Virus record (IMG/VR): IMGVR_UViG_3300026274_000001 | Length of the DNA stretch: 64,000 nt | Strand: one strand, 5' to 3' | Source of the DNA: a virus | Taxonomy: Duplodnaviria > Caudoviricetes | Shown: in pieces, positions 1 to 64,000 of the stretch | Layout: every line of letters starts with the position of its first letter | Position numbering within the stretch: the first letter of the stretch is position 1 | Translations under genes and position numbers: made by a program | The notes under the pieces: generated by a model | Seen by the model: only the letters and a program-made list of their open reading frames with translations | Told to the model about the DNA's origin: nothing | The model's database searches: none

Positions 1-52
1 TGCGCAAACTGGTGGCCGGTGATAATATCGCTATCATTCTAAGAAAAACAAA

Positions 53-382
53 ATGAAAGTTCCAAAAGAATTAGCACCAACAGATATCCTATGGAAGGAA
101 ATTGCTTCGCTTGAATTGTTTCCATATCACTCTGATCGTATTCGAGTAGCAGTTGATAAAGGTTATTGCCCCATGGATCAATACGTGGACAGTATTTCGG
201 TTTGCGAAGAGTTGATGGCTGCTGGTCGAGATGTTGACGTGGAGATAGCTGATGCAGTGGCTGATCTGTTTGCCACCAGACTATCAACTTACGGGTTGGA
301 GTGCTTTGCTAATGCGTTTAAGAGGGTATATGACGCTGATGAAGCAGAACGACAGAAACGAATACTAGCAATGCAGAAATGA
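53..382 (+). CDS. hypothetical protein
   Basis: 109-aa ORF followed by a terminator; no motif recognised. Confidence 0.7.
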   Translation: MKVPKELAPTDILWKEIASLELFPYHSDRIRVAVDKGYCPMDQYVDSISVCEELMAAGRDVDVEIADAVADLFATRLSTYGLECFANAFKRVYDADEAERQKRILAMQK

Positions 383-384
383 AA

Positions 385-408
385 AAAGGGGAGCAATTGC
401 TCCCCTTT
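385..408. terminator. bidirectional intrinsic terminator
   Basis: perfect palindrome AAAGGGGAGCAATTGCTCCCCTTT between convergent genes. Confidence 0.8.
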
Positions 409-441
409 CCCTCATTCGGGTCAGAATGATGCGGCAGTGAT

Positions 442-696
442 TTACTTGAGAATCTTGAAGATTGACAAGAATTTAGCAATCATCTTGCTGAAAAAACCTG
501 ATGCCTTAACTTCAGCAACAACTGGTGCAACTTCAGCTTGAACTTCAGCAACAACTGGCTGCACTTCAGCAGTAACTTGAGCAACTACTGGCTGTACTTC
601 AGCAGTAACTTGCGCAACCACTGGCTGTACATCAGCCTTGATTTGTTCAATTGTAGGTGTAACAGTTTCAGCAACTTGCTTGACGATATCGTCCAT
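442..696 (-). CDS. small protein with 11-residue amphipathic repeats
   Basis: SD (AGGAG) on minus strand; (Q/A)PVVA(Q/E)V(T/Q/K)AEV-type repeats; basic/hydrophobic C-terminus. Confidence 0.75.
   Translation of the reverse strand: MDDIVKQVAETVTPTIEQIKADVQPVVAQVTAEVQPVVAQVTAEVQPVVAEVQAEVAPVVAEVKASGFFSKMIAKFLSIFKILK
512..636 (-). repeat. ~33-bp intragenic tandem repeats
   Basis: recurring CTTCAGCA..AAC and ACTGGCTG(T/C)AC units every 33 bp. Confidence 0.75.
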
Positions 697-970
697 ATTA
701 TTCTCCTAGGGATAACAAGAGAGCGGCCTAGCTCCCCAAGATATTTAGTCATGAATGTCGCACATTTATACCATCCTTTTAATTTGTAAGTATTTGTTAC
801 TCTTGGCGAACGTGCGTAAATACGCATTGACTGTGCAACCAAACTTGTGTCAACTGTGCAAACAGTCCAATAATTACCAAGTTACAAACGGTGCGTATAT
901 TTGAATAAGTTTAACAATAGCTTTTTCTAATTACGAAGACGCAAGTAGAACCGGTTAAGTTCGCAATCAT

Positions 971-1540
971 GTGAATATAAATATTCACATGAAAGCAAAT
1001 GAATTCGACCAACTTAGTATCAAGCAAACTATCATGGATCTCAAAGGCAACGGCTATGAAATCCTTGGACGTGGGGCAAGCGCAATTGTCCTCGGAAAGG
1101 ACAACAGTGATGTCGTGAAGATCGGTAGCCTGCGTGATGGATGGCTAACGTATGCTCGGGCTTGTGAAGGCCAGACAAATCCATACTTACCAAAGATTCA
1201 CAATCTTGAAATGATGGATGGCTATTATATGGCGGATATCGAGAGATTGCATCCGGTATCCGAATCATTCTTCAAGACCAAACTGTTCAAACAATTAGCG
1301 GCATACATGGTCGTATGTGGGGGATGGTCCAATGCTCGTTATGTTTATTTCAGTAAACTAACACCCATACAGATAAAGAGTTTGGCCAAAAGTTTGGTAG
1401 CAGAAAATACTGAACTGGTCGATGCATTGAAACTCATTATCAAACACAAAGGCGATCACGTCTACGACATTCATCCTGAAAACCTTATGAAGCGATCAGA
1501 TGGATCCTTGGTTATTAGCGATCCCCTAGCTTCACTCTAA
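971..1540 (+). CDS. protein kinase-like protein
   Basis: LGRGASAIV Gly-loop, VVK lysine, YDIHPENLM catalytic loop, ISDP metal-binding motif. Confidence 0.75.
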   Translation: MNINIHMKANEFDQLSIKQTIMDLKGNGYEILGRGASAIVLGKDNSDVVKIGSLRDGWLTYARACEGQTNPYLPKIHNLEMMDGYYMADIERLHPVSESFFKTKLFKQLAAYMVVCGGWSNARYVYFSKLTPIQIKSLAKSLVAENTELVDALKLIIKHKGDHVYDIHPENLMKRSDGSLVISDPLASL

Positions 1541-1544
1541 CATT

Positions 1545-1579
1545 TTGACGCGATTGCCATACGAGCATATCGTACGGCA
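1545..1579 (+). promoter_or_regulatory. sigma70-like promoter with -10-centred palindrome
   Basis: TTGACG-17-TATCGT; TGCCATACGA-gcata-TCGTACGGCA. Confidence 0.6.
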
Positions 1580-2649
1580 TGCGTAAACCCATCAATGTTC
1601 TAATCACCGGTGCTGCTGGCTTTATTGGTTCAGCACTTACTCACTACCTGGCGTATTTGGGCGGTTGTTATAAAATAACAGCCGTTGACAACGTTAGCTT
1701 TTCTGACCCTAGTTCAACTGCTCAGCTAGCCAAATTACGAGCCAAAACATATCTTGCTCCTGCAAGTGGTAACGTGACATATGACACTTGCGACATCACT
1801 ATACCTGAAGACGTTGAGCGAGTATTTTCATATGCTAACTTTGATGTCGTAGTTCATCTAGCCGCTAAAGCTGGTATCCGAGAATCACTCACTGATCCTT
1901 ATGCCTATGCCACCACGAACCTTGTGGGGTTCACCAATGTGATCGAAGCTGCCCGTAAAGCTAAAGTTAGACAGTTTATCTACGCATCATCCAGCAGTGT
2001 CTATGGTGCTGACAGCACATTACCGTTCTCTGAATCTGAACCAGCAAATAGCCCAATGAGTTTCTATGCCGCAACCAAACGGGCAAATGAAATGATGGCG
2101 TATAGCTATTCATCAGCACACAATCTGCATACAATCGGATTACGATTTTTTACAGTCTATGGTATGTTCAGTCGTTTAGACATGGCTCCATTTAAGTTTG
2201 CAGATGCTATTATCAATGAACGACCTATTGATGTTTACAATTACGGTAAGAATACTCGAGACTTCACTCATATATCGGAAGTGATACGATATATTGAATC
2301 TTCGTTTTATGAAATTCCTGATGACGATACTATTCCGGCAATCATCAAGAACGTTGGTAATGGTCAGCCGTATTCAGTATTAGAATTTATAGGTGATATT
2401 GAGCAGGCAGTGGGAAAGAAAGCGATTACAACCTTGATGCCACCACAAGTCGGTGATATGGAACATACCGCAGCATGCCAGAATGGCTTGAATGATCGAC
2501 AACGACATGTATTCGCTAGTAATGGGCTGTCACCTGAAGCCTATGTAAGTTGGAGAAGAGTGCAAATTCAACAGATGGTGAACTGGGTGAAATTATACCA
2601 ATCGTATAATAAGCCGCTCACACCAGCTGTCAATCTTCTGTTACAATAA
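1579..2649 (+). CDS. NAD-dependent epimerase/dehydratase (UDP-glucuronate 4-epimerase-like SDR)
   Basis: TGAAGFIG, HLAAKAGIR, YASSSSVYG, YAATK, GLRFFTVYG, RDFTHI motifs. Confidence 0.9.
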   Translation: MRKPINVLITGAAGFIGSALTHYLAYLGGCYKITAVDNVSFSDPSSTAQLAKLRAKTYLAPASGNVTYDTCDITIPEDVERVFSYANFDVVVHLAAKAGIRESLTDPYAYATTNLVGFTNVIEAARKAKVRQFIYASSSSVYGADSTLPFSESEPANSPMSFYAATKRANEMMAYSYSSAHNLHTIGLRFFTVYGMFSRLDMAPFKFADAIINERPIDVYNYGKNTRDFTHISEVIRYIESSFYEIPDDDTIPAIIKNVGNGQPYSVLEFIGDIEQAVGKKAITTLMPPQVGDMEHTAACQNGLNDRQRHVFASNGLSPEAYVSWRRVQIQQMVNWVKLYQSYNKPLTPAVNLLLQ

Positions 2650-2677
2650 TGGCAAGTAAATTACGGATCACCCACTA

Positions 2678-3067
2678 ATGTTTTTAATCCCACCAGACGC
2701 ATTGAAAGGCAACATCAACGAATATTACACCACTTATGGTGGTGATCGCGGTGAGCTATTGGGATACTTTCCATGTTCAAACACTGAAGACATTTGGTGT
2801 TCGTATTATACCGTGTTGTCTAATGACAAACTGCAACGATTCGCCCCGGTATTCTATATTGACGATATGCTATTTGATGGCGAACCACGGGATGCAGCGC
2901 CAGGTCCTGCTTTGTTTTTTATGGGATGTGACGACGGACACATGGGGATGAAATTCGTCAGTAAAGAAGAAGCAATTGACTGGATTAGATGGTGTCCATA
3001 TGTTGACTTCAATGCACTATATCAAGCGTACAGCGAACACAAAATAGATCTTTATTTCCATAATTGA
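2678..3067 (+). CDS. hypothetical protein
   Basis: ORF in co-oriented block. Confidence 0.7.
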   Translation: MFLIPPDALKGNINEYYTTYGGDRGELLGYFPCSNTEDIWCSYYTVLSNDKLQRFAPVFYIDDMLFDGEPRDAAPGPALFFMGCDDGHMGMKFVSKEEAIDWIRWCPYVDFNALYQAYSEHKIDLYFHN

Positions 3068-3068
3068 T

Positions 3069-3269
3069 ATGAATTTCCCAGCTCCAAATCCCAACCCTGA
3101 TATGACCGAAGTAATCGTCAGGGCTGAAGAATGGTTAAAGCATCGAATCGTAGGTGAAATGGATTCGAGTGCTGAAGTAATGATATTTGGGCCATTGATA
3201 CAAGCCATTTATGGGAAAGATATCTTTGATAGACTTAATGCAATCGAGATCAAGAGTAAGGCTAAGTGA
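3069..3269 (+). CDS. hypothetical protein
   Basis: ORF abutting previous gene. Confidence 0.6.
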   Translation: MNFPAPNPNPDMTEVIVRAEEWLKHRIVGEMDSSAEVMIFGPLIQAIYGKDIFDRLNAIEIKSKAK

Positions 3270-3750
3270 TCTGTATGTATTTCTTAATCTTAGCCATGCT
3301 TGCTGAATCGTTCAATACACCCTGAAGGCCAAAGTGTAAGGGTGATGGTAGCTGGTCAAGCTTGAACCAATCTGCTCGTTCTGTTTCCCAATCCAAACGC
3401 GGTGTAAACTCATTATCAACTATAGCCAAATAGTTGAAATATCGAAATGTGCCTGACTTGAATATGAATAACGGTTCAAGCTCAAAGTGTCCATGATACC
3501 CCGCCTCTTCGCTTACTTCCCTGCGTACTGCAACGGTAGGTGTCTCGTTTTCATCAATAGCCCCTCCCCAAGTACCCCACGTATGCGGTTGTTCAACCTG
3601 TACCGAACGTAGGGGAAGTAAGATTCGCCCCGTATCTCTAGCTAGTATGATACAACCAGCACCAGCACGACCCCAGAAGCCTGTGTCATCGAGAGCTTTT
3701 GCATGTTCTTCGTCGTTCTCGTACAAATTTACAATTTGATGATATCGCAT
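3262..3750 (-). CDS. Nudix hydrolase
   Basis: Nudix box GGAIDENETPTVAVRREVSEEAG. Confidence 0.9.
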   Translation of the reverse strand: MRYHQIVNLYENDEEHAKALDDTGFWGRAGAGCIILARDTGRILLPLRSVQVEQPHTWGTWGGAIDENETPTVAVRREVSEEAGYHGHFELEPLFIFKSGTFRYFNYLAIVDNEFTPRLDWETERADWFKLDQLPSPLHFGLQGVLNDSASMAKIKKYIQIT

Positions 3751-3837
3751 AATATTCCTAATTTACGCAATATTTATGTAATATTTGACCGTGGTATATT
3801 CATGCAAATACAGCCAGTTTGAGTGTAGAATATTAGC

Positions 3838-4077
3838 ATGTTCAAAAAGCTTCTTAAACATTTTTCCGATAACTCATTCCTAGAAAAAGATCTGATCGTC
3901 AATCAGCATCGTTATGCATTCAATGAATGGAGCGAATGGTTTGCCTGGTACCCGGTAATTCACAATGACGAACTATATTGGTTTCGACGAATTTATCGTC
4001 GATCGGTGTTCATCAAAGTTATCGACATAACTACACATCAATATACTACTCTTATGGAATTCTTGGCACAATCATGA
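3838..4077 (+). CDS. small Trp-rich protein (WFAWYPV family) copy 1
   Basis: WSEWFAWYPV...YWFRRIYRR. Confidence 0.75.
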   Translation: MFKKLLKHFSDNSFLEKDLIVNQHRYAFNEWSEWFAWYPVIHNDELYWFRRIYRRSVFIKVIDITTHQYTTLMEFLAQS

Positions 4078-4274
4078 CTAAACCCCAACCCATACAAGCT
4101 TTTCCATTTACTCATTATGGTGAATGGAAAGAAGTACGTGCGTGGAAGTCAATTATGATTAATGATGAGAAATATTGGCTAAAGAAAGTGTGGAGACGCT
4201 TTGTTTACAACTCAGATGTTGGATCATATTGGGAATATGTTACAGAGGCGGAGTACCTGGCAATTAAATCGTAG
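4074..4274 (+). CDS. small Trp-rich protein copy 2
   Basis: ATGA overlap start; WKEVRAWKSI...YWLKKVWRR. Confidence 0.7.
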   Translation: MTKPQPIQAFPFTHYGEWKEVRAWKSIMINDEKYWLKKVWRRFVYNSDVGSYWEYVTEAEYLAIKS

Positions 4275-4368
4275 CCAGTTAATATTAAGCTTGACAGCAT
4301 TATCAGTAGGTAGTTCAATGCGAACTACACAACTGACCTTTCACCATTAGGGTGACAAATCGAATTCT

Positions 4369-4551
4369 ATGCCAAAAAATACTGAATGGACAACATGGCG
4401 AGAATGGTTTGCCTGGTACCCCGTACGATATAACGGTAAGCATATTTGGATGTCTACCATATATCGTCGTACCCGTAAGGTGCATGGTCGTGAAGGTATT
4501 TGGACCCAAAAAGAATATATCACTCTCCATGACTACCTCAAAAACAAATAA
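4369..4551 (+). CDS. small Trp-rich protein copy 3
   Basis: WREWFAWYPV...IWMSTIYRR. Confidence 0.75.
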   Translation: MPKNTEWTTWREWFAWYPVRYNGKHIWMSTIYRRTRKVHGREGIWTQKEYITLHDYLKNK

Positions 4552-4573
4552 GCCCCGTTGTAAGTTTTCAACA

Positions 4574-4756
4574 ATGACCGATTTCCATTCGGGTAATTGG
4601 GAACCCTTTTTCCCTAAATGGTTCCCAAGGCAATCAGAAGACGGTACGTGGTTTTGGCGTATTCATATTTTTCGTAGACCCTGGTGGGACGACTACCTGG
4701 AAGAAGGTCCGATATATGAATATGCAGAAGAACCGTACGGCACTCAAACTCAGTAA
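4574..4756 (+). CDS. small Trp-rich protein copy 4
   Basis: WEPFFPKWFP...WFWRIHIFRR; start re-called downstream of copy 3. Confidence 0.65.
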   Translation: MTDFHSGNWEPFFPKWFPRQSEDGTWFWRIHIFRRPWWDDYLEEGPIYEYAEEPYGTQTQ

Positions 4757-5042
4757 CGACTTGTAATATTAATTTAGGAGAATATCTTCAAAGACATCCT
4801 TCCAGGCAGAATTAGACACTCCTATACGGAGTGGAAAGAGGTTTACCTTGAGAAACCGATTCAATATCGTGGTGAAACTTTGTGTCATGAAATGATATGG
4901 CACAGAGAGCATCGAATGATTGATAATTGCACAGTTACGATAGATGAATATTGGAATGTAGCCGATAAGTTGGCAGAACTTGAACCAGTATGTATTATGA
5001 GAAATTTGCAATTCATCTAAAACGAGTGTATAAATAAGATTA

Positions 5043-5065
5043 CAGTAAGCGATAGACGCGAACTG
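5043..5065 (+). promoter_or_regulatory. GATAGAC-loop 5' UTR hairpin, copy 1
   Basis: CAGT-AA-GC-GATAGAC-GC-GA-ACTG; loop ends 27 nt before ATG 5085. Confidence 0.6.
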
Positions 5066-5084
5066 ACAAATTAACATAGGAACT

Positions 5085-5492
5085 ATGTTAGCCATGACAA
5101 ACCTCTCCCGCTGGAACGCAGACTACGATCGATTCATCAATTCTTACAACGGCAAATCGCTGTTGAAAAGCCACGACTTGGCCGAAGTTGGTATTTGGTT
5201 GGTTCGCCCTGAAGAATGTGATCAAGGTGACGGTCGTCGCATCTACGGCCAACCTGATGTTGGCACTTTCGAAGGTGTACTTGAAGACATCATCCGTTAC
5301 GTCGTTCGCAAATCTGAATTCATCAACAATGCCGGCTGCGGTACCATCAGTAAAGTAAAAGAAAAAACTCAACACGATTTGGCATTGCCAGTCTATAATG
5401 CGCAAATAGCAGATAAGAAACGTCTGCTCCGTATTAGAGACGAGCTTAGCCAAATGCTAGTTGATTTGGATGAGCGTATATCAAAACTGTAG
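5085..5492 (+). CDS. hypothetical protein, paralog A
   Basis: SD AGGAAC; shares YxRFINxYxG..HxLxExGIW..QPDxGxFEG with next gene; coiled-coil C-terminus. Confidence 0.8.
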   Translation: MLAMTNLSRWNADYDRFINSYNGKSLLKSHDLAEVGIWLVRPEECDQGDGRRIYGQPDVGTFEGVLEDIIRYVVRKSEFINNAGCGTISKVKEKTQHDLALPVYNAQIADKKRLLRIRDELSQMLVDLDERISKL

Positions 5493-5501
5493 TAACCGAT
5501 T

Positions 5502-5514
5502 GCGGATAGACCGC
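5502..5514 (+). promoter_or_regulatory. GATAGAC-loop 5' UTR hairpin, copy 2
   Basis: GCG-GATAGAC-CGC upstream of SD AGGAAT. Confidence 0.6.
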
Positions 5515-5543
5515 TTTTGTGGTAAGCATAGGAATTATGTGTA

Positions 5544-5942
5544 ATGAGTAAGTCACTAAAAGATAGTCAAAAAGACTACGAACGTTTCATTAACTGTTAT
5601 TCAGGCCGAGAATTATTGGCGACTCATTCCTTGAGTGAAACTGGTATTTGGCAAGTATTTGGTGAAGATCCAAATTGCGATATGCAAGGGTCACACGTAC
5701 AGCCAGACTTGGGATTGTTTGAGGGTAAGCTGGATGACGTTATCCGTGAAGCAGTCAGTCTTAGTAATTTTTGGCAATGGGGTAGCGGCGGTCGTATTGT
5801 GAAAAAGACTACCCCAGTAGTAAAGAAAGTAAAGACTCAAACTGAACGTATGTCAGCTGAGTATGAAGAGCTTGTAGCAATGAAGGCCGAATTAAAAGCA
5901 GCACTGGCAAAAGTTGATGCAAAAATGAATCAAATCAAATAA
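5544..5942 (+). CDS. hypothetical protein, paralog B
   Basis: clear similarity to 5085..5492. Confidence 0.8.
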   Translation: MSKSLKDSQKDYERFINCYSGRELLATHSLSETGIWQVFGEDPNCDMQGSHVQPDLGLFEGKLDDVIREAVSLSNFWQWGSGGRIVKKTTPVVKKVKTQTERMSAEYEELVAMKAELKAALAKVDAKMNQIK

Positions 5943-5945
5943 CAA

Positions 5946-5968
5946 CGAACGCCGATAGACGGCATTCG
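5946..5968 (+). promoter_or_regulatory. GATAGAC-loop 5' UTR hairpin, copy 3
   Basis: CGAA-C-GCC-GATAGAC-GGC-A-TTCG; loop ends 27 nt before ATG 5988. Confidence 0.65.
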
Positions 5969-5987
5969 ATTTAACTTCATAGGAACT

Positions 5988-7100
5988 ATGATGACAAACA
6001 TTATTACCCCAGCATCGCAACGAACCGACACAATCAACTTCATCCTGCGTGGGCAACCACAGCACATCGCGCATGAAAAGACCTTTCACGAAGCTGCTAA
6101 GCAATGCGGCACGCTGAACCTCATTTACGGTTGCGCAAACCAACCGCGCGATGATGCAGATCCCTTTTACCAAGAAGAACGTATTGAAGTCGGTAAGCGT
6201 ATTACTGCCAACTTCAAGCAAAAATACAACTGCGACGTGAATTTCCTGTCGGTCGAGAACAGCATCTACAACAATACCCAATGGGGTAACTGGGTTGCAG
6301 AAGCTGTTGCACCGTATGCACACGGTAAGGTAAAGCTGATCGGCCACAACAAGGACGATACTAGCTTCTATCTCAACATGTTCCCGCAATGGGGCGAACC
6401 TATCCTGCTGCCGCAATTCGACGTTCTGGATGCGAGCACAATTCGCAACCTGTACTTCAGCAAGAAAAACAACCTCGACTTCTTCCGTCATGTTTGCCCT
6501 GATGCGACTATCAGCTTCTTGGAAGAGTTCATGCACACTGAGGCTTACGACTACATTGTCGAAGAAGCCAACTACATCAAGAAGTACCGAGAACAAACCC
6601 GTGCTGGTCAAAAGTATGCACCTACGTTCCAAACGGGCGACGCAATTGTTATCAAGTCTAATCACGTTCTGATGATTCAACGCCGTTCCCAACCAGGCAA
6701 GGATCTGTGGGCATTCCCTGGTGGCTTCCTGCGTTCAGAAGATGAAATGGTCAATGGTGAATTGAAGAAGGCTGATCTTGACGTTGTCGATACTGCTCTT
6801 CGTGAACTTACGGAAGAAACTCGTATCAAGCTTCCGCCAGCACTGTTGCGTGGTAGCATTCGTGCTGAAAAGCGCTTTATGCACCCGAAGCGTTCCCGTC
6901 GTGGTCGCGTGACTACCACTGCGCAATTGATCGTTTTAGATGATTCGGAATATAAGGGTTTCCCGAAGGTCAAGGCGCGCGATGATGCAAAGCAAGCTGA
7001 ATGGGTTCACATGAACGACGTAAAGCGTCGTGAGTCCTTCGAGGACCACTTCGATATGCTGCTCTGGGCAAGGGCAATGACTTCTGACGTTCGACTTTAA
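5988..7100 (+). CDS. nadM: bifunctional NMN adenylyltransferase / ADP-ribose pyrophosphatase (NadM-Nudix)
   Basis: N-terminal RGQPQHIAH (HIGH-like), LIGHNKDDTSFYLNMFPQW, DASTIR; C-terminal WAFPGGF..TALRELTEET, DDAKQAEW, FEDHFDM. Confidence 0.92.
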   Translation: MMTNIITPASQRTDTINFILRGQPQHIAHEKTFHEAAKQCGTLNLIYGCANQPRDDADPFYQEERIEVGKRITANFKQKYNCDVNFLSVENSIYNNTQWGNWVAEAVAPYAHGKVKLIGHNKDDTSFYLNMFPQWGEPILLPQFDVLDASTIRNLYFSKKNNLDFFRHVCPDATISFLEEFMHTEAYDYIVEEANYIKKYREQTRAGQKYAPTFQTGDAIVIKSNHVLMIQRRSQPGKDLWAFPGGFLRSEDEMVNGELKKADLDVVDTALRELTEETRIKLPPALLRGSIRAEKRFMHPKRSRRGRVTTTAQLIVLDDSEYKGFPKVKARDDAKQAEWVHMNDVKRRESFEDHFDMLLWARAMTSDVRL

Positions 7101-7170
7101 AGCTTGCGAATGATCCCACACCCTGATAGATGGATCAACTGTGGATCGGGGATCGCAAAGAGGAGACAAA

Positions 7171-7350
7171 ATGGATGATTTACAATACATGACACGTCGC
7201 AACAATCTGCTGAGTGAGCGAGAACGTGCGCAACATGATCTTGATCGTATTAATCGCCGTATCGAAGAATTGGATACCGAAAAACGCGTTCAAGATAGGC
7301 AAGAAATGGTTATTTTGATGAAGAACACAAACCTCGCTCAAATTAAGTAA
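7171..7350 (+). CDS. small coiled-coil protein
   Basis: SD GAGGAG before ATG 7171. Confidence 0.65.
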   Translation: MDDLQYMTRRNNLLSERERAQHDLDRINRRIEELDTEKRVQDRQEMVILMKNTNLAQIK

Positions 7351-7400
7351 ATTTTGCGAACTGGCACAGAAATGTTATAACCATATCTACTGTAATTACT

Positions 7401-7808
7401 ATGGTAGATATGGATGCAATGAAGAATAACAAACTCGTATTGGATGAAGACCTGAAGGAAGTGTTGCAGTATCCGCAAGTTCGTAAAGTAACTGAGCGCT
7501 TGCAACAACGGTTAGAAGCCAAAGCAGAACGTAAAGGAAAAACCATGAAGGGCACAGTTGCAGAACTTAAAAAGATGCTCAACAACATGAATGACCAAGA
7601 TCTAGTTGTTACGCCTTTTGGGCGAGAGCGAGATCAAGTCACTCAAGCTGTACCAACAATTATTGAAGTGCTTGCTTTTGGTAAGAAGCGTGTCTTTAAT
7701 GAAGAACTGTTGGAATGGAATGGCGATCCGCGTGAATATGGATATCCTGACATGAAAGCCCTACAGGCTGACGGTGGTAAAATTGTAAAGGCAATTGTAT
7801 TACGATGA
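7401..7808 (+). CDS. hypothetical protein
   Basis: ORF after AT-rich promoter-like region. Confidence 0.7.
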   Translation: MVDMDAMKNNKLVLDEDLKEVLQYPQVRKVTERLQQRLEAKAERKGKTMKGTVAELKKMLNNMNDQDLVVTPFGRERDQVTQAVPTIIEVLAFGKKRVFNEELLEWNGDPREYGYPDMKALQADGGKIVKAIVLR

Positions 7809-8230
7809 AAGTAAAAACATTAGAACAGCATCGCCAAGCACTTGAAGATCTCAGTAACGGGCGAGACACTGGTCATCGATTGTTTGCAGTCTTTGATGCA
7901 AGAATTAAGAATATATCACTTGAAGAAGCACTTGAACGAACGGCAGTCGCGGTTAAGAATTCAGTAGACCTTTTGGTGCGTGATATTAAAGATGGTGTTG
8001 ATACCGCACTAATGATGGACATACTTGACGATGCTCGCAATTTATTGGTTGACTTAGCAAAAGAATATAATAAGCCACCCGTCGAATTTAAATTAGCACC
8101 TTGTAAAAATATTCCGCTTTCAGAAGAAGCAAAAAGATTGCAACACAACTATGTGGCCCAGAAAACGCAACGGGCTGATCGATTGAAAGACCTAGTTGCA
8201 AAGAATAGAGTTGGTTTTACTATGCTTTAA
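7805..8230 (+). CDS. hypothetical protein
   Basis: ATGA overlap with previous gene. Confidence 0.7.
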   Translation: MKVKTLEQHRQALEDLSNGRDTGHRLFAVFDARIKNISLEEALERTAVAVKNSVDLLVRDIKDGVDTALMMDILDDARNLLVDLAKEYNKPPVEFKLAPCKNIPLSEEAKRLQHNYVAQKTQRADRLKDLVAKNRVGFTML

Positions 8231-8243
8231 CCATATTTGGTGC

Positions 8244-8279
8244 TTGCACCAAATACTGGCAATGTTATAATTTGCCAGT
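8244..8279 (+). promoter_or_regulatory. sigma70-like promoter of NAMPT with inverted repeat around -10
   Basis: TTGCAC-16-TATAAT; ACTGGCAA-9-TTGCCAGT. Confidence 0.65.
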
Positions 8280-8295
8280 GTAGTATTAAACCCAA

Positions 8296-8319
8296 GTCCT
8301 CGAGATAGACTTGAGGCAC
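8296..8319 (+). promoter_or_regulatory. GATAGAC-loop 5' UTR hairpin, copy 4
   Basis: GT-CCTCGA-GATAGAC-TTGAGG-C-AC; loop ends 32 nt before ATG 8343. Confidence 0.65.
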
Positions 8320-8342
8320 ATTAACTTGATAAGGAATTTATC

Positions 8343-9857
8343 ATGATCACAACAAAACTTCTCAACGACAACTTCTGCTTGGCTGCAGATGCCTATAAGT
8401 TCATGCACTATGCTCAGCTCCCTAAGGGTCTGAAGTTTGTGCAGAGCAGCGTGGTTCCACGCAAACCCAACGCGCATACTGATATGCTGGTAACTGCCGG
8501 TATTCAATACCTTGCAAAGTACCTTGCAAGCGTGCGTATCGACGAACATGATGTCGATGAATTGGTGTTAGAAGCAGGACAACAAGGCTACGAAGTTAAC
8601 GAAGCTAGCTGGCGTGATATGATTGCTCGTTTCGGTGGTCGTTTGCCCCTTCGTATTGAAGCATTGCCTGACGGTACGGTCGTTCGCCCGAACACCGCGG
8701 TCCTGACTATTGTCAATACCGACCCAGCATTTTACTGGTTGCCCTCGTATGTTGAAACAGTCGTCCAACGTATTATCTGGAAGTTTATGACTGTTGCTTC
8801 GATCAGCCGCTCGCTTTACAGCTTGCTGATGCAATATGCAATCAAGACTGGTGCAAATGTGGATATGGTTGTATATCAACTCCACAACTTTGGCGATCGC
8901 GGTGCTGACGCCGACGAAGCTGCACAATGGGCGGGAATCGCCCACGCAATGGTGTTTTCTGGCTCAGACAATTCCCGCGCCAATCCAAATATCAAGCGTC
9001 TTTACAACACTAAGAAGGCCTACACCTCATCTGTCGATGCAACTGAACATAGCACGATGTGCGCTAATTCTGATGCCAAGACGAAGAATGACTACGGCGC
9101 TGCTGTAATGCTTGTTGAGCGTCTGGAAGAAGCGGTTCGTCGTGCAGGTCGTGGTATTGGTGTTCCCGTGGTTAGCGGCGTAGTTGATACCTACAACCCA
9201 TATCGTTTTATCCGTGACTACTTGGGTTCTCCCGAACTGAAGGCGCGTATCGAAGCGTGTGGTCGTGCAGGCGGTAAGCTTGTTCTGCGTCCTGACAGCG
9301 GTGTTCCAGAAATCGAAGTGCCTAAGATCCTCGAGATTGCAGGTGAAGTATTTGGTTTCTCGGTCAACTCGCTGGGTTACAAGGAACTGGTTCCATATAT
9401 CGGCGTGCTGCAAGGCGACGGTATTAATCAAGAATCAGTACCACGTATTTTGGTAGCAACTTGCGATGTAGCTCGCTGGTCGTTTGGTAGCTTCCTGTTT
9501 GGTATGGGTGGTGGTTTGGTGCACGAAGCTGGACGTGATGAATTCTCATTCTCACAAAAGGCAACGGCTATGACGTTCAATTCGGACCCAAGCGTTAATG
9601 GTGACTGGATTGATCTGTTGAAGGAACCTATTACCGACACCAAGAAGAAGTCACTCACTGGATACATTATCAATGTGAAGGACGCTGATGGCACTATTCG
9701 CAGTATCAATCGCAAGAACTGGTACGGTGAAGCTATCGTGTACAACACTGTTGTTTTTGAAAACGGTGAAGCATTTGTTGATGACGTCAACTTTGACGAT
9801 GTTAAGGCTCGTGCTGTTGAAGGCATTAGCAAGACGGAACTGAAGCTGGCTGCATAA
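8343..9857 (+). CDS. nadV: nicotinamide phosphoribosyltransferase (NAMPT/NadV)
   Basis: DAYKFMH, LHNFGDRG, ATEHS, VVDTYN, LRPDSG, LQGDGI, FGMGGGL motifs. Confidence 0.92.
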   Translation: MITTKLLNDNFCLAADAYKFMHYAQLPKGLKFVQSSVVPRKPNAHTDMLVTAGIQYLAKYLASVRIDEHDVDELVLEAGQQGYEVNEASWRDMIARFGGRLPLRIEALPDGTVVRPNTAVLTIVNTDPAFYWLPSYVETVVQRIIWKFMTVASISRSLYSLLMQYAIKTGANVDMVVYQLHNFGDRGADADEAAQWAGIAHAMVFSGSDNSRANPNIKRLYNTKKAYTSSVDATEHSTMCANSDAKTKNDYGAAVMLVERLEEAVRRAGRGIGVPVVSGVVDTYNPYRFIRDYLGSPELKARIEACGRAGGKLVLRPDSGVPEIEVPKILEIAGEVFGFSVNSLGYKELVPYIGVLQGDGINQESVPRILVATCDVARWSFGSFLFGMGGGLVHEAGRDEFSFSQKATAMTFNSDPSVNGDWIDLLKEPITDTKKKSLTGYIINVKDADGTIRSINRKNWYGEAIVYNTVVFENGEAFVDDVNFDDVKARAVEGISKTELKLAA

Positions 9858-9878
9858 GCAGCAATGCGGGATGTAAAA

Positions 9879-9904
9879 CGATGAGCCCCAATTGGGGCTC
9901 ATCG
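9879..9904. terminator. perfect 26-bp palindrome / likely terminator
   Basis: CGATGAGCCCCAATTGGGGCTCATCG after NAMPT stop; no clear U-tract. Confidence 0.6.
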
Positions 9905-9978
9905 ACCATTTGAGATTTCTACCACGCAAGCACAATAATTGCTGCTCTGTTGTTCCTTAATTTAACAACGAGAATGAC

Positions 9979-10239
9979 ATGAAAATTTTGATGATAGGCC
10001 TAATTGCAGCAGCAGCGTTTGCTACCCCCTTAGCACAAGCCAAAGGCTGTCTGGTGGGAGCGGCAGCTGGTGGAGTAGCGGGGCATGTCGCTGGTCACCA
10101 TGCGATTCTAGGTGCTGCTGGAGGGTGTGTGGCGGGTCACGAAATTGCAAAGCACAACGACCGCAAGCGTGCTGAGGAACACAACCAACAATATAGTAAC
10201 TCACAACACAACGACCACCGCACTGAACAACAGAATTAA
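9979..10239 (+). CDS. secreted/membrane glycine-zipper protein
   Basis: signal peptide then KGCLVGAAAGGVAGHVAGHHAILGAAGGCVAGH. Confidence 0.8.
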   Translation: MKILMIGLIAAAAFATPLAQAKGCLVGAAAGGVAGHVAGHHAILGAAGGCVAGHEIAKHNDRKRAEEHNQQYSNSQHNDHRTEQQN

Positions 10240-10249
10240 TTTTTAGGTG

Positions 10250-10276
10250 AAAGAGCACCATGTTTGGTGCTCTTTT
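10250..10276 (+). terminator. intrinsic terminator
   Basis: AAAGAGCACCA-tgtt-TGGTGCTCTTTT. Confidence 0.75.
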
Positions 10277-10343
10277 GCCGTGTGGCTCTTGCATTTGCAT
10301 TCATATGAAATTACACTAAAGAAAATAACTGAAAGGAAGTCAC

Positions 10344-10646
10344 ATGAGCATCTCGGTCGAAGAAATCGCAATTGATGTTAAACAACTGGTTGACAGCTTA
10401 ATCACCCAACACGATACCAAATACGATCGGTTGTTACTTGAAGTAAAAGAAATGAAAAGGGAATTCATACACGCAATTGACGAAGCTCGTGTGATTCTGC
10501 TTGAACACAAGGACAATGCCCTGACCGCCAATGCGATCGAATGTGAAGGTTACCTGCGTGCATTGCTTTCGATGCAAGTGGGCTTCAATAGGACTTTTGA
10601 TTCTTTCATAAAAGAAGATGAGACTCCACATGATGATTCGAACTGA
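10344..10646 (+). CDS. hypothetical protein
   Basis: SD AAGGAAG; downstream of TTGCAT-17-TACACT promoter carrying TTCATATGAA. Confidence 0.7.
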   Translation: MSISVEEIAIDVKQLVDSLITQHDTKYDRLLLEVKEMKREFIHAIDEARVILLEHKDNALTANAIECEGYLRALLSMQVGFNRTFDSFIKEDETPHDDSN

Positions 10647-11118
10647 AGAAGACGTCATCCGTGCTTACGGTTATGCGACTGATCTGTCCAAGTTGCTTCG
10701 AAACTATTTCGAATTGTGGCGTAAGCATTGCAACGGAATCAACAACATCACAATTCCCAAAGGCAAGTTCTGGGTCCAAGTACTCAGGCCGGTAAGTGAA
10801 ACGATCTTGTTGGTTCGTATTGTCAATATTGATAAAACGGAGCATTCACTAGAATACCGTACGCCAATATATGATCTTGGTGCTAGTGAAAACGATGGGG
10901 CAGATGGCGTATTGTATTACGATACTGGTACTAATACCTGGTTCGAAGACCTTCTGGATGGCTTTCGCGTCAATGTTTCAGTACCAGGATTATTGTGTGA
11001 AGACGTCGAGGCACATTTGATTGAACTTCGCAGAGATCACGACGAACGTGAACGTGAAAAAGCACGAGTGCAAGAAATTCAGGAACTTGAAAATAGACTT
11101 ACTCAGCTCAAGAAGTAG
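10630..11118 (+). CDS. hypothetical protein
   Basis: overlapping start; coiled-coil C-terminus. Confidence 0.7.
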   Translation: MMIRTEEDVIRAYGYATDLSKLLRNYFELWRKHCNGINNITIPKGKFWVQVLRPVSETILLVRIVNIDKTEHSLEYRTPIYDLGASENDGADGVLYYDTGTNTWFEDLLDGFRVNVSVPGLLCEDVEAHLIELRRDHDEREREKARVQEIQELENRLTQLKK

Positions 11119-11218
11119 GCTGGACGATGTAGTTGCATAGCAACAATTCCATGACAGTGTTGCTCCTTACTACGGTTAGCTATAGATTAAATGCGGTGGC
11201 TAATTAAGGGGAACGATC

Positions 11219-11563
11219 ATGTTTACCGTATTACGCTTGCGTTTACGACGCAGGGCGAACACTAGCAAATTCACGAAACGAGTAGCTTGGCAGGAACCGT
11301 GGACTGATGTTATAACTGACTTCTGTTCACATTTAACGTCAGAGTCGGATTTCAAACCAGAAGAGTTAAAGGACAAGTTGGTATCGCTAGTTCAAATGGA
11401 ACTGTTTTTCCGAACTACGTCCTGGGTGGATTCCAGTGACTTGGCTAAAATTGAATCATATACCACGTCTCTGATTCAGTTTGCTGAAGAAATTGAGCAG
11501 ATAGAACAAGACTTGCTGGCTGGAGGTTCGCCATTCGCCAATAATTATAGCTGCATGGTGTAG
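11219..11563 (+). CDS. hypothetical protein
   Basis: SD AAGGGG. Confidence 0.65.
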   Translation: MFTVLRLRLRRRANTSKFTKRVAWQEPWTDVITDFCSHLTSESDFKPEELKDKLVSLVQMELFFRTTSWVDSSDLAKIESYTTSLIQFAEEIEQIEQDLLAGGSPFANNYSCMV

Positions 11564-11597
11564 ACATTCACATGTGACTATGGTTGTTTTGTACAAT

Positions 11598-11623
11598 AAG
11601 AGCGCTAGAGAAGGCGCTCTTTT
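11598..11623 (+). terminator. intrinsic terminator
   Basis: AAGAGCGC-8-GCGCTCTTTT. Confidence 0.65.
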
Positions 11624-11698
11624 GCCATGTGGCTTTTATTCGCTTGACTTACATTGGTAATCATTTAAAATGAATGCGTAACCACTGAAGGAGTAATC

Positions 11699-12133
11699 AT
11701 GCTGCCTATGTTCCAAAAGATCTTCGGCTCGAAGACCTCAGAACCAATGAATTCGCAACTGTCAAAAATCCTGCTCGATATCGGCCCTGCAAAGACAGAC
11801 GAAAAGTTTGACGGCTGGTATCATTTCATAAAAGATGTGGTCTCATCATCCAAACAACAAAATGACGCCTTAGAATGGGTGAAAGATTCCGGTGCCTGCA
11901 AGTACGAACACGTCTTGTGGAAGTCAATCGCCAGTAACATCTACTTCCGCACTAAACGGCATCCAGATATCGAAGCAATCAAACAACTGGATCGAGCCGC
12001 AGTCAATAACTGGGATTACATCAATCAACTCGCATACAACTGCATGCGATACGAAGCCGAACTACTGGCGGCTCCCGACCAAGAAGCACTGACAACCCTG
12101 CGCGAAATTACCGCATCACTGGCATCGGAGTGA
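11699..12133 (+). CDS. hypothetical protein
   Basis: SD AAGGAG; TTGACT-16-TAAAAT upstream. Confidence 0.75.
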   Translation: MLPMFQKIFGSKTSEPMNSQLSKILLDIGPAKTDEKFDGWYHFIKDVVSSSKQQNDALEWVKDSGACKYEHVLWKSIASNIYFRTKRHPDIEAIKQLDRAAVNNWDYINQLAYNCMRYEAELLAAPDQEALTTLREITASLASE

Positions 12134-12420
12134 ACGTGGCCAAAGTCAAAGTCACCATAGAAATGGATATCGATCCCCGCTTCCTAGAACAAGACGGTAA
12201 GGGAAAACCAGCCCCCGGCTTCGCGGAACAATACGTATTCGATCACTTGATCAAAGCAGCAGAACTGCATCATCGCGTAAACAGTCTACGTATCATCACT
12301 AGTAAAACAGTGGACCCCGAAACCATCCAGGCAATGATCAGACTCAATGAAATACACCTGGATACCCTCAGTAAAGCTGAACAACGTATGGTAATAGAAT
12401 ACCTACCAGACACTCTATAA
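12130..12420 (+). CDS. hypothetical protein
   Basis: GTGA overlap. Confidence 0.7.
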   Translation: MNVAKVKVTIEMDIDPRFLEQDGKGKPAPGFAEQYVFDHLIKAAELHHRVNSLRIITSKTVDPETIQAMIRLNEIHLDTLSKAEQRMVIEYLPDTL

Positions 12421-12448
12421 CCCTCACCACTGCTCCAGTAATGAGCGA

Positions 12449-12646
12449 ATGAGACCTAGTAACTACATAATAACCAAGACCATACCAATGATTACACGAC
12501 TTATGAATAAGAAAATGATTTCAATAATCATACTTGCTCTTTTGATTATGGTCGGTCTTGCAATGTACTGCCCCGATATACCCATCATTATCGCTTTTCT
12601 GATACTGCTCATAACCCTACCAACAGCGTTTATATTCATCTCATAA
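12449..12646 (+). CDS. small membrane protein
   Basis: two hydrophobic segments; exact start uncertain. Confidence 0.55.
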   Translation: MRPSNYIITKTIPMITRLMNKKMISIIILALLIMVGLAMYCPDIPIIIAFLILLITLPTAFIFIS

Positions 12647-12664
12647 CAACCGAGGAGACCAACA

Positions 12665-13042
12665 ATGAAATTCTTCCATAAAGATCGCCTAGTACGATTG
12701 GCAATCGCCCCAGTAATCGCATTCGCAATCACGTGGTTCTGGCCACGAGAAATTCATAGCCTACCACTGATACTCACCTTGACTGCAATAGCTACTGTGG
12801 CATCATGGCTATTACAACTCTGTATCACTGAACCGAAACTAAAAGTTAACTGGCCGCTAGTCCATTACTGTACCATATTACCAGCAATAGTCCTGACAGT
12901 AATGACACTGCTAACGCACCCAACTACACACCAACAAGTAATCTCTACAGTGATGATATCACTAGCGATTACTATCTTGGTATCAGCGGCAGAATTCTTC
13001 CTAGTTGGTATACCTGGTAAGAAGAAGAGATCAGAACAGTAA
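12665..13042 (+). CDS. multi-pass membrane protein
   Basis: SD GAGGAG; ~4 hydrophobic segments. Confidence 0.75.
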   Translation: MKFFHKDRLVRLAIAPVIAFAITWFWPREIHSLPLILTLTAIATVASWLLQLCITEPKLKVNWPLVHYCTILPAIVLTVMTLLTHPTTHQQVISTVMISLAITILVSAAEFFLVGIPGKKKRSEQ

Positions 13043-13073
13043 CTCCCCCTTCCTGTACAATGGCTATCAAAGG

Positions 13074-13260
13074 ATTCATGGAGGTTATTAACTTTGCCTA
13101 ATGACTACTTGAGATCAATTACAGAAAGCTACGGAACCCAGATAGAACTTGTGATTGTGGCTCCTTCACGATTCTTCTTCTAGAGGAATTCATGGAGGTT
13201 TCTATCATAAAAAGGGACATCTGGGACCCTTCACGGATGACATCAAACCCAGATAGAACT
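13074..13260. repeat. intergenic shuffled direct repeats (A-B-C-A-C-B)
   Basis: ATTCATGGAGGTT x2, AACCCAGATAGAACT x2, CCTTCACG x2. Confidence 0.75.
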
Positions 13261-13273
13261 CTCGATACTCAAC

Positions 13274-13573
13274 ATGGACTTTTACTGTAAGCTAAACGTA
13301 GTCGCATTCAGTGATGGACTGCATTATTACTTTGTTCGAGTATTTGGTGATGGCGCATTGGTAGAAGACATGCCACATGATGGTATGTGCAGCGATTCAA
13401 AGCAAGCAGATGAACAGCTAGTTGCCTTTTTGGAAAAAGCGAATATCGAACGAGAAATCACGATAGTTGATCCATCTGGGGTTAGTAGAACCGTAACATT
13501 GGACGATAATCCTGATTACTTCAAACGCAGATACTACCGAATAGGCACTGCTGAACTATATGTTAATTTGTAA
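13274..13573 (+). CDS. hypothetical protein
   Basis: ORF in co-oriented block. Confidence 0.65.
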   Translation: MDFYCKLNVVAFSDGLHYYFVRVFGDGALVEDMPHDGMCSDSKQADEQLVAFLEKANIEREITIVDPSGVSRTVTLDDNPDYFKRRYYRIGTAELYVNL

Positions 13574-13909
13574 ATGAATTGTACCCAATACGTGGTCGTA
13601 TATGAAGAGCTTGGTGACTTTTACTTCCTGGAAGATTCGAGTTCTGCCAGGTTCGTTACTTGGTTGCCCGTGAGTAATTTGTATGCCACAATTGAACTTG
13701 CTTGGTGGGGTTTATATGAAGCGATTGATTATGGTTTAAAAAATGGCATACAAATCGTAGGGGTGCGAGCCAAAGACATAGATGTGATTACCGATCATTC
13801 GCATCCACTTTTTTATATTGGCTATCACAATATCGTTCCAGTTAAGTTGGAACTTCAGGTTGATGGCAAAGTAAATGCCAGCCGTCATTTGAAGGGAATG
13901 TATGATTGA
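13574..13909 (+). CDS. hypothetical protein
   Basis: abuts previous stop; YVVVY start shared with next gene. Confidence 0.65.
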   Translation: MNCTQYVVVYEELGDFYFLEDSSSARFVTWLPVSNLYATIELAWWGLYEAIDYGLKNGIQIVGVRAKDIDVITDHSHPLFYIGYHNIVPVKLELQVDGKVNASRHLKGMYD

Positions 13910-14213
13910 TTTGCCCACCAAAGCTCAATTGTACGTGGTCGTTTATGATGACGGCAACGAACGATTGTATTTGGACAAAAAGAAGGGATTGCTTACGAGC
14001 AAAGTGCCACTACGTTCGTTGACACCAGACCCCGCGGTTGCAACCCGATGGATTACTAGTCATTTACAATGGGCAGATCGTTTCAATATGATGTATCATA
14101 TTGTTTCTGATCGTATACATTGTATGAGTACCGTATGGCGAGAAAAATATCCGCAGTATTTCAAGCGCGAAAATTATAAAATTGCCGTGGTGAAAATAGA
14201 AGTGATTTTGTAA
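13902..14213 (+). CDS. hypothetical protein
   Basis: overlap start; LYVVVY motif. Confidence 0.65.
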   Translation: MIDLPTKAQLYVVVYDDGNERLYLDKKKGLLTSKVPLRSLTPDPAVATRWITSHLQWADRFNMMYHIVSDRIHCMSTVWREKYPQYFKRENYKIAVVKIEVIL

Positions 14214-14220
14214 GAGTGAT

Positions 14221-14292
14221 ACTGTAACACTGTTACAGAAATATTGATGTGTAGGCATGGTCTATAACTGCTACAGTGTTACTGTAACAGTG
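14221..14292. repeat. clustered CTGTAACA/TGTTACAG inverted repeats
   Basis: CTGTAAC-act-GTTACAG plus 3 further copies within 72 bp. Confidence 0.65.
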
Positions 14293-14530
14293 ATTCGACG
14301 GACGGCATATAGCCAGATTGACTTTATATTCTACTTGAACAACACCGAGAGATCAAGTGAAATTTCATTTGGTTGCAGGAAACTTTTGGAAGTCCTGGTG
14401 CCTTTTCCGTTCTTATAGTAGGCGCTCGTTCGCATTATCAATCAAGCATTAAGTGAAAATAATCATTTGGCGCTTGCATCTGTGCCACACGAGCGTATCA
14501 TGTGAATAAGATAACAGACCGGAGAATGCA

Positions 14531-14905
14531 ATGAGCTACAGCGATTTCACTACTGCGTCCTTGGACGAGATTTATGCGGAGGGCAAGCGTCGTGGACTTT
14601 CGTTCGGTGGCGGTGCTGATATGCCCCAAGCAGGGGATCGGTGCTATGTAGACGACGGTAGCCTTGTTGAAGTCTCTGACACTGCAACATTGGAAGAAGC
14701 GATGTTGTATCAAGCATACAATGCAGAAAACCATGGTCGTGACTACTCTCCGTTCGAGTTTATCGCTGACGCGATCAATCAACGCGGCGACAGTGAACAA
14801 GCCTGGGAGAAGTACAGCGCAGGTATTGACGCGGGCATAAAGGAAAACATCGAAGCCAGGATTGCTGCTGTTGCAAGCTACTGGTTTAACGGGGAGGAAG
14901 CATAA
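14531..14905 (+). CDS. hypothetical protein
   Basis: SD GGAGA; family promoter at 14463-14502. Confidence 0.75.
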   Translation: MSYSDFTTASLDEIYAEGKRRGLSFGGGADMPQAGDRCYVDDGSLVEVSDTATLEEAMLYQAYNAENHGRDYSPFEFIADAINQRGDSEQAWEKYSAGIDAGIKENIEARIAAVASYWFNGEEA

Positions 14906-15324
14906 TGAAAATCGATACGCGGGTCCAATACGTTGCTAACGACGGTACTGCATTCAACAGAGAAGACGATTGCTTGGCCTACGAAGAAGAAGTTGCCGAA
15001 CAAGCCAAGAACACTACGTACTGGTATGTTGTGTTCAATCCCGACCTTACAGAAGGGCGTGGATATTACGGCTATGCGGCGTTTAAGCTGATGACCGCGT
15101 ATATGGCCAAGGAATTCATGGAAGACTTCTGCTTTGATAATTATGGCCGGAAGGTAGCGTTTGTGCAGGGAGCTTCAGCGATGACAAGCTGGCATCTCTC
15201 CAAGATCGAAAAAGAAGTATTCGATCGTCCAGTTGATGGACAGTGCGGCGACTCGAAGATTAGGGGTAAGAAATATACCCTGAAGTTTGTCGATCACAAG
15301 TTGGTTATCGACAAGGAAATTTAA
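14905..15324 (+). CDS. hypothetical protein
   Basis: TAATG overlap; SD GGAGG. Confidence 0.75.
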   Translation: MKIDTRVQYVANDGTAFNREDDCLAYEEEVAEQAKNTTYWYVVFNPDLTEGRGYYGYAAFKLMTAYMAKEFMEDFCFDNYGRKVAFVQGASAMTSWHLSKIEKEVFDRPVDGQCGDSKIRGKKYTLKFVDHKLVIDKEI

Positions 15325-15335
15325 GCGAATGATTA

Positions 15336-15359
15336 AAATGGCTACTCAGGTAGCCATTT
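15336..15359. other. perfect 10-bp inverted repeat
   Basis: AAATGGCTAC-tcag-GTAGCCATTT just upstream of TATAAT. Confidence 0.6.
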
Positions 15360-15384
15360 GTGTATAATGCGATATCGCATTTAA

Positions 15385-15720
15385 ATGATAAGGAACAAAA
15401 TGACTGAACGAATTCACCCTCCTGGCTGGGATCCAATTGCATACCTGAAGGGTCGTCATACGAAGCAATTGCTTGGACTGAAGGACGAACTGTACCGCAT
15501 GAACGGCGGCGGTCGCGATATTCAACGAACGCTTGGTACTGAACAACAAGCGTCGGTACACGATGATGTCTACTTGGATGTTATCGGTGAAGGCAACAGT
15601 GGTTGCATTGTGACTCTTTCTGAGATCAAAGCAGAACTAGCCACGCGTCCCCATGTACCGAACAAGCAAGAGGCTAAAGCTATTCGTCAAGGACTGGCGA
15701 AAGCGCAGCAAAACAGATGA
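15385..15720 (+). CDS. hypothetical protein
   Basis: ORF; start may be ATG 15400. Confidence 0.7.
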   Translation: MIRNKMTERIHPPGWDPIAYLKGRHTKQLLGLKDELYRMNGGGRDIQRTLGTEQQASVHDDVYLDVIGEGNSGCIVTLSEIKAELATRPHVPNKQEAKAIRQGLAKAQQNR

Positions 15721-16016
15721 GTGACGACCTGGAGCGGTTCAACGTTGAACGTGCTTCTCATGTAACTATCGGGGATCAGCATTTTGTGATCCTTGATGGA
15801 TACTTGGGGCAATATCCAGTTGGGCCCCGCCCAGAAGGAGTGACCCCAGTAGTGATGCAGTATGAGCTACAGCACTTGACGGTTCCGCTGGATCGCACTC
15901 AGTATCGCATGATGCAATTACGTGATAGTGATATGGTGTGGATCAAGTACAAGGTGGAATCTGGCAAGACTGGTAATGAAGATTACAAGATCCATATTAT
16001 TACAGAAGCACGGTAA
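15717..16016 (+). CDS. hypothetical protein
   Basis: ATGA overlap. Confidence 0.7.
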   Translation: MSDDLERFNVERASHVTIGDQHFVILDGYLGQYPVGPRPEGVTPVVMQYELQHLTVPLDRTQYRMMQLRDSDMVWIKYKVESGKTGNEDYKIHIITEAR

Positions 16017-16078
16017 TCGCTTGTGTTCCTAGCCATATGAACTTAGAATGGTTTATGTGAATATCAGCAGGAGCGAGT

Positions 16079-16633
16079 ATGACTAGGACTGCTACTCAAA
16101 AGGCAAAACGAAAGGCAAAGCGCACGGTAACTTTCGCCCAAACAGGCCCTAAACCGCAGTCTGAATTAAAGACACCCTGGAACCCTAGCAAAACAGCGAT
16201 AGCTAGGGTGAAGGATGTATTACCGATCCCCACCAGATGTCATCTGTGCCAATGTGAAAACATTGAGATCGTAGATCATATCACGATTTACGGACGGCTG
16301 TTTGATAGTGACTGGCCTTGGTGCTATCGTTGTACTGGCTGTAAGGCATATGTGGGGATGCATCCATTCACCAATTTGCCAGTCGGCACCCTTGCTGATG
16401 AACCTCTACGCTATGCTAGAAAGCATGGTAAGGAACCGTTTGAGAAGCTGTGGAAATCTGGTAAGATGACTCGTGATCAAGCATACGAAGAGCTTGCTGC
16501 ACATTTGGATATTGAAAAAAACGAATGTCACTTCGGATGGTTTGACGAGGAACTCTGTTGGGAAGCAATGGAGTGGGCAATTGAAAAACAAAAAGAACTA
16601 GGTCTTTACGTAAGGCCAATAACCGAAGAATAA
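16079..16633 (+). CDS. zinc-finger protein (DUF3268-like)
   Basis: CHLC...IYG..WPWCYRCTGCKAYVGMHP..PVGTLA...CHFGWFD. Confidence 0.75.
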   Translation: MTRTATQKAKRKAKRTVTFAQTGPKPQSELKTPWNPSKTAIARVKDVLPIPTRCHLCQCENIEIVDHITIYGRLFDSDWPWCYRCTGCKAYVGMHPFTNLPVGTLADEPLRYARKHGKEPFEKLWKSGKMTRDQAYEELAAHLDIEKNECHFGWFDEELCWEAMEWAIEKQKELGLYVRPITEE

Positions 16634-16634
16634 C

Positions 16635-16796
16635 ATGCAGAATGAAGTAGTTACATTGAAAGACGATGAACATCGAGTTAAGTTTCAAGGCAAACTAACC
16701 ACTCGTCAATTTACAACTAAGGGTGCCGCGCTTTCATATCTTATAGCCCTTGCCGCAGGTAAACAGCAGCCAGAATTCATTATTGGATACAAATGA
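16635..16796 (+). CDS. small hypothetical protein (not in ORF track)
   Basis: 53-aa ORF filling gap, ATGA overlap with next gene. Confidence 0.55.
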   Translation: MQNEVVTLKDDEHRVKFQGKLTTRQFTTKGAALSYLIALAAGKQQPEFIIGYK

Positions 16797-17038
16797 CTGG
16801 AATCGCACACATAGTTTATTTGGTTAAATTCGATCTCGGATACTACGCCGATACTCAGTTTGATTACGATTGGAGTTACACTACTGACGTGTATGCTGCG
16901 AAGCGTTATAACTTAGAAGATTTGGCACACGAACGAGGCGAATGGGGAATTGGTTTGATACAAAATGATCTACAACCAATTCCAACCTCCTATGTGGTTG
17001 AGCAGTTCAAAATTACAACTATTATGGAACCTGTTTGA
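16793..17038 (+). CDS. hypothetical protein
   Basis: coupled ORF. Confidence 0.65.
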   Translation: MTGIAHIVYLVKFDLGYYADTQFDYDWSYTTDVYAAKRYNLEDLAHERGEWGIGLIQNDLQPIPTSYVVEQFKITTIMEPV

Positions 17039-17811
17039 TGACGCTTGCGGAAGCACACGCTTATGGTATTGATGTAACGGAAATTGGTGATAAGCTTTAT
17101 TTTGTAAAAGGCGGTCAACTGGTAGAACGATCGTGGATGAAACCAGAATATGATGGTGATAATTTCATCCCTCGTTCAGGTACAAACGCATACTGCTATC
17201 ATCTGATTTCACCAGAAGAATCAGCCAAATATGCGTTCGATGCCGTCTATTTTACCGATGACGTAATCTTGAAGGACGTAATGACTTTTATGCTGGCCAA
17301 TCCAGCATATCAAGCCATAATTGGCTGTCATTGCGTTGAAGTGAGTGAGCGTGGATTACAGCGCTTTATTCCCGTTGACAAACTTGACGGTGACATAGAA
17401 TACCTGGAAGTATACAGTTTGGAAACAATTGACAGCCATTCGGTTTACTATTGTGATGACTCTGAAGTTCAACAAGAATTACCAGCAATTCAAGGCTCTA
17501 GGTTCCCAAGCTTTCATGGTATCGGTCGTGTTCTTGAGAAAGATCAAGAACCTTATAAAAAGGGTGATCGTATTCAATGGGGGATATCAGCAAGCAATGC
17601 GGAAACTTTAGCTGCATTACCATTGCGTTTGAATCATACACATAACATTTATGATGAACGTATACCATTCAGCAGTTCTACAGAATATAAACCGTTGTTG
17701 ACTTACACCAGACTGTATTCAATGTTGGATGTATTAAAGGCAATCTTTTGGGAAATGACCTGGTATGGTCCACCAAAAGATCTTGATGATCTGGATGAAA
17801 TTGACATTTAA
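17035..17811 (+). CDS. hypothetical protein
   Basis: 258-aa ORF, followed by terminator. Confidence 0.75.
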   Translation: MMTLAEAHAYGIDVTEIGDKLYFVKGGQLVERSWMKPEYDGDNFIPRSGTNAYCYHLISPEESAKYAFDAVYFTDDVILKDVMTFMLANPAYQAIIGCHCVEVSERGLQRFIPVDKLDGDIEYLEVYSLETIDSHSVYYCDDSEVQQELPAIQGSRFPSFHGIGRVLEKDQEPYKKGDRIQWGISASNAETLAALPLRLNHTHNIYDERIPFSSSTEYKPLLTYTRLYSMLDVLKAIFWEMTWYGPPKDLDDLDEIDI

Positions 17812-17814
17812 CAA

Positions 17815-17840
17815 AAAGGCCTCCGTGGAGGCCTTTCTTT
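17815..17840. terminator. bidirectional terminator
   Basis: AAAGGCCTCC-gt-GGAGGCCTTTCTTT between convergent genes. Confidence 0.75.
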
Positions 17841-18067
17841 TACTTACCTGAAATAAACGCGTTCAACTGCGTTGCTTTTGCTATAACATTGGCTTCTGAC
17901 GGATATTCAGGCAGTACCGGTTTGGTCGGACTATTACCACGGTCCAGGTTATGATCGTATTCGCGCATTATCAATTCGCGTTCGCCATAGTATGCCTCGC
18001 ATAGCATCTCTTTAGCCATTTTCAGAAGTTCGAGTCTGATCTCGTATGGATTCTTGTTATTGTCCAT
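17840..18067 (-). CDS. small conserved phage protein (NPYEIRLELLKMAKEML motif)
   Basis: motif typical of small myophage proteins; start re-called at MDNNKN. Confidence 0.65.
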   Translation of the reverse strand: MDNNKNPYEIRLELLKMAKEMLCEAYYGERELIMREYDHNLDRGNSPTKPVLPEYPSEANVIAKATQLNAFISGK

Positions 18068-18200
18068 TTTGTGTGTCTCTGTGTGTATTGATGAAACTAT
18101 TTCATCAACCATGTTTATACAATTGGCAACCAGGTTAGTCAATATTGCACTTGATAGTGCATCAATTATCTAATATATTGGTAGTCAATTGAAATGAACT

Positions 18201-18863
18201 TTGAGGACTCGGCACATGAGCTATATTGATACCGTGGATCATTCATACGTAGGGCGCCTATTTGGCTGGCCAGTATATCATCCTCTGGGTGTTTACACTG
18301 ACGATGAGTTTGATGCTGATCCGTCCAATCTGGTTATTGGTGGTGGTAGCGGTGAACATCCGGGTATGGTGATCAAATCGCTTGACGCTTGTGTCTTACA
18401 GTATATTGAATTTTGCTATGAATATGCCAAGCTAGAAGAGCCTGACTGGCTCGGGAACCTGTACAATGAAGTGGCCGATTCCTATTTTAATCTGTTTGAT
18501 CATAAGTGGCCAATGCAATCAGTGTCAACTTTAGCTATCAAGGTAAAAGCCGCATTTGAAGAAGCGGTGGCCGACAAGATTAAGAATCCACCTCATATTG
18601 AAAATATGCTTGCGATCATGATTGGTGAATTTCTGTATTATTCTGCCCGTCGCTTGCTATCTGAAAAAGTGAATATAGCATTGATCGAACAGTTCAATGA
18701 CGTTTGGGCATTTTCGTTTTTTGAGGTTATCACTGTACCTGCAAAGGGTTATCCATCAAGTGGTCGTCGTCTAGGTATGGAGAATGGTGAGAGTAAGGTT
18801 ATTTGGGGATTGCGCTTCGAAGACGAGCAAAAATATCTTGATGAACATTCATCGAACTGCTAG
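18201..18863 (+). CDS. hypothetical protein
   Basis: 220-aa ORF; TTGATA-17-TATATT upstream. Confidence 0.75.
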   Translation: MRTRHMSYIDTVDHSYVGRLFGWPVYHPLGVYTDDEFDADPSNLVIGGGSGEHPGMVIKSLDACVLQYIEFCYEYAKLEEPDWLGNLYNEVADSYFNLFDHKWPMQSVSTLAIKVKAAFEEAVADKIKNPPHIENMLAIMIGEFLYYSARRLLSEKVNIALIEQFNDVWAFSFFEVITVPAKGYPSSGRRLGMENGESKVIWGLRFEDEQKYLDEHSSNC

Positions 18864-18866
18864 AGT
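18838..18866 (+). promoter_or_regulatory. sigma70-like promoter for AspRS leader
   Basis: TTGATG-17-TAGAGT; predicted start site ~18873. Confidence 0.55.
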
Positions 18867-18893
18867 GGTGGTATTAAATACAGGATGAACACT

Positions 18894-18965
18894 ATGTTTC
18901 TTTTGAACGACGATAATCGCGATAATATGTTGCCTTTGGGTGACAGGCGATTGCTCGTGCGTTAA
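18894..18965 (+). CDS. Asp/Asn-rich attenuator leader peptide MFLLNDDNRDNMLPLGDRRLLVR (not in ORF track)
   Basis: SD CAGGA 8 nt upstream; codons AAC GAC GAT AAT CGC GAT AAT. Confidence 0.75.
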   Translation: MFLLNDDNRDNMLPLGDRRLLVR

Positions 18966-19014
18966 AACGACAACACTGACATCCAAAGGCGCTCCGTAAA
19001 ACGAGCGCTTTTTT
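18906..19014 (+). promoter_or_regulatory. transcription attenuator (pause 1:2, antiterminator 2:3, terminator 3:4)
   Basis: 18932-18946 pairs 18976-18990 (14/15); 18986-18994 pairs 19003-19011 + T6; 18906-18920 pairs 18947-18963. Confidence 0.8.
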
Positions 19015-19048
19015 GTTGACTATCTGAATCACACTTGAGGAAAATAAA

Positions 19049-20329
19049 ATGAGAGAACTACCAACAACCGTACACGAAGCCCCACACTATATTGGGCAAA
19101 CGGTAACCATGTATATGATTCTGGAAACCCTACGCGATCAGAAACACATGCAATTCATCATTGGACGGGAACGCACTGGCACTTTGCAGCTTGTGATTCA
19201 AAAGTCCAAAGTCGCAAACCATGCCGATATCTCGGAACTCCAACCCGGCTCTACATTTGCTGTGACTGGTACACTAGTCGAAGCTACCCAAAGCAAGACT
19301 CAGGGTATCGAGATGCAGGTTGATAGTGTTGAGATTTTCTCCAAAGCATGGCCGCGCCCTATCACGGAGGAGTCAGGTATTGAAGCACGCTTTGCTCATC
19401 GAGTCGTTGACTTGAAACTTCCAAAGTGGCAGCTGATGATGAAAATCAGAAGTGCCTTTGAAATGGGATGTCGCGAGTACGCACTGGAAAACGGCTGTAC
19501 GGAGTTGCATACTCCGAAGCTGATGGCCAGTGCCAGCGAAAGCGGTTCACAAGTATTCAAAGTTCAGTACTTCGACAAGTTTGCTTATTTGGCCCAGTCA
19601 CCACAGTTTTATAAGCAGATGGGCGTAGCATCAGGCCTTGATGGCGTGTTTGAAATTGGTCCAGTGTTCCGTGCTGAAGAAAGCCATAGCTCCCGCCACA
19701 TGACTGAATTTACTGGCCTGGACGTTGAATTTGCTTGGGCATTTACCACTCAGGATGTGATGACCTTTGAACTTCAAATGCTGCGTCGTGCATTTGAAAA
19801 GTTGCGTCCATTTGCTGCGCAAGCCAAAGAACTGTTTGGCGTTGAACTGCCTGAACACCCAGAATGTCGATTCATGACGCTTGCTGAAGCAAAGGAAATT
19901 GTCAAAGAACGTGGTATTATTCTTCCTGCCTCTGTGGACTTGTCTGACGAAGCAGAACGGGTGCTATATGAAATTACCGGCATTGACTTGATCTTTGTTA
20001 CCGACTATCCAATAGGTAAGCGTCCGTTCTATCATATGTGGGACAAAGAAAAGGGTATCACCCATAGCTTTGACTTGATCTTCAAGGGTATTGAAATCAC
20101 CACTGGTGCGTTGCGGGAACATCGACTCGATATCTTAACTGCGCAAGCAATTGAAAAGGGTGTTGACCCCAAGTCGATCGACCATTACCTTGACAACTTC
20201 CGCTATGGCTGTGCTCCTCATGGTGGGTTCGGTCTGGGTGTTGAACGTGTGATTGCAAAGCTCCTAGGGCTCTCTAGTGTGAAGGAAGCTGCATTTGTTC
20301 CTCGTGACCCAGATCGCCTCGTTCCATAA
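19049..20329 (+). CDS. aspS: aspartyl-tRNA synthetase (archaeal/eukaryote-like short type; possibly non-discriminating)
   Basis: OB-fold RDQKHMQF..RERTG; YLAQSPQFYKQ; FEIGPVFRAEESHSSRHMTEF; GIEITTG; PHGGFGLGVER; FVPRDP. Confidence 0.92.
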   Translation: MRELPTTVHEAPHYIGQTVTMYMILETLRDQKHMQFIIGRERTGTLQLVIQKSKVANHADISELQPGSTFAVTGTLVEATQSKTQGIEMQVDSVEIFSKAWPRPITEESGIEARFAHRVVDLKLPKWQLMMKIRSAFEMGCREYALENGCTELHTPKLMASASESGSQVFKVQYFDKFAYLAQSPQFYKQMGVASGLDGVFEIGPVFRAEESHSSRHMTEFTGLDVEFAWAFTTQDVMTFELQMLRRAFEKLRPFAAQAKELFGVELPEHPECRFMTLAEAKEIVKERGIILPASVDLSDEAERVLYEITGIDLIFVTDYPIGKRPFYHMWDKEKGITHSFDLIFKGIEITTGALREHRLDILTAQAIEKGVDPKSIDHYLDNFRYGCAPHGGFGLGVERVIAKLLGLSSVKEAAFVPRDPDRLVP

Positions 20330-20389
20330 ACTGCTTGATACGATGCTCATATGAACTTATCATGTGAGCATCATTTTCATGGAGGTATT

Positions 20390-20773
20390 ATGGTTACCAC
20401 AGAGAGTCTGTTTCAAAATATCAACGATTTCCTTGCTGAGCGTAAGGAAAGCAGCCCGGGTGGTGGTTGGGCACCAGTCACCCAAAAAGAAATGGAGGCC
20501 ATGTACGATATTATCAACGGCTTGATTGAACTCAAATATGAGTACGACGCGGACCATGACCTCCCGATGACCGTACGGCTGCTTGATCGCACCATGTTCA
20601 AGTCGAGCTTCTATGACCCCATGTTTCAAGACCATGCGTTTGACGGATACACGGAAGCTGACATCGCGAAGCTCAATCTTAGCCGAGCAGTCATGAATGT
20701 TGGCATAGCGGCCGACGAAGTGAAGTTAGCGACGCGTGTGCTTGATATGCACATTACTGGAAATAAAAAATGA
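20390..20773 (+). CDS. hypothetical protein
   Basis: SD GGAGG; family promoter 20335-20370. Confidence 0.75.
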   Translation: MVTTESLFQNINDFLAERKESSPGGGWAPVTQKEMEAMYDIINGLIELKYEYDADHDLPMTVRLLDRTMFKSSFYDPMFQDHAFDGYTEADIAKLNLSRAVMNVGIAADEVKLATRVLDMHITGNKK

Positions 20774-21042
20774 CACTGCGATGTACGCATTGTGGTTCCC
20801 TCGGTGTCATTCAAACCCAGGTAACTGTCCAAGCACCTGGTGATCTTTATTTCCAGTTTACAAAAAGAATGTTTAAGCGAAGTGATGTTCAGATCATTAG
20901 TGCACAATGGGAGACTACTGATTTTATCTGTGGTAACCCTGCTTGTGGTCGGGTCCGAGATAGCTTGGGAAACTATGTGACTAAGCTAGAACGTAGAGTA
21001 CAAGAACTTGAAGATCAAGTTGCTCAACTGGAGAAGAAATGA
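20770..21042 (+). CDS. small Zn-ribbon protein
   Basis: CTHC ... CGNPAC. Confidence 0.7.
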   Translation: MTLRCTHCGSLGVIQTQVTVQAPGDLYFQFTKRMFKRSDVQIISAQWETTDFICGNPACGRVRDSLGNYVTKLERRVQELEDQVAQLEKK

Positions 21043-21668
21043 TTTCAAAGCCACAACTAAAGACTGATACTGTTGATCAGTCAAGCTATTACATTCAACT
21101 TTTTGATCTTTCTGGACCAGACCTGGACGTTGACACTGGTCTATTTTTGACGAAACCATTTCAAGTTATTGCTGTGGTGGATGTGGAAGGGGAAGATGAG
21201 CTTGACACCCATGACATGTCAACAGTCGAGCGGTTCTTGACACTGTACTTGGGTAGCGGTAATGACGGTGGGTTGCTGTGGATTCCGTCAAAAGCAGCAG
21301 ACGCATTCCCGGAGTTTGCAGCAACGTTCCTGAAGACTGCATACCGTGCCGACGAACTGAATCTTACAAATGGTCCAGTATCTGAAGCGTTTGCTTTGTT
21401 CAAAGCAGAAGACGGGTTGGTTGTTGCTGTGCTTGACCCAGAATGCTTCACCGAAGTATTTGACAACGCATTCAATCAGTTTGTATCTGAACAAAAACTT
21501 GAAGTATGGGATGATGTGACTCAGTTTGACCCAGAAAAGGCATTCTCATTTAGTGATTGCCATCTTGACTGCAATCTCAAACTTGGACGCAGTAGTATAA
21601 CTGTCGATGTATTCTTGCAAGCATTGCAAACACGTGGTCTTCTGGGTGATTTGGAATCTGATGTCTAA
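21039..21668 (+). CDS. hypothetical acidic protein
   Basis: ATGA overlap. Confidence 0.7.
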   Translation: MISKPQLKTDTVDQSSYYIQLFDLSGPDLDVDTGLFLTKPFQVIAVVDVEGEDELDTHDMSTVERFLTLYLGSGNDGGLLWIPSKAADAFPEFAATFLKTAYRADELNLTNGPVSEAFALFKAEDGLVVAVLDPECFTEVFDNAFNQFVSEQKLEVWDDVTQFDPEKAFSFSDCHLDCNLKLGRSSITVDVFLQALQTRGLLGDLESDV

Positions 21669-21755
21669 TATCAAGTAGACTGCTATTCATTTAATGCTTG
21701 AATAAACAACCAAATGAATATATCATGAACGTATGACTATTGACCTGGAGCGTTC

Positions 21756-22037
21756 ATGAAAAGCACTATGGATTCATTGAAGTTGCTGTACGATCAGCAA
21801 GCTGATGAAATTTACAGTCTACTGCTGTGCGGTGCTTGGTCTGAAGAGCGAGTAGCTAACTACATGGCAGGTATGAACGCTATGTTGGAACTGACCTTGA
21901 AACATACCCGTTGTTTTCAAGGTTACGTGCACATTGGTTCCACTAAACAGCAAACAAACAATGTTTGGCGTTACATTGTAGTCACCCCCGATCATCCTGA
22001 ATTTAAGGAATGGCGCCGGCGTTATTTGTGGGACTAA
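21756..22037 (+). CDS. hypothetical protein (paralog of 24588..24926)
   Basis: shared C-terminal PDHPE(F/Y)KEWR. Confidence 0.75.
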   Translation: MKSTMDSLKLLYDQQADEIYSLLLCGAWSEERVANYMAGMNAMLELTLKHTRCFQGYVHIGSTKQQTNNVWRYIVVTPDHPEFKEWRRRYLWD

Positions 22038-22050
22038 TGGCAAGCAGACC

Positions 22051-22073
22051 GGGGAGCAATTGCTCCCCTGTTT
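22051..22073 (+). terminator. intrinsic terminator
   Basis: GGGGAGCAATTGCTCCCCtgttt, same core as 385-408. Confidence 0.7.
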
Positions 22074-22152
22074 ATATGACTATCAAGATGGCGAAAAGTC
22101 GGCTACTTTCAGTTTAGCATACCAAATGAATATCAATCAAGCGAAATAATAT

Positions 22153-22207
22153 TCATTTGGTGCTTGCAACCAAGTTCAAATGAACACATAATAGGAACAT
22201 GGTAAAC
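22153..22207 (+). promoter_or_regulatory. family early promoter (type example)
   Basis: TCATTT..TTGCAA-ccaagttcAAATGAaca-CATAAT-aggaac-ATGGTAAAC. Confidence 0.8.
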
Positions 22208-22225
22208 AACAAAGAGGAAGCAAAA

Positions 22226-22573
22226 ATGTCCAAGTTTTACTTTAAGCGGGTAGTTGGTGCTTACAGCATGTCCCGCGACAACACGCCTGACTTCCTCGAA
22301 ACCAAGGTTCTCCAACAAGTGTCGTATGCGACGATTCCGGGATTTGGTCCCGGTTATGTGAATACGTCGGCTGAGATTGTGCGCCACTACTCTGCAAAGA
22401 TCACCCGCAAGCTTACCGACGAGGAAGAAAAGCAACTTGGTTACTTCCTGATCGGCAACACTAAGTTCGATGACCGTGCAGCTATGGCACTGGATGCAAA
22501 GCTGGCGAAAGCAACCGCAAAGGAATTCATCCGCCGCGAAGAAGCCGCTTGGAAACGCCAAGGACGTGCGTAA
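22226..22573 (+). CDS. hypothetical protein
   Basis: SD GAGGA; start re-called at MSKFY. Confidence 0.75.
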   Translation: MSKFYFKRVVGAYSMSRDNTPDFLETKVLQQVSYATIPGFGPGYVNTSAEIVRHYSAKITRKLTDEEEKQLGYFLIGNTKFDDRAAMALDAKLAKATAKEFIRREEAAWKRQGRA

Positions 22574-22827
22574 TGCAGTTGACAACTCAACAACTTTCGG
22601 ATTTGTGGGCGAAGTATTACCATTCCCGTTCGTCGTATTACTGGCTTGACTTTGCCGAAGCATTGCTTGGTCTCATCGGTGAAACACTTACCGAAAAACA
22701 ACTGGTTGATTTGTGGGAACATCACTGCTTGACTCGCCTTCCGCAACCCGGATATCTACATTTTGCCGGCGAGGACAAGAACAAAGGTGTCGAATTTGGC
22801 CAAGACATTCTCAACCTGTTCAAATAA
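22573..22827 (+). CDS. hypothetical protein
   Basis: TAATG overlap. Confidence 0.7.
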   Translation: MQLTTQQLSDLWAKYYHSRSSYYWLDFAEALLGLIGETLTEKQLVDLWEHHCLTRLPQPGYLHFAGEDKNKGVEFGQDILNLFK

Positions 22828-22828
22828 T

Positions 22829-22883
22829 TCATTTAACACTTGCTACCATGTTCAAATGAACTTACCATAGGAACATGGTAAAC
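22829..22883 (+). promoter_or_regulatory. family early promoter
   Basis: TCATTT..TTGCTA-17-TACCAT-6-ATGGTAAAC; ACCATGTTC/GAACATGGT arms. Confidence 0.8.
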
Positions 22884-22900
22884 AAACAAGGAGAAGGTAA

Positions 22901-23122
22901 ATGAACGTAGATCAAGTTAAAACCGCCCTGTTGAATAACGTTGAAAACGAACAAACGCAGGACGACGGTGTTTGGGGTAGTGTGTATCTCGACAACGCTC
23001 GGTTTGATCTGAAGATCAGTAAGCACAGCTTCGCTGGTTATCTGTCCGCACTTGAAGGCCGTGGCGAATATCGCCAGTCGCCCGACGACGATGGTTATTT
23101 TGGTCGTGTGAAAGTCAGCTAA
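22901..23122 (+). CDS. hypothetical protein
   Basis: SD AGGAG. Confidence 0.75.
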   Translation: MNVDQVKTALLNNVENEQTQDDGVWGSVYLDNARFDLKISKHSFAGYLSALEGRGEYRQSPDDDGYFGRVKVS

Positions 23123-23139
23123 CGTTCAAGGAGTATTAT

Positions 23140-23319
23140 ATGGCCGGTCTAATGTATGAGTGGACTGTGAAATTCAAAGAAGGCTTCGAAATGAAGATAC
23201 CGGCCGACAGTGAATTTATGGTTCGTCAAGAAGTGAAAGAGCACTTGGATGCTCTTGGGTTTGGTGATTGCCCAATTGCGAGCATAAAGGTTGGGCGTCG
23301 ATTGTTTCCTGAAAAATAG
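23140..23319 (+). CDS. small hypothetical protein (not in ORF track)
   Basis: SD AAGGAG, 59 aa. Confidence 0.6.
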   Translation: MAGLMYEWTVKFKEGFEMKIPADSEFMVRQEVKEHLDALGFGDCPIASIKVGRRLFPEK

Positions 23320-23320
23320 T

Positions 23321-23375
23321 TCATTTAACGCTTGCAACCAAGTTTAAATGAACGCATCATAGATACATGGTAAAC
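23321..23375 (+). promoter_or_regulatory. family early promoter
   Basis: TCATTT..TTGCAA-17-CATCAT-6-ATGGTAAAC. Confidence 0.8.
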
Positions 23376-23393
23376 AACTTAGGAGAAAACAAG

Positions 23394-23789
23394 ATGAGCT
23401 ACGCACAACAAACTGGCAGCTTGGTCAATCATCTGTTTGCACGTGGTGTTAAGGGTCAGCCGACTCCGGAAGTTGGAATGGGTGCAACGCTGTTGAGCTA
23501 CACTGATCGTCATGCAGCAACGATCTGCAAGGTCGAAACGATCCGCGGTGTTCTGTATATCGGCGTGCAAGCAGATAACGCAGTGCGTATCGACAAAAAT
23601 GGCATGAGCGAAAGCCAAGAATATTCCTACTTGCCTGACCCGAACGGTTACGTGCAGATGTTCCGCTTGGGTAAGAGCGGAATGTGGGAAGCGATCGTGA
23701 AGAACACGGAAACGGGTCGCTGGAAAAAGACTAATAATGGTGGTCTGCGGATCGGTCACCGCGAAACGTATCACGACTTCAGCTTCTAA
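23394..23789 (+). CDS. hypothetical phage protein
   Basis: SD AGGAG; PEVGMGAT..TDRHAATI motif. Confidence 0.75.
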   Translation: MSYAQQTGSLVNHLFARGVKGQPTPEVGMGATLLSYTDRHAATICKVETIRGVLYIGVQADNAVRIDKNGMSESQEYSYLPDPNGYVQMFRLGKSGMWEAIVKNTETGRWKKTNNGGLRIGHRETYHDFSF

Positions 23790-23833
23790 GCTTAGAAGCT
23801 GCTACGCAAAAAGCGGAACTAAGTTCCGCTTTT
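23781..23833. terminator. 20-bp perfect palindrome plus intrinsic terminator
   Basis: AGCTTCTAAGCTTAGAAGCT then AAAAGCGGAAC-taa-GTTCCGCTTTT. Confidence 0.75.
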
Positions 23834-23902
23834 GTTCATTTGACGCTTGTGTTTTAATCATATGAACGTATAATGTAGTATGGTTAAAAACGGGAGAGAT
23901 AC

Positions 23903-24340
23903 ATGAAGGTACCGCCAGTTGGCTCAAAGGTCACTGTTATCGTTAGCAACGATACTAGCTGGATGCTCATCGATGCTCCACAGGAACGTATCATTTCCGG
24001 GACAGTTGTAAGAAGTGCAGATTGGGATGCTGAAAATACATTTCGGTTATTCACTGGCGACCCCAACAACCCCACCTCAGTCATTCCCGTCTCCCACGTA
24101 AAGAGCGTAACTGACGGAGCTGGCAAGACCGTTAAAATGAATGCGGTGCGTATGATTGATCGTGGTGAACCCAAGATCGATGCATGGCAGGTAACTGGTA
24201 GCAAGGGTGACATCTACACTGTTACTCGAACGGATGACTTCTGGACTTGCTCTTGCGTTGGCTTTCAATTCAAGCGTAATTGTGGCCATATCAAGAAGAA
24301 ACAAGAAGAACTGGCAAGCAAGAAAGCTGTTGCCAGTTGA
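23903..24340 (+). CDS. SWIM zinc-finger protein
   Basis: YTVT..WTCSCVGFQFKRNCGHI (CxC..CxH). Confidence 0.8.
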   Translation: MKVPPVGSKVTVIVSNDTSWMLIDAPQERIISGTVVRSADWDAENTFRLFTGDPNNPTSVIPVSHVKSVTDGAGKTVKMNAVRMIDRGEPKIDAWQVTGSKGDIYTVTRTDDFWTCSCVGFQFKRNCGHIKKKQEELASKKAVAS

Positions 24341-24364
24341 ATTCTTACATATGGGAGTGGCGTT

Positions 24365-24523
24365 ATGACTGATATGTTTGACTTTCTGCAAGAAGCATAC
24401 GACCAAGGCTCAGACGCTTACTACGCAGGGCTCCCACGCGCCAGTAACCCGCGGATATCAGACGAAATGCGTGAATCGTGGTTTGCTGGCTATGATAGGG
24501 CCAAAGAACTTGATGATGAATAA
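24365..24523 (+). CDS. Rmf/CrpP-like small protein (not in ORF track)
   Basis: LQEAYDQGSDAYYAG..NP..RESWFAGYDRA follows the RMF pattern; GGGAG upstream. Confidence 0.55.
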   Translation: MTDMFDFLQEAYDQGSDAYYAGLPRASNPRISDEMRESWFAGYDRAKELDDE

Positions 24524-24587
24524 TGCTTGATTGATTCACCATATGAATACATAATTCAAATATGGTGATAACTGAAAAGGGGAACAT

Positions 24588-24926
24588 ATGTCGCAGAATA
24601 AGAAGACGCCCAAGCATCTGATCGATTTGATTCAACGGCATCTCAACCAGTCGTCCTTCACCGACGAAGTGCTTCGTGCAAAGAAGCTGCCGCTTGAAAA
24701 TCAAGCGGACATGGTCAAGATGAACAGCGAGGATTGGTGGATTGGTCGGCAAGTAGGATTGAATCAGATGCTGGACGATGCCCTTTGTGCGTATGGCTGC
24801 TACAACGGCTTCCGCTACATTGCAGAGACTGTCACTACGATCGAAAGCAAGCGTATGCGTTTGCCTATCGGTCCGGATCATCCGGAATACAAGGAATGGC
24901 GCGTCGAATACTATGTGAAAGCATAA
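24588..24926 (+). CDS. hypothetical protein (paralog of 21756..22037)
   Basis: SD AAGGGG; PDHPEYKEWR. Confidence 0.75.
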   Translation: MSQNKKTPKHLIDLIQRHLNQSSFTDEVLRAKKLPLENQADMVKMNSEDWWIGRQVGLNQMLDDALCAYGCYNGFRYIAETVTTIESKRMRLPIGPDHPEYKEWRVEYYVKA

Positions 24927-24942
24927 GCGACACTGCATCAAC

Positions 24943-24970
24943 AAAAAGACCAGCAAATGCTGGTCTTTTT
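24943..24970 (+). terminator. intrinsic terminator
   Basis: AAAAAGACCAGCA-aa-TGCTGGTCTTTTT. Confidence 0.8.
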
Positions 24971-25047
24971 CATTTGATTCAAATAATGCTTGATTGGTTG
25001 CCATATGAACGTATCATAAGAACATGGTAAACAGGCAAGGAGATAAA

Positions 25048-25419
25048 ATGAGCATTCGGAAAAACATCGGTTACCACACCCGCTCACGCGTTGACAACAG
25101 TATCAAATTTACTGGCGGTAGTTTCGGTGGTACATTTGACCAAGAAACTATTGAGCGCCTGGTCAATGCTCACTTCACAGTGAAAGTGAAAAGTAACGGC
25201 CACGCTGTATTCATTGATCGTGAGGGGCGCGAATGCTGGCTCTACGTAACGGTTGATCCTGACTCCACCGCAAAGGGCAAAGCTGCATTGGCTGAATACC
25301 GCAAAACGGTAGAACAGCAACAACGCATCGAACGTGAAAAGGAAGATCGTTTAGAGATATTGATGCAAAGCATGACCACCGACGAACTGCTGAAGCTCTT
25401 AGAAAATAAAGGCGACTGA
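25048..25419 (+). CDS. hypothetical protein
   Basis: SD AAGGAG after family promoter. Confidence 0.75.
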   Translation: MSIRKNIGYHTRSRVDNSIKFTGGSFGGTFDQETIERLVNAHFTVKVKSNGHAVFIDREGRECWLYVTVDPDSTAKGKAALAEYRKTVEQQQRIEREKEDRLEILMQSMTTDELLKLLENKGD

Positions 25420-25501
25420 AGCGATTATCAATGGTAATGCTTGATTCTATTGCCATATGAACATAGAATTGATACATGGTAAACAAACAAGGAGAAACAA
25501 A

Positions 25502-25879
25502 ATGTCGAACAAGCATGCACTGCAAACGTATCTGGAACAAGTTCGTGATGATGGTTATGAATTCGAAATCCGTAGCTACAGTGGTCGTGGTATGTTCGGT
25601 GCTTCCTGTGTTGCCGTTACGTTGGACCGAGACAGCATTTCGCAGTGCGAACTGATTGCTCGTGTCGTTGCTGCCGCTGCTTACGAAGGTGCCGAAAAGG
25701 CAGAAGAAGAAGGCGATTTTGCTGCTGAAGGCGTGTCGTCCAACACGATGGACATTGTTGACGCAATGCGCAATACGAGCACTGATAGCATGGGCCTTGG
25801 TACTGTGATCTACTGGCCGAACGTGCCCTATGTTGCTGGTGAAGAAGCCAACGAGGAGACGGAAGAAGATGATTCTTAA
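25502..25879 (+). CDS. hypothetical protein
   Basis: SD AAGGAG; YSGRGMFG..C motif. Confidence 0.75.
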   Translation: MSNKHALQTYLEQVRDDGYEFEIRSYSGRGMFGASCVAVTLDRDSISQCELIARVVAAAAYEGAEKAEEEGDFAAEGVSSNTMDIVDAMRNTSTDSMGLGTVIYWPNVPYVAGEEANEETEEDDS

Positions 25880-26090
25880 TCGTTACCGCATACGTTACTG
25901 GTCTAATGTAGATTGGTGTTGGATTAGCGAAACGTTGATCGCTCAAACGGAAGCACAAGTGATTGAATACGCGGATAAACAATGTGCTCCGCAGTACCGT
26001 ATGCGGCTTGATCTCTCAACGAATACTAAACGTCAAACGCTTGAGATTGAACACGAGGGGCCCATAACATTGCCCTATGTGATCGACTAA
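25869..26090 (+). CDS. hypothetical protein
   Basis: overlapping start. Confidence 0.6.
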   Translation: MILNRYRIRYWSNVDWCWISETLIAQTEAQVIEYADKQCAPQYRMRLDLSTNTKRQTLEIEHEGPITLPYVID

Positions 26091-26122
26091 CACTTGCAAG
26101 GATAGTCATATGAACATAATAT

Positions 26123-26467
26123 ATGGCTATCTTTTACTTTGGGAGAATCACAGTGGAACAGTATAGTGAAGGTTGGTATAAGCACTTTACGGCAGTTCAA
26201 ATAGAAGCCTTACTTACTGCTGGCTTCGTTCGTGTCTCTCACAGTGGTGAGCATGGTTTCAACAAACGGGTGGCGTACAACCAACTGCCCCAAGATGACA
26301 TTGAGGATGTCATGAGTCCCGATGATATCATCCTGGGTAAGGAAGAAGTCATCGTACGAATTTATGCGGACGACGGCAGCGTTTCAATTGAAACCGCAGA
26401 GGCATACGTTGGCCCGATCCCAGCAGACAGCAAACTTGCGGAAAAGATCCTGACTAGCTGCTTTTAA
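26123..26467 (+). CDS. hypothetical protein
   Basis: follows family promoter. Confidence 0.7.
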   Translation: MAIFYFGRITVEQYSEGWYKHFTAVQIEALLTAGFVRVSHSGEHGFNKRVAYNQLPQDDIEDVMSPDDIILGKEEVIVRIYADDGSVSIETAEAYVGPIPADSKLAEKILTSCF

Positions 26468-26546
26468 CACTGTATTTAAAGCGATGGCTTTACTACAATA
26501 GATTAAAACTAATAGTGGTTCTGGCTCATAAAAACAGGAGAGTAAA

Positions 26547-26744
26547 ATGGTTCATGTGATTGTAGACAAGTCCCAACTCAAAGTGGATGAATGGCTGTTG
26601 CACCAACATTTGGGCATGGTGCGTTATACGCAAGATTGCCAGCGTTTGGAAGCTATGCATGGTATGCCCGGCACCCTGTACATCAGCGACAGTGGTGAAA
26701 TCAAAGAAGTCACGTTGGCTCTGCTGGAACAGTCAAGTCAATAA
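26547..26744 (+). CDS. hypothetical protein
   Basis: SD AGGAG. Confidence 0.7.
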   Translation: MVHVIVDKSQLKVDEWLLHQHLGMVRYTQDCQRLEAMHGMPGTLYISDSGEIKEVTLALLEQSSQ

Positions 26745-26820
26745 CTTCATTTAACTGTTGATCTCCGCCTCAAGTGAACATATCATTTGATACATGGTAA
26801 AACACTTTACGGAGAAACAA

Positions 26821-27120
26821 ATGAAGAAGATCGCTGCTCTCGTGCTTGCATTGGTTGCAACTGTTGCCCACGCTGATGAAGTACGTCCCATCGCCACTTG
26901 TGGTGAAGCGGCCCAATTGATCTCCGGTATTAACGAAGGACGAATCAACGGTCAAAGCGAAGCGGACGTCATTGCACATATTCGTGCGGAAGACGACATT
27001 TCACTCAACGAAGAGTCGGCAGCACTGCACATGGTAAAGTTCGTGTACCACAACGATGTGAAGGAACTGCGCGCTGGTAAGGCTCTTCTGAGCGCTTGCG
27101 TAGTTGCTGTGGTCCGATAA
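26821..27120 (+). CDS. secreted small protein (Cys-pair family) 1
   Basis: signal peptide MKKIAALVLALVATVAHA; Cys near each end. Confidence 0.75.
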   Translation: MKKIAALVLALVATVAHADEVRPIATCGEAAQLISGINEGRINGQSEADVIAHIRAEDDISLNEESAALHMVKFVYHNDVKELRAGKALLSACVVAVVR

Positions 27121-27143
27121 GCATACAATAAGGAAAATTCAAT

Positions 27144-27659
27144 ATGCAGTTCTCAACTACCCCCAACGATTTTTACGAAGTAAACTATGGCTCAGCTGAT
27201 TCGGTATTGGCTAAACTTACTGATAGCGTCAGAGACTTTGTAGACGAACGGATGCAAACGGCATTAACTACCGCCGCTACAAATTTTACACCTGTGACGA
27301 CGATTACAGCCAATACAAATCAAATGGTTTGTAGGACACGCCCCAACGAAGCTATGCTGGCTCGAGCAATTACCAATGTTGTGAATGGATTAGTTGCTGC
27401 TGGGTTTACGGCCCACACCTCTAGCTTTGATCGAGATTCTGATCAGGATATGATTGTTATCACATTACCGGCCATTGATCCTAATGAGTTACCGCCGGTA
27501 TTCACCGATCGTGAAAAAGAATTGTTGAACAAGCTGGAAGAACTGGTGTGTAATGCCCCGAAGAACATACCTCGCATGGCGTCGACTAAGGTCTTCGAGT
27601 CAGCAAACGAATTGCTTCTTAAATACCGTCCCGATTTTAAGGTACCATGGGAGAAGTAA
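27144..27659 (+). CDS. hypothetical protein
   Basis: SD AAGGA. Confidence 0.7.
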   Translation: MQFSTTPNDFYEVNYGSADSVLAKLTDSVRDFVDERMQTALTTAATNFTPVTTITANTNQMVCRTRPNEAMLARAITNVVNGLVAAGFTAHTSSFDRDSDQDMIVITLPAIDPNELPPVFTDREKELLNKLEELVCNAPKNIPRMASTKVFESANELLLKYRPDFKVPWEK

Positions 27660-27887
27660 ATGAGTAATGAAAAGTTGATTCAACAGATTCAAGAATCGCT
27701 GCTGTTACACCTTAATGCAACAGTAGGCACTGATACTGATCGAATCGATGCCGCATTTCATATGGCAAACAATCTTATGGCAGCCGCCGATGCACTGCGT
27801 CATGATCAATCAGAAATCGACCGCCTGCTTAGATGCATCGATAGCCTCAATACGCAACTAGCACTGACACGTTCAGGTATTACGTAA
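27660..27887 (+). CDS. hypothetical protein
   Basis: abuts previous stop. Confidence 0.65.
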   Translation: MSNEKLIQQIQESLLLHLNATVGTDTDRIDAAFHMANNLMAAADALRHDQSEIDRLLRCIDSLNTQLALTRSGIT

Positions 27888-27892
27888 AACTG

Positions 27893-27936
27893 TTGACGCC
27901 ATGTTCAGGTGAACGTATCATTTGAACATGGTAAAC
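27893..27936 (+). promoter_or_regulatory. family early promoter
   Basis: TTGACG-17-TATCAT; CCATGTTCAGGTGA-acgta-TCATTTGAACATGG. Confidence 0.8.
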
Positions 27937-27949
27937 AACAGGAGCTGAT

Positions 27950-28219
27950 ATGCAATACGTGATTATGCGTGGTGTCAAAAACACTAGCTTCCAGTATCAT
28001 CCCCTCCCCCAAGAAATTCACGGCAAGACCATCAAGCGTGTTTGGCTCCTGATCGACGAAGCGAAATTCCTGGCCAACAATGGCGTGCCCGTTCATTGGG
28101 AAAACGCTTTTCTGGAAGACTCAAACCACGACTGGGAACAAAAGGGCGACTCCCTGCGTTACTACGCCCACAGCAGCGCACCTGACGACGTGGTTGACCT
28201 CATCGTGTACTTCGAATAA
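27950..28219 (+). CDS. hypothetical protein
   Basis: SD AGGAG. Confidence 0.75.
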   Translation: MQYVIMRGVKNTSFQYHPLPQEIHGKTIKRVWLLIDEAKFLANNGVPVHWENAFLEDSNHDWEQKGDSLRYYAHSSAPDDVVDLIVYFE

Positions 28220-28224
28220 GGAGA

Positions 28225-28815
28225 ATGAAAATGGAAGATCAACGCAAAATCGTAATCGTCGGTGCAGGTTATCACAGCCCTGAAATTACCAAGCAATTGA
28301 TGGAATGGGCCAAAGACAACAGCGTTGAAATCATTAGGCACGAGGAGCCTCTTTCTCCTAGCGATGAATTGCAAGCACTGTTCGGTGAAGTTGCTCTGCG
28401 TTTGGATCATAGCGTCTACGTACTTGCCACGCTTCAGGAAGAAGCAGAACTTGAATTCCTCGAAAGCATCATCTACAAGTACGATGTTCGGGTCATTGCT
28501 ACGCCCCATAGCGATGGTGTCACTTGGTTTAAAACCAAGTTCCCTAAGGCGCTTGTGTATAGCTGGCAGCAAGCTCAAGAACTTGGGTTGCATAAACACC
28601 GGCCACTGTCTCAGCAAGAAATTGCACAATTGAAAGATCTCAATCGTGCTACCAACAACGGTCGCGGTTCAAGCGTGCTTGATAGTGTCATCTGTAGCTT
28701 GGAGCAGGGTGACATTGAGGGTGCGTACCAGATAGCGTATATCGATTCCGACAAGCTGCGTCAGTATCGAAACGTATTCAATCGTTTGCTTGCATTGGGC
28801 TTCGATGTGAATTAA
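28225..28815 (+). CDS. hypothetical protein
   Basis: SD AAGGAG. Confidence 0.7.
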   Translation: MKMEDQRKIVIVGAGYHSPEITKQLMEWAKDNSVEIIRHEEPLSPSDELQALFGEVALRLDHSVYVLATLQEEAELEFLESIIYKYDVRVIATPHSDGVTWFKTKFPKALVYSWQQAQELGLHKHRPLSQQEIAQLKDLNRATNNGRGSSVLDSVICSLEQGDIEGAYQIAYIDSDKLRQYRNVFNRLLALGFDVN

Positions 28816-28885
28816 TCATTTGGCGCTTGACGTCGTGTTCATATGAAAGCACAATAGGAACATGGTGAAAAACAAGGAGCGCTAA

Positions 28886-29242
28886 ATGCCCAAGCTTAAT
28901 GTGTTCAAACGTGGTGACAAAGTCCGTATCAAGAAGGGAACGATCGTTTACGAACGGGGCGGCAAACAGCGCGTAGCTGGTCGTGACTATATCGTAACGG
29001 TATATCGTGACTCGGCGGGTTGGTCTGTTAGTGCTCATGTTGCGCTGAATGATCGTGATTATTACGGCCGTTTAGTGCAGCAAGGTTATGACATGGATGC
29101 ACTGCGCAAACTCGAAGTCGACAATCCCCTGGAGTTTGAAAACTTCCGTGTTGAGCTTGAAGCACCGCGTGTTATCTGGAGCGGAAAGGGCGGCTGGTGC
29201 GAAGCCAATATCTCCGACGTTGTGTGGGTGCGAGAGGACTAA
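28886..29242 (+). CDS. hypothetical protein
   Basis: SD AAGGAG after family promoter. Confidence 0.75.
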   Translation: MPKLNVFKRGDKVRIKKGTIVYERGGKQRVAGRDYIVTVYRDSAGWSVSAHVALNDRDYYGRLVQQGYDMDALRKLEVDNPLEFENFRVELEAPRVIWSGKGGWCEANISDVVWVRED

Positions 29243-29308
29243 TTGCTTGCTTGGTACGTCATATGAACATAATATGACGTACGGTAACTCACAGGGAGAA
29301 TAATCGAT

Positions 29309-29821
29309 ATGGCGTCAGATCTCGACTTGTATATTTGTGACACCAGGGCACGTCGTGCATTTGCTCGACAAGAAGCTCGTACCCGGTTCAACGAAAGCGG
29401 TGGTGACGAACCTTCACAGTATGGCTGGATGGAAATGAAGGTCCATGGAATCTGGCTACATGAAGATGTTGTATTTGGTCAGGATCTAGAATACACCGAC
29501 GTTCGTCGTAAAACCTATCGACAACGTTATAGTGTTGATGTGTTGCGAAACGCCGACTATGTATGGTTGGGGCGTATGTCTTGGGGCAAAGCATCAATAG
29601 ACGGTGATGTCGATCGTTACGTGCCTGAGCTTGTGCAAAAGGTCAGTGACCTTTTCCAAGGCCGAAAGCTTGTGATGATTAACGATAAGTTGATTGCACT
29701 TATCGAGCAAGCATTCAAGGACTCTGCACCAAACGAGCATTACAAAACCGCCGAACGGGAAGAAGTGATCAGTTTTCTCAAACAGCACAAAGGCAAACGA
29801 GCATTTGCCCTGAATTCATAG
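29309..29821 (+). CDS. hypothetical protein
   Basis: SD GGGAG; promoter with 11-bp perfect IR 29254-29282. Confidence 0.75.
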   Translation: MASDLDLYICDTRARRAFARQEARTRFNESGGDEPSQYGWMEMKVHGIWLHEDVVFGQDLEYTDVRRKTYRQRYSVDVLRNADYVWLGRMSWGKASIDGDVDRYVPELVQKVSDLFQGRKLVMINDKLIALIEQAFKDSAPNEHYKTAEREEVISFLKQHKGKRAFALNS

Positions 29822-29830
29822 GAGAACACA

Positions 29831-30136
29831 ATGGTTGCACCGATTAGTCCAAACGAAGTAGAACAGATGCCAGAGAAGGCATTTCCAGATTTTGTCCTGG
29901 AAGCCTTCAATGAAGTGATTCAGCGGAACTATCGCAATGGTCGAGCACGTTTTGCATTCGACGAAGTCGTGAAAGAGATGGTAAGGCGTTCGCCGAAAAG
30001 GCTGACTAGAGAGCAAGTGTATACAAACGGCTACCTGGATGTTGAGCAAGTGTACCGTAAGCAGGGCTGGCGGGTAGAGTCGGATTCTCCAGGCTTTAAC
30101 GAAAGCGGCACGTCTACTTTCACTTTCTCGAAATAA
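29831..30136 (+). CDS. hypothetical protein
   Basis: SD AGGAG. Confidence 0.75.
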   Translation: MVAPISPNEVEQMPEKAFPDFVLEAFNEVIQRNYRNGRARFAFDEVVKEMVRRSPKRLTREQVYTNGYLDVEQVYRKQGWRVESDSPGFNESGTSTFTFSK

Positions 30137-30183
30137 TACTTGCAGGTATAGCCATATGAATTTACTATAGCTACACACCAATC

Positions 30184-30753
30184 ATGGAGAGCATAATGGA
30201 TAACAAATACGGTAGCATGTTGATAAACGGGAAACGAGTTGATGAGCTGACTTTGGAAATTCCGTTTATGAATGTAGCCCAATGTTATTCATTCTCCAAT
30301 GCCATACTCGATATGAGTGCTGCTGCTGAGGACGTACAAGAAGGTGGATACAACGAAACTATCGAAGGGTTGTCTGAGCCTTTCGAGGCGGTGATTGCTC
30401 GTCAGGAAGTATTGGCGGTTGCTACTGCTGCCGAAGTAGAACGTGGTATCGACTCTGGACGCCTTATTAAGGTTGATCATACCGTTTATGAACGTAGCGT
30501 TCACGCGTTGCTGGCTATGCGTTCTATGTTCGGAGACTTGGTTACTGACGTGTTTGTCGATCAACAGTATTTGGAGCACCAGGCTCTCGAGAGCCGTGCA
30601 TTTGGTGAAGAACGAATTATTAAAGCAGAAATCAACAACGACGAGCAACTTGAAATGGATATCAGCGGTCTTAATATGATCGTGCAATTCGCCGATGGCC
30701 GTCGTATCGAAATGACCAATTCTGAATGGGGTCACTTCAAGCGTATCGAATAA
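30184..30753 (+). CDS. hypothetical protein
   Basis: follows family promoter; start may be 30196. Confidence 0.7.
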   Translation: MESIMDNKYGSMLINGKRVDELTLEIPFMNVAQCYSFSNAILDMSAAAEDVQEGGYNETIEGLSEPFEAVIARQEVLAVATAAEVERGIDSGRLIKVDHTVYERSVHALLAMRSMFGDLVTDVFVDQQYLEHQALESRAFGEERIIKAEINNDEQLEMDISGLNMIVQFADGRRIEMTNSEWGHFKRIE

Positions 30754-30761
30754 GGAAAAAT

Positions 30762-31559
30762 ATGTTTTGGGTCTTACAGAAAAACCTCTTTAACGAGCAA
30801 GCCTTTATGAGCTTGCTCGAGCAGCTTGAACGGCAGGATGTGCCACATGAGATTGTGAGCCTAGTGCCGTTTATCCAACAAATGACGCCTGACATCAATC
30901 CTGAAGGACTGGTGTATGTATGCGGTTCTACGGGTATTGGTAAGGTTGCCCGTAAGAAGGGCTGGACCCCTGGCTACTTTGATGACAACTTGGATTACGA
31001 GTTGGTCATGAAAAATTACGGTGAAGACTGCTTGAACTGGCGTGGTCACGTCACGACAATGCGCGATGCCAGCAAGGAGTTACTGGTAAACCCAGAAGTA
31101 AAGTTCTTTACGCGCCCTTGCTCTGATACGAAATCGTATTCCGGCCAAGTAATGGAATGGAAAGAATTCGACGAATGGCGAAACAAAGTAGTCGCACTGT
31201 CGGAAGATGGCGAAGATAACTCGCTCACCACCTTGCAGCCTGAAGATAAAATCGTTATCGCCCCGTTGACTACCATTTATTCCGAGACTCGTTTCTATGT
31301 TGTTGATGGCGAAGTGGTTACTGGCTCCCTGTATAAATTTGGTAATCAAGTACAGTACAGCGATGATGTGATGCCTTTCATTAAGGACTTTGCCCAGGAA
31401 AAGGTAAATCAGTGGCAGCCAAATCGAGCATTTGTGCTTGACATTGCAGACACTGATGAAGGTCCAAAAGTGATCGAAATCAACGCCATCAATTCGTCAG
31501 GCTTTTATGCTTGTGATATGGGCAAGTACATCGACGCTATTAATTCAATGGAATTTTGA
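30762..31559 (+). CDS. ATP-grasp protein (DUF4343 / R2K-like) 1
   Basis: FFTRPCSDTKSYSG, ETRFYVVDGEVVTGSLY, AFVLDIA, VIEINAINSSGFY. Confidence 0.85.
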   Translation: MFWVLQKNLFNEQAFMSLLEQLERQDVPHEIVSLVPFIQQMTPDINPEGLVYVCGSTGIGKVARKKGWTPGYFDDNLDYELVMKNYGEDCLNWRGHVTTMRDASKELLVNPEVKFFTRPCSDTKSYSGQVMEWKEFDEWRNKVVALSEDGEDNSLTTLQPEDKIVIAPLTTIYSETRFYVVDGEVVTGSLYKFGNQVQYSDDVMPFIKDFAQEKVNQWQPNRAFVLDIADTDEGPKVIEINAINSSGFYACDMGKYIDAINSMEF

Positions 31560-31560
31560 T

Positions 31561-31731
31561 ATGTTAGTTAAATCAAACCAAGATGCTTTTGGATGTTGGC
31601 TAGTTGATTTGTTGAATGGTGAGCAAGCCAGAGAACAAGCATGGATTGAACACTGTAAGAAAGAAAGGCAATTCCGTGACCGTAAAAGACGTGCCAAGGC
31701 GATAAAAGCGCGTTTGGGTAAAGGTAGATAA
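31561..31731 (+). CDS. small basic protein
   Basis: follows ATP-grasp stop. Confidence 0.55.
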   Translation: MLVKSNQDAFGCWLVDLLNGEQAREQAWIEHCKKERQFRDRKRRAKAIKARLGKGR

Positions 31732-31800
31732 ATTTCATTTGGTTCTTGCAACAATGTTCAAGTGAACATATCATTGAGTATGATTAATCAAGGGGGAAAT

Positions 31801-32160
31801 ATGAAGAAACTGATGATGTTGATGCTGCTGTCTGTGGCTACGGTTGCCCATGCGTCAAGCAAGCAAGAATGGGCTGATGCAGTTTGTCGCATCAATGCTA
31901 GTGAAGCTTCGGAAATTGCACAGTACCGAGATGCTGGCTTTCCAATCACAGAAGCTTCCAACCGTGCGATCAAGTTCATGGCAAGCACTGGCCTCTTCAA
32001 TATGTCCCCTACGTTCAATGATGCCATTATGACTGAGACGTTGGAAATTTATACCACCGACGTCATCAAGACCGCCCAGCCTGAAGCAATCAAAGAAGCT
32101 ATTTTGCTGTCGTGTGGTATGGACATTTACGGTGTTCGTCACAGTAAAAAGACGAAATAA
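31801..32160 (+). CDS. secreted small protein (Cys-pair family) 2
   Basis: signal peptide MKKLMMLMLLSVATVAHA. Confidence 0.75.
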   Translation: MKKLMMLMLLSVATVAHASSKQEWADAVCRINASEASEIAQYRDAGFPITEASNRAIKFMASTGLFNMSPTFNDAIMTETLEIYTTDVIKTAQPEAIKEAILLSCGMDIYGVRHSKKTK

Positions 32161-32234
32161 TTCAGTTGGCACTTGCAACCAGGTTCAAATGAATCTACCA
32201 TAGGAACATGGTAAACAAACGCAAGGAGCAACAA

Positions 32235-32600
32235 ATGGAACTGATGGCAGATACCACCAATTTCGAATCCCTTACTGTTCGCTGGTTGGCACGGCAGAAT
32301 GAAGAAGTTGCTGTTGCTCTTGGCCACAAAATGTACTATCAAAGCTTTCACGGTACCAATGATACTGAAGTTAACGGTGTGTTGGTCGACTTCCAACCGG
32401 TACGTGATAGTGCTACGGCATTCAAGCTGATGGTGCAAGAAAACATTCAAGCTCACACTGAACCGCGTGGCGAATACGTGTACGTGACTGCTCATTGCGA
32501 AGATGGGCCGGTCTGGTCTAGCACGGTTTTTGCGCACGGTGCTGAAGCCGAAATGCGTCGGCTGATTTGCGTAGCAATCGTCAGCAAATACACGAAGTAG
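32235..32600 (+). CDS. hypothetical protein
   Basis: SD AAGGAG after family promoter. Confidence 0.75.
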   Translation: MELMADTTNFESLTVRWLARQNEEVAVALGHKMYYQSFHGTNDTEVNGVLVDFQPVRDSATAFKLMVQENIQAHTEPRGEYVYVTAHCEDGPVWSSTVFAHGAEAEMRRLICVAIVSKYTK

Positions 32601-32679
32601 AAATAATTCATTTAGCGCTTTACTTGTGAGTCAAGTGAACGCATCATAGATACATGGTAAACAACACACGGAGAAATAA

Positions 32680-33129
32680 ATGACTGATCAAGTGAATGTT
32701 GCAACTGATGTTAACGGTGTTCGTGAGTGCTTGCCGTTGGGTCCTGTGCACATTTATACGGTCACGGTGACGAAGTTGCCCTGGGGTGCAGTCGATTCGT
32801 GTGTTGCAAGCCTCCCGTTCACTGGTGACGTTACGATCCCGAAAATGTATGTTGACTGGGCATTGTCGGTTGCTCTTGTTTATGAGTTGTACAAGAAGCT
32901 TAACGCGGCACCGATCAACACGGGTATTGTGGCCCTTGTGAAAAGTCTCCGTGACGAAATGCATTGCGGATTGACCGAAGCCAAGAAAGTTGCTGACTTG
33001 CTGATTGGTCGCAAGAGCGACAAGTACACGAATGCCGGTGGCATTGTTACTGCGTTCATGTACTACCAGGAAGAAGAAATGACGCTCGCAGAAATCGAAA
33101 TTCGCAACCAAATGCAAGGACGAAAATGA
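32680..33129 (+). CDS. protein with ribosomal bL12 (L7/L12) C-terminal-like motif
   Basis: IVALVKSLRDEMHCGLTEAKKVAD. Confidence 0.6.
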   Translation: MTDQVNVATDVNGVRECLPLGPVHIYTVTVTKLPWGAVDSCVASLPFTGDVTIPKMYVDWALSVALVYELYKKLNAAPINTGIVALVKSLRDEMHCGLTEAKKVADLLIGRKSDKYTNAGGIVTAFMYYQEEEMTLAEIEIRNQMQGRK

Positions 33130-33566
33130 GCGATGTTCAGTATAAGGTTACACCGATTCACTTTCAATTGTTGCTGACAGTGACCCCATCGAATGTAGTT
33201 CACAACTGCCAACTTACAATGCCCAACGGCCGAGTTATCGACGTCCCCGCAGTGTTCGTTGAGTTTGCTCGTACGGTGCGCAACCTAACCGCTATGCTTG
33301 ACAGGTATGGCCGCCCGCGGGGTATGTCGTCCGGGTTGGTCCCGCTTATTAAAGAAGTACGTAGGGCCCTTGATATTGGGCTGTATGATGCCAAGCAACT
33401 AGTTGAGGTTCTGGTTGCTCGAGAAGGTTACCAACGAAACTTGGTTACCTATACGTATCTCGAAGATATGTATGATCCGTATCAAAGCCATATCGATAGC
33501 GAACAGGCGGCCGCGGAACTTGACACGGTAAAGCAGATGCTCACCAAAGAAGAAGGTCATCAATGA
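33126..33566 (+). CDS. protein with ribosomal bL12 C-terminal-like motif
   Basis: LVPLIKEVRRALDIGLYDAKQLVE. Confidence 0.6.
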   Translation: MSDVQYKVTPIHFQLLLTVTPSNVVHNCQLTMPNGRVIDVPAVFVEFARTVRNLTAMLDRYGRPRGMSSGLVPLIKEVRRALDIGLYDAKQLVEVLVAREGYQRNLVTYTYLEDMYDPYQSHIDSEQAAAELDTVKQMLTKEEGHQ

Positions 33567-33961
33567 AGCGCGGCGATATCGTATGGCCTTGCTATGATGG
33601 CAAACTGGGACGGGCTGTTCCTGGTGTCGTAGTGCGCACCAAACAAAACAATATGCTGCTCGTTCGCTTTATTCCTTGGGTGAGTGACACCCAAACTACA
33701 ATTGACGTATGGTTCCGTCGACGGCTGAACACTCAGGATTCGTATTGGTCGAAAACTGGGAATAACACTGTTCAGAAATTTGCACCCCGTCATGTGTTCT
33801 CTGCATGGGCAATTGAAGACGACACAATGAATATGTTCATTGGTGGTGGACAGGGATCCTACTATTTGCTGCGTACCGAAGCGATGATGACTTGGTATGG
33901 CCCTCCCGATTTTAAGGAAAAAGAACGCGATACCATTGCTTCATTGCTTGCTACTCTTTAA
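33563..33961 (+). CDS. hypothetical protein
   Basis: ATGA overlap; SH3-like N-terminus possible. Confidence 0.7.
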   Translation: MKRGDIVWPCYDGKLGRAVPGVVVRTKQNNMLLVRFIPWVSDTQTTIDVWFRRRLNTQDSYWSKTGNNTVQKFAPRHVFSAWAIEDDTMNMFIGGGQGSYYLLRTEAMMTWYGPPDFKEKERDTIASLLATL

Positions 33962-33971
33962 GGGGGATAAC

Positions 33972-34355
33972 ATGAAAAAATTGTTAGTTGCCATGGCTCT
34001 GGTTTCGATTTCGATCAGCGCATTTGCCGGTAAGCCGAAAACCGAATCGACTGTAACCGGCTCAGCAATCGTACAGAGCGTGACCATGACTAGCGATACC
34101 GTGACTATTGACGATGCCGCGAGATGCAATCAAGAATCATATCAACTTGATGGTATTTTGCAAGGGCTTGCTGGTGGTATGAGTAAGAAAGCCATCGCCA
34201 CGCTTATCAAAGACGCCCCGCCAGAAATTGCTGATGCTAACGCATTATTGCGTGATCTAGAATTGGTGACTAGCGATCCGCACTTTGTGACTGCTGACCC
34301 CAGTGTTGTTTTGGGCTTCGTATTCAAAGCGTGTTTGCTGGCTAGTATTCGGTAA
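33972..34355 (+). CDS. secreted small protein (Cys-pair family) 3
   Basis: signal peptide MKKLLVAMALVSISISAFA. Confidence 0.75.
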   Translation: MKKLLVAMALVSISISAFAGKPKTESTVTGSAIVQSVTMTSDTVTIDDAARCNQESYQLDGILQGLAGGMSKKAIATLIKDAPPEIADANALLRDLELVTSDPHFVTADPSVVLGFVFKACLLASIR

Positions 34356-34427
34356 ATTCACTTTGTGCTTGCAACCACGTTCATATGAAACTAATATACG
34401 AGCATGGTAAACGCAAAGGAGAACAAA

Positions 34428-34919
34428 ATGACGGGAACAGCATTGACGCAAGCAGAAAAGGTAGCACGTCGCGAACAACGTGCAGCAGAACGCGAAGCAC
34501 AAGAAGCTCGTGACAATGAACGTCGCGAAGTGGAGCGTAAGGAACGTATGGAAAAGATGCCTGGCATTTTGTTCAACCTGATGCTGCGTGCTGAAATGTT
34601 GCGGCGTGCGGGGATGCAAATCAGTTGCAATCTACACAACGAAATCCCCAAAAGCATGGCATCAAATAGCGACCATGTTGGTAAGGTCGGCTTGGTATTT
34701 GTTATCGATCACCGAGCAAAGACGCTACTGAGTGAAGACTGGAATGAAGAAGTTAGCGTGTCGATCGATGCTGCCAGTTGGGAAGTGGAATCCATCGAAA
34801 ACAAATTGAATGAACTGCAAGACGAAGCTGATGAAAGGCTGAAGCGTAAAGCTTTGGCTGACGAAGCAAAGAAATTGTTGACGCCGGATCAATTGGCCGC
34901 CTTGCGCGAATTCTCCTAA
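34428..34919 (+). CDS. hypothetical coiled-coil protein
   Basis: SD AAGGAG after family promoter. Confidence 0.75.
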   Translation: MTGTALTQAEKVARREQRAAEREAQEARDNERREVERKERMEKMPGILFNLMLRAEMLRRAGMQISCNLHNEIPKSMASNSDHVGKVGLVFVIDHRAKTLLSEDWNEEVSVSIDAASWEVESIENKLNELQDEADERLKRKALADEAKKLLTPDQLAALREFS

Positions 34920-34929
34920 GGAGTGCAAC

Positions 34930-35346
34930 ATGAATTACACGATTGTTGGTTACAAGCCTGATAGTGCGGAAACTAGCCGAGGCTGTGTGATTAAGCGGTA
35001 CGACAGTGATCATGTACTGTTCTTCACCACTGACGAGTTGGACTTTGTTGAGAAGTGGGCTGAATTGCTCTTCAAGAATCTGATTCGTAAGCATGGTGAG
35101 AGTGAGTACGAAATTACGGCCTTGGTAAATGGTGAAAATCTGAACGATTTGCCAGACACTCCAGAACTAAGCTATTACAATCTGGCTAATCAAGCTGATC
35201 AGAAATATGTTTTATTGCTTAGGGCGCATGAAGAGCGTGAACAGTTGCAGCAGCAAGCGAGAGCACGAGCACAGTCATCTGCTATAAGAGAATCAGAGCT
35301 TTGGCGACTGGCTGAACTGCGGAAAAAGTACGACGGTACTCAATAG
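34930..35346 (+). CDS. hypothetical protein
   Basis: SD AAGGAG. Confidence 0.75.
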   Translation: MNYTIVGYKPDSAETSRGCVIKRYDSDHVLFFTTDELDFVEKWAELLFKNLIRKHGESEYEITALVNGENLNDLPDTPELSYYNLANQADQKYVLLLRAHEEREQLQQQARARAQSSAIRESELWRLAELRKKYDGTQ

Positions 35347-35407
35347 GCTGGCTGAGAGAGCCATGGTTACTCTAGTTTAGCTAGCAGCTACGCGGAGTAG
35401 TCCCAAA

Positions 35408-35435
35408 GAATGGCGAGCTTAACGGCTCGCCATTC
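35408..35435 (+). terminator. strong hairpin / terminator
   Basis: GAATGGCGAGC-ttaacg-GCTCGCCATTC. Confidence 0.65.
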
Positions 35436-35504
35436 TCATTTAAACGGTGCTTGCTACTTTGTTCATATACACGTATTCTTTAGCAAACATCACTCTAATT
35501 AATT

Positions 35505-36314
35505 ATGAAAACAAATCCAACATGGCTAGTTCAAATAACAAGTAGGCACGACACTACTATCAAGCAGGAAGTTGAATCACTAACTGAACTTGGCCTACCT
35601 TGGAAAGATTTTGGGGTAATTCCATTTACGACCGACATCACGGGACTGGATGCGCCTTATACCAACTTTGTTGTGCGTGGTGGCACCAAAGTATTGTCCA
35701 TGATTACAGATGATCCTACCTTGTGGTTGAAGGATGGTGTCTTTTATGACAAGGATAAGTTTGACCAGAATCAATACCAGTCCCTGGGTTTGCCACTCTT
35801 AAATGCTGATGCAGAGTTCTTCAACCTCCCTGATTTTCCGTACCTGATGTTTGAGCAGGAAATGTTCGTGAAGCCTTCCAGTGACTTGAAAGCATTCACA
35901 GCCGGAATATTGGAAGTAGGTCAGAGCGTGCAGGAGTTTATTGGCGCACAGATGCATCAATCGAATGCATTCTCAGAAATCATTCTAGCCGCTGAAGCAA
36001 AGACGGTGATTGATGAGTACCGCTTCTTTGTACTAAACGATCAAGTCATTACTGGGTCACAATACCGGGTTAACCAGCAACTGCGCTATACCGCACTTAC
36101 AAATTCTGCGGAACATGTTTCAGTGCTAAAAGTTGCACAAGATTACGCAAAATTGTATCAGCCTGCCGAGGTATTCACGCTTGATATTGGTAAGACGGTA
36201 GACGGGGTCTACTCTATTATAGAATATAACTGTTTCAATGCATCAGGTTTGTACGCTTGCGATGTGAATCTGTTGTTTACTACAATCAGTAATTTTGTAA
36301 GGTCTCGTGTTTAG
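35505..36314 (+). CDS. ATP-grasp protein (DUF4343 / R2K-like) 2
   Basis: MFVKPSSDLKAFTAG, EYRFFVLNDQVITGSQY, VFTLDIG, IIEYNCFNASGLY. Confidence 0.85.
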   Translation: MKTNPTWLVQITSRHDTTIKQEVESLTELGLPWKDFGVIPFTTDITGLDAPYTNFVVRGGTKVLSMITDDPTLWLKDGVFYDKDKFDQNQYQSLGLPLLNADAEFFNLPDFPYLMFEQEMFVKPSSDLKAFTAGILEVGQSVQEFIGAQMHQSNAFSEIILAAEAKTVIDEYRFFVLNDQVITGSQYRVNQQLRYTALTNSAEHVSVLKVAQDYAKLYQPAEVFTLDIGKTVDGVYSIIEYNCFNASGLYACDVNLLFTTISNFVRSRV

Positions 36315-36479
36315 TAAGACCACATAAAATGGTGGCATGTACTATCATTGTTGGTAGGCTGATAGGTTTGTCTGGTAGGTATAACAATAATTTAACTGAA
36401 AAATAGAACATGGTTCACTTGATTCACTTACCATATGAACGTATCATTAGTGAATACACAAGAGCTAGGGGAGTTGATC

Positions 36480-36935
36480 ATGAGTGAACAAAATGAGTGT
36501 AGTGAAGCAGATGCACTTAATGACTACGATGACGAAGATTTTGAATTTGTCAACGGCAACGCTGAAGAGGGTGGTGAATTTGTAATCTTCCCCAACAAGC
36601 TGCGTGAAGAGGTTGCTCACTCGTTATTGGCTCTACATCATTCAAGAGTGGTTGAGCAAGAAGATACACGAACACAGGCTGAAGTCATTGCTGACATGAA
36701 AGCCCGGTACGTGGTCGCGAAAGCAGCCAAGGTTGGAGAAATCATCGAATGTGCTTGCTGTGCGAAGAAAGTGGTAAAGACTTCGTATCAGATGGCATTC
36801 TGCTCCAACGGCAAGAATAGAAAGAACACCCTGTTGGGAAACAATAACTGCAAGGACCGTTTCTGGAACTTGACGGATGACAAGCGTCGTCCCTTAGCAA
36901 TCAAGTTCGTGGAGAAACGTAATGTTAAAGCTTAA
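36480..36935 (+). CDS. Cys-motif (Zn-binding) hypothetical protein
   Basis: CACC..FCS..CKDRFWN. Confidence 0.7.
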   Translation: MSEQNECSEADALNDYDDEDFEFVNGNAEEGGEFVIFPNKLREEVAHSLLALHHSRVVEQEDTRTQAEVIADMKARYVVAKAAKVGEIIECACCAKKVVKTSYQMAFCSNGKNRKNTLLGNNNCKDRFWNLTDDKRRPLAIKFVEKRNVKA

Positions 36936-37185
36936 TTGGTTGTTCTCCGATTGCCCCACTTGTGATAACCACAGCCCAGGCTACTGCAACGGTAATATGG
37001 TGGCGATTGAAGACCAGGGGGTTGTTGACACTCGAGATGGTGAATCTTACGGTGTCGTATACTACTGTGATCATTGTGATACGGTATGGCAGATCACCAC
37101 TGGAATTCGTAAAGAGGCCGAAGCGCTTTACGATGAAGAACGTGAATCGTACCTGGTCACTATGCGCGAACAACAGGAAGAGTAG
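36922..37185 (+). CDS. Zn-ribbon protein
   Basis: CPTC ... YCDHCDTVW. Confidence 0.7.
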   Translation: MLKLNWLFSDCPTCDNHSPGYCNGNMVAIEDQGVVDTRDGESYGVVYYCDHCDTVWQITTGIRKEAEALYDEERESYLVTMREQQEE

Positions 37186-37243
37186 TTGCTTTTTTTGTGT
37201 GAACGTATAATACCAAAGTTGTTCAACTTTGGGAGAACAGTTT

Positions 37244-37696
37244 ATGTTTGCGGCCACCAAAGCAGCAATTGACGAACGAGCCCTAAATGAATATTTGAGT
37301 GTTGACTGTATTTTTCAGCAAACCCTTGAATATATTGAATGCATTAGCAGTGCCTTTCATCCTTTACATGTATTATGGGGCAATGTTAGAGTAAGTGAAA
37401 TTCGTGAAATCACCGACTTTTACGGCTCGCCACTGCTCATGAAATATTTCACTGATAGTGTCGTACTACACATTATTGGTAGTGCTATTGGGATGCGACG
37501 ACACCTGACCACCCAAGCTGGTGATCGATGTTATATAAACAGTCACGGCAATCAACACGAAGCAGTCAAACTGCTTATGGCGTATTACAGCAAGGGCAAT
37601 CCTCCAGTCACACTTGCACGCTCGCAAGAATTGAATGAAATTTACCTGATGTGGGAAGAGCGCTGCCCTCAGTTGCGTTATGTGAATTCGTTTTAA
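37244..37696 (+). CDS. hypothetical protein
   Basis: SD GGGAG. Confidence 0.65.
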   Translation: MFAATKAAIDERALNEYLSVDCIFQQTLEYIECISSAFHPLHVLWGNVRVSEIREITDFYGSPLLMKYFTDSVVLHIIGSAIGMRRHLTTQAGDRCYINSHGNQHEAVKLLMAYYSKGNPPVTLARSQELNEIYLMWEERCPQLRYVNSF

Positions 37697-37747
37697 CCAT
37701 ACCATCCTCGTATATAATACAAAAACCATATATTTGAATGTACTAAC

Positions 37748-37987
37748 ATGAGTGGTTACGGTAAACCTGATGAAGAGCAAGAAAATGCCCAAGCGATGGT
37801 TGACAACGCGGTTGGGCTCGCCCGTTTGATGATTCCCAAAGGACCATCTGCAAAATACTGTGGCGATTGTTTGGAACCAATCCCACAAGCACGCAGAGAA
37901 GCACAGCCAGGTTGCAAGTATTGTATAAGCTGTCAAGTGAATCACGATCGTCCACCAAATCTCCGAGTGGTCACCAAAATGCTGTAG
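37748..37987 (+). CDS. DksA/TraR C4-type zinc-finger protein
   Basis: CGDCLEPIPQARREAQPGCKYCISCQ. Confidence 0.88.
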   Translation: MSGYGKPDEEQENAQAMVDNAVGLARLMIPKGPSAKYCGDCLEPIPQARREAQPGCKYCISCQVNHDRPPNLRVVTKML

Positions 37988-37997
37988 GAGTCCCACC

Positions 37998-38204
37998 ATG
38001 TATAACCCAGAAGATGACCTCTTCAAGTACAAGCAAATACATGACAGTCGTATCGAGGTGTATTCGGGGGCCGTGATGGTGGGTAACATCGTGAAGCGGG
38101 GTGACAAGTACCAATACCTACCCAGCAACAGTAGGCGCAAGACGGGATTTTTCAAAACGTTAGATGATATAAAAGCATTCATTAATGGTGATGACATGGC
38201 GTAA
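37998..38204 (+). CDS. hypothetical protein
   Basis: SD AGGAG. Confidence 0.7.
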   Translation: MYNPEDDLFKYKQIHDSRIEVYSGAVMVGNIVKRGDKYQYLPSNSRRKTGFFKTLDDIKAFINGDDMA

Positions 38205-38275
38205 ATGCTTGAACTCCCATTCATATGAATATAGAATGAGCTCCATAGAGGGGCTCATTCTATTTGGAGAACGAC

Positions 38276-38692
38276 ATGGGAAAAGTGGTTGCGCCTGAAG
38301 TTATTGCTGAACGCACACTAGAAATAGTGCAGCGTATCTCTCGTCACATTGTGGCGATCGAAGATCCACGTTCAGTGTTTGGATTCAATTTGTGGTTCAA
38401 GAATCGATATGTGAACGTCTACATGCGACAAGGACGTCGTGTCAATGTTGATACTCGAGCTTGGGTGCATACGTTGGAAATTTCTAGCATCAACGTGAAG
38501 ACTGAAAAGAAAGGCTACTTCACTTCGTTTCTCAACCAAATGGAAAAGCTAGCTGCAACACATGGTTTGACTATTCTGGTTGAAAACGTTGCGAACGAAC
38601 ATTTGCAAGCATTCATGCTTAAGCGTGGATATGCAGAATATCGAAGCCCTGGTGGTGGTGGTGACTGGCCGCCCACATACTGGCAAGCTTGA
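38276..38692 (+). CDS. GNAT-like acetyltransferase-fold protein
   Basis: LEISSINV..EKKGYFTSFLNQME..ILVENVANEHLQAFMLKRGY. Confidence 0.55.
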   Translation: MGKVVAPEVIAERTLEIVQRISRHIVAIEDPRSVFGFNLWFKNRYVNVYMRQGRRVNVDTRAWVHTLEISSINVKTEKKGYFTSFLNQMEKLAATHGLTILVENVANEHLQAFMLKRGYAEYRSPGGGGDWPPTYWQA

Positions 38693-38749
38693 TTCATTAA
38701 TATAATTGACTTACAAGGTGTGAACACCTTGTAATCTAAGGAGAAATAC

Positions 38750-38989
38750 ATGCTTTTCAAAGGCAAGATGCGAATCGAAAGTGGTGTGGGTACATTCATC
38801 GATCTTACCAATATCGAAACAAACGCAGTTAAAGTTCTGACTTACGAGTGGTCAAAAAAGAAAAAAGAGCGTGATGGTGTGGTACCTCAAGTCTCAAAGA
38901 TTCCAGGGTTTGTGTTCCTGTTCACTACAAACAATGATCATTTCTTTGAGTGCGATTTGGCAAATTTCATTGCTCTAATGAATTCTTGA
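38750..38989 (+). CDS. hypothetical protein
   Basis: SD AAGGAG; preceded by perfect IR TTACAAGGTG-tgaa-CACCTTGTAA (38711-38734). Confidence 0.7.
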   Translation: MLFKGKMRIESGVGTFIDLTNIETNAVKVLTYEWSKKKKERDGVVPQVSKIPGFVFLFTTNNDHFFECDLANFIALMNS

Positions 38990-39069
38990 TGATGTATAAG
39001 TTGAAATTATAGTAGATTCATTTAACAAGTGAATATACCATATGAATAACAAAACAACCGGTAACTACA

Positions 39070-39330
39070 GTGAAACACAAATACATTGTATTCAAGGATG
39101 GCAATCTAGAAGATATCATCACATTCTCGGAGTTGATGGATCATAGTCAAGCTGCCCGTGCACTGGATCGTGACCGCATTATTTCTGCAGGATTTATGGA
39201 TATTGCGGTAAACGAGCAAGGCAAGCTTGACGTGACGTGTTTCGGTAAAAGTATTACACTTGAACTACAATCGCGTGGTGACCTGGATAAACGCGTGGCT
39301 ATGTCGAGACTCTATGGGGAGAGCTACTGA
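39070..39330 (+). CDS. hypothetical protein
   Basis: GTG start ORF. Confidence 0.7.
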   Translation: MKHKYIVFKDGNLEDIITFSELMDHSQAARALDRDRIISAGFMDIAVNEQGKLDVTCFGKSITLELQSRGDLDKRVAMSRLYGESY

Positions 39331-39545
39331 TGAAAGGCGTCAACTATCACCGAGATGCATTTGAAAAGCAGTTTCGATGGCTAAACTTGCGCCGAGTACC
39401 GGTCGATGCTGATGAACACGCAGGCAAATATAAAGGGGAACTCGCTCTAATTGCCTGGGAGGCCTGGTGTGGAGCGCTTGAGCTTAGCTTCAAACAACAG
39501 AAGGTCACAAAGAAACAGGCCCCGAAAAATGAGTCAGATCACTAA
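39330..39545 (+). CDS. hypothetical protein
   Basis: TGATG overlap; AWEAW motif. Confidence 0.65.
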   Translation: MKGVNYHRDAFEKQFRWLNLRRVPVDADEHAGKYKGELALIAWEAWCGALELSFKQQKVTKKQAPKNESDH

Positions 39546-40023
39546 AGCGATATACGATTATATCGCAGCGCACCCTAACGTAACTTCAATCGAGGTTGCT
39601 AACGGGTTGCAAGCGCAAAGCAATGCTATTGGTATGAAGGCTGGGTCGGTTATTTCATTGATCAGTCTGCTGACTAAGGCTGAATTGCTGCGAAGCTCGA
39701 AAGCGCACAAAGGTGCCGCAAGATTATCTATCGACCGAGTTTACGACGAAGCTGTACTCAAGGCGCATCGACAAAGCGTGTATAAAAAGCGAATCGCACG
39801 CAATGAATATAGCAAAACAAAAGCAATCGAATTATCCAAATTGTCCGTTTTGGAAAGTTTGCCAACCATAGTAGATACCGAGTATGGTGTAGCCAAGCAT
39901 ACATTTATGTTACGTCCTGGACTGGCTATACAATTTTCGTTACCACTAGACTTGACTATTGACGAAGCAAATAGACTGGCGAACTGCATTAGAATTTTGC
40001 CATTTGGCACAAAGTTTGACTGA
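39529..40023 (+). CDS. winged-HTH putative transcription regulator
   Basis: IYDYIAAHPNVTSIEVA..VISLISLLTK; C-terminal LRPGLAIQFSLPLDLTIDEANRLA. Confidence 0.6.
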   Translation: MSQITKAIYDYIAAHPNVTSIEVANGLQAQSNAIGMKAGSVISLISLLTKAELLRSSKAHKGAARLSIDRVYDEAVLKAHRQSVYKKRIARNEYSKTKAIELSKLSVLESLPTIVDTEYGVAKHTFMLRPGLAIQFSLPLDLTIDEANRLANCIRILPFGTKFD

Positions 40024-40029
40024 AACTGC

Positions 40030-40073
40030 TTGCATGCCTTGCCATATGAACTTATCATTTGAACATGGTAAAC
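40030..40073 (+). promoter_or_regulatory. family early promoter
   Basis: TTGCAT-17-TATCAT-6-ATGGTAAAC. Confidence 0.8.
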
Positions 40074-40091
40074 AACTGTGGAGCGCAAACT

Positions 40092-40880
40092 ATGCAAGTA
40101 TCAGACAAAGCAATTTTTGATTGGTCGCATGTTATCAAGACGCTGCGTACTTTTGTAGCATCGCGCGTTAAGACTGACAAAGAGACGCAAGCGTACATCA
40201 ACCTGATGATGTTCCAGACTGACACGTTCCATGACTACGACAGCATGGACGCGCTCTACAATCGCCTCACGGACAGCGTTGATGAACGTGTGTGGGATGC
40301 ACTCTATGAAGCTATCCATCAAATGGGCGAGCAAATCACGGAGCATTTTGCAGATCCGTGGAATTTTGCACCCGGCTACACTAAGCCGAAAAAGCTGGTC
40401 GTTCCGGATGTTGAACGCTTGTCGCGTGCTGTAACGGACAAGCTGCTGAAGGAAGCCGCACCCTTGGTGTTTGATGACATGAAGAAGTATGAAAAGGAAC
40501 GCAAAGCGTCGCAACTAGCAAGCAAGAAAGCGAAAGCTGCTGCCATTAGCGATGAGCGCGTGGCGGAGCTGGCAAAGCTCTACAATGACAATCTGCTTGC
40601 TGCGTGCGACAAAGCGGTGAGGGGCTTTAAAAAGCGCTTGTGGCCTGACGATATGTCGTTTTTCGAAATGACTGAAGAGCAGATGAAAGGCTTCAACATT
40701 GGTAGCGAGTTTTTGGCAGCGTTGGAGGCAAAGTACCCCGAGCCGGCCAAGCTGTTGGACAAGTGCTTCGAAACGGTCATTTACGAGAAAGCATTTACGC
40801 GCAAGCGCACCGATGATTTCTGTGCCCTGTATTACGACAAAGCAGGTCGTAAGCGTCTCATTGCTGCGATCAGCGCATAA
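40092..40880 (+). CDS. hypothetical protein
   Basis: SD GGAG; 262 aa. Confidence 0.75.
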   Translation: MQVSDKAIFDWSHVIKTLRTFVASRVKTDKETQAYINLMMFQTDTFHDYDSMDALYNRLTDSVDERVWDALYEAIHQMGEQITEHFADPWNFAPGYTKPKKLVVPDVERLSRAVTDKLLKEAAPLVFDDMKKYEKERKASQLASKKAKAAAISDERVAELAKLYNDNLLAACDKAVRGFKKRLWPDDMSFFEMTEEQMKGFNIGSEFLAALEAKYPEPAKLLDKCFETVIYEKAFTRKRTDDFCALYYDKAGRKRLIAAISA

Positions 40881-40943
40881 TAAGGCTTGTAGCCAGACTT
40901 AGATGACTATATCATTTGAGTCTGGAGGAAATGCAAGGGGTGA

Positions 40944-41156
40944 ATGATGACTGCGATTATTTCCGAAGTAGAGCTGTACGGGGAGATGCTAGTAGTTGAG
41001 CGTCTTGACAACGGTCTTTACAATGTAGTACATGGCGGGATAATTCGTCATCCTGGCCTCACAGCTGAAAATGCTATTGGGGCCATGGCACACTACATTC
41101 ATAATCTCAACTATTTGCTTTTCAAAGCGAATACGGAATTGAATCGGAATACGTGA
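40944..41156 (+). CDS. hypothetical protein
   Basis: after promoter with IR 40893-40925. Confidence 0.65.
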   Translation: MMTAIISEVELYGEMLVVERLDNGLYNVVHGGIIRHPGLTAENAIGAMAHYIHNLNYLLFKANTELNRNT

Positions 41157-41410
41157 TGGTTACCCTAAAGCAGATTTCAATCGACACGGCTAACGGACTT
41201 AGCTTGCAAGTTGCAGCAAAGCGTATTGGAGTAAAGACTGTAGGTCAGAAATATAAAGTGGCTGTTTACAATGAACGAATCACTCTTGATGAGGTTGAGC
41301 TATTGCGACAGAGGCTGAAAGCCCTGCAGGTAAAAACTATACCTGAATTCATTCAGAAGCGGCAAGTGAATGCTTACCCAAACTTTCCTATCGTATACGC
41401 AACGGAGTAG
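41153..41410 (+). CDS. hypothetical protein (paralog of 42699..42941)
   Basis: IxIxxANxxSLQxAAK. Confidence 0.7.
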   Translation: MMVTLKQISIDTANGLSLQVAAKRIGVKTVGQKYKVAVYNERITLDEVELLRQRLKALQVKTIPEFIQKRQVNAYPNFPIVYATE

Positions 41411-41413
41411 AGC

Positions 41414-41620
41414 ATGGCTGGAAAAGAACTTGAATTTGCAATTGAATCATACAAGATACTGATTGGTTTGCCCATCACTGCTCGTATTCGCGTGCAAAAA
41501 CAATTGTGTGCCTTTCGTGATTTGATTGCGGAATACACTGGTGAGGATGAACAGGTAGTGCAAGCTCGATATGAGTATGAAGTACACATGCAGCAACTAG
41601 CCGATTGTGACGAGGCTTAA
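41414..41620 (+). CDS. hypothetical protein
   Basis: SD GGAG. Confidence 0.65.
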   Translation: MAGKELEFAIESYKILIGLPITARIRVQKQLCAFRDLIAEYTGEDEQVVQARYEYEVHMQQLADCDEA

Positions 41621-41626
41621 TTACAG

Positions 41627-41830
41627 ATGAACCCTTTTTATTGGTACCTTTTAACTTCAATCATCAGTGCCTTGATTGGTGCTGGGATTATGTTGGTATT
41701 TGTCGTGCATCGTTTAGGTTGGCGATTGGATGTGATGAAAGCAGAAATAACGCGCATCAATTTTGACGGTAGCCAGCATACTTCTAAGCTTGTGTTTGTG
41801 GGTAACGATGCCTACTATTTGAAAGAGTGA
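41627..41830 (+). CDS. small membrane protein
   Basis: N-terminal hydrophobic helix. Confidence 0.65.
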   Translation: MNPFYWYLLTSIISALIGAGIMLVFVVHRLGWRLDVMKAEITRINFDGSQHTSKLVFVGNDAYYLKE

Positions 41831-41906
41831 TGATATAGGGTTCATTTTCCGCTTGATGCTATGTTCATATGAAATTACCATATGCTCATAGCCAAATAAC
41901 AGGAGA

Positions 41907-42146
41907 ATGAATATGACCCCTAAGGTCCGGAAACATATTTTTGAACTGACTAACGCATTCGCTGAAGTCGAACAAACCGTAGAGACTTGGTCGAACACCA
42001 ATCGATTCCAAGAACGAGCCCTTCGCACCCTGCAACTGCAACGGGAAACATTGCAAAATTACATCGCCCGTCGTAACATGAAAGGTATCATGGCCCTTAC
42101 TGTGCCGCATGTACACGGAACAAATGTGATTTGGAACGTAGCTTGA
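41907..42146 (+). CDS. hypothetical protein
   Basis: SD AGGAG after family promoter. Confidence 0.7.
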   Translation: MNMTPKVRKHIFELTNAFAEVEQTVETWSNTNRFQERALRTLQLQRETLQNYIARRNMKGIMALTVPHVHGTNVIWNVA

Positions 42147-42202
42147 TTGGTTTGCCAGATGAACCTATAATAGGTGTATGGTAAACAAACAAGGAACATC
42201 AA

Positions 42203-42634
42203 ATGATCGAAGCATTGGCAAATCTACCCACTGACCCAAGTTCTTGGGGCTTGATTGGTGATCCCGAAGCGGCTCAAATGGTTGCCAACACGATTGTGGG
42301 TTACATTCAAGAAGCAATCAACGAGCAGGAAGAAGACGAACTGGATGAAGGACAACACCTGTACCTACAGGTGATTGCTACTGGTGCTCAAGATGAGCGT
42401 CGTTCATCAGCTGATGGGCTGCTTGAAGGTTTGCGCGATTATATGGATGAAATTTATCCAGAAAGTGGTGATCCGGGCGACGATGAAGATGAAGACCACT
42501 ATGGCAATGCTGATGACGCACGCTGTGGTCTCGGTGACACTGAACAGCGCGAAGCCATGTACGATCACGTCTACAAGCTGTTTGGTGTTGAAGATCATCA
42601 ATCCAGTACGTTCGCAGCGTATCGACTGGATTAA
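42203..42634 (+). CDS. acidic hypothetical protein
   Basis: SD AAGGA after family promoter. Confidence 0.75.
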   Translation: MIEALANLPTDPSSWGLIGDPEAAQMVANTIVGYIQEAINEQEEDELDEGQHLYLQVIATGAQDERRSSADGLLEGLRDYMDEIYPESGDPGDDEDEDHYGNADDARCGLGDTEQREAMYDHVYKLFGVEDHQSSTFAAYRLD

Positions 42635-42698
42635 AGCTTGCAGCCACGATCAGATGAATATATCATTTGAGCATGGTAAACAACTGGGAGAACTAATC

Positions 42699-42941
42699 GT
42701 GATCGAGCAAGTCCAAATTGAAGCAGCAAATGACATCAGCTTGCAACTGGCAGCAAAAACCTGTGGTCTCGATGACTGGGGCACACGGTATGAAACTGCA
42801 ATACTTACTGATGATGCGCTTACGGCGAAGCAGAAGTCATTGTTACAAGTTGGTCTCCGTAATTGTCACGTAGTTACGCTTCCGCAATACGAGCGTAATA
42901 ACAGTGGTATGTATCCGTGGGTATCTATTGTTTTTGAATAG
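42699..42941 (+). CDS. hypothetical protein (paralog of 41153..41410)
   Basis: GTG start with SD GGGAG; VQIEAANDISLQLAAK. Confidence 0.7.
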   Translation: MIEQVQIEAANDISLQLAAKTCGLDDWGTRYETAILTDDALTAKQKSLLQVGLRNCHVVTLPQYERNNSGMYPWVSIVFE

Positions 42942-42997
42942 ATAACATGAATTTAATACGGGTTAGTTAGTACAAAGTTCAACGAACGCAGTAAAAT

Positions 42998-43026
42998 AAA
43001 AGCCTACATACACTGTAGGCTTTTTT
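42998..43026 (+). terminator. intrinsic terminator
   Basis: AAAAGCCTACA-tacac-TGTAGGCTTTTTT. Confidence 0.8.
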
Positions 43027-43106
43027 GTGACTAGTCATTCCACTGTTGATGTACAGTTCAAATGAACGTACTATGTGAACATAATAAACAACACAACGGC
43101 ATAAAC

Positions 43107-43616
43107 ATGGCAATCTACTATGTTGGCGACGCTCCAGATCTAACTAAGTTAATCCTGGAACGCTATTTCCCCAGAAACGTAATACCTGAACCTTTAGAGT
43201 CCGAGATTCGGCGGTATTTGTGGAATACTGCGAACTACGGTTATGTTGTCGACTTTAAAGATGAAGGTAAAGACGACATCATGTTTCGCAAGTACAATAA
43301 TAATTTCATATATGACAAGCGATCAGGCTTAGTCATGTTTGACTTTGATTTTGGTTACCATCAGCTCATGATGGCGTACTTGGAAGGGCTACACTACACA
43401 GACATTACCAAGCCCATCGAACACTGGCAATATGACGCCAAGTACCCCACTGACTACAATTCAACATCACAGCTTGCTGATGATTATGTGCGCAACGGCC
43501 ATGGCATCTTTATGTCAAGTACGCATGATGATCATACGGTCATGGTTAGTAGCATATTCGCATGGAATCCCATCGAACGTACCGTGTTCAGCGATTACAA
43601 AAAGATGATTATTTAA
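43107..43616 (+). CDS. hypothetical protein
   Basis: follows family promoter. Confidence 0.7.
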   Translation: MAIYYVGDAPDLTKLILERYFPRNVIPEPLESEIRRYLWNTANYGYVVDFKDEGKDDIMFRKYNNNFIYDKRSGLVMFDFDFGYHQLMMAYLEGLHYTDITKPIEHWQYDAKYPTDYNSTSQLADDYVRNGHGIFMSSTHDDHTVMVSSIFAWNPIERTVFSDYKKMII

Positions 43617-43679
43617 ACCTTGCTTTGGTTGCCATATGAACTTACTATAAGAATACGGTAACCAAACAAGGGGAACAAA

Positions 43680-44072
43680 ATGTCGACACGTGAACAAGAA
43701 CTGAATGCAAACGTGATTGAATTTCGCAAGGAATTGGATCGGTCGATCACGCGTGGCGCCCATCGAATTTCTTTATTCATTGGTCATCTGAAAGAGAATG
43801 CGGACACCGCATTTGTTGGGTATGCCGATAAAGCGATGGCCGTAGCCGCTGATATACAAGTGAAAGAGCAAGTCAGGGCGGCGATCGAACACGGGCTGGC
43901 ATCAGGTAAGGCAATTGATCTTATTATCAAAGACTTGCACACCTGGGCTCTGAAAACCGCATTGAATGCGGCAGAGTATCCGGAACGCAGCACGTCAGTA
44001 GTCAGCAACTTCCAAGCCCAACTTCGAGGTGCTGCTTGGGCCGAAATGGTCCGTTCACTAGAAAGCCTGTAA
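43680..44072 (+). CDS. hypothetical protein
   Basis: SD AAGGGG. Confidence 0.75.
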   Translation: MSTREQELNANVIEFRKELDRSITRGAHRISLFIGHLKENADTAFVGYADKAMAVAADIQVKEQVRAAIEHGLASGKAIDLIIKDLHTWALKTALNAAEYPERSTSVVSNFQAQLRGAAWAEMVRSLESL

Positions 44073-44153
44073 GGATTAAAACAAGCGATGCGGTGCCATG
44101 TGTAATAGAATGGTACCGCTTTCACCATTTACAATAGATGTTGTGGGGGATAT

Positions 44154-44381
44154 ATGATTGCGAAAGTAGAAAAACAAACGACTCTCGGCAAAAAACTGAA
44201 GAAGGTTATTGCTGATATGGAAAAAACAAAAGAACGAATTGCAAAGGAGCGAGATACTCTGCGGGATCAGTTGGAAGAAGCAAATGCAATTAAAGAGGAC
44301 ATGGATGGTGCTATTGACGTGATCAATGACGCTCTCCGTTCAATCGATGATGCTGCTGACGCCTTGAGCAAGTATCTGTAA
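44154..44381 (+). CDS. coiled-coil protein
   Basis: heptad pattern. Confidence 0.7.
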   Translation: MIAKVEKQTTLGKKLKKVIADMEKTKERIAKERDTLRDQLEEANAIKEDMDGAIDVINDALRSIDDAADALSKYL

Positions 44382-44384
44382 GGA

Positions 44385-45047
44385 TTGATGAAAAATATAA
44401 CAATAATCTCCGTTGATGGAGAAGTAGCAAAGATTGAAGGGCATTGTGGTTGTAGATTTGCCACTATTACCGAAGAAGCGATTGCACTAGCAGCCAGTCT
44501 CAACCAACGGGTTGAATATGATTTCAATGGCGTGGTCTGTGTGGTTACTGCTGCTAGTGATGCTGAGGTATTGTGGCAGCATGTTCAAGATACCTGGGAA
44601 CGGGAACGGATAGCCCGCGAAGCAACTCCAGAGTATGCGGAGCAGCAACGTCGTGGAGCAGAAGCGGCAATTGTTTGTAGCAACGAAATGAACGCTTTAC
44701 TGGATGAGCTTGATCGCATAGTCACTCAAAATATCGAACTAACCACCATGCGCTGGTTGAGGGGATTTTTGGAATATGCCGACTGGAGTGATGTTCGGTA
44801 CGACAAGCAAATGGTTGCCGACAAGTTCAAGCTGATGGGATATATCAACAATGATTTAGTTGGTAGTTTCCCGCAGGATCCGTCAAACACTGAGGTATTT
44901 CGTTGGATAATTGGGCAAGCTATCAATATGTTGGAAGATGGTGCATCGCCCCACCCAGCGCTGATTCCACAAACTGATCGTTGTATTGAGACGGCTGAGT
45001 ATGAAAGTTCTTTACTGACTAGAATGATGACTGCATCATCTGTGTAA
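44385..45047 (+). CDS. hypothetical protein
   Basis: 220-aa ORF. Confidence 0.75.
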   Translation: MMKNITIISVDGEVAKIEGHCGCRFATITEEAIALAASLNQRVEYDFNGVVCVVTAASDAEVLWQHVQDTWERERIAREATPEYAEQQRRGAEAAIVCSNEMNALLDELDRIVTQNIELTTMRWLRGFLEYADWSDVRYDKQMVADKFKLMGYINNDLVGSFPQDPSNTEVFRWIIGQAINMLEDGASPHPALIPQTDRCIETAEYESSLLTRMMTASSV

Positions 45048-45068
45048 TACTTAAATGGGAGAATCGCA

Positions 45069-45524
45069 ATGGCTGAATTGAAGATCACCGCATCCGACAA
45101 AAAGCGTATTGACCTCGTTGCTGATAAGCTATCGAAAGAACGAGCCAAGCTGGAAGATGCAGTCAGTGTATTCAACGAAGCGGTGAATACTGCGCGTAAT
45201 GCACTGTCGATTCAGATTGACTCCTACAATGAAGTACAGCAAGAAGCCCTAAACCTGATCGAAGATATTCATCGTGAGCAAGAAGAAATTCTAGATGATA
45301 AGTCTGAAAAATGGCGGGACGGTGAAAAGGGGCAGCTTGCTCGTGATTGGGTACAGGGTATTGAAGAGATCAAAACCACTCTTGAGGGTGAAATTTATCA
45401 CTCAATGGTTGATCCACTTACGGTTGAAGAACTGTTGGGTGAAGATGATCCCGAGGTTGCTGACATCAGCACGCAGTTGGAAGAGATACCCTTGAAGCCA
45501 AGCGATACTGCTGAAGATGAATAA
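45069..45524 (+). CDS. acidic coiled-coil protein
   Basis: SD GGGAG. Confidence 0.75.
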   Translation: MAELKITASDKKRIDLVADKLSKERAKLEDAVSVFNEAVNTARNALSIQIDSYNEVQQEALNLIEDIHREQEEILDDKSEKWRDGEKGQLARDWVQGIEEIKTTLEGEIYHSMVDPLTVEELLGEDDPEVADISTQLEEIPLKPSDTAEDE

Positions 45525-45586
45525 CGCTTGATTGTTTGCCATATGAATGTATCATAATCAATATGGTACACGACAAGGAGAACAAC

Positions 45587-45775
45587 ATGGATGCAACCAC
45601 AGCATTGAAGATTATTGATGGCTACGAATCGTCATTGACGGTAGCTCAAATTTACGACGATGACGATCAGTTTGCTGATGCAATGCTGTCGTTGTTTCCG
45701 CATTTCGAATATCCGGACTTTTCACATTTGACCGTGAAACAAGTGCTGGGACAATACGGACGGATTGCAAAATGA
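45587..45775 (+). CDS. hypothetical protein
   Basis: SD AAGGAG after family promoter. Confidence 0.7.
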   Translation: MDATTALKIIDGYESSLTVAQIYDDDDQFADAMLSLFPHFEYPDFSHLTVKQVLGQYGRIAK

Positions 45776-46191
45776 CTGAACGTTGGTATTCCGACGAATT
45801 GAACAAATTCGAGGAACGGCAGAAGAATTTTATCCGTATTGCCGAAGCCGAATTTGAAGATCATATCGTAATTATGAAGAAGTCACCGGAGATTGCAGCT
45901 ATCCGTTCGGTGAACTTGTTTGAAGATGTAGCTACGCGAAAGTTGGCGTTGCGGTTCCTTGAACTATTTGGGGAATTCCGTGCACCTGCATGCGATTCAA
46001 TCCCCAAAGGCAGCTACCAGCGGTTTTTCGATGAGCTTTATTCACTGTGCGAAAACACATTGATCGCTATGTCCAAAACACCCCAGGACAAGTCATTGGG
46101 TGAGCGACTACTGTATGATGCCACACGGGACAGATATTCACATGAATTGGTATATCTGTCGGCCCGTAAGAATTTTATTGAAAGGAAATAA
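45772..46191 (+). CDS. hypothetical protein
   Basis: ATGA overlap. Confidence 0.7.
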   Translation: MTERWYSDELNKFEERQKNFIRIAEAEFEDHIVIMKKSPEIAAIRSVNLFEDVATRKLALRFLELFGEFRAPACDSIPKGSYQRFFDELYSLCENTLIAMSKTPQDKSLGERLLYDATRDRYSHELVYLSARKNFIERK

Positions 46192-46193
46192 TC

Positions 46194-46487
46194 ATGAGTC
46201 ATAACTCTGGCTACCGACCAATTGCCCATTCACCGGCTAAGGAAGGTGAATCAACCTGGTCTGATCATGGAATCGATTTGACCCCGCCTATTACAACCTC
46301 CGGCCGTCTTCATGTAATTGCACAGGAAATTGCAATCTTGGAAGAACGACTGCAAGTGGCTGTTGAACTTTTGAAACGTGCACGCAGCGAATTTCTGCAG
46401 ACTGAACCGACATTCTCGGATGAGCTTGACGACGAAATGGTTGCGTTTATCAACACGAACACCACAATTAAGCAAGTTGCTCGGTAA
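46194..46487 (+). CDS. hypothetical protein
   Basis: SD AAGGA. Confidence 0.65.
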   Translation: MSHNSGYRPIAHSPAKEGESTWSDHGIDLTPPITTSGRLHVIAQEIAILEERLQVAVELLKRARSEFLQTEPTFSDELDDEMVAFINTNTTIKQVAR

Positions 46488-47026
46488 TGGATAAGCTATC
46501 AAAAATTACGGCATTTTTACTGCTGTATCATAATTATCACCGCACGGCGGACGACTACAAACTAGTTGGGCCGGTGGTAGCTAAGCTATTGCTTAACGAC
46601 GTGGTGACTCTCCTTCGTGATGAAGGGACGGAAATTCATGAGCTTGAAGAATACCATTATGGTATGACTCAGTTGATTGCTGACTGTGCTCTATTGCAAG
46701 CACACGGTTATATTGAGTCTCGACATGTCAAGAAGATCCTCAAAGACTGCTGGAATTATCCCTATGTGGGGTTTGATCTAGTGCAGTATGCCCATGCATC
46801 TAAAATCTTTGATGAAGCTAGTGGTGACTCTCTTATGATTGAAGTGCGTGCGGTACTGGCTGATGTCAACTATGCGAAAACTGTCGAACAGGTGAAGGGT
46901 GGTAGGGACAAAGCCATCGGCGCTCTCGTTGGTGCAGTAATGAAGAAGGTGAAGGGCGATCCCAAGCAGATTAAAGAAATGCTGGCAAGCGAAATGGGCG
47001 TAACCCTATCAGCATTAAGCAGTTGA
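46487..47026 (+). CDS. GatB/YqeY C-terminal (tRNA-binding) domain protein
   Basis: VRAVLA..VEQVKGGRDKAIGALVGAVMKKVKGDPKQIKEML resembles GatB tail. Confidence 0.75.
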   Translation: MDKLSKITAFLLLYHNYHRTADDYKLVGPVVAKLLLNDVVTLLRDEGTEIHELEEYHYGMTQLIADCALLQAHGYIESRHVKKILKDCWNYPYVGFDLVQYAHASKIFDEASGDSLMIEVRAVLADVNYAKTVEQVKGGRDKAIGALVGAVMKKVKGDPKQIKEMLASEMGVTLSALSS

Positions 47027-47080
47027 TGTACCGCTCAAGTGAGTTTATCATTTGAATATGGTAAACACACAGGAGCGGTA

Positions 47081-47419
47081 ATGATCAAAATCCGTTATAC
47101 GGCATCTGATTCAGTTGCTATGGCCGATGCCAACGTCAAGCTGTTTGTTAGTGAAATGATTGCTCGCAATAAGCGTGGCGAGAATTGCCACAATGTAGCG
47201 ATTTCAAATGAATCAGTCATCTTCGAATTTCGTATTCGTATTGGACTTGGTGAGCTGACAAACACGGATATTGAAATTGTAGATGCGCGTGACATTGATA
47301 ACGTGATGGTGCTGCCGATCGAAACGAATGGCGGTCTGGGAACTAATGTCCCGGCCAACTTCTGTGACTTTACCTCCTTGCAAGCTCTTGAATTACTTGG
47401 TGCAATGCTAAAGAAATAA
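47081..47419 (+). CDS. hypothetical protein, triplet paralog 1
   Basis: VAMAD..V..F...SNESVIFEFR. Confidence 0.7.
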   Translation: MIKIRYTASDSVAMADANVKLFVSEMIARNKRGENCHNVAISNESVIFEFRIRIGLGELTNTDIEIVDARDIDNVMVLPIETNGGLGTNVPANFCDFTSLQALELLGAMLKK

Positions 47420-47428
47420 GGATAGGCC

Positions 47429-47713
47429 GTGATTACCAAAGAACAAGCATTACAACTTAAACGTGGTGATAGGCTGATTCACTTTGGCCATATTGACAAT
47501 TACACGGGCAAGCACAGTGAATGCATCTGTACTGGTAAAGCGCAGACATGGGTGACTCGCCCCAATGATTTTAGGATTCCAGTCAAGCATACATCGACTA
47601 AAGAACGATTTGACGTGCATGATTTGCATGGGCTTGGATACCCCAACGGTTCTTGGAACAACGATAATTGGTGCTTGCCTGAACTGCATGCAATAGAGAA
47701 GTGGCATATATAA
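47429..47713 (+). CDS. hypothetical protein
   Basis: GKAQTWVTRPNDFRIPVK motif. Confidence 0.7.
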   Translation: MITKEQALQLKRGDRLIHFGHIDNYTGKHSECICTGKAQTWVTRPNDFRIPVKHTSTKERFDVHDLHGLGYPNGSWNNDNWCLPELHAIEKWHI

Positions 47714-47741
47714 TCTGATACAATACTGAGGGCAAAACGAT

Positions 47742-48077
47742 ATGGAAAACTTGTACTGGATAACATACGACGATCAGAATGGCGACGTGGTGCCGGACGG
47801 TAAAGTTCGTCAATATGTAGATGACTTCTTGACGGGACCTACCCGTTCGTGCGTCGTTGGCTCAAGTTTATTGATCGATGAATTCCGTATGTTGGTAGTT
47901 CGAGGCTTGGTTGCTGGAAATCAAGTTCGAGTTAATTATGATGGCGAGTGGCATCCCATCAATGCCAATGCAGTACTGGTAAAGTATCCGCCAGATTTGA
48001 GCTTGCATTACGCTAGTGAATTGCTTCGTTTTTCATGCAGGAAACAACGAGCTGAACGAGAATCATCCAACTGTTGA
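47742..48077 (+). CDS. hypothetical protein, triplet paralog 2
   Basis: VVPDG..YVD..GSSLLIDEFR. Confidence 0.7.
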   Translation: MENLYWITYDDQNGDVVPDGKVRQYVDDFLTGPTRSCVVGSSLLIDEFRMLVVRGLVAGNQVRVNYDGEWHPINANAVLVKYPPDLSLHYASELLRFSCRKQRAERESSNC

Positions 48078-48131
48078 TTCTTAGCTCAAGTGAACGTATC
48101 ATTTGAATATGGTAAACGCATAGGAGTTTAA

Positions 48132-48494
48132 ATGATATCGATTCACTACGATGCAATGAACGGATTTTCTGTACCGGATGCGGGAGCAGCACTTTATGTT
48201 GATGCTGCTCTTGAAACTGCTAAGGAATTCAACCCGGAAAATCCGGAACTGTTCCTTACTGTCGGCTGCGAATCGATCATCGATGAATTTCGTGTTCGAG
48301 TTGTTCGTAAGGAAATCAAGCCGGAGCAAATTGAATTTCTCTTTACTGATCCCGAAGGAATCAAGCACGTTCTCAAGTGCACTGAAGTTGGTTCGATCAC
48401 ACCGTGGCCGTACGACTTCTGCAGCAGCAAGATCAAGGCTATTCAAGAAATTGGACGTGCACGTCGTAGCAAGGGAGCGAACAATGCCCAATAA
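48132..48494 (+). CDS. hypothetical protein, triplet paralog 3
   Basis: SVPDA..YVD..GCESIIDEFR. Confidence 0.75.
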   Translation: MISIHYDAMNGFSVPDAGAALYVDAALETAKEFNPENPELFLTVGCESIIDEFRVRVVRKEIKPEQIEFLFTDPEGIKHVLKCTEVGSITPWPYDFCSSKIKAIQEIGRARRSKGANNAQ

Positions 48495-48777
48495 AGCCAA
48501 AAACTACTGGCGTTCGGCCCATGAAGAATTGCCGCCGGTGAACAAGTACAATCCTGCCAATTCAGTGACTGTCGTTTGGTGTGATGCTGATGCAGCCAAT
48601 CCGGAATATGCCCAGCATATTGGCCGTTTGTGGTATCGAGACCCCGATATCAAAATGGCAATTGCACGTTTCGATTCAGGTTCTATATCCCAGTATCTGA
48701 TCAGTCCCATCGATGGTACCAAGCGTGATTTGTACTGGAGATACGCCGAGGAACTCCCGAAAGCAGTAAAGCGTTAA
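48484..48777 (+). CDS. hypothetical protein
   Basis: SD GGGAG; WRSAHEELP..YWRYAEELP. Confidence 0.7.
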   Translation: MPNKAKNYWRSAHEELPPVNKYNPANSVTVVWCDADAANPEYAQHIGRLWYRDPDIKMAIARFDSGSISQYLISPIDGTKRDLYWRYAEELPKAVKR

Positions 48778-48788
48778 TCACATAAGCA

Positions 48789-48822
48789 TTGCAACACAGC
48801 CAGATGAGTGTATCATCTGGCT
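48789..48822 (+). promoter_or_regulatory. promoter with perfect -10-centred palindrome
   Basis: TTGCAA-16-TATCAT; AGCCAGATGA-gtgta-TCATCTGGCT. Confidence 0.75.
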
Positions 48823-48844
48823 ATCATTGTTTAGGGAGAGTGAA

Positions 48845-49117
48845 ATGGATGCAGCTAAGATACACGTTGATTTGGTTGATCACCAGTTTAATGGTGGTGG
48901 TATCAGTGGTGAAGTTAATAGCCCGGAGCTGTTCAAACCGATTGCTTTCGACTACGACGATTGGCGCGGTCCAATGCTCTTCAACACTAAAGTAGACGAC
49001 GCGTTGTATAATAGCCAGCTGCCTTGGCTTGACCCCTTGGATGCCTTGGTAGTAGTTGACGTAATTGAACGGGTGGTCGTTGAATATTTGCGGGCCCGAT
49101 TTGAACAAGCAGCTTGA
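48845..49117 (+). CDS. hypothetical protein
   Basis: SD GGGAG. Confidence 0.7.
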   Translation: MDAAKIHVDLVDHQFNGGGISGEVNSPELFKPIAFDYDDWRGPMLFNTKVDDALYNSQLPWLDPLDALVVVDVIERVVVEYLRARFEQAA

Positions 49118-49197
49118 TTTAGAATATAGATGAACGTACCATTTGAACATCGCATAAACGAGGGGAACGCTATGAATCAGATGTTTGAGGTAATTGC

Positions 49198-49266
49198 ATG
49201 AATTATCTGCCATTAGTTCCCTTCATTGTTCCGGTCATCATGGCCATTGTTTATTTTCGGGCGTAA
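49198..49266 (+). CDS. 22-aa hydrophobic micropeptide (not in ORF track)
   Basis: SD GAGG; MNYLPLVPFIVPVIMAIVYFRA. Confidence 0.5.
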   Translation: MNYLPLVPFIVPVIMAIVYFRA

Positions 49267-49274
49267 GGAGTAAG

Positions 49275-49682
49275 ATGTCACCATATCAACAAGCGATGGT
49301 CAAAATCGCAGATCTCGAACGACAAAATGCTGATCTGCGGAATCAGATCAAAACAGAACATGCTGGAGTAGTGGCCGGGGTCAAGCTTGAACGTGATAAG
49401 TTTGCTGAGCGATACGACATGAAGAATCGTATGTGCGTTGACTTGATGCGCGAGCGTATGCAGATGGTCAATGAAATGCGTAGCTTGCAAGATGACAAAA
49501 TCTTGCTAGACTGGTTGAATGAAAACAATCATTACATTGAAGTAGATTTTCCCCCTGGCGCGCACCTGACGACTGCACAGTGGGCTTTCTACTGCCCCAA
49601 AGACAGCGGCTATAAGCCTGTACGGGAACGCCTCAAAATCGCTATGGTCGCTTCTCTTGGTTCTGATTCAGAGGAATTGTAA
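49275..49682 (+). CDS. coiled-coil hypothetical protein
   Basis: SD AAGGAG. Confidence 0.7.
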   Translation: MSPYQQAMVKIADLERQNADLRNQIKTEHAGVVAGVKLERDKFAERYDMKNRMCVDLMRERMQMVNEMRSLQDDKILLDWLNENNHYIEVDFPPGAHLTTAQWAFYCPKDSGYKPVRERLKIAMVASLGSDSEEL

Positions 49683-49930
49683 TGAAATATCTCGAATACA
49701 ATATCAAGGGTTCACCGAAGAAACTTGAAGTCGATGTGTCAAGCGGTGATATTATCAAGTATTTGGTACGCCATTCCGGTGGACGTGAAGAAAACCAAAT
49801 TCGAGAACTTGCTGAGATTGTTGGTCTCATTGCTGATGCGGCCAAGGTCGACATAACTAAGGCACTTGCCGATAAGCTGAAGGGCAAGCCGATCAGTGTT
49901 AAGTTAAATGAACCGGAGGATACGTTATGA
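49682..49930 (+). CDS. hypothetical protein
   Basis: TAATG overlap; partial similarity to next gene. Confidence 0.7.
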   Translation: MKYLEYNIKGSPKKLEVDVSSGDIIKYLVRHSGGREENQIRELAEIVGLIADAAKVDITKALADKLKGKPISVKLNEPEDTL

Positions 49931-50196
49931 TCAAATACGAAACGAATAACATTCGATGGAATCGTGAACCGTATGGTGATGAATTCTGGACCGGTGCTGA
50001 TGGTGGCGACGTACTGATGCAAGTGGTTAATCGCCCCAAGCATTACGACAGTATGAAGGGTCCAGGGCTGGAAGAGCAACTGGAAAATCTAGTTCGTGCT
50101 GTTGGGCGTATTGCTGACAAAACTGGTATCAATCTGCTTAACGTATTTCAAGAAGATGAAGTGCGTGTGCAATACCGTTTGCAACAAGGCGATTGA
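49927..50196 (+). CDS. hypothetical protein
   Basis: ATGA overlap, SD GGAGG. Confidence 0.7.
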   Translation: MIKYETNNIRWNREPYGDEFWTGADGGDVLMQVVNRPKHYDSMKGPGLEEQLENLVRAVGRIADKTGINLLNVFQEDEVRVQYRLQQGD

Positions 50197-50217
50197 CCCG
50201 CATTTGAAGGAGCCGTA

Positions 50218-50535
50218 ATGAGTGAAATTATCAATTTCTTCACACGTCGAACCAAAAGAGTACCGTCAGTAGCATCGACTCGTCCACGGTATTTTGATGC
50301 CAATCCGCCAGCAGTTCAAGCGGTAGTGGTGGGACACGGTATTCATTATCTTGCAACCCAGCGTGGTTTTTTGAAGGGATTCGCTACATATGATGGGAAC
50401 CGCGTTCCGGAATTTACCGGCAATGCTCGGTTCGCTAAGCAATTTGATTCATTTCAGGAAGCAGATGATGAAGGTAAGCGTTTGATGTTGCTGCGCGGTG
50501 GTATCAAGTATTACTCAATCTTTAAACCTGCGTAG
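50218..50535 (+). CDS. hypothetical protein
   Basis: SD AAGGAG. Confidence 0.7.
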   Translation: MSEIINFFTRRTKRVPSVASTRPRYFDANPPAVQAVVVGHGIHYLATQRGFLKGFATYDGNRVPEFTGNARFAKQFDSFQEADDEGKRLMLLRGGIKYYSIFKPA

Positions 50536-50585
50536 CTTGAAACTGGCGTAGTCAGCCACGTATAGAGTAAACGAAAACTAAACAA

Positions 50586-50609
50586 GAAGGCCCGCAGATG
50601 CGGGCCTTC
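50586..50609 (+). terminator. GC-rich hairpin / terminator
   Basis: GAAGGCCCGCA-ga-TGCGGGCCTTC. Confidence 0.6.
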
Positions 50610-50672
50610 TGCCAACTAACAATATTAGCCATCAAAGCTATAATGGTAGCAATATTATTGAATAGGATACTG

Positions 50673-51065
50673 ATGATTGAATACGATCGTCATCTGAGGA
50701 TTTGTGCTTATTGTAAAGGTACTGCTGAGCTAGTGAAGGTGAGCAGCAAGTTTTGTGTTGGCTGCACGAATTGCCCCACTACGCTTGGTTTGGTGGTGAG
50801 TATGGTAAACGGTAAACCTATTGTAACCGGAGCATATGATTCTCCCGGAGAGGCAATTGCACACTGGAATAAGCGTGCTGATAATGATGACTTGATTGAT
50901 GAAATTGTGGGGCAAGTGAAGGGCCGGATTGCCGAAAAGCAGCAAAGCAAGGAAGAGTTAAAACATAGGTGGGGTGCTTGGGCGGGATTCATTAGAGAGC
51001 TTGATGCTCAGATGAGTGAACTGCAGATGTTTGCACAGCGGTTAGAACGCTTCAAAACGAAATAA
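50673..51065 (+). CDS. Lar-like (restriction alleviation) zinc-finger protein 1
   Basis: CAYC..VGCTNC..EAIAHWNKR. Confidence 0.7.
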   Translation: MIEYDRHLRICAYCKGTAELVKVSSKFCVGCTNCPTTLGLVVSMVNGKPIVTGAYDSPGEAIAHWNKRADNDDLIDEIVGQVKGRIAEKQQSKEELKHRWGAWAGFIRELDAQMSELQMFAQRLERFKTK

Positions 51066-51267
51066 GATGCTGTCAACTGGTTGAGTGTGTGGTAACTAAC
51101 ACACAGCAGCTTATTTACTTGTTACAAGTTGTATTGAGCAAGTGTGTTAGCGGACATAACTGCGGTTCACTTATTACTAATACTAATCGACCATATGACT
51201 CATCTCGCCGCAAGAAATATCGGGAGGAGTTTATAACATGACGTAAACATATTATTTGGGGTTTCAA

Positions 51268-51654
51268 ATGCGTAAAGATCTATCGTGCTGCTGCCTTTGT
51301 GGTGGGGTAGCAATAATCAGATCAAAAGATCCAGTTCACCGAAGCTTGTATAAATTCAAATGCACTGGTTGCGGTCTATCAGTTGATAAAGGCTTTCCGA
51401 CCAGGGAGGAAGCTAGTGAAGCATGGGAGGCTATCAATACCCCAAAAAATAGAACAATACATGGCATAGTTGTGCCATGTGGTTACACCTTAGTGCCATC
51501 AGCCATATTCAAAGAAGCTTGTAATTTTATTCGCCTCAATAATTTCGTCTTATTCAAAAGTTTGGCACAATATAATATTTGGCATAACAACGATCCAATT
51601 AACCCACCTGCTACCCAAATACATGGATCCACTCAATTGATTTCGAACGAATAA
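51268..51654 (+). CDS. Lar-like zinc-finger protein 2
   Basis: CCLCGG..FKCTGCG..TREEASEAW. Confidence 0.65.
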   Translation: MRKDLSCCCLCGGVAIIRSKDPVHRSLYKFKCTGCGLSVDKGFPTREEASEAWEAINTPKNRTIHGIVVPCGYTLVPSAIFKEACNFIRLNNFVLFKSLAQYNIWHNNDPINPPATQIHGSTQLISNE

Positions 51655-51705
51655 TTGTTGCCTTTCTGTTGATTGTCTTATAATAGACACTTGAACGGAG
51701 GCATA

Positions 51706-51897
51706 ATGAATCATATTGATTCAGACTTCACCCACAACATAATCATTCATTTAATTCTGGCTTCAGTTGCCTTGTTTTGGACTCGTAATTTCAACCGAAA
51801 CAATATGATTTTGAGTGAACACGTATTTGGTATATTCTCCATGTATCAAGTTATCGTTGTGGGATATCACCTATCACTAATATTACAATTACAATAA
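51706..51897 (+). CDS. small membrane protein
   Basis: SD GGAGG; two hydrophobic segments. Confidence 0.65.
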   Translation: MNHIDSDFTHNIIIHLILASVALFWTRNFNRNNMILSEHVFGIFSMYQVIVVGYHLSLILQLQ

Positions 51898-51898
51898 T

Positions 51899-52321
51899 AT
51901 GCAGCGCGTCAATAACACGGTTTACCTAGGTGTCAAGGATTTGACAACTGGTGCCGATTTCATAACCACCGCTACCATCCCACGTTTCAGTGGTCGAAAG
52001 AAGCGAGTAAGCTCAAACATCACCTACAAGCGATGGAGAGGTACCACGGCTACGTTGGATGAACTAGTATTACGCACAGCAGAACAACTGGTTAGCCAGA
52101 GGCAACGTGGCTATAATGCCTCATTTTCAGCTGAAGCCATCGCATACATGATGAAGATCAAAGTTGATCAGATTCGTCATTCATTGCATCGATTGAACCT
52201 TGTTGGTAAAGTGTCTCAGCGCTACAAGCATTGTGCTGAAGGCACGAATCGTGCTTGGTTTCATTATGGAAATGATAGTGGATGGGCGGCAAACAGATAT
52301 ACACTTTGGTTTAATGGCTAA
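51899..52321 (+). CDS. putative HTH DNA-binding protein
   Basis: FSAEAIAYMMKIKVDQIRHSLHRLNLVGKV helix-turn-helix pattern. Confidence 0.55.
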   Translation: MQRVNNTVYLGVKDLTTGADFITTATIPRFSGRKKRVSSNITYKRWRGTTATLDELVLRTAEQLVSQRQRGYNASFSAEAIAYMMKIKVDQIRHSLHRLNLVGKVSQRYKHCAEGTNRAWFHYGNDSGWAANRYTLWFNG

Positions 52322-52427
52322 ACTTTGATAGCTTATACTATAAGCTAGATTTTTGTGTGTGAAATGCTATACTACCTACGCTATGTGACGAACATAGCTT
52401 AACTACAGTTCAATAAAAGGTCTGCAT

Positions 52428-53324
52428 ATGTCGACGACACCGACTCGCATACGATGGACTGAGGTAGAGAAGATAGCGTTAGCGCAAGCAACATATGGCT
52501 ATCTTCGGATCTACCCAGGAACCAGGCTAATGAAGGCGTTTGCCGCTGCTCAAGATGTACTTGAGGAAGGTCGAAAACGGAAAATATTAGCCAAAGCTGA
52601 AATATCTTGGATCGACGATTACCTAGTTAAGGTAGAAACGGATACCGAAGACAACTTGTTTAAGTTGGCAGCTGAACGTGATCGTAACCCAGAAGCGAAT
52701 AACGTATTCCAGTTCCAAGCAAAACAAGCCCCACTCCCACTAGACTCATTGGAGCACACAGCTCCGTCGCCGCAAGCTCTCCAAGTCGATCTACAGTCTA
52801 TTCCGTTAGAGGAACTGACTACAATATGGTTAAGTCGCTTTGTTCAAGAACATATAATGCCCAACGTTGACAAGATCGTGGAAGACATAGTGAGCAAAAA
52901 AACTGCTGCAATGCTTGAGCAAATTCAAGTAATGCAAGGTGAACAAGGTCGATTGCAAATCGTAGCACCCCGATATGCCCAGCGACATATGCGCCGCAAA
53001 GTACTAATACTTGGTTTGTTGGGTAATCAAGTTACAGTTATCAAACAGCGATTCGACAATCAGCTTGATCTAACACTGGTCGGTACCGATCATAATCACG
53101 ACGGGCTAATAGGCTTGGCCAAGTCGCATGATGTTGGTATAGTGATGACTAAGTTTGTTAATCACTCCCAGCAGGATCAAGTTAAACGCAACTCCCCGCA
53201 TGCAGTAATGATTAGTGGTGCGACCAGTGACCTATCCAACGTGCTTAATTCGTTAGTTTCAGAAGGGAAGAAGGGATTAGACGGACACCATTATGGTAAG
53301 GGCCAAAACGGATTCCAATCATAA
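52428..53324 (+). CDS. putative regulator: Myb/SANT-like N-terminus plus DUF2325-like C-terminus
   Basis: RIRWTEVEKIAL; KVLILG..SHDVGIVMTKFVNHS. Confidence 0.55.
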   Translation: MSTTPTRIRWTEVEKIALAQATYGYLRIYPGTRLMKAFAAAQDVLEEGRKRKILAKAEISWIDDYLVKVETDTEDNLFKLAAERDRNPEANNVFQFQAKQAPLPLDSLEHTAPSPQALQVDLQSIPLEELTTIWLSRFVQEHIMPNVDKIVEDIVSKKTAAMLEQIQVMQGEQGRLQIVAPRYAQRHMRRKVLILGLLGNQVTVIKQRFDNQLDLTLVGTDHNHDGLIGLAKSHDVGIVMTKFVNHSQQDQVKRNSPHAVMISGATSDLSNVLNSLVSEGKKGLDGHHYGKGQNGFQS

Positions 53325-53340
53325 TAGTTAGTGGTAATAT

Positions 53341-53383
53341 AGAAAGCTTAGTTCTCGCTGACGAGGTGGGACCTAAGCTTTCT
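53341..53383. terminator. long hairpin
   Basis: AGAAAGCTTAG-21-CTAAGCTTTCT. Confidence 0.55.
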
Positions 53384-53452
53384 TGCCATCAGGGCTTGCG
53401 TAGTTCTTCATATGAATTTATTATATGAGCAACATAACTTGACGGAGTTGAT

Positions 53453-53752
53453 ATGCAAAATTTGGGCCGTGAGCTGCGCAACAAAGATCTCCAAGGGCAT
53501 CTTGCTGATTCGGGCCGAAGCGTTCAAGAGTTGGTTATGGGTATTGTCAACGAAATTGAAGATGCACTTGCTCTCGAGCGCAAGCGCATGAGCTTCATGG
53601 TGTATTACGGGCGCTTTATGTGCATGGACGACCGGGGTAACTACTGGATGGCACGTATTGACGGTCATTTCAAATGGAAGACGAACGAGTTTCGTTCACC
53701 CCAAGAAGCTATTGATGCTGGTATGATTATTAATAAATGGAGCGGTCAGTGA
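53453..53752 (+). CDS. hypothetical protein
   Basis: SD GGAG after family promoter. Confidence 0.7.
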   Translation: MQNLGRELRNKDLQGHLADSGRSVQELVMGIVNEIEDALALERKRMSFMVYYGRFMCMDDRGNYWMARIDGHFKWKTNEFRSPQEAIDAGMIINKWSGQ

Positions 53753-54078
53753 ACGCAATCACCCGTATGCCACCGGATATTTTCATTGGCCAAAACGCGA
53801 TTGTCAACCGAGAAGTTGGTACCGTTACTGGCTTTCGAACTGACTTCCCACATGAATACATTGCAGTTCAACTCAAGTCGAAGGGATATGCATCAAACTA
53901 CAGCCCTCATAATGTCAAGCTGCTGACCCCATTGTCGAACGAATATCTACGTGGGGTGTTGCGCACATTGGAAGCTGCTAGGCAGCTTATTGGGACCGCC
54001 GATAGCTTCAAAGCCCCTGAGGTTCTTGCAGAGCTTGAAGCTTCAATACTTCATACACGGGAGATGATTGATGAGTGA
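53737..54078 (+). CDS. hypothetical protein
   Basis: overlap; exact start uncertain. Confidence 0.65.
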   Translation: MERSVNAITRMPPDIFIGQNAIVNREVGTVTGFRTDFPHEYIAVQLKSKGYASNYSPHNVKLLTPLSNEYLRGVLRTLEAARQLIGTADSFKAPEVLAELEASILHTREMIDE

Positions 54079-54280
54079 AATGTCACCGACCGATACTAGG
54101 GAATGGGCAAAAGAAGAGCTACTTGATGCGCTCGATGCATTCATTGTCACCTGGAAGGAGAATGAACGTCCTCACAGTTATGCCATCGAAGAGCTGAATG
54201 CGCTTTATCTTCAGAGAAATCGTGTAGCAAGACTGTTCAAATTGGCAGTCAAAAAGGTAGATTACACGCAGGGTTCGTGA
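54068..54280 (+). CDS. hypothetical protein
   Basis: overlap start. Confidence 0.65.
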   Translation: MMSEMSPTDTREWAKEELLDALDAFIVTWKENERPHSYAIEELNALYLQRNRVARLFKLAVKKVDYTQGS

Positions 54281-54322
54281 CTGCACCTTAATTTAATTTC
54301 AAGTCTGTAACAATATGGCAAT

Positions 54323-54349
54323 AAGCCGCCTTGATATGGCGGCTTTTTT
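54323..54349 (+). terminator. intrinsic terminator
   Basis: AAGCCGCC-7-GGCGGCTTTTTT. Confidence 0.8.
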
Positions 54350-54385
54350 GCCATATCATACGCTTACATAGAATAACTACAGCGT

Positions 54386-55357
54386 ATGAAAATCAACTAC
54401 TATTTGACCTATCACGCCATCGAGCGAATTCAAGAACGATTTGGGGCACTATGCATGCAGCATCCACAACTAAAGAAGTGGAAGCGTGGTGACGACATTC
54501 TCGCAGCAAAAGACACGATTGATGATTTTGTTCGGGCTGCTGAAGAAAACAAATCTTTCATTAATAACACCAAACATATGGTGTACTTGTATGAAACCTA
54601 TGGGTACTCTACCGCATTTAAATTTTTAGAATATAAAGAACACGCGATGGTGCTGATCATGTGTCAGGTACCAGACAAGGATGTGTATCGACTAGTTACA
54701 GTCACACCAACAAGCTACCGTCCCCTTGCCACAAACGTAAAATACAACAAGACTGATCGAATTGAAATAAAGAAAGAAAAGGAATTGAAGTCTTGGTATA
54801 AGACATTGAGTCCAGTTGCCCAACAGAAACTTGCTCTATCAAAAGATGAACAGCTTGAGCAAATGCTCAAACTAGCAAAACACGAGCGGCGGGCAGTTTT
54901 GATTACGCACCGCCCCAATGACAGTTCACTATATCGTGTAGTGATTAATAAAAAAGCATATAGCTTTACTTACTTGGTTTCTAGAGCTGATTGCCGAACT
55001 ACCACCACGATTGAAGTTCAAAATATTGAAGATGTCGATGAACCAGATTCCACACCACCGCCACCAGCGGACGCAATCCCGGTGAAATACAAATCGTTCA
55101 ATATTGATCCGGATTTGCAATTGTTATTGGATGACAAATTGAAATATGCTCTTTCTGGAGCCGTATATCGAGGTGAGGCAAAGCAAGTAGTGCGTCGAGA
55201 AGGTAATACGACAGTTGGTCCAGGATGGTGGAAAGTGGTATTGGATGGCATCGAATACGAATATATTCGTCATGCGAAAAAAGTGAGACTTGACATTTAT
55301 CTTTTGAAGGTAACTAACTTATTTGGGGTGTTAAATGCTAGCAGCGGAAATTCGTAA
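54386..55357 (+). CDS. hypothetical protein, possible RelE/DUF4258-like N-terminal nuclease domain
   Basis: YYLTYHAIERIQERF ... YRLVTV pattern. Confidence 0.55.
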   Translation: MKINYYLTYHAIERIQERFGALCMQHPQLKKWKRGDDILAAKDTIDDFVRAAEENKSFINNTKHMVYLYETYGYSTAFKFLEYKEHAMVLIMCQVPDKDVYRLVTVTPTSYRPLATNVKYNKTDRIEIKKEKELKSWYKTLSPVAQQKLALSKDEQLEQMLKLAKHERRAVLITHRPNDSSLYRVVINKKAYSFTYLVSRADCRTTTTIEVQNIEDVDEPDSTPPPPADAIPVKYKSFNIDPDLQLLLDDKLKYALSGAVYRGEAKQVVRREGNTTVGPGWWKVVLDGIEYEYIRHAKKVRLDIYLLKVTNLFGVLNASSGNS

Positions 55358-55631
55358 TTTGATGGAGCGACTGAACCAGGCTGAAGAATCTTGTGATGGT
55401 GATGCCATTGAGTGCGCTGAAGAGCAATGCGCAGCAATGCTCTATCGAGTAGTGGATATCGTAGAGAACTATGAATTTTTAGCTACTCATGTTGCCTACA
55501 TGCAAGTAGATTTTGATTGGGGTGGCCGAGACAAGATTTACAATGACAGTAAAAACTTCAACACTTTTCATGAAGTAGTAAGTGACAGTTTGGAACAAAA
55601 CAAGCCTAGTGAAGAGGCAGATGATGAATAA
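55335..55631 (+). CDS. hypothetical protein
   Basis: overlap start. Confidence 0.65.
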   Translation: MLAAEIRNLMERLNQAEESCDGDAIECAEEQCAAMLYRVVDIVENYEFLATHVAYMQVDFDWGGRDKIYNDSKNFNTFHEVVSDSLEQNKPSEEADDE

Positions 55632-55896
55632 TTATTGGATTTCATGGTATCACAAAACCGATTTGGGTGAATTTGAATTACATTCACCTTGGTGGGTTTC
55701 AGGTAGTGATTTAGACGGAAATGTCACAATTGTTGCGGCAGTTAAAGCGGATGATGAAGATGCTGCTCGTGTCGTTATTCATGAATGTTATGACAAACCG
55801 CCATTCACTCTTGACTGGCGCTTCGTAAATGAACGAGAAGCTGATTGGTCACCATATTGTGATCGGTTTCCACAAGCTAATTGGATGAAGTGGTAA
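55621..55896 (+). CDS. Trp-rich hypothetical protein
   Basis: SD GAGG; YWISWY..PWWVSG. Confidence 0.7.
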   Translation: MMNNYWISWYHKTDLGEFELHSPWWVSGSDLDGNVTIVAAVKADDEDAARVVIHECYDKPPFTLDWRFVNEREADWSPYCDRFPQANWMKW

Positions 55897-55902
55897 TAAC
55901 GC

Positions 55903-55938
55903 TTGATTAGTAATGACAGTTGCCATAATATGGCAACT
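55903..55938 (+). promoter_or_regulatory. promoter with TTGCCA/TGGCAA palindrome
   Basis: TTGATT-17-TAATAT; AGTTGCCAT-aat-ATGGCAACT. Confidence 0.65.
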
Positions 55939-55964
55939 CCTAAAAATAGAATTAAGGTAGTGAA

Positions 55965-56453
55965 ATGAAAGAGATGGAAATTAACCGAGGTAGCTGGCAC
56001 TACAAGCTGGCGAAGAAGTTTGGTGGACTGACTTATCACCACGATGACTTCTGTTCATATACGCGTCGAGTGCTGTTGGGGATGCTTAGTTTGTTTTGTC
56101 TGACCCTTCTTGCTACCTTGGCAGTCTATATGGTTACGAGTGGTGCATACTTTATCTACTTGCGCTTCGCACTTGGTCATTGGCCCAAGGAAGGCTGGTA
56201 TGCTGTTGGAGTTTTCATCGACGTTGTGATTCTTCTTGTATGTGCGATCATTGGTATTATCGCAGGCGGTGCTTGGTGGTTTGAACGGGCAAAAGACACA
56301 AGAGAAGAACGGAGACATCAGCAACGAGTGGCTGATGAAGAGTATTATGCACGGCATGGCTCTTATCCAGTACGTGAACCAGAAACGCACTTTATCCGTG
56401 ATTCATATCGCGCATTTAAAGAAAAGACTTGCTATCGAATCACACTCGAATAA
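55965..56453 (+). CDS. two-TM membrane protein
   Basis: two long hydrophobic segments. Confidence 0.75.
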   Translation: MKEMEINRGSWHYKLAKKFGGLTYHHDDFCSYTRRVLLGMLSLFCLTLLATLAVYMVTSGAYFIYLRFALGHWPKEGWYAVGVFIDVVILLVCAIIGIIAGGAWWFERAKDTREERRHQQRVADEEYYARHGSYPVREPETHFIRDSYRAFKEKTCYRITLE

Positions 56454-56517
56454 GAGATATGGCTTGATTTCATAGCCATATGAATGCATCATGTGACCAT
56501 CGTAACTAGAGGGGAAC

Positions 56518-56694
56518 ATGATGCTTACTCGATTGCAAAAGACGTTGTTGATGATCACCGCCATTCTGTTTGCGTTCGCATACTTGCTTGACGGATCCTC
56601 GATTGGTCTTTTATTTGGTCTTGCTGGTGTGTCGTTAGTCGTGTATACAATTCATAAACTACCCAAGCGTTCTACCAAGTGCACGGGTTTGTAA
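56518..56694 (+). CDS. small two-TM membrane protein (not in ORF track)
   Basis: SD GAGGGG; 58 aa, hydrophobic. Confidence 0.6.
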   Translation: MMLTRLQKTLLMITAILFAFAYLLDGSSIGLLFGLAGVSLVVYTIHKLPKRSTKCTGL

Positions 56695-56706
56695 AAGAAA
56701 AATAAA

Positions 56707-56922
56707 ATGATTCCACCATCTATTATTCAACATAATGATGAACTGTCGGGCAAACACAAGCTATTGATGATCTTATTCTTTGCCTCTGTGTCGCTTGGCT
56801 GCGCGAGTGCAAAGTATCATTGGTATTGTATATTGGGGACGGTACTGTTCTCGACCGCTTGCTACGGGGCACTACTGTGGTCATTGATGCTCGATATTCG
56901 TAAAAGCAAAACATCTAACTGA
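56707..56922 (+). CDS. small membrane protein
   Basis: two hydrophobic segments. Confidence 0.65.
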   Translation: MIPPSIIQHNDELSGKHKLLMILFFASVSLGCASAKYHWYCILGTVLFSTACYGALLWSLMLDIRKSKTSN

Positions 56923-56931
56923 CTTACATTG

Positions 56932-56966
56932 TTGACATTGCCAGTTATCCCATTATAATTGGCAAT
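56932..56966 (+). promoter_or_regulatory. consensus sigma70 promoter with palindrome
   Basis: TTGACA-16-TATAAT; ATTGCCAGTTAT-6-ATAATTGGCAAT. Confidence 0.8.
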
Positions 56967-56992
56967 AAGAATAAAAATAATAAAGGATTAAC

Positions 56993-57322
56993 ATGAAAGC
57001 CATAGCAATCGCAATTGGATGCGTTATCGTATTTCTAATTGCAGTGATCGGTCTAACTGAATTCGGATTTCGACTCGATCAGCATTATCAACCACGAGAA
57101 GAACAAGTTCGTAGAGATACGTTCGCACAAAGTCAAACATACAACGAAGGTATGGCTCGTGACTTGCAAAACCTGCGTCAAGCATATTTGGATGCAGACA
57201 CACCAGAGAAAAAGGGTGCAATTCAATCTACAGTACGTCAGCGTTATGCTGGGTATGACGTAGATCAGCTTCCACCTGATCTAGTTCTGTTTTACAACAA
57301 GATGTTGAACCCAGCCCAATAA
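56993..57322 (+). CDS. membrane-anchored protein
   Basis: N-terminal TM helix; SD AAGGA. Confidence 0.75.
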   Translation: MKAIAIAIGCVIVFLIAVIGLTEFGFRLDQHYQPREEQVRRDTFAQSQTYNEGMARDLQNLRQAYLDADTPEKKGAIQSTVRQRYAGYDVDQLPPDLVLFYNKMLNPAQ

Positions 57323-57331
57323 GAATAAAAT

Positions 57332-57844
57332 ATGAAACTGTATCATTTGTATCTACTGCCGTCTGCTATTTGTGGTGTTGCCTTAATGTTGGCTGGTTGC
57401 GATCAACAACCGACAGCAGATCAGATCCAGAATCAGCGCCAAGAAGCTGTAAACAAGCAAGCGGTCATGTCAGTGGGTTTGCCGACTATCCAAAACTTCC
57501 AAGAGAAGCGGGTTCTTAAGCAAATTTTTGAACAACGAGATCAAGCGATCTCCACTGTCACCTATCTGACAGACTTCAATGCGCATTTGCATAAGCTTTG
57601 CGATTCGATTGGTTACACGATTCCAGGTGGCACTCAGTTCACCAATCCACAACATTTGGAACAAGCCTACAGCGGTAGTGGCTATTATCCTATGCCACAG
57701 GCAGATCCAAATGGCCTGTACTCACCAGCCTCTGCTGACGGTTCTTACATCATCTGCAAGAATCCAGCAAACCCCACTGAAACCGGTGCGGTATATTCTG
57801 AGCCGAAGCTAATCACAAGTCCGTTCCCACTGGACGTGAAGTAA
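57332..57844 (+). CDS. lipoprotein
   Basis: lipobox LMLAGC. Confidence 0.8.
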   Translation: MKLYHLYLLPSAICGVALMLAGCDQQPTADQIQNQRQEAVNKQAVMSVGLPTIQNFQEKRVLKQIFEQRDQAISTVTYLTDFNAHLHKLCDSIGYTIPGGTQFTNPQHLEQAYSGSGYYPMPQADPNGLYSPASADGSYIICKNPANPTETGAVYSEPKLITSPFPLDVK

Positions 57845-57909
57845 GTTTGAATGTTGCCAGTTATCGTGTAATATTGCGAACTGGCAACTTTGCCATCTAA
57901 AAGAATAAT

Positions 57910-58119
57910 ATGAATAATCTTATCGCCCCCATTATCGTGTTTGTGCTAGCAGTAATCGCCAATGTGTTGGTTCATGTTGTACATTTGCCAGACACCGGCA
58001 GTTATCTTTTTACGTTGCTGCTGTCGGGCGCTTGGCTTTATTCAGAAGATAAAATTAACAAGCTTGAAAAGCAAGTTGCTGCCCTGCAGGCAGATATCAT
58101 TAAAGGACATACCTCTTAA
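57910..58119 (+). CDS. small membrane protein with coiled-coil tail
   Basis: two TM segments. Confidence 0.7.
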   Translation: MNNLIAPIIVFVLAVIANVLVHVVHLPDTGSYLFTLLLSGAWLYSEDKINKLEKQVAALQADIIKGHTS

Positions 58120-58121
58120 TC

Positions 58122-58388
58122 ATGAATGTCGATGTTGAATACCCTAATGCCCGTCGTATTATTCCTCAAGAAAAACGCGATGAGCCGGCTGCGAGTGCGT
58201 TGACTGGTAGCACGCTAACAATTGATAGCTGGCATCTCAAGGAATTGCTTACTGACGTAGTATCAAAGCAAACTGGCCATAAGGTCACTGCCGTACAGTT
58301 CAATACTGGAGCAACTGCGAGTGTTTGGTCTACAGATCCAAAAGATGTATTTCAATCAGTGACCGTGACCTTGGGTAACAAACTGTAA
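58122..58388 (+). CDS. hypothetical protein
   Basis: coupled ORF. Confidence 0.65.
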   Translation: MNVDVEYPNARRIIPQEKRDEPAASALTGSTLTIDSWHLKELLTDVVSKQTGHKVTAVQFNTGATASVWSTDPKDVFQSVTVTLGNKL

Positions 58389-58789
58389 TGGGTACACCTT
58401 GCGACATCGCTATTGTGCATCTTGACGGAACCGTGGAAGCAATAACAGTCAACTATGACGGATATTTGTCGGGCATGGGGCCATTGTTGCTGCATCACTA
58501 CGATGATCGTCAAAAGATTATTGATATGCTTGCGCTTGGTAATTATAGCTCTTTGGGTGAAGACTCGCAGAATTCGATCGCCTATATACGTGATCGTGGT
58601 GAAGGGCCGGGCGAGTTGTCAAGGACGTTTTTGAGCACACACGATTACGACGAATCTTTACGCTACGATGCTACCTACCAATACATTTTCGGGAACGACG
58701 ACACTTGGTATTATTCGTCTTCGAACGAAGGGGAACTTCCGTTGGTGGTTGCCTTGGCCTTTCTCGCAAAGTACGAAGATTTCCGTTGA
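58388..58789 (+). CDS. conserved phage hypothetical protein
   Basis: MGT..I..ITVNYDGYLSGMG..LL.HY motif. Confidence 0.75.
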   Translation: MGTPCDIAIVHLDGTVEAITVNYDGYLSGMGPLLLHHYDDRQKIIDMLALGNYSSLGEDSQNSIAYIRDRGEGPGELSRTFLSTHDYDESLRYDATYQYIFGNDDTWYYSSSNEGELPLVVALAFLAKYEDFR

Positions 58790-58864
58790 TTACTGCCATA
58801 CGTAATGTATCATACACATATGGCAAGTAAGTGAAAGAACTGGCGCATCAAGTTGGATAGATAA

Positions 58865-59038
58865 ATGAAGACTTACATTTTGAAAACGGCGCAGTATTTT
58901 GCTGCGCATCAATTACTAAAAGCTAACGGGTTGGAACTTGAACTTTTTAGCGGCGGTGCTCTATGGTGTCAGGCTATGCTTAGTGAACAGCAAGTGGCTA
59001 TCCTGAATGCTCGTGGAATTACAGTAAGGGAGCTATAA
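58865..59038 (+). CDS. small hypothetical protein (not in ORF track)
   Basis: 57-aa ORF after promoter at 58786-58813. Confidence 0.55.
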   Translation: MKTYILKTAQYFAAHQLLKANGLELELFSGGALWCQAMLSEQQVAILNARGITVREL

Positions 59039-59086
59039 GCAATAATTACTGCAATACTAGTATGGTTATCTATTAGTAAGCAGATA

Positions 59087-59347
59087 TTGCTTGTAAAACT
59101 TGGTAAGCATATGCATACTCGCAACTCCACTAAAGATGGCGTAAAAAGCGGAATTATGGAAGTCGAAGCGTATTTCATAGTAGACACAGTTGGCAAGAAT
59201 CTCAATAAGGTTGTCGGTGGTCCGTATTGGAACGAAGTCGAAGCTGAGATGAAAATGGAAAAAATGCGTGTACAAGTAGGTGATGAATCACGCTTTAAGA
59301 TCCGCCCTGCAACCATGACAATTCACTTTAAACCAGAAGAGGATTAA
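59087..59347 (+). CDS. hypothetical protein
   Basis: ORF coupled to next gene; start uncertain. Confidence 0.6.
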   Translation: MLVKLGKHMHTRNSTKDGVKSGIMEVEAYFIVDTVGKNLNKVVGGPYWNEVEAEMKMEKMRVQVGDESRFKIRPATMTIHFKPEED

Positions 59348-59829
59348 TGTTTGATACGATCTTTTTAGATTTGGAAGATACAGTGATTGAGTCCTGGCAC
59401 TCTCCGTATTACACCAATCTACAGAAAGTTCGTAAATGGTTGAAAGATAACACAGTTACTGAAGTTGGCATTTTTAGCTTCGCTATTCATAATGATGCTG
59501 ACAAAGCAATTTTTGATCAGCAAATGCGAGTTGGCTTAACTGATGCGCTTGGCATAAGAATAACCACATGGCCATCAGTCCTCGAGATGATGACAATTGA
59601 CACCAAATATACGGGTGATCATTGGGTACGTCCGGGAGTAACCCAGAGCGAAGGGGTTACTGACTATGTCAACATGCGGGGTAAGCAGAACGCTTTCATT
59701 AATTTTGTGAACGCGACCTTACCCAATTCACGTCATGCTGCTTTATTGGATGACATAGTGGAAGATGTGACGCTTACATATAGAAACACTGGACGACAAA
59801 TCAGTATGGTGAATGTACTGAAATTGTAA
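59347..59829 (+). CDS. HAD-like hydrolase
   Basis: IFLDLEDTVI motif I variant; LLDD motif IV. Confidence 0.6.
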   Translation: MFDTIFLDLEDTVIESWHSPYYTNLQKVRKWLKDNTVTEVGIFSFAIHNDADKAIFDQQMRVGLTDALGIRITTWPSVLEMMTIDTKYTGDHWVRPGVTQSEGVTDYVNMRGKQNAFINFVNATLPNSRHAALLDDIVEDVTLTYRNTGRQISMVNVLKL

Positions 59830-59848
59830 GCACCATATCAATACCATG

Positions 59849-59871
59849 ACGCCGCGTTTGCGGCGTTTTTT
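59849..59871 (+). terminator. intrinsic terminator
   Basis: ACGCCGC-gttt-GCGGCGTTTTTT. Confidence 0.75.
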
Positions 59872-59971
59872 CATTGCAAAAATACAACAGTATGTTCATC
59901 TTGTGGTGCTACACTACAAGGTTCGCTGATTAGTAATACCGTTTCATTTCAGGAACAAAACTTCAACAAAT

Positions 59972-60013
59972 TGCCATTCTTTTGTTGACTGATGAATGGC
60001 AGATCAGTATAGT
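59972..60013 (+). promoter_or_regulatory. sigma70 promoter with IR flanking -35
   Basis: TTGACT-17-TATAGT; TGCCATTC-14-GAATGGCA. Confidence 0.75.
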
Positions 60014-60112
60014 TTGACTCTGTTGAAGATTAAGTGAAAGTTGGGATCGAAAACATCAAAGGCGTGCCACAAGGCCGGTCCCGTTTAAATGTGAATAATA
60101 AGGAGAACGAAT

Positions 60113-61576
60113 ATGGGTTTCAAAGCAGCAGTAGCAAACACGGAAGTTTTTGGCGAAACCGCAAATGGTGCGGCGACTCTGGTATCGAGTCTGGATCCAG
60201 TAGTTGATTTGTTCTTTGCCATCGGTTCCAGCCGTGGTAAGGATCTGACCGCCCCGTTCGCTGCCGCTTATGGTGCTAGCCGTGAACATGCTTTGCGTGT
60301 ACTGGCTTGGGCACGTGATATTCGTGGTGGAGCAGGCGAGCGTGACACGTTCCGCAAGCTGCTTCAATACCTGGAAGCAAATCGCCCACTGGATGCTGAA
60401 CTGATGGTACCGTTCGTGCCCGTGTATGGCCGTTGGGACGACTTGTTCGCGTTCAAGACCGACCGTCTGCGTCATGCTTCGTTTGCGCTGATTGATCGCG
60501 CATTGAAGAACCAAGATGGTCTGTGCGCAAAGTGGATGCCGCGCAAGAACAAGGCCGCAGCTTTTAAGGATGGCAAGGAATTGCGTCCGGCTGACAAGAC
60601 GCAACAAGAACTCATGAAGTTTATGGGTCTGTCGCAAAAGCAATACCGAAAGCTGTTGGTTGGCTTGACGAACGTGGTTGAAACGAAGATGTGCGCAAAG
60701 GATTGGGATTCGATCGAGTTTGGTAAGATCCCGTCGATTGCAGCGTCGCGTTATCAAAAGGCGTTTGGTCGCAATGCAGCAGATTCGTACGCGAAGTACA
60801 AGGAAGCACTGGAAAACGGTGAAGCGAAGGTTAACGCCTCTGCGATCTTCCCGCACGACGTAGTGAAGTCGATGTTCGCTGGTGACCGTGTTGTCGCGAA
60901 AGCGCAATGGGAAGCACTGCCGAACTTCCTGGGTGATGATTGCATTCTCCCAATGGTCGACTTGTCGGGCTCGATGAGCATGCAAAACATCCCCGGCTGC
61001 ACCAACCTGACCGCGATGGACGTGGCGATCAGCTTGGGTCTCTACATTGCTGACAAGCAAAAGGGTGCATTCTCGGATATGTGGCTGACGTTTGCCGATA
61101 CGCCGAAGATTGATATCCTGAAGGGCGATATCATCAGCAAGCTGGACCAAATGCGCCGTGGTGAAGTTGGCTACAGCACGAATGTGGAAGGCGCGTTCAA
61201 GGAAGTGTTGCGTGTGGCGGTGAAGAACAAGGTTGCGCAAGCAGAAATGCCCAAGTATATCCTGTTGCTGAGCGACATGGAATTCAACGCGGCAACTGGT
61301 GGTGCAGATGTCACCCTGTACGATCAGTTCCGTGTTGACTTCGAAGCTGCTGGTTACGAGCTGCCGAAGATTGTTTTCTGGAACCTCAATGCTCGTGCAG
61401 GTAACGTCCCTGTGCGCTTTGACGAGGCTGGTACTGCGTTGGTTAGCGGTTTTAGCCCGGCAATCCTGAAGTCGATCCTTGCTGCTAAGGCATTCTCGCC
61501 GAAGGATATTATGTTGACGGCGATTATGGACTTGAAGTATGACGTGCTTGGTACGCAAGTTGCTGTGGCTGCGTAA
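60113..61576 (+). CDS. DUF2828 / Ro60(TROVE)-like vWA-domain protein
   Basis: VDLFFAIG..ARDIRGGAGER, YGRWDDL, LCAKWMPR, MIDAS VDLSGSM, LLLSDMEFN, IVFWNL, LVSGFSP. Confidence 0.85.
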   Translation: MGFKAAVANTEVFGETANGAATLVSSLDPVVDLFFAIGSSRGKDLTAPFAAAYGASREHALRVLAWARDIRGGAGERDTFRKLLQYLEANRPLDAELMVPFVPVYGRWDDLFAFKTDRLRHASFALIDRALKNQDGLCAKWMPRKNKAAAFKDGKELRPADKTQQELMKFMGLSQKQYRKLLVGLTNVVETKMCAKDWDSIEFGKIPSIAASRYQKAFGRNAADSYAKYKEALENGEAKVNASAIFPHDVVKSMFAGDRVVAKAQWEALPNFLGDDCILPMVDLSGSMSMQNIPGCTNLTAMDVAISLGLYIADKQKGAFSDMWLTFADTPKIDILKGDIISKLDQMRRGEVGYSTNVEGAFKEVLRVAVKNKVAQAEMPKYILLLSDMEFNAATGGADVTLYDQFRVDFEAAGYELPKIVFWNLNARAGNVPVRFDEAGTALVSGFSPAILKSILAAKAFSPKDIMLTAIMDLKYDVLGTQVAVAA

Positions 61577-61592
61577 TCGCAAATAGCAACAT

Positions 61593-61624
61593 AAACGGCG
61601 AGCTAATAGCTCGCCGTTTCTTTG
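61593..61624 (+). terminator. intrinsic terminator
   Basis: AAACGGCGAGCTA-a-TAGCTCGCCGTTTCTTT. Confidence 0.8.
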
Positions 61625-61634
61625 AGTAAAATAC

Positions 61635-61988
61635 ATGAATGTAGTCACAAAAGATATGCGTTGGTATGGCGAGCCTCCCGAAATAGCGGTAGTGCAGCAA
61701 GTACTGAAAGATCCAAATATCAAAGATCAATGGTCTATTTGGATTTATGATGGTTATGGTTTTCAAGCACTAGGTGATGCAAACCTGTTATACTCTACAT
61801 GGTATAAAAGCGCCAGAGCGGCAATCAGCCAAGCACGGGTGATTCAACAAGAAGACACTTGGAAACATTTGCCAATCGGTGTGTATTATGGTGGCGCAAG
61901 CTTCAGTTCGAAAAAAGAAACACCACATACGCGGATTACTATAGAAAGCGATTTTGATGCTATACAACTAATACTGACTATGGAGTAA
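61635..61988 (+). CDS. hypothetical protein
   Basis: ORF coupled to kptA. Confidence 0.65.
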   Translation: MNVVTKDMRWYGEPPEIAVVQQVLKDPNIKDQWSIWIYDGYGFQALGDANLLYSTWYKSARAAISQARVIQQEDTWKHLPIGVYYGGASFSSKKETPHTRITIESDFDAIQLILTME

Positions 61989-61990
61989 CA

Positions 61991-62530
61991 ATGAATAAAA
62001 ATCTCACAGATTTAAGTAAGTTCCTCAGTTACGTTCTGCGTCACAAGCCAGAGTCCATTGGCCTAAAGCTTGACAGCGAAGGCTGGGCCGACATTGCAGA
62101 ATTGATGGCAAAACAGCAAGCAAATGGTCCAGTTGCCATGTTGCTGGATGACATTATGACTGTTGTGGCTGACAACGACAAAAAGCGCTTTGAAGTGAAG
62201 GATGGGAAAATTCGTGCGGTGCAAGGACATTCATCCAAACAAGTTGATCGAGAATTCAAAGCCGTAGTGCCGCCAGTGAAATTGTTTCATGGCACGGCAA
62301 CCAAGTTTGTAGACTCAATTCTCAAGCAAGGATTACAGCCACAGTCTAGACATCATGTTCACCTGTCTGCTGATATCGAAACTGCGGTAAAAGTCGGTCA
62401 GCGTCACGGTAAGGTGGTGGTATTTGAAGTTGATTCAAAGCGTATGTATGCTGATGGAATCAAGTTCTTCCAAGCTGAAAATGGCGTCTGGTTGACGGAC
62501 GTAGTACCAGCCAAGTACCTGTCACAATAA
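61991..62530 (+). CDS. kptA: RNA 2'-phosphotransferase (Tpt1/KptA)
   Basis: LSKFLSYVLRHKP, IRAVQGHS, LFHGT, RHHVHLS, SKRM..NGVWLTD.VP. Confidence 0.93.
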   Translation: MNKNLTDLSKFLSYVLRHKPESIGLKLDSEGWADIAELMAKQQANGPVAMLLDDIMTVVADNDKKRFEVKDGKIRAVQGHSSKQVDREFKAVVPPVKLFHGTATKFVDSILKQGLQPQSRHHVHLSADIETAVKVGQRHGKVVVFEVDSKRMYADGIKFFQAENGVWLTDVVPAKYLSQ

Positions 62531-62594
62531 GCTTTGCTATGACTGTAACACTCGTATAACATTACCTTACCACGTTTTACAACAACGGGAGGGG

Positions 62595-63602
62595 ATGATG
62601 AAAAAGTATGTTGCAGTCATAGCAGCACTGATGTTAGCTGGTTGTGGGGGAGGGGGCGGTGGTGATAATTCAAATACGTCAGCCGCGTCCACGCCGGCTA
62701 GTTCACCCACACCAGCATCAAGCCCAGCGGTGGTTACCGCTTCAGCACAAGGCATTTACAACACTTCAGTAGGTGCAACGGGCGCACTGACTAATATAGT
62801 ATTGCCTGATGGTTCGTTTTACATATTCAATGTCAATAATGCAGTCTTTACTGACATTGTTATTGGTGATAGTACGGTAACATCAACAACCATCAATTCC
62901 ACAAACGCGGTTGATTTTTCATTCGCAAATGCAAGCAGCACCAATGTTTTGCTTGCGGCAACTTATGTGTCGAAACAGACCCTTAATGGTTCGTTAACGA
63001 TAACGAGTCAAGTAGTACCGTTTGCTAGTGATTATAACCAAGCATACGACAACACGATCGCATTGACTCAAATAGCTGGTGCGTATACGGGGGCGAATGC
63101 AACGCTTAGCGGCCCCGTACAAAATCAGATCACGATAAAACCTGATCTTTCTTTCATAGGGGTGTCAAGTACCTGTCAGTATGCTGGACAATTAACTGCA
63201 AGTCATGGTTCACTTTATACGGTAACCATTACATTCCCTGCAGGTTGTCCGTTTGCCGGTACAGCGATAACTGGTATTGCAACATTTGATCCAACTCTCA
63301 ACCAGCTAACCATCGTTGCGTCGCCCCAAAATCGAGCCGATGTGTTTCTTGCTATAGATACCATGCCTGCAACAGCACCAAGCACCGCTCCAGGTACTTG
63401 TAGTGTGTTTGCACCGTCGTCAAGCTGTTCACCTCTAGGTACTGTTCCCGCAGCCACTACACCTGCTAGCTCAACTTCCGCTACGCCATCAAGCCCAGCA
63501 AGTGGAACGACACAAACCGGTAGTGGGACTGAGACGTGCACTAATCCGACAGGCTGCACGTCAAGTGGTAGTACGACAACGGGGGCCACGGCAGGTACGT
63601 GA
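62595..63602 (+). CDS. Ser/Thr/Gly-rich lipoprotein
   Basis: lipobox LMLAGC + GGGGGG linker; beta-rich core; low-complexity tail. Confidence 0.8.
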   Translation: MMKKYVAVIAALMLAGCGGGGGGDNSNTSAASTPASSPTPASSPAVVTASAQGIYNTSVGATGALTNIVLPDGSFYIFNVNNAVFTDIVIGDSTVTSTTINSTNAVDFSFANASSTNVLLAATYVSKQTLNGSLTITSQVVPFASDYNQAYDNTIALTQIAGAYTGANATLSGPVQNQITIKPDLSFIGVSSTCQYAGQLTASHGSLYTVTITFPAGCPFAGTAITGIATFDPTLNQLTIVASPQNRADVFLAIDTMPATAPSTAPGTCSVFAPSSSCSPLGTVPAATTPASSTSATPSSPASGTTQTGSGTETCTNPTGCTSSGSTTTGATAGT

Positions 63603-63634
63603 TATTATAAGTTGCATCAAGTAACAGTAATTTT

Positions 63635-63664
63635 AACGGGAAGCAATTGCTTCCCGTTTTTTTA
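63635..63664 (+). terminator. intrinsic terminator
   Basis: AACGGGAAGCAATTGCTTCCCGTT + T-run. Confidence 0.85.
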
Positions 63665-63746
63665 CGTAAAATTTACTTGCGTGCCATGCTAACTTTGCTA
63701 GACTAACCTGCACCAAAAACTAGATACTGCAAAGACTAGATTAGTC

Positions 63747-63971
63747 ATGGAGGACGACTTGAACGAATTTGTATTTTTTCGATATGCCGCGAGAAATTTC
63801 TGTGTTAGAACCTCTCTGGTGGGAAACAAGGATGAGTTAGATTCGTTCTTGAATGATATTCAAAATGAATATGCTAGATTGAATGTGAATTCACCTCATC
63901 ATATTATCGCTGTGGAAAGCTATCAGAAAGCCCTAGATGCTTACCGAACTGCATTGACGCGTCTTACCTAA
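63747..63971 (+). CDS. hypothetical protein
   Basis: ORF after TTGCGT-16-TAGACT. Confidence 0.6.
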   Translation: MEDDLNEFVFFRYAARNFCVRTSLVGNKDELDSFLNDIQNEYARLNVNSPHHIIAVESYQKALDAYRTALTRLT

Positions 63972-64000
63972 CTGGTAATTATACTTGACTAAAAGCCATA

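Follow-up and report, generated by a model that had tools for sequence, protein, structure and literature searches.

The window, as we call the whole 64,000-nt stretch of phage DNA analysed here, carries at 19049..20329 (+ strand) the gene aspS2, which codes for an archaeal-type (GAD-less) class IIb aspartyl-tRNA synthetase (AspRS). The open reading frame is intact, running from an ATG at 19049 to a stop at 20329, and specifies 426 amino acids. The class and length of this enzyme, as well as its location in phage-like DNA, had been proposed in the original prediction and are borne out. A 590-position model of bacterial AspRS is matched in two separate pieces only (protein residues 13-254 correspond to model positions 15-267), and the GAD insertion between motifs 2 and 3 is therefore absent, as had also been claimed. 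Archaeal-type enzymes of 422-438 amino acids (1N9W, 1B8A/3NEL and 1WYD; E 1e-78 to 3e-71) align with the protein over its whole length, the top PDB sequence matches being 1N9W, the non-discriminating (ND) AspRS2 of Thermus thermophilus (E 1e-78), and 1B8A/3NEL. It passes the archaeal-type AspRS profile NF003483 with 415.3 bits (cut-off 353), and the Pfam domains PF00152 (tRNA-synt_2, 231 bits, residues 112-420) and PF01336 (OB anticodon domain, 27.1 bits, cut-off 27) are both recognized. An AF2 model of the phage enzyme reached pLDDT 94 and pTM 0.90, and the best fold matches are 1B8A, 3NEL and 1WYD, with a TM score of 0.88. The phage gene product is a complete GAD-less class IIb AspRS.

Grouping with asparaginyl-tRNA synthetases (AsnRS) or with asparagine synthetase-like paralogs, which would have spoken against the original assignment, was not observed, the protein being an archaeal-type AspRS by score. 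The AsnRS profiles failed (NF003037, 223 bits against a cut-off of 414; TIGR00457, 218 against 342.6) and so did the AsnA profile NF005052 (112 bits against 368). The AspRS-type QSPQ motif with its lysine is retained.

The class II catalytic core comprises residues 112-426 (19382..20326, +), as delimited by PF00152 and by conservation. The LAQSPQ string noticed earlier occupies residues 181-186, motif 2 (FRAE) residues 207-210, and motif 3 (GLGVER) ends at Arg400. Motif 1 Pro156, QSPQ 183-186 with Lys189, motif 2 Arg208/Glu210, Asp225/Glu227, Arg356 and motif 3 Arg400 are invariant in 7/7 phage and 111/111 other clade sequences (118 in total). QSPQ with its lysine, Asp225 and Arg356 presumably form the aspartate-binding pocket, an assignment that we carry over from the E. 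coli and yeast enzymes. Among the phage copies of aspS2 dN/dS is 0.04-0.10, with dS saturated; the gene is under purifying selection. Judged from the invariant catalytic residues and from this ratio, the enzyme looks active. It would activate aspartate and bind tRNAs with the central anticodon base U35.

Binding of the anticodon is assigned to an N-terminal OB-fold domain, residues ~15-98 (19091..19342, +), supported by PF01336, conservation and the AF2 model, in which the five strands of the beta-barrel have pLDDT above 90. The domain holds Glu26, Arg29, Phe36, Gln47, the L1 loop Gln81-Ser82-Lys83-Thr84 and Glu88; the two strings singled out by the original prediction, RDQKHMQF and ATQSKTQG, are residues 29-36 and 79-86. 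The tRNA contacts Arg29, Phe36, Gln47 and Glu88 do not vary within the clade, and at least 96 of 114 sequences outside it have them too. The clade itself is marked by an acidic residue (Glu or Asp) at position 26 and by an invariant QSKT L1 loop. In Thermococcus kodakarensis the positions that switch between discriminating (D) and ND behaviour are reportedly Trp26/Lys85 for D, with His/Pro in the ND state. The phage enzyme has Glu26 and Thr84 there and is in neither state; because these residues match neither Trp/Lys nor His/Pro, the anticodon domain gives no D/ND call, in line with the earlier statement that none could be made by eye. The archaeal-type ND signature His26/Pro85 (T. kodakarensis numbering, the proline lying in the L1 loop) is absent from the phage enzyme and its clade.

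Speaking against an ND enzyme are its score below the trusted cut-off of TIGR00458 (aspS_nondisc; 344 bits against 368.4), the switch positions in neither state, and the conserved L1 loop that keeps its lysine. Long and strictly conserved, the QSKT loop looks more like specific than relaxed recognition.

The region upstream of aspS2 contains putative expression signals, all on the + strand. A sigma-70-like promoter, TTGATG-17 nt-TAGAGT, was read by eye at 18838..18866; it scores 8/12, under the threshold of the consensus scan, and phage relatives have TTGACA/TTGACG, 17 nt and TAGAGT/TAGATT at the equivalent place. It is followed by a leader ORF of 23 codons and a stop (18894..18965), with AGGA located 9 nt before 18894; an alternative in-frame ATG at 18885 would extend it to 26 codons. 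Conservation of the leader ORF extends over 5 phage copies and the bacterial ones. At 18906..18926 it encodes the regulatory run Asn-Asp-Asp-Asn-Arg-Asp-Asn, six of whose seven codons are Asn or Asp. A six-frame scan found this to be the sole 7-codon stretch with at least six Asn/Asp codons in the 64-kb window (shuffled mean 0.05, n=20); the Asp+Asn leader claimed originally is thus real.

Downstream of the run, the 5' arm of a proposed antiterminator (region 2, 18932..18942), which overlaps a small hairpin at 18928-18945, can pair with its 3' arm (region 3, 18980..18990). The last six bases of region 3, 18985-18990, belong also to the stem of an intrinsic terminator, the proposed attenuator, at 18985..19014 (10-bp stem, 8-nt loop, U-run at 19009-19014). 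The gene's Shine-Dalgarno sequence, GAGGA at 19037..19041, was read from the sequence 7 nt before the ATG. Right after the aspS stop, a 13-bp hairpin at 20342..20372 (+) overlaps the promoter and start of the next gene and is the probable 3' boundary of the unit.

Short ORF with regulatory codons, intrinsic terminator and aspS thus follow each other in the order of a leader-attenuator architecture, and nearly all clade members examined have kept this upstream cassette. Copies were found in 5 phage, 9 Burkholderiaceae, 1 metagenomic and 3 low-GC bacterial sequences, with a fixed geometry, the U-run ending 49-55 nt after the leader stop. All cassette leaders have a run of Asn codons. The phage copies have six Asn/Asp codons out of seven, and Asp codons occur in the run of low-GC bacteria as well; Burkholderiaceae copies read Asn-Asn-Asn, preceded at most by a single Asp two codons upstream. 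Pairing is kept in 99% of cells of the terminator stem, where one pair varies between A-U (6), G-C (5) and U-A (1). For the helix between regions 2 and 3 the share is 93% in the 12 sequences compared and drops to 28-61% if the partner is shifted, six bases being common with the terminator. As read from these alignments, both predicted pairings are conserved with compensatory changes. Such a leader occurs in none of 51 outgroup loci, and no Rfam 15 family matches it at E up to 1. The literature searched contained no description of an Asn leader, of this Asn/Asp attenuator or of a phage ND-AspRS.

We infer the following attenuation mechanism. The unit would be self-contained, with its own sigma-70-type promoter, 23-codon leader, intrinsic terminator and aspS. 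A shortage of charged tRNA-Asn or tRNA-Asp would stall the ribosome in the Asn/Asp run, region 2 would pair with region 3, the terminator would be blocked and aspS would be transcribed. Equilibrium folding with the footprint of a ribosome stalled mid-run masked lowered the probability of the terminator in the window from 0.94 to 0.56, and in one relative (L084) to 0.25, and barely changed it in several other cassette copies; this partial switching was counted neither for nor against attenuation. Contigs assembled in four soil metatranscriptome studies span the leader and the gene; since contigs neither show transcript ends nor exclude DNA carry-over, they are not taken as a sign of expression or read-through.

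The AspRS2 clade that includes the phage gene is distinct and uncharacterised, and no protein outside it is more than 47% identical. The clade's carriers are a lineage of ~224-kb soil jumbo phages and, rarely, Proteobacteria (5/213 Paraburkholderia species). The 7 phage sequences form a monophyletic group (SH-aLRT 100), which the tree places inside no bacterial group; the notion that the gene was recently acquired from Burkholderiaceae was consequently abandoned, and no donor is claimed. Within an order-wide sample of 401 Burkholderiales genomes, AspRS2 occurs in the query genome only. A scan of IMG/VR with the single protein gave no match, and one with the alignment gave only L112, labelled a provirus there. 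It was rejected as a second phage lineage and taken as cellular, as it has 27 tRNA genes and a context in common with L109, whose protein P0018 occurs also on a 1.9-Mb contig. GenBank phages yielded no megablast match to a 6-kb query, and PHROGs holds a bacterial-type AspRS family only. Neighbouring genes vary among carriers, with no conserved biosynthetic cluster, and the 64-kb window contains no tRNA genes.

The bacterial carriers show which route to asparaginyl-tRNA the enzyme accompanies. AsnRS is missing from 5/5 carrier genomes and from the whole genus sample (0/61). GatB is present in 5/5 and GatA in 4/5, the fifth GatA being cut by a contig end; AsnA was found in none of the five and AsnB in one, so that both are missing from 4/5. 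All sampled carriers depend on the indirect Asn-tRNA route. They also possess a bacterial-type housekeeping AspRS, and in the Burkholderiaceae carriers this enzyme has to be ND already, given that AspRS2 is absent from most of the genus. The absence of AsnRS alone therefore does not require AspRS2 to be ND.

Outgroups bear on the same question. The closest one, from 5 actinobacterial MAGs, carries Asp, Ser or Ala as residue 26, and its L1 loop is long and contains Lys. In these MAGs it is the sole AspRS found (AsnRS 0/5, bacterial-type AspRS 0/5, GatB 5/5), and by genome content it must be ND. An ND enzyme without His26/Pro85 means that this signature is not needed for the ND state, and shows that the His26/Pro85 rule alone is insufficient for D/ND calls in bacterial archaeal-type enzymes. 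In clostridia and Bacteroidota, AsnRS is present in 11/11 genomes that encode an archaeal-type enzyme whose long loop contains Lys.

We consider it probable, rather than proven, that the phage AspRS is non-discriminating and is induced when the charging of tRNA-Asn or tRNA-Asp drops. The leader and the bacterial relatives suggest that aspartate is loaded onto tRNA-Asn as well; the original view that an Asp+Asn leader favours an ND enzyme is supported by the comparative data, which strengthen it and do not prove it. The enzyme would ignore anticodon position 36 and produce both Asp-tRNA(Asp) and Asp-tRNA(Asn), the latter being where the indirect route to asparaginyl-tRNA begins. As for the phage, we infer that the likely benefit is one of supply: its proteins contain ~4.6% Asn, compared with 1-2% in sampled genes of high-GC cassette-carrying bacteria, which are limited to the indirect route for Asn-tRNA.

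Were the enzyme discriminating instead, it would charge tRNA-Asp only, to provide more Asp-tRNA or to replace the host enzyme, and the leader would contain Asn codons only incidentally, for instance because it reads out Asx supply in general. The lack of His26 and of the L1 proline, an L1 loop with conserved lysine that is as long as that of the discriminating T. kodakarensis enzyme, the TIGR00458 score under cut-off, the AsnRS that accompanies the long-loop clostridial and Bacteroidota enzymes and the Asp codons of the phage leader are all in its favour. However, the Asn-only run of Burkholderiaceae would be pointless for an enzyme that never touches tRNA-Asn, the nearest outgroup must be ND by gene content despite a similar loop, and every sampled carrier relies on the indirect pathway; we regard this reading as unlikely. 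The same Asn-only runs would suit an AspRS dedicated to tRNA-Asn, which makes Asp-tRNA(Asn) only and leaves tRNA-Asp to the host enzyme, comparable to the tRNA-Gln-specific GluRS2 of H. pylori. The invariant QSKT loop and the acidic position 26, suggestive of a specific read-out of position 36, and the housekeeping AspRS already present in carriers agree with such a division of labour, yet the Asp codons mixed with Asn codons in phage and low-GC leaders suggest that both charging levels matter. We know of no AspRS specific for tRNA-Asn only, and find this reading distinctly improbable. A related proposal, rather unlikely in our estimate, is a new functional class whose QSKT loop reads U36, which charges mainly or only tRNA-Asn and is induced by stalling at Asn codons; jumbo phages would have retained it as a viral entry to the indirect pathway and supplemented the sensor with Asp codons. 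On this proposal, a free-standing GatB-tail/YqeY protein encoded by the phage (46487-47026) might, together with AspRS, bring Asp-tRNA(Asn) to the host GatCAB in a partly phage-built transamidosome.

Very improbable, finally, is a non-canonical role as an AsnA/AS-AR-like tRNA-independent asparagine synthetase, as an aspartyl-tRNA donor for a non-ribosomal reaction or as a copy resistant to an AspRS inhibitor. An Asn-codon leader would be expected of an Asn biosynthetic gene, four of the five carriers are missing both asparagine synthetases, and the clade is a rare accessory gene. Against it stand the invariant OB anticodon domain and tRNA contacts, the low AsnA score and the varying neighbourhoods; AsnA/AS-AR proteins are devoid of an anticodon-binding OB domain (PMC9437257).

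Phage synthetases are usually listed without asking which tRNA they charge. Here, the leader codons name the tRNAs whose charging would control aspS2, and these are both substrates of an ND AspRS. If this is true, the phage carries a gene feeding the GatCAB-dependent indirect Asn-tRNA route; mesophilic Proteobacteria share an uncharacterised AspRS2 clade with an anticodon loop unlike the textbook D and ND forms; and classical leader-peptide attenuators gain an Asn/Asp member, found neither in Rfam nor in the literature searched.

Among known systems, the AspRS2 enzymes of T. thermophilus (1N9W; transamidosome 3KFU) and Deinococcus radiodurans are likewise GAD-less, with ~422-435 amino acids, and, as in the bacterial carriers described here, are second AspRSs beside a bacterial-type one in the presence of GatCAB. 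They differ in identity (below 50%), in having His26 and a short Pro-containing L1 loop instead of Glu26 and the longer QSKT, and in their hosts, the present carriers being mesophilic Proteobacteria and phages. To our knowledge, no leader-peptide attenuator precedes the AspRS2 genes of Thermus or Deinococcus. The discriminating AspRS of T. kodakarensis (1B8A, 3NEL), an organism that has AsnRS, is the best match in fold (TM 0.88) and equal in domain order and L1 length, but its Trp26/Lys85 correspond to Glu26/Thr84 here. In the E. coli pheST operon, the Phe-rich leader pheM attenuates synthetase expression; the short ORF of cognate codons and the intrinsic terminator before the synthetase gene are shared with our unit, as would be the alternative hairpins, whereas the codons here are Asn (and Asp in the phage), corresponding to both tRNAs that an ND enzyme charges. 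Possession of a second AspRS by a bacterium has been called rare (PMC4206432). Jumbo and huge phages encode up to 15 synthetases, besides tRNAs and further genes for translation (Al-Shayeb et al. 2020, PMC7162821), and we found in that paper no statement on a leader or on D/ND status. Two of its genomes, LR756502 and LR745206, contain the AspRS-like genes closest to ours among GenBank phages, at only 36-38% identity to the phage enzyme. The transamidation operon of C. acetobutylicum, as far as it is described in PMC4052509, is switched on by uncharged tRNA-Asn through a two-codon T-box (Saad et al. 2013). On that description, it senses two tRNAs and regulates the indirect Asn-tRNA pathway, as the phage unit would too; the Gram-positive system does so by a riboswitch that binds tRNA-Asn and tRNA-Glu directly, and the one proposed here would use a ribosome translating Asn and Asp codons.

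The gene runs from ATG at 19049 to its stop at 20329 on the + strand, as originally predicted, and codes for 426 amino acids. In Pfam, the class II D/K/N core scores 231 bits and the OB anticodon domain just at cut-off. The best NCBIfam model is NF003483, aspartate--tRNA(Asn) ligase (415 bits vs cut-off 353); TIGR00458 remains below its cut-off (344 vs 368.4 bits), and the models of AsnRS, bacterial AspRS, LysRS and AsnA score far under theirs. The enzymes 1N9W, 1B8A/3NEL and 1WYD, 422-438 aa long, can be aligned with it over the full length, so it lacks the bacterial GAD insertion, in accordance with the original prediction. From 48 aligned sequences, AlphaFold gives a confident model (pLDDT 94.1, pTM 0.90), whose nearest structures are archaeal AspRSs (TM 0.88). 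The QSPQ motif, Lys189, Arg208 and Glu210 of motif 2, Arg400 of motif 3, as well as Asp225, Glu227 and Arg356 are invariant in 7/7 phage and 111/111 other sequences of the AspRS2 clade. Likewise invariant in the clade are OB-domain residues Arg29, Phe36, Gln47 and Glu88, which we take to be holders of the central anticodon base, as in known class IIb complexes. Such conservation favours an active enzyme, specific for aspartate and dependent on tRNA, over an AsnRS or AsnA-like synthetase.

At 50% clustering identity, the library searched has a single neighbouring cluster at 67%, with the next one at 47%, so the enzyme belongs to a distinct clade. Seven members in phage context are 77-97% identical to it, the remaining ones (about a hundred sequences) 55-69%. 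The non-phage members examined are chromosomal and come from Pandoraea, Burkholderia, Paraburkholderia, a low-GC bacterium and a second one that has IcmW and ankyrin genes. Bacterial AspRS2 is a rare accessory gene, present in one of 401 sampled Burkholderiales genomes (the query's own) and 5/213 Paraburkholderia species, and its flanking genes vary between genomes. Maximum-likelihood analysis places the phage sequences in one clade (support 100), whose sister group comprises 38 of the other 40 clade members sampled; the phage sequences are not nested among these. The gene is a long-standing resident of this phage lineage. Comparison of phage copies gives a dN/dS of 0.04-0.10, with synonymous sites saturated. 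Locus L012, on an 837-kb contig of an "Acidobacteriota" MAG (CAVRAM010000006.1), codes for an AspRS2 that shares 84% identity with the Pandoraea enzyme, and its leader equals that of the Paraburkholderia MAG locus L009 at all leader codons; the contig is probably misbinned Paraburkholderia DNA. The 181-kb record L112 (G615, IMGVR_UViG_3300031088_000737), labelled provirus by IMG/VR, has two clusters with 27 tRNA genes in total (77617-79500 and 156104-158244 in record coordinates); about 14 tRNA-like genes, most of them 81-84 nt long, form a dense array on a single strand in one of these clusters. Its AspRS2 has leader and neighbours in common with clade member L109, whose protein P0018 is also found on a 1.9-Mb contig, and the record is probably a piece of a low-GC bacterial chromosome.

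The source of the window is very likely a jumbo phage. Neither cellular housekeeping genes nor structural phage genes were seen within the 64 kb; the + strand holds 101 of 118 non-overlapping ORFs of at least 70 aa, most ORFs lacking family assignment. Those that can be recognised are of kinds usual in large phages: NMNAT-Nudix (5988-7100, +) and NAMPT (8343-9857, +), an NAD salvage pair syntenic with that of the 85% relative L091, two R2K-type ATP-grasp paralogs (30726-31559 and 35505-36314, both +; phrog_7313, about 200 bits each) and a Ro/TROVE-like protein. The closest relatives of the NAMPT belong to 350-kb jumbo phages (42-46% identity). An identical AspRS protein is present on a 223,660-bp contig, and a 224,352-bp contig with an 85% AspRS relative has the gene order NMNAT-Nudix, NAMPT, DUF3268, aspS, R2K in common with the window. 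An ORF at 971-1540 (+) weakly matches (50 bits) the PHROG of T7 gp0.7-like protein kinase/host-transcription inhibitor, and a 52-aa ORF at 24365-24523 (+) matches ribosome modulation factor (PF04957, 30.6 bits vs cut-off 27.9).

Upstream of aspS, on the same strand, a sigma-70-like promoter (18838-18866) is followed by a Shine-Dalgarno sequence, a leader ORF of 23 codons (18894-18965) and a strong intrinsic terminator (18985-19014). The Asp and Asn leader invoked by the original prediction is borne out: codons 5-11 read Asn-Asp-Asp-Asn-Arg-Asp-Asn, the sole Asn/Asp run of such kind in six frames of the window, with 0.05 expected. This cassette precedes AspRS2 in 5/5 phage copies, nine Burkholderiaceae genomes, a metagenomic copy of 55% identity and three copies from low-GC bacteria, whose distal sequence differs; in every cassette the U-run ends 49-55 nt beyond the leader stop codon. 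Asn or Asp make up six of seven codons in phage leaders and are mixed in low-GC bacterial ones, and Burkholderiaceae leaders contain Asn-Asn-Asn or Asn-Gln-His-Asn-Asn, with Asn always coded by AAT. The leader is missing in one subgroup (L107/L108) and at 51/51 outgroup loci, it has no match in Rfam, and a literature search found no paper on an Asn/Asp leader. In that subgroup (L107 5700-6000, L108 1-151; 66% identity, GC 58%), a perfect inverted repeat of ~100 nt upstream of a TTG start takes the place of the leader ORF, which suggests regulation unlike that of the rest of the clade.

In the terminator and the small hairpin at 18928-18945, 99.5% of cells are paired, and one terminator pair varies among A-U, G-C and U-A. 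The proposed antiterminator (18932-18942 with 18980-18990) has six bases in common with the terminator stem and 93% of its cells paired, vs 28-61% in slid controls. Equilibrium folding with the ribosome footprint masked predicts only partial exchange of the two structures, so it is from the architecture that we infer ribosome-mediated attenuation.

Feng et al. reportedly found in 2003 that replacing Trp26 by His or Lys85 by Pro, the states of non-discriminating (ND) enzymes, each permits the discriminating T. kodakarensis AspRS to charge tRNA-Asn. In alignments, these positions are His and Pro in T. thermophilus AspRS2 and Glu26 and Thr84 in the window enzyme, matching neither state, just as the original prediction held that anticodon-domain residues do not decide the matter. 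Clade members have Asp or Glu at position 26 and, with no exceptions, the L1 loop Gln81-Ser82-Lys83-Thr84-x-Gly86. The His/Pro rule was checked among bacterial archaeal-type AspRSs by comparing loop and position 26 with AsnRS in the genome. Patescibacterial enzymes have a short Pro-containing loop and mostly His or Gln at 26, and AsnRS is missing in 23/24 genomes; clostridial and Bacteroidota enzymes have a long Lys-Leu-Asn loop, and AsnRS is present in 11/11. In Clostridia and Lachnospiraceae (G637:C2:19907-22594, in the genome behind locus L037, and G632), a true AsnRS adjoins, or shares the genome with, an AspRS with the Lys-Leu-Asn loop, which fits a discriminating form, unlike the AspRS2 clade. 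The enzymes closest to the clade are actinobacterial (43-47% identity), with a long Lys-containing loop and Asp, Asn, Ser or Ala at 26. In five small actinobacterial MAGs they are the sole AspRS found, with GatB in 5/5 and neither AsnRS nor bacterial-type AspRS found; allowing for MAG gaps, they must therefore be ND. The His/Pro signature is thus not necessary, and its absence from the window enzyme counts little.

Codons of an attenuator leader point to tRNAs whose charging matters for the downstream gene. In AspRS2 leaders the constant is Asn codons, Asp codons being a variable addition; such composition would be expected if AspRS2 charges tRNA-Asn with Asp, whether or not it also charges tRNA-Asp. 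The carrier genomes fit the same activity: AsnRS is found in 0/5 of them (and 0/61 in the genus sample), AsnA in 0/5 and AsnB in just 1/5, and GatB is found in 5/5 and GatA in 4/5, with a contig end interrupting the fifth. In most carriers, the sole asparagine route found therefore passes through Asp-tRNA(Asn). Carriers additionally keep a bacterial-type AspRS; since AspRS2 is missing from most of the genus, this bacterial-type enzyme must be ND. AspRS2 therefore seems to serve as an inducible booster of the indirect Asn-tRNA pathway. The window gene codes for an intact AspRS2 of archaeal type in a jumbo phage, and this enzyme is probably non-discriminating. The main share of the remaining weight falls to a plain discriminating AspRS, an unlikely reading, as such an enzyme would be unconcerned with tRNA-Asn, yet Asn codons are constant in the leader. 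A form serving tRNA-Asn only would also agree with these codons and is rated slightly less likely still.

For a non-discriminating enzyme, a benefit to the phage can be proposed. Asn content is 4.6% in the phage's predicted proteins vs 0.9-2.0% in sampled genes of high-GC carriers, with similar Asp content. Given such a high-GC host, infection would roughly double or triple demand on the two-step Asn-tRNA supply, and the phage may keep its AspRS to meet it. A predicted lipoprotein (62595-63602, +), matching no Pfam or PHROG family, has a signal peptide ending in Leu-Ala-Gly-Cys, then six Gly and long linkers rich in Ser, Thr, Ala and Pro; its Cys-polyGly may hint at a Burkholderia-like host. 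Together with the distal leader part common to phage and Burkholderiaceae and the soil habitat, it is compatible with a Burkholderiaceae host and proves nothing. The same genome codes for a free-standing 179-aa GatB/YqeY tail protein (46487-47026, +; PF02637, 47.4 bits vs cut-off 27) without amidotransferase core, which could be a tRNA-binding helper and may or may not be connected to the AspRS.

Thermus and Deinococcus are known examples of bacteria with an archaeal-type ND enzyme as their second AspRS. Second AspRSs in bacteria have been termed rare (PMC4206432), and huge phages carrying synthetases are already known (PMC7162821). New, as far as found, are an AspRS2 clade whose anticodon loop is its own, the occurrence of this clade in a phage lineage and among mesophilic Proteobacteria, the putative Asn/Asp leader-peptide attenuator and the implication of a phage feeding the indirect Asn-tRNA route. 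The proposed leader control has a published analogue in Gram-positive C. acetobutylicum, where the transamidation operon is governed by a T-box reading tRNA-Asn (PMC4052509).
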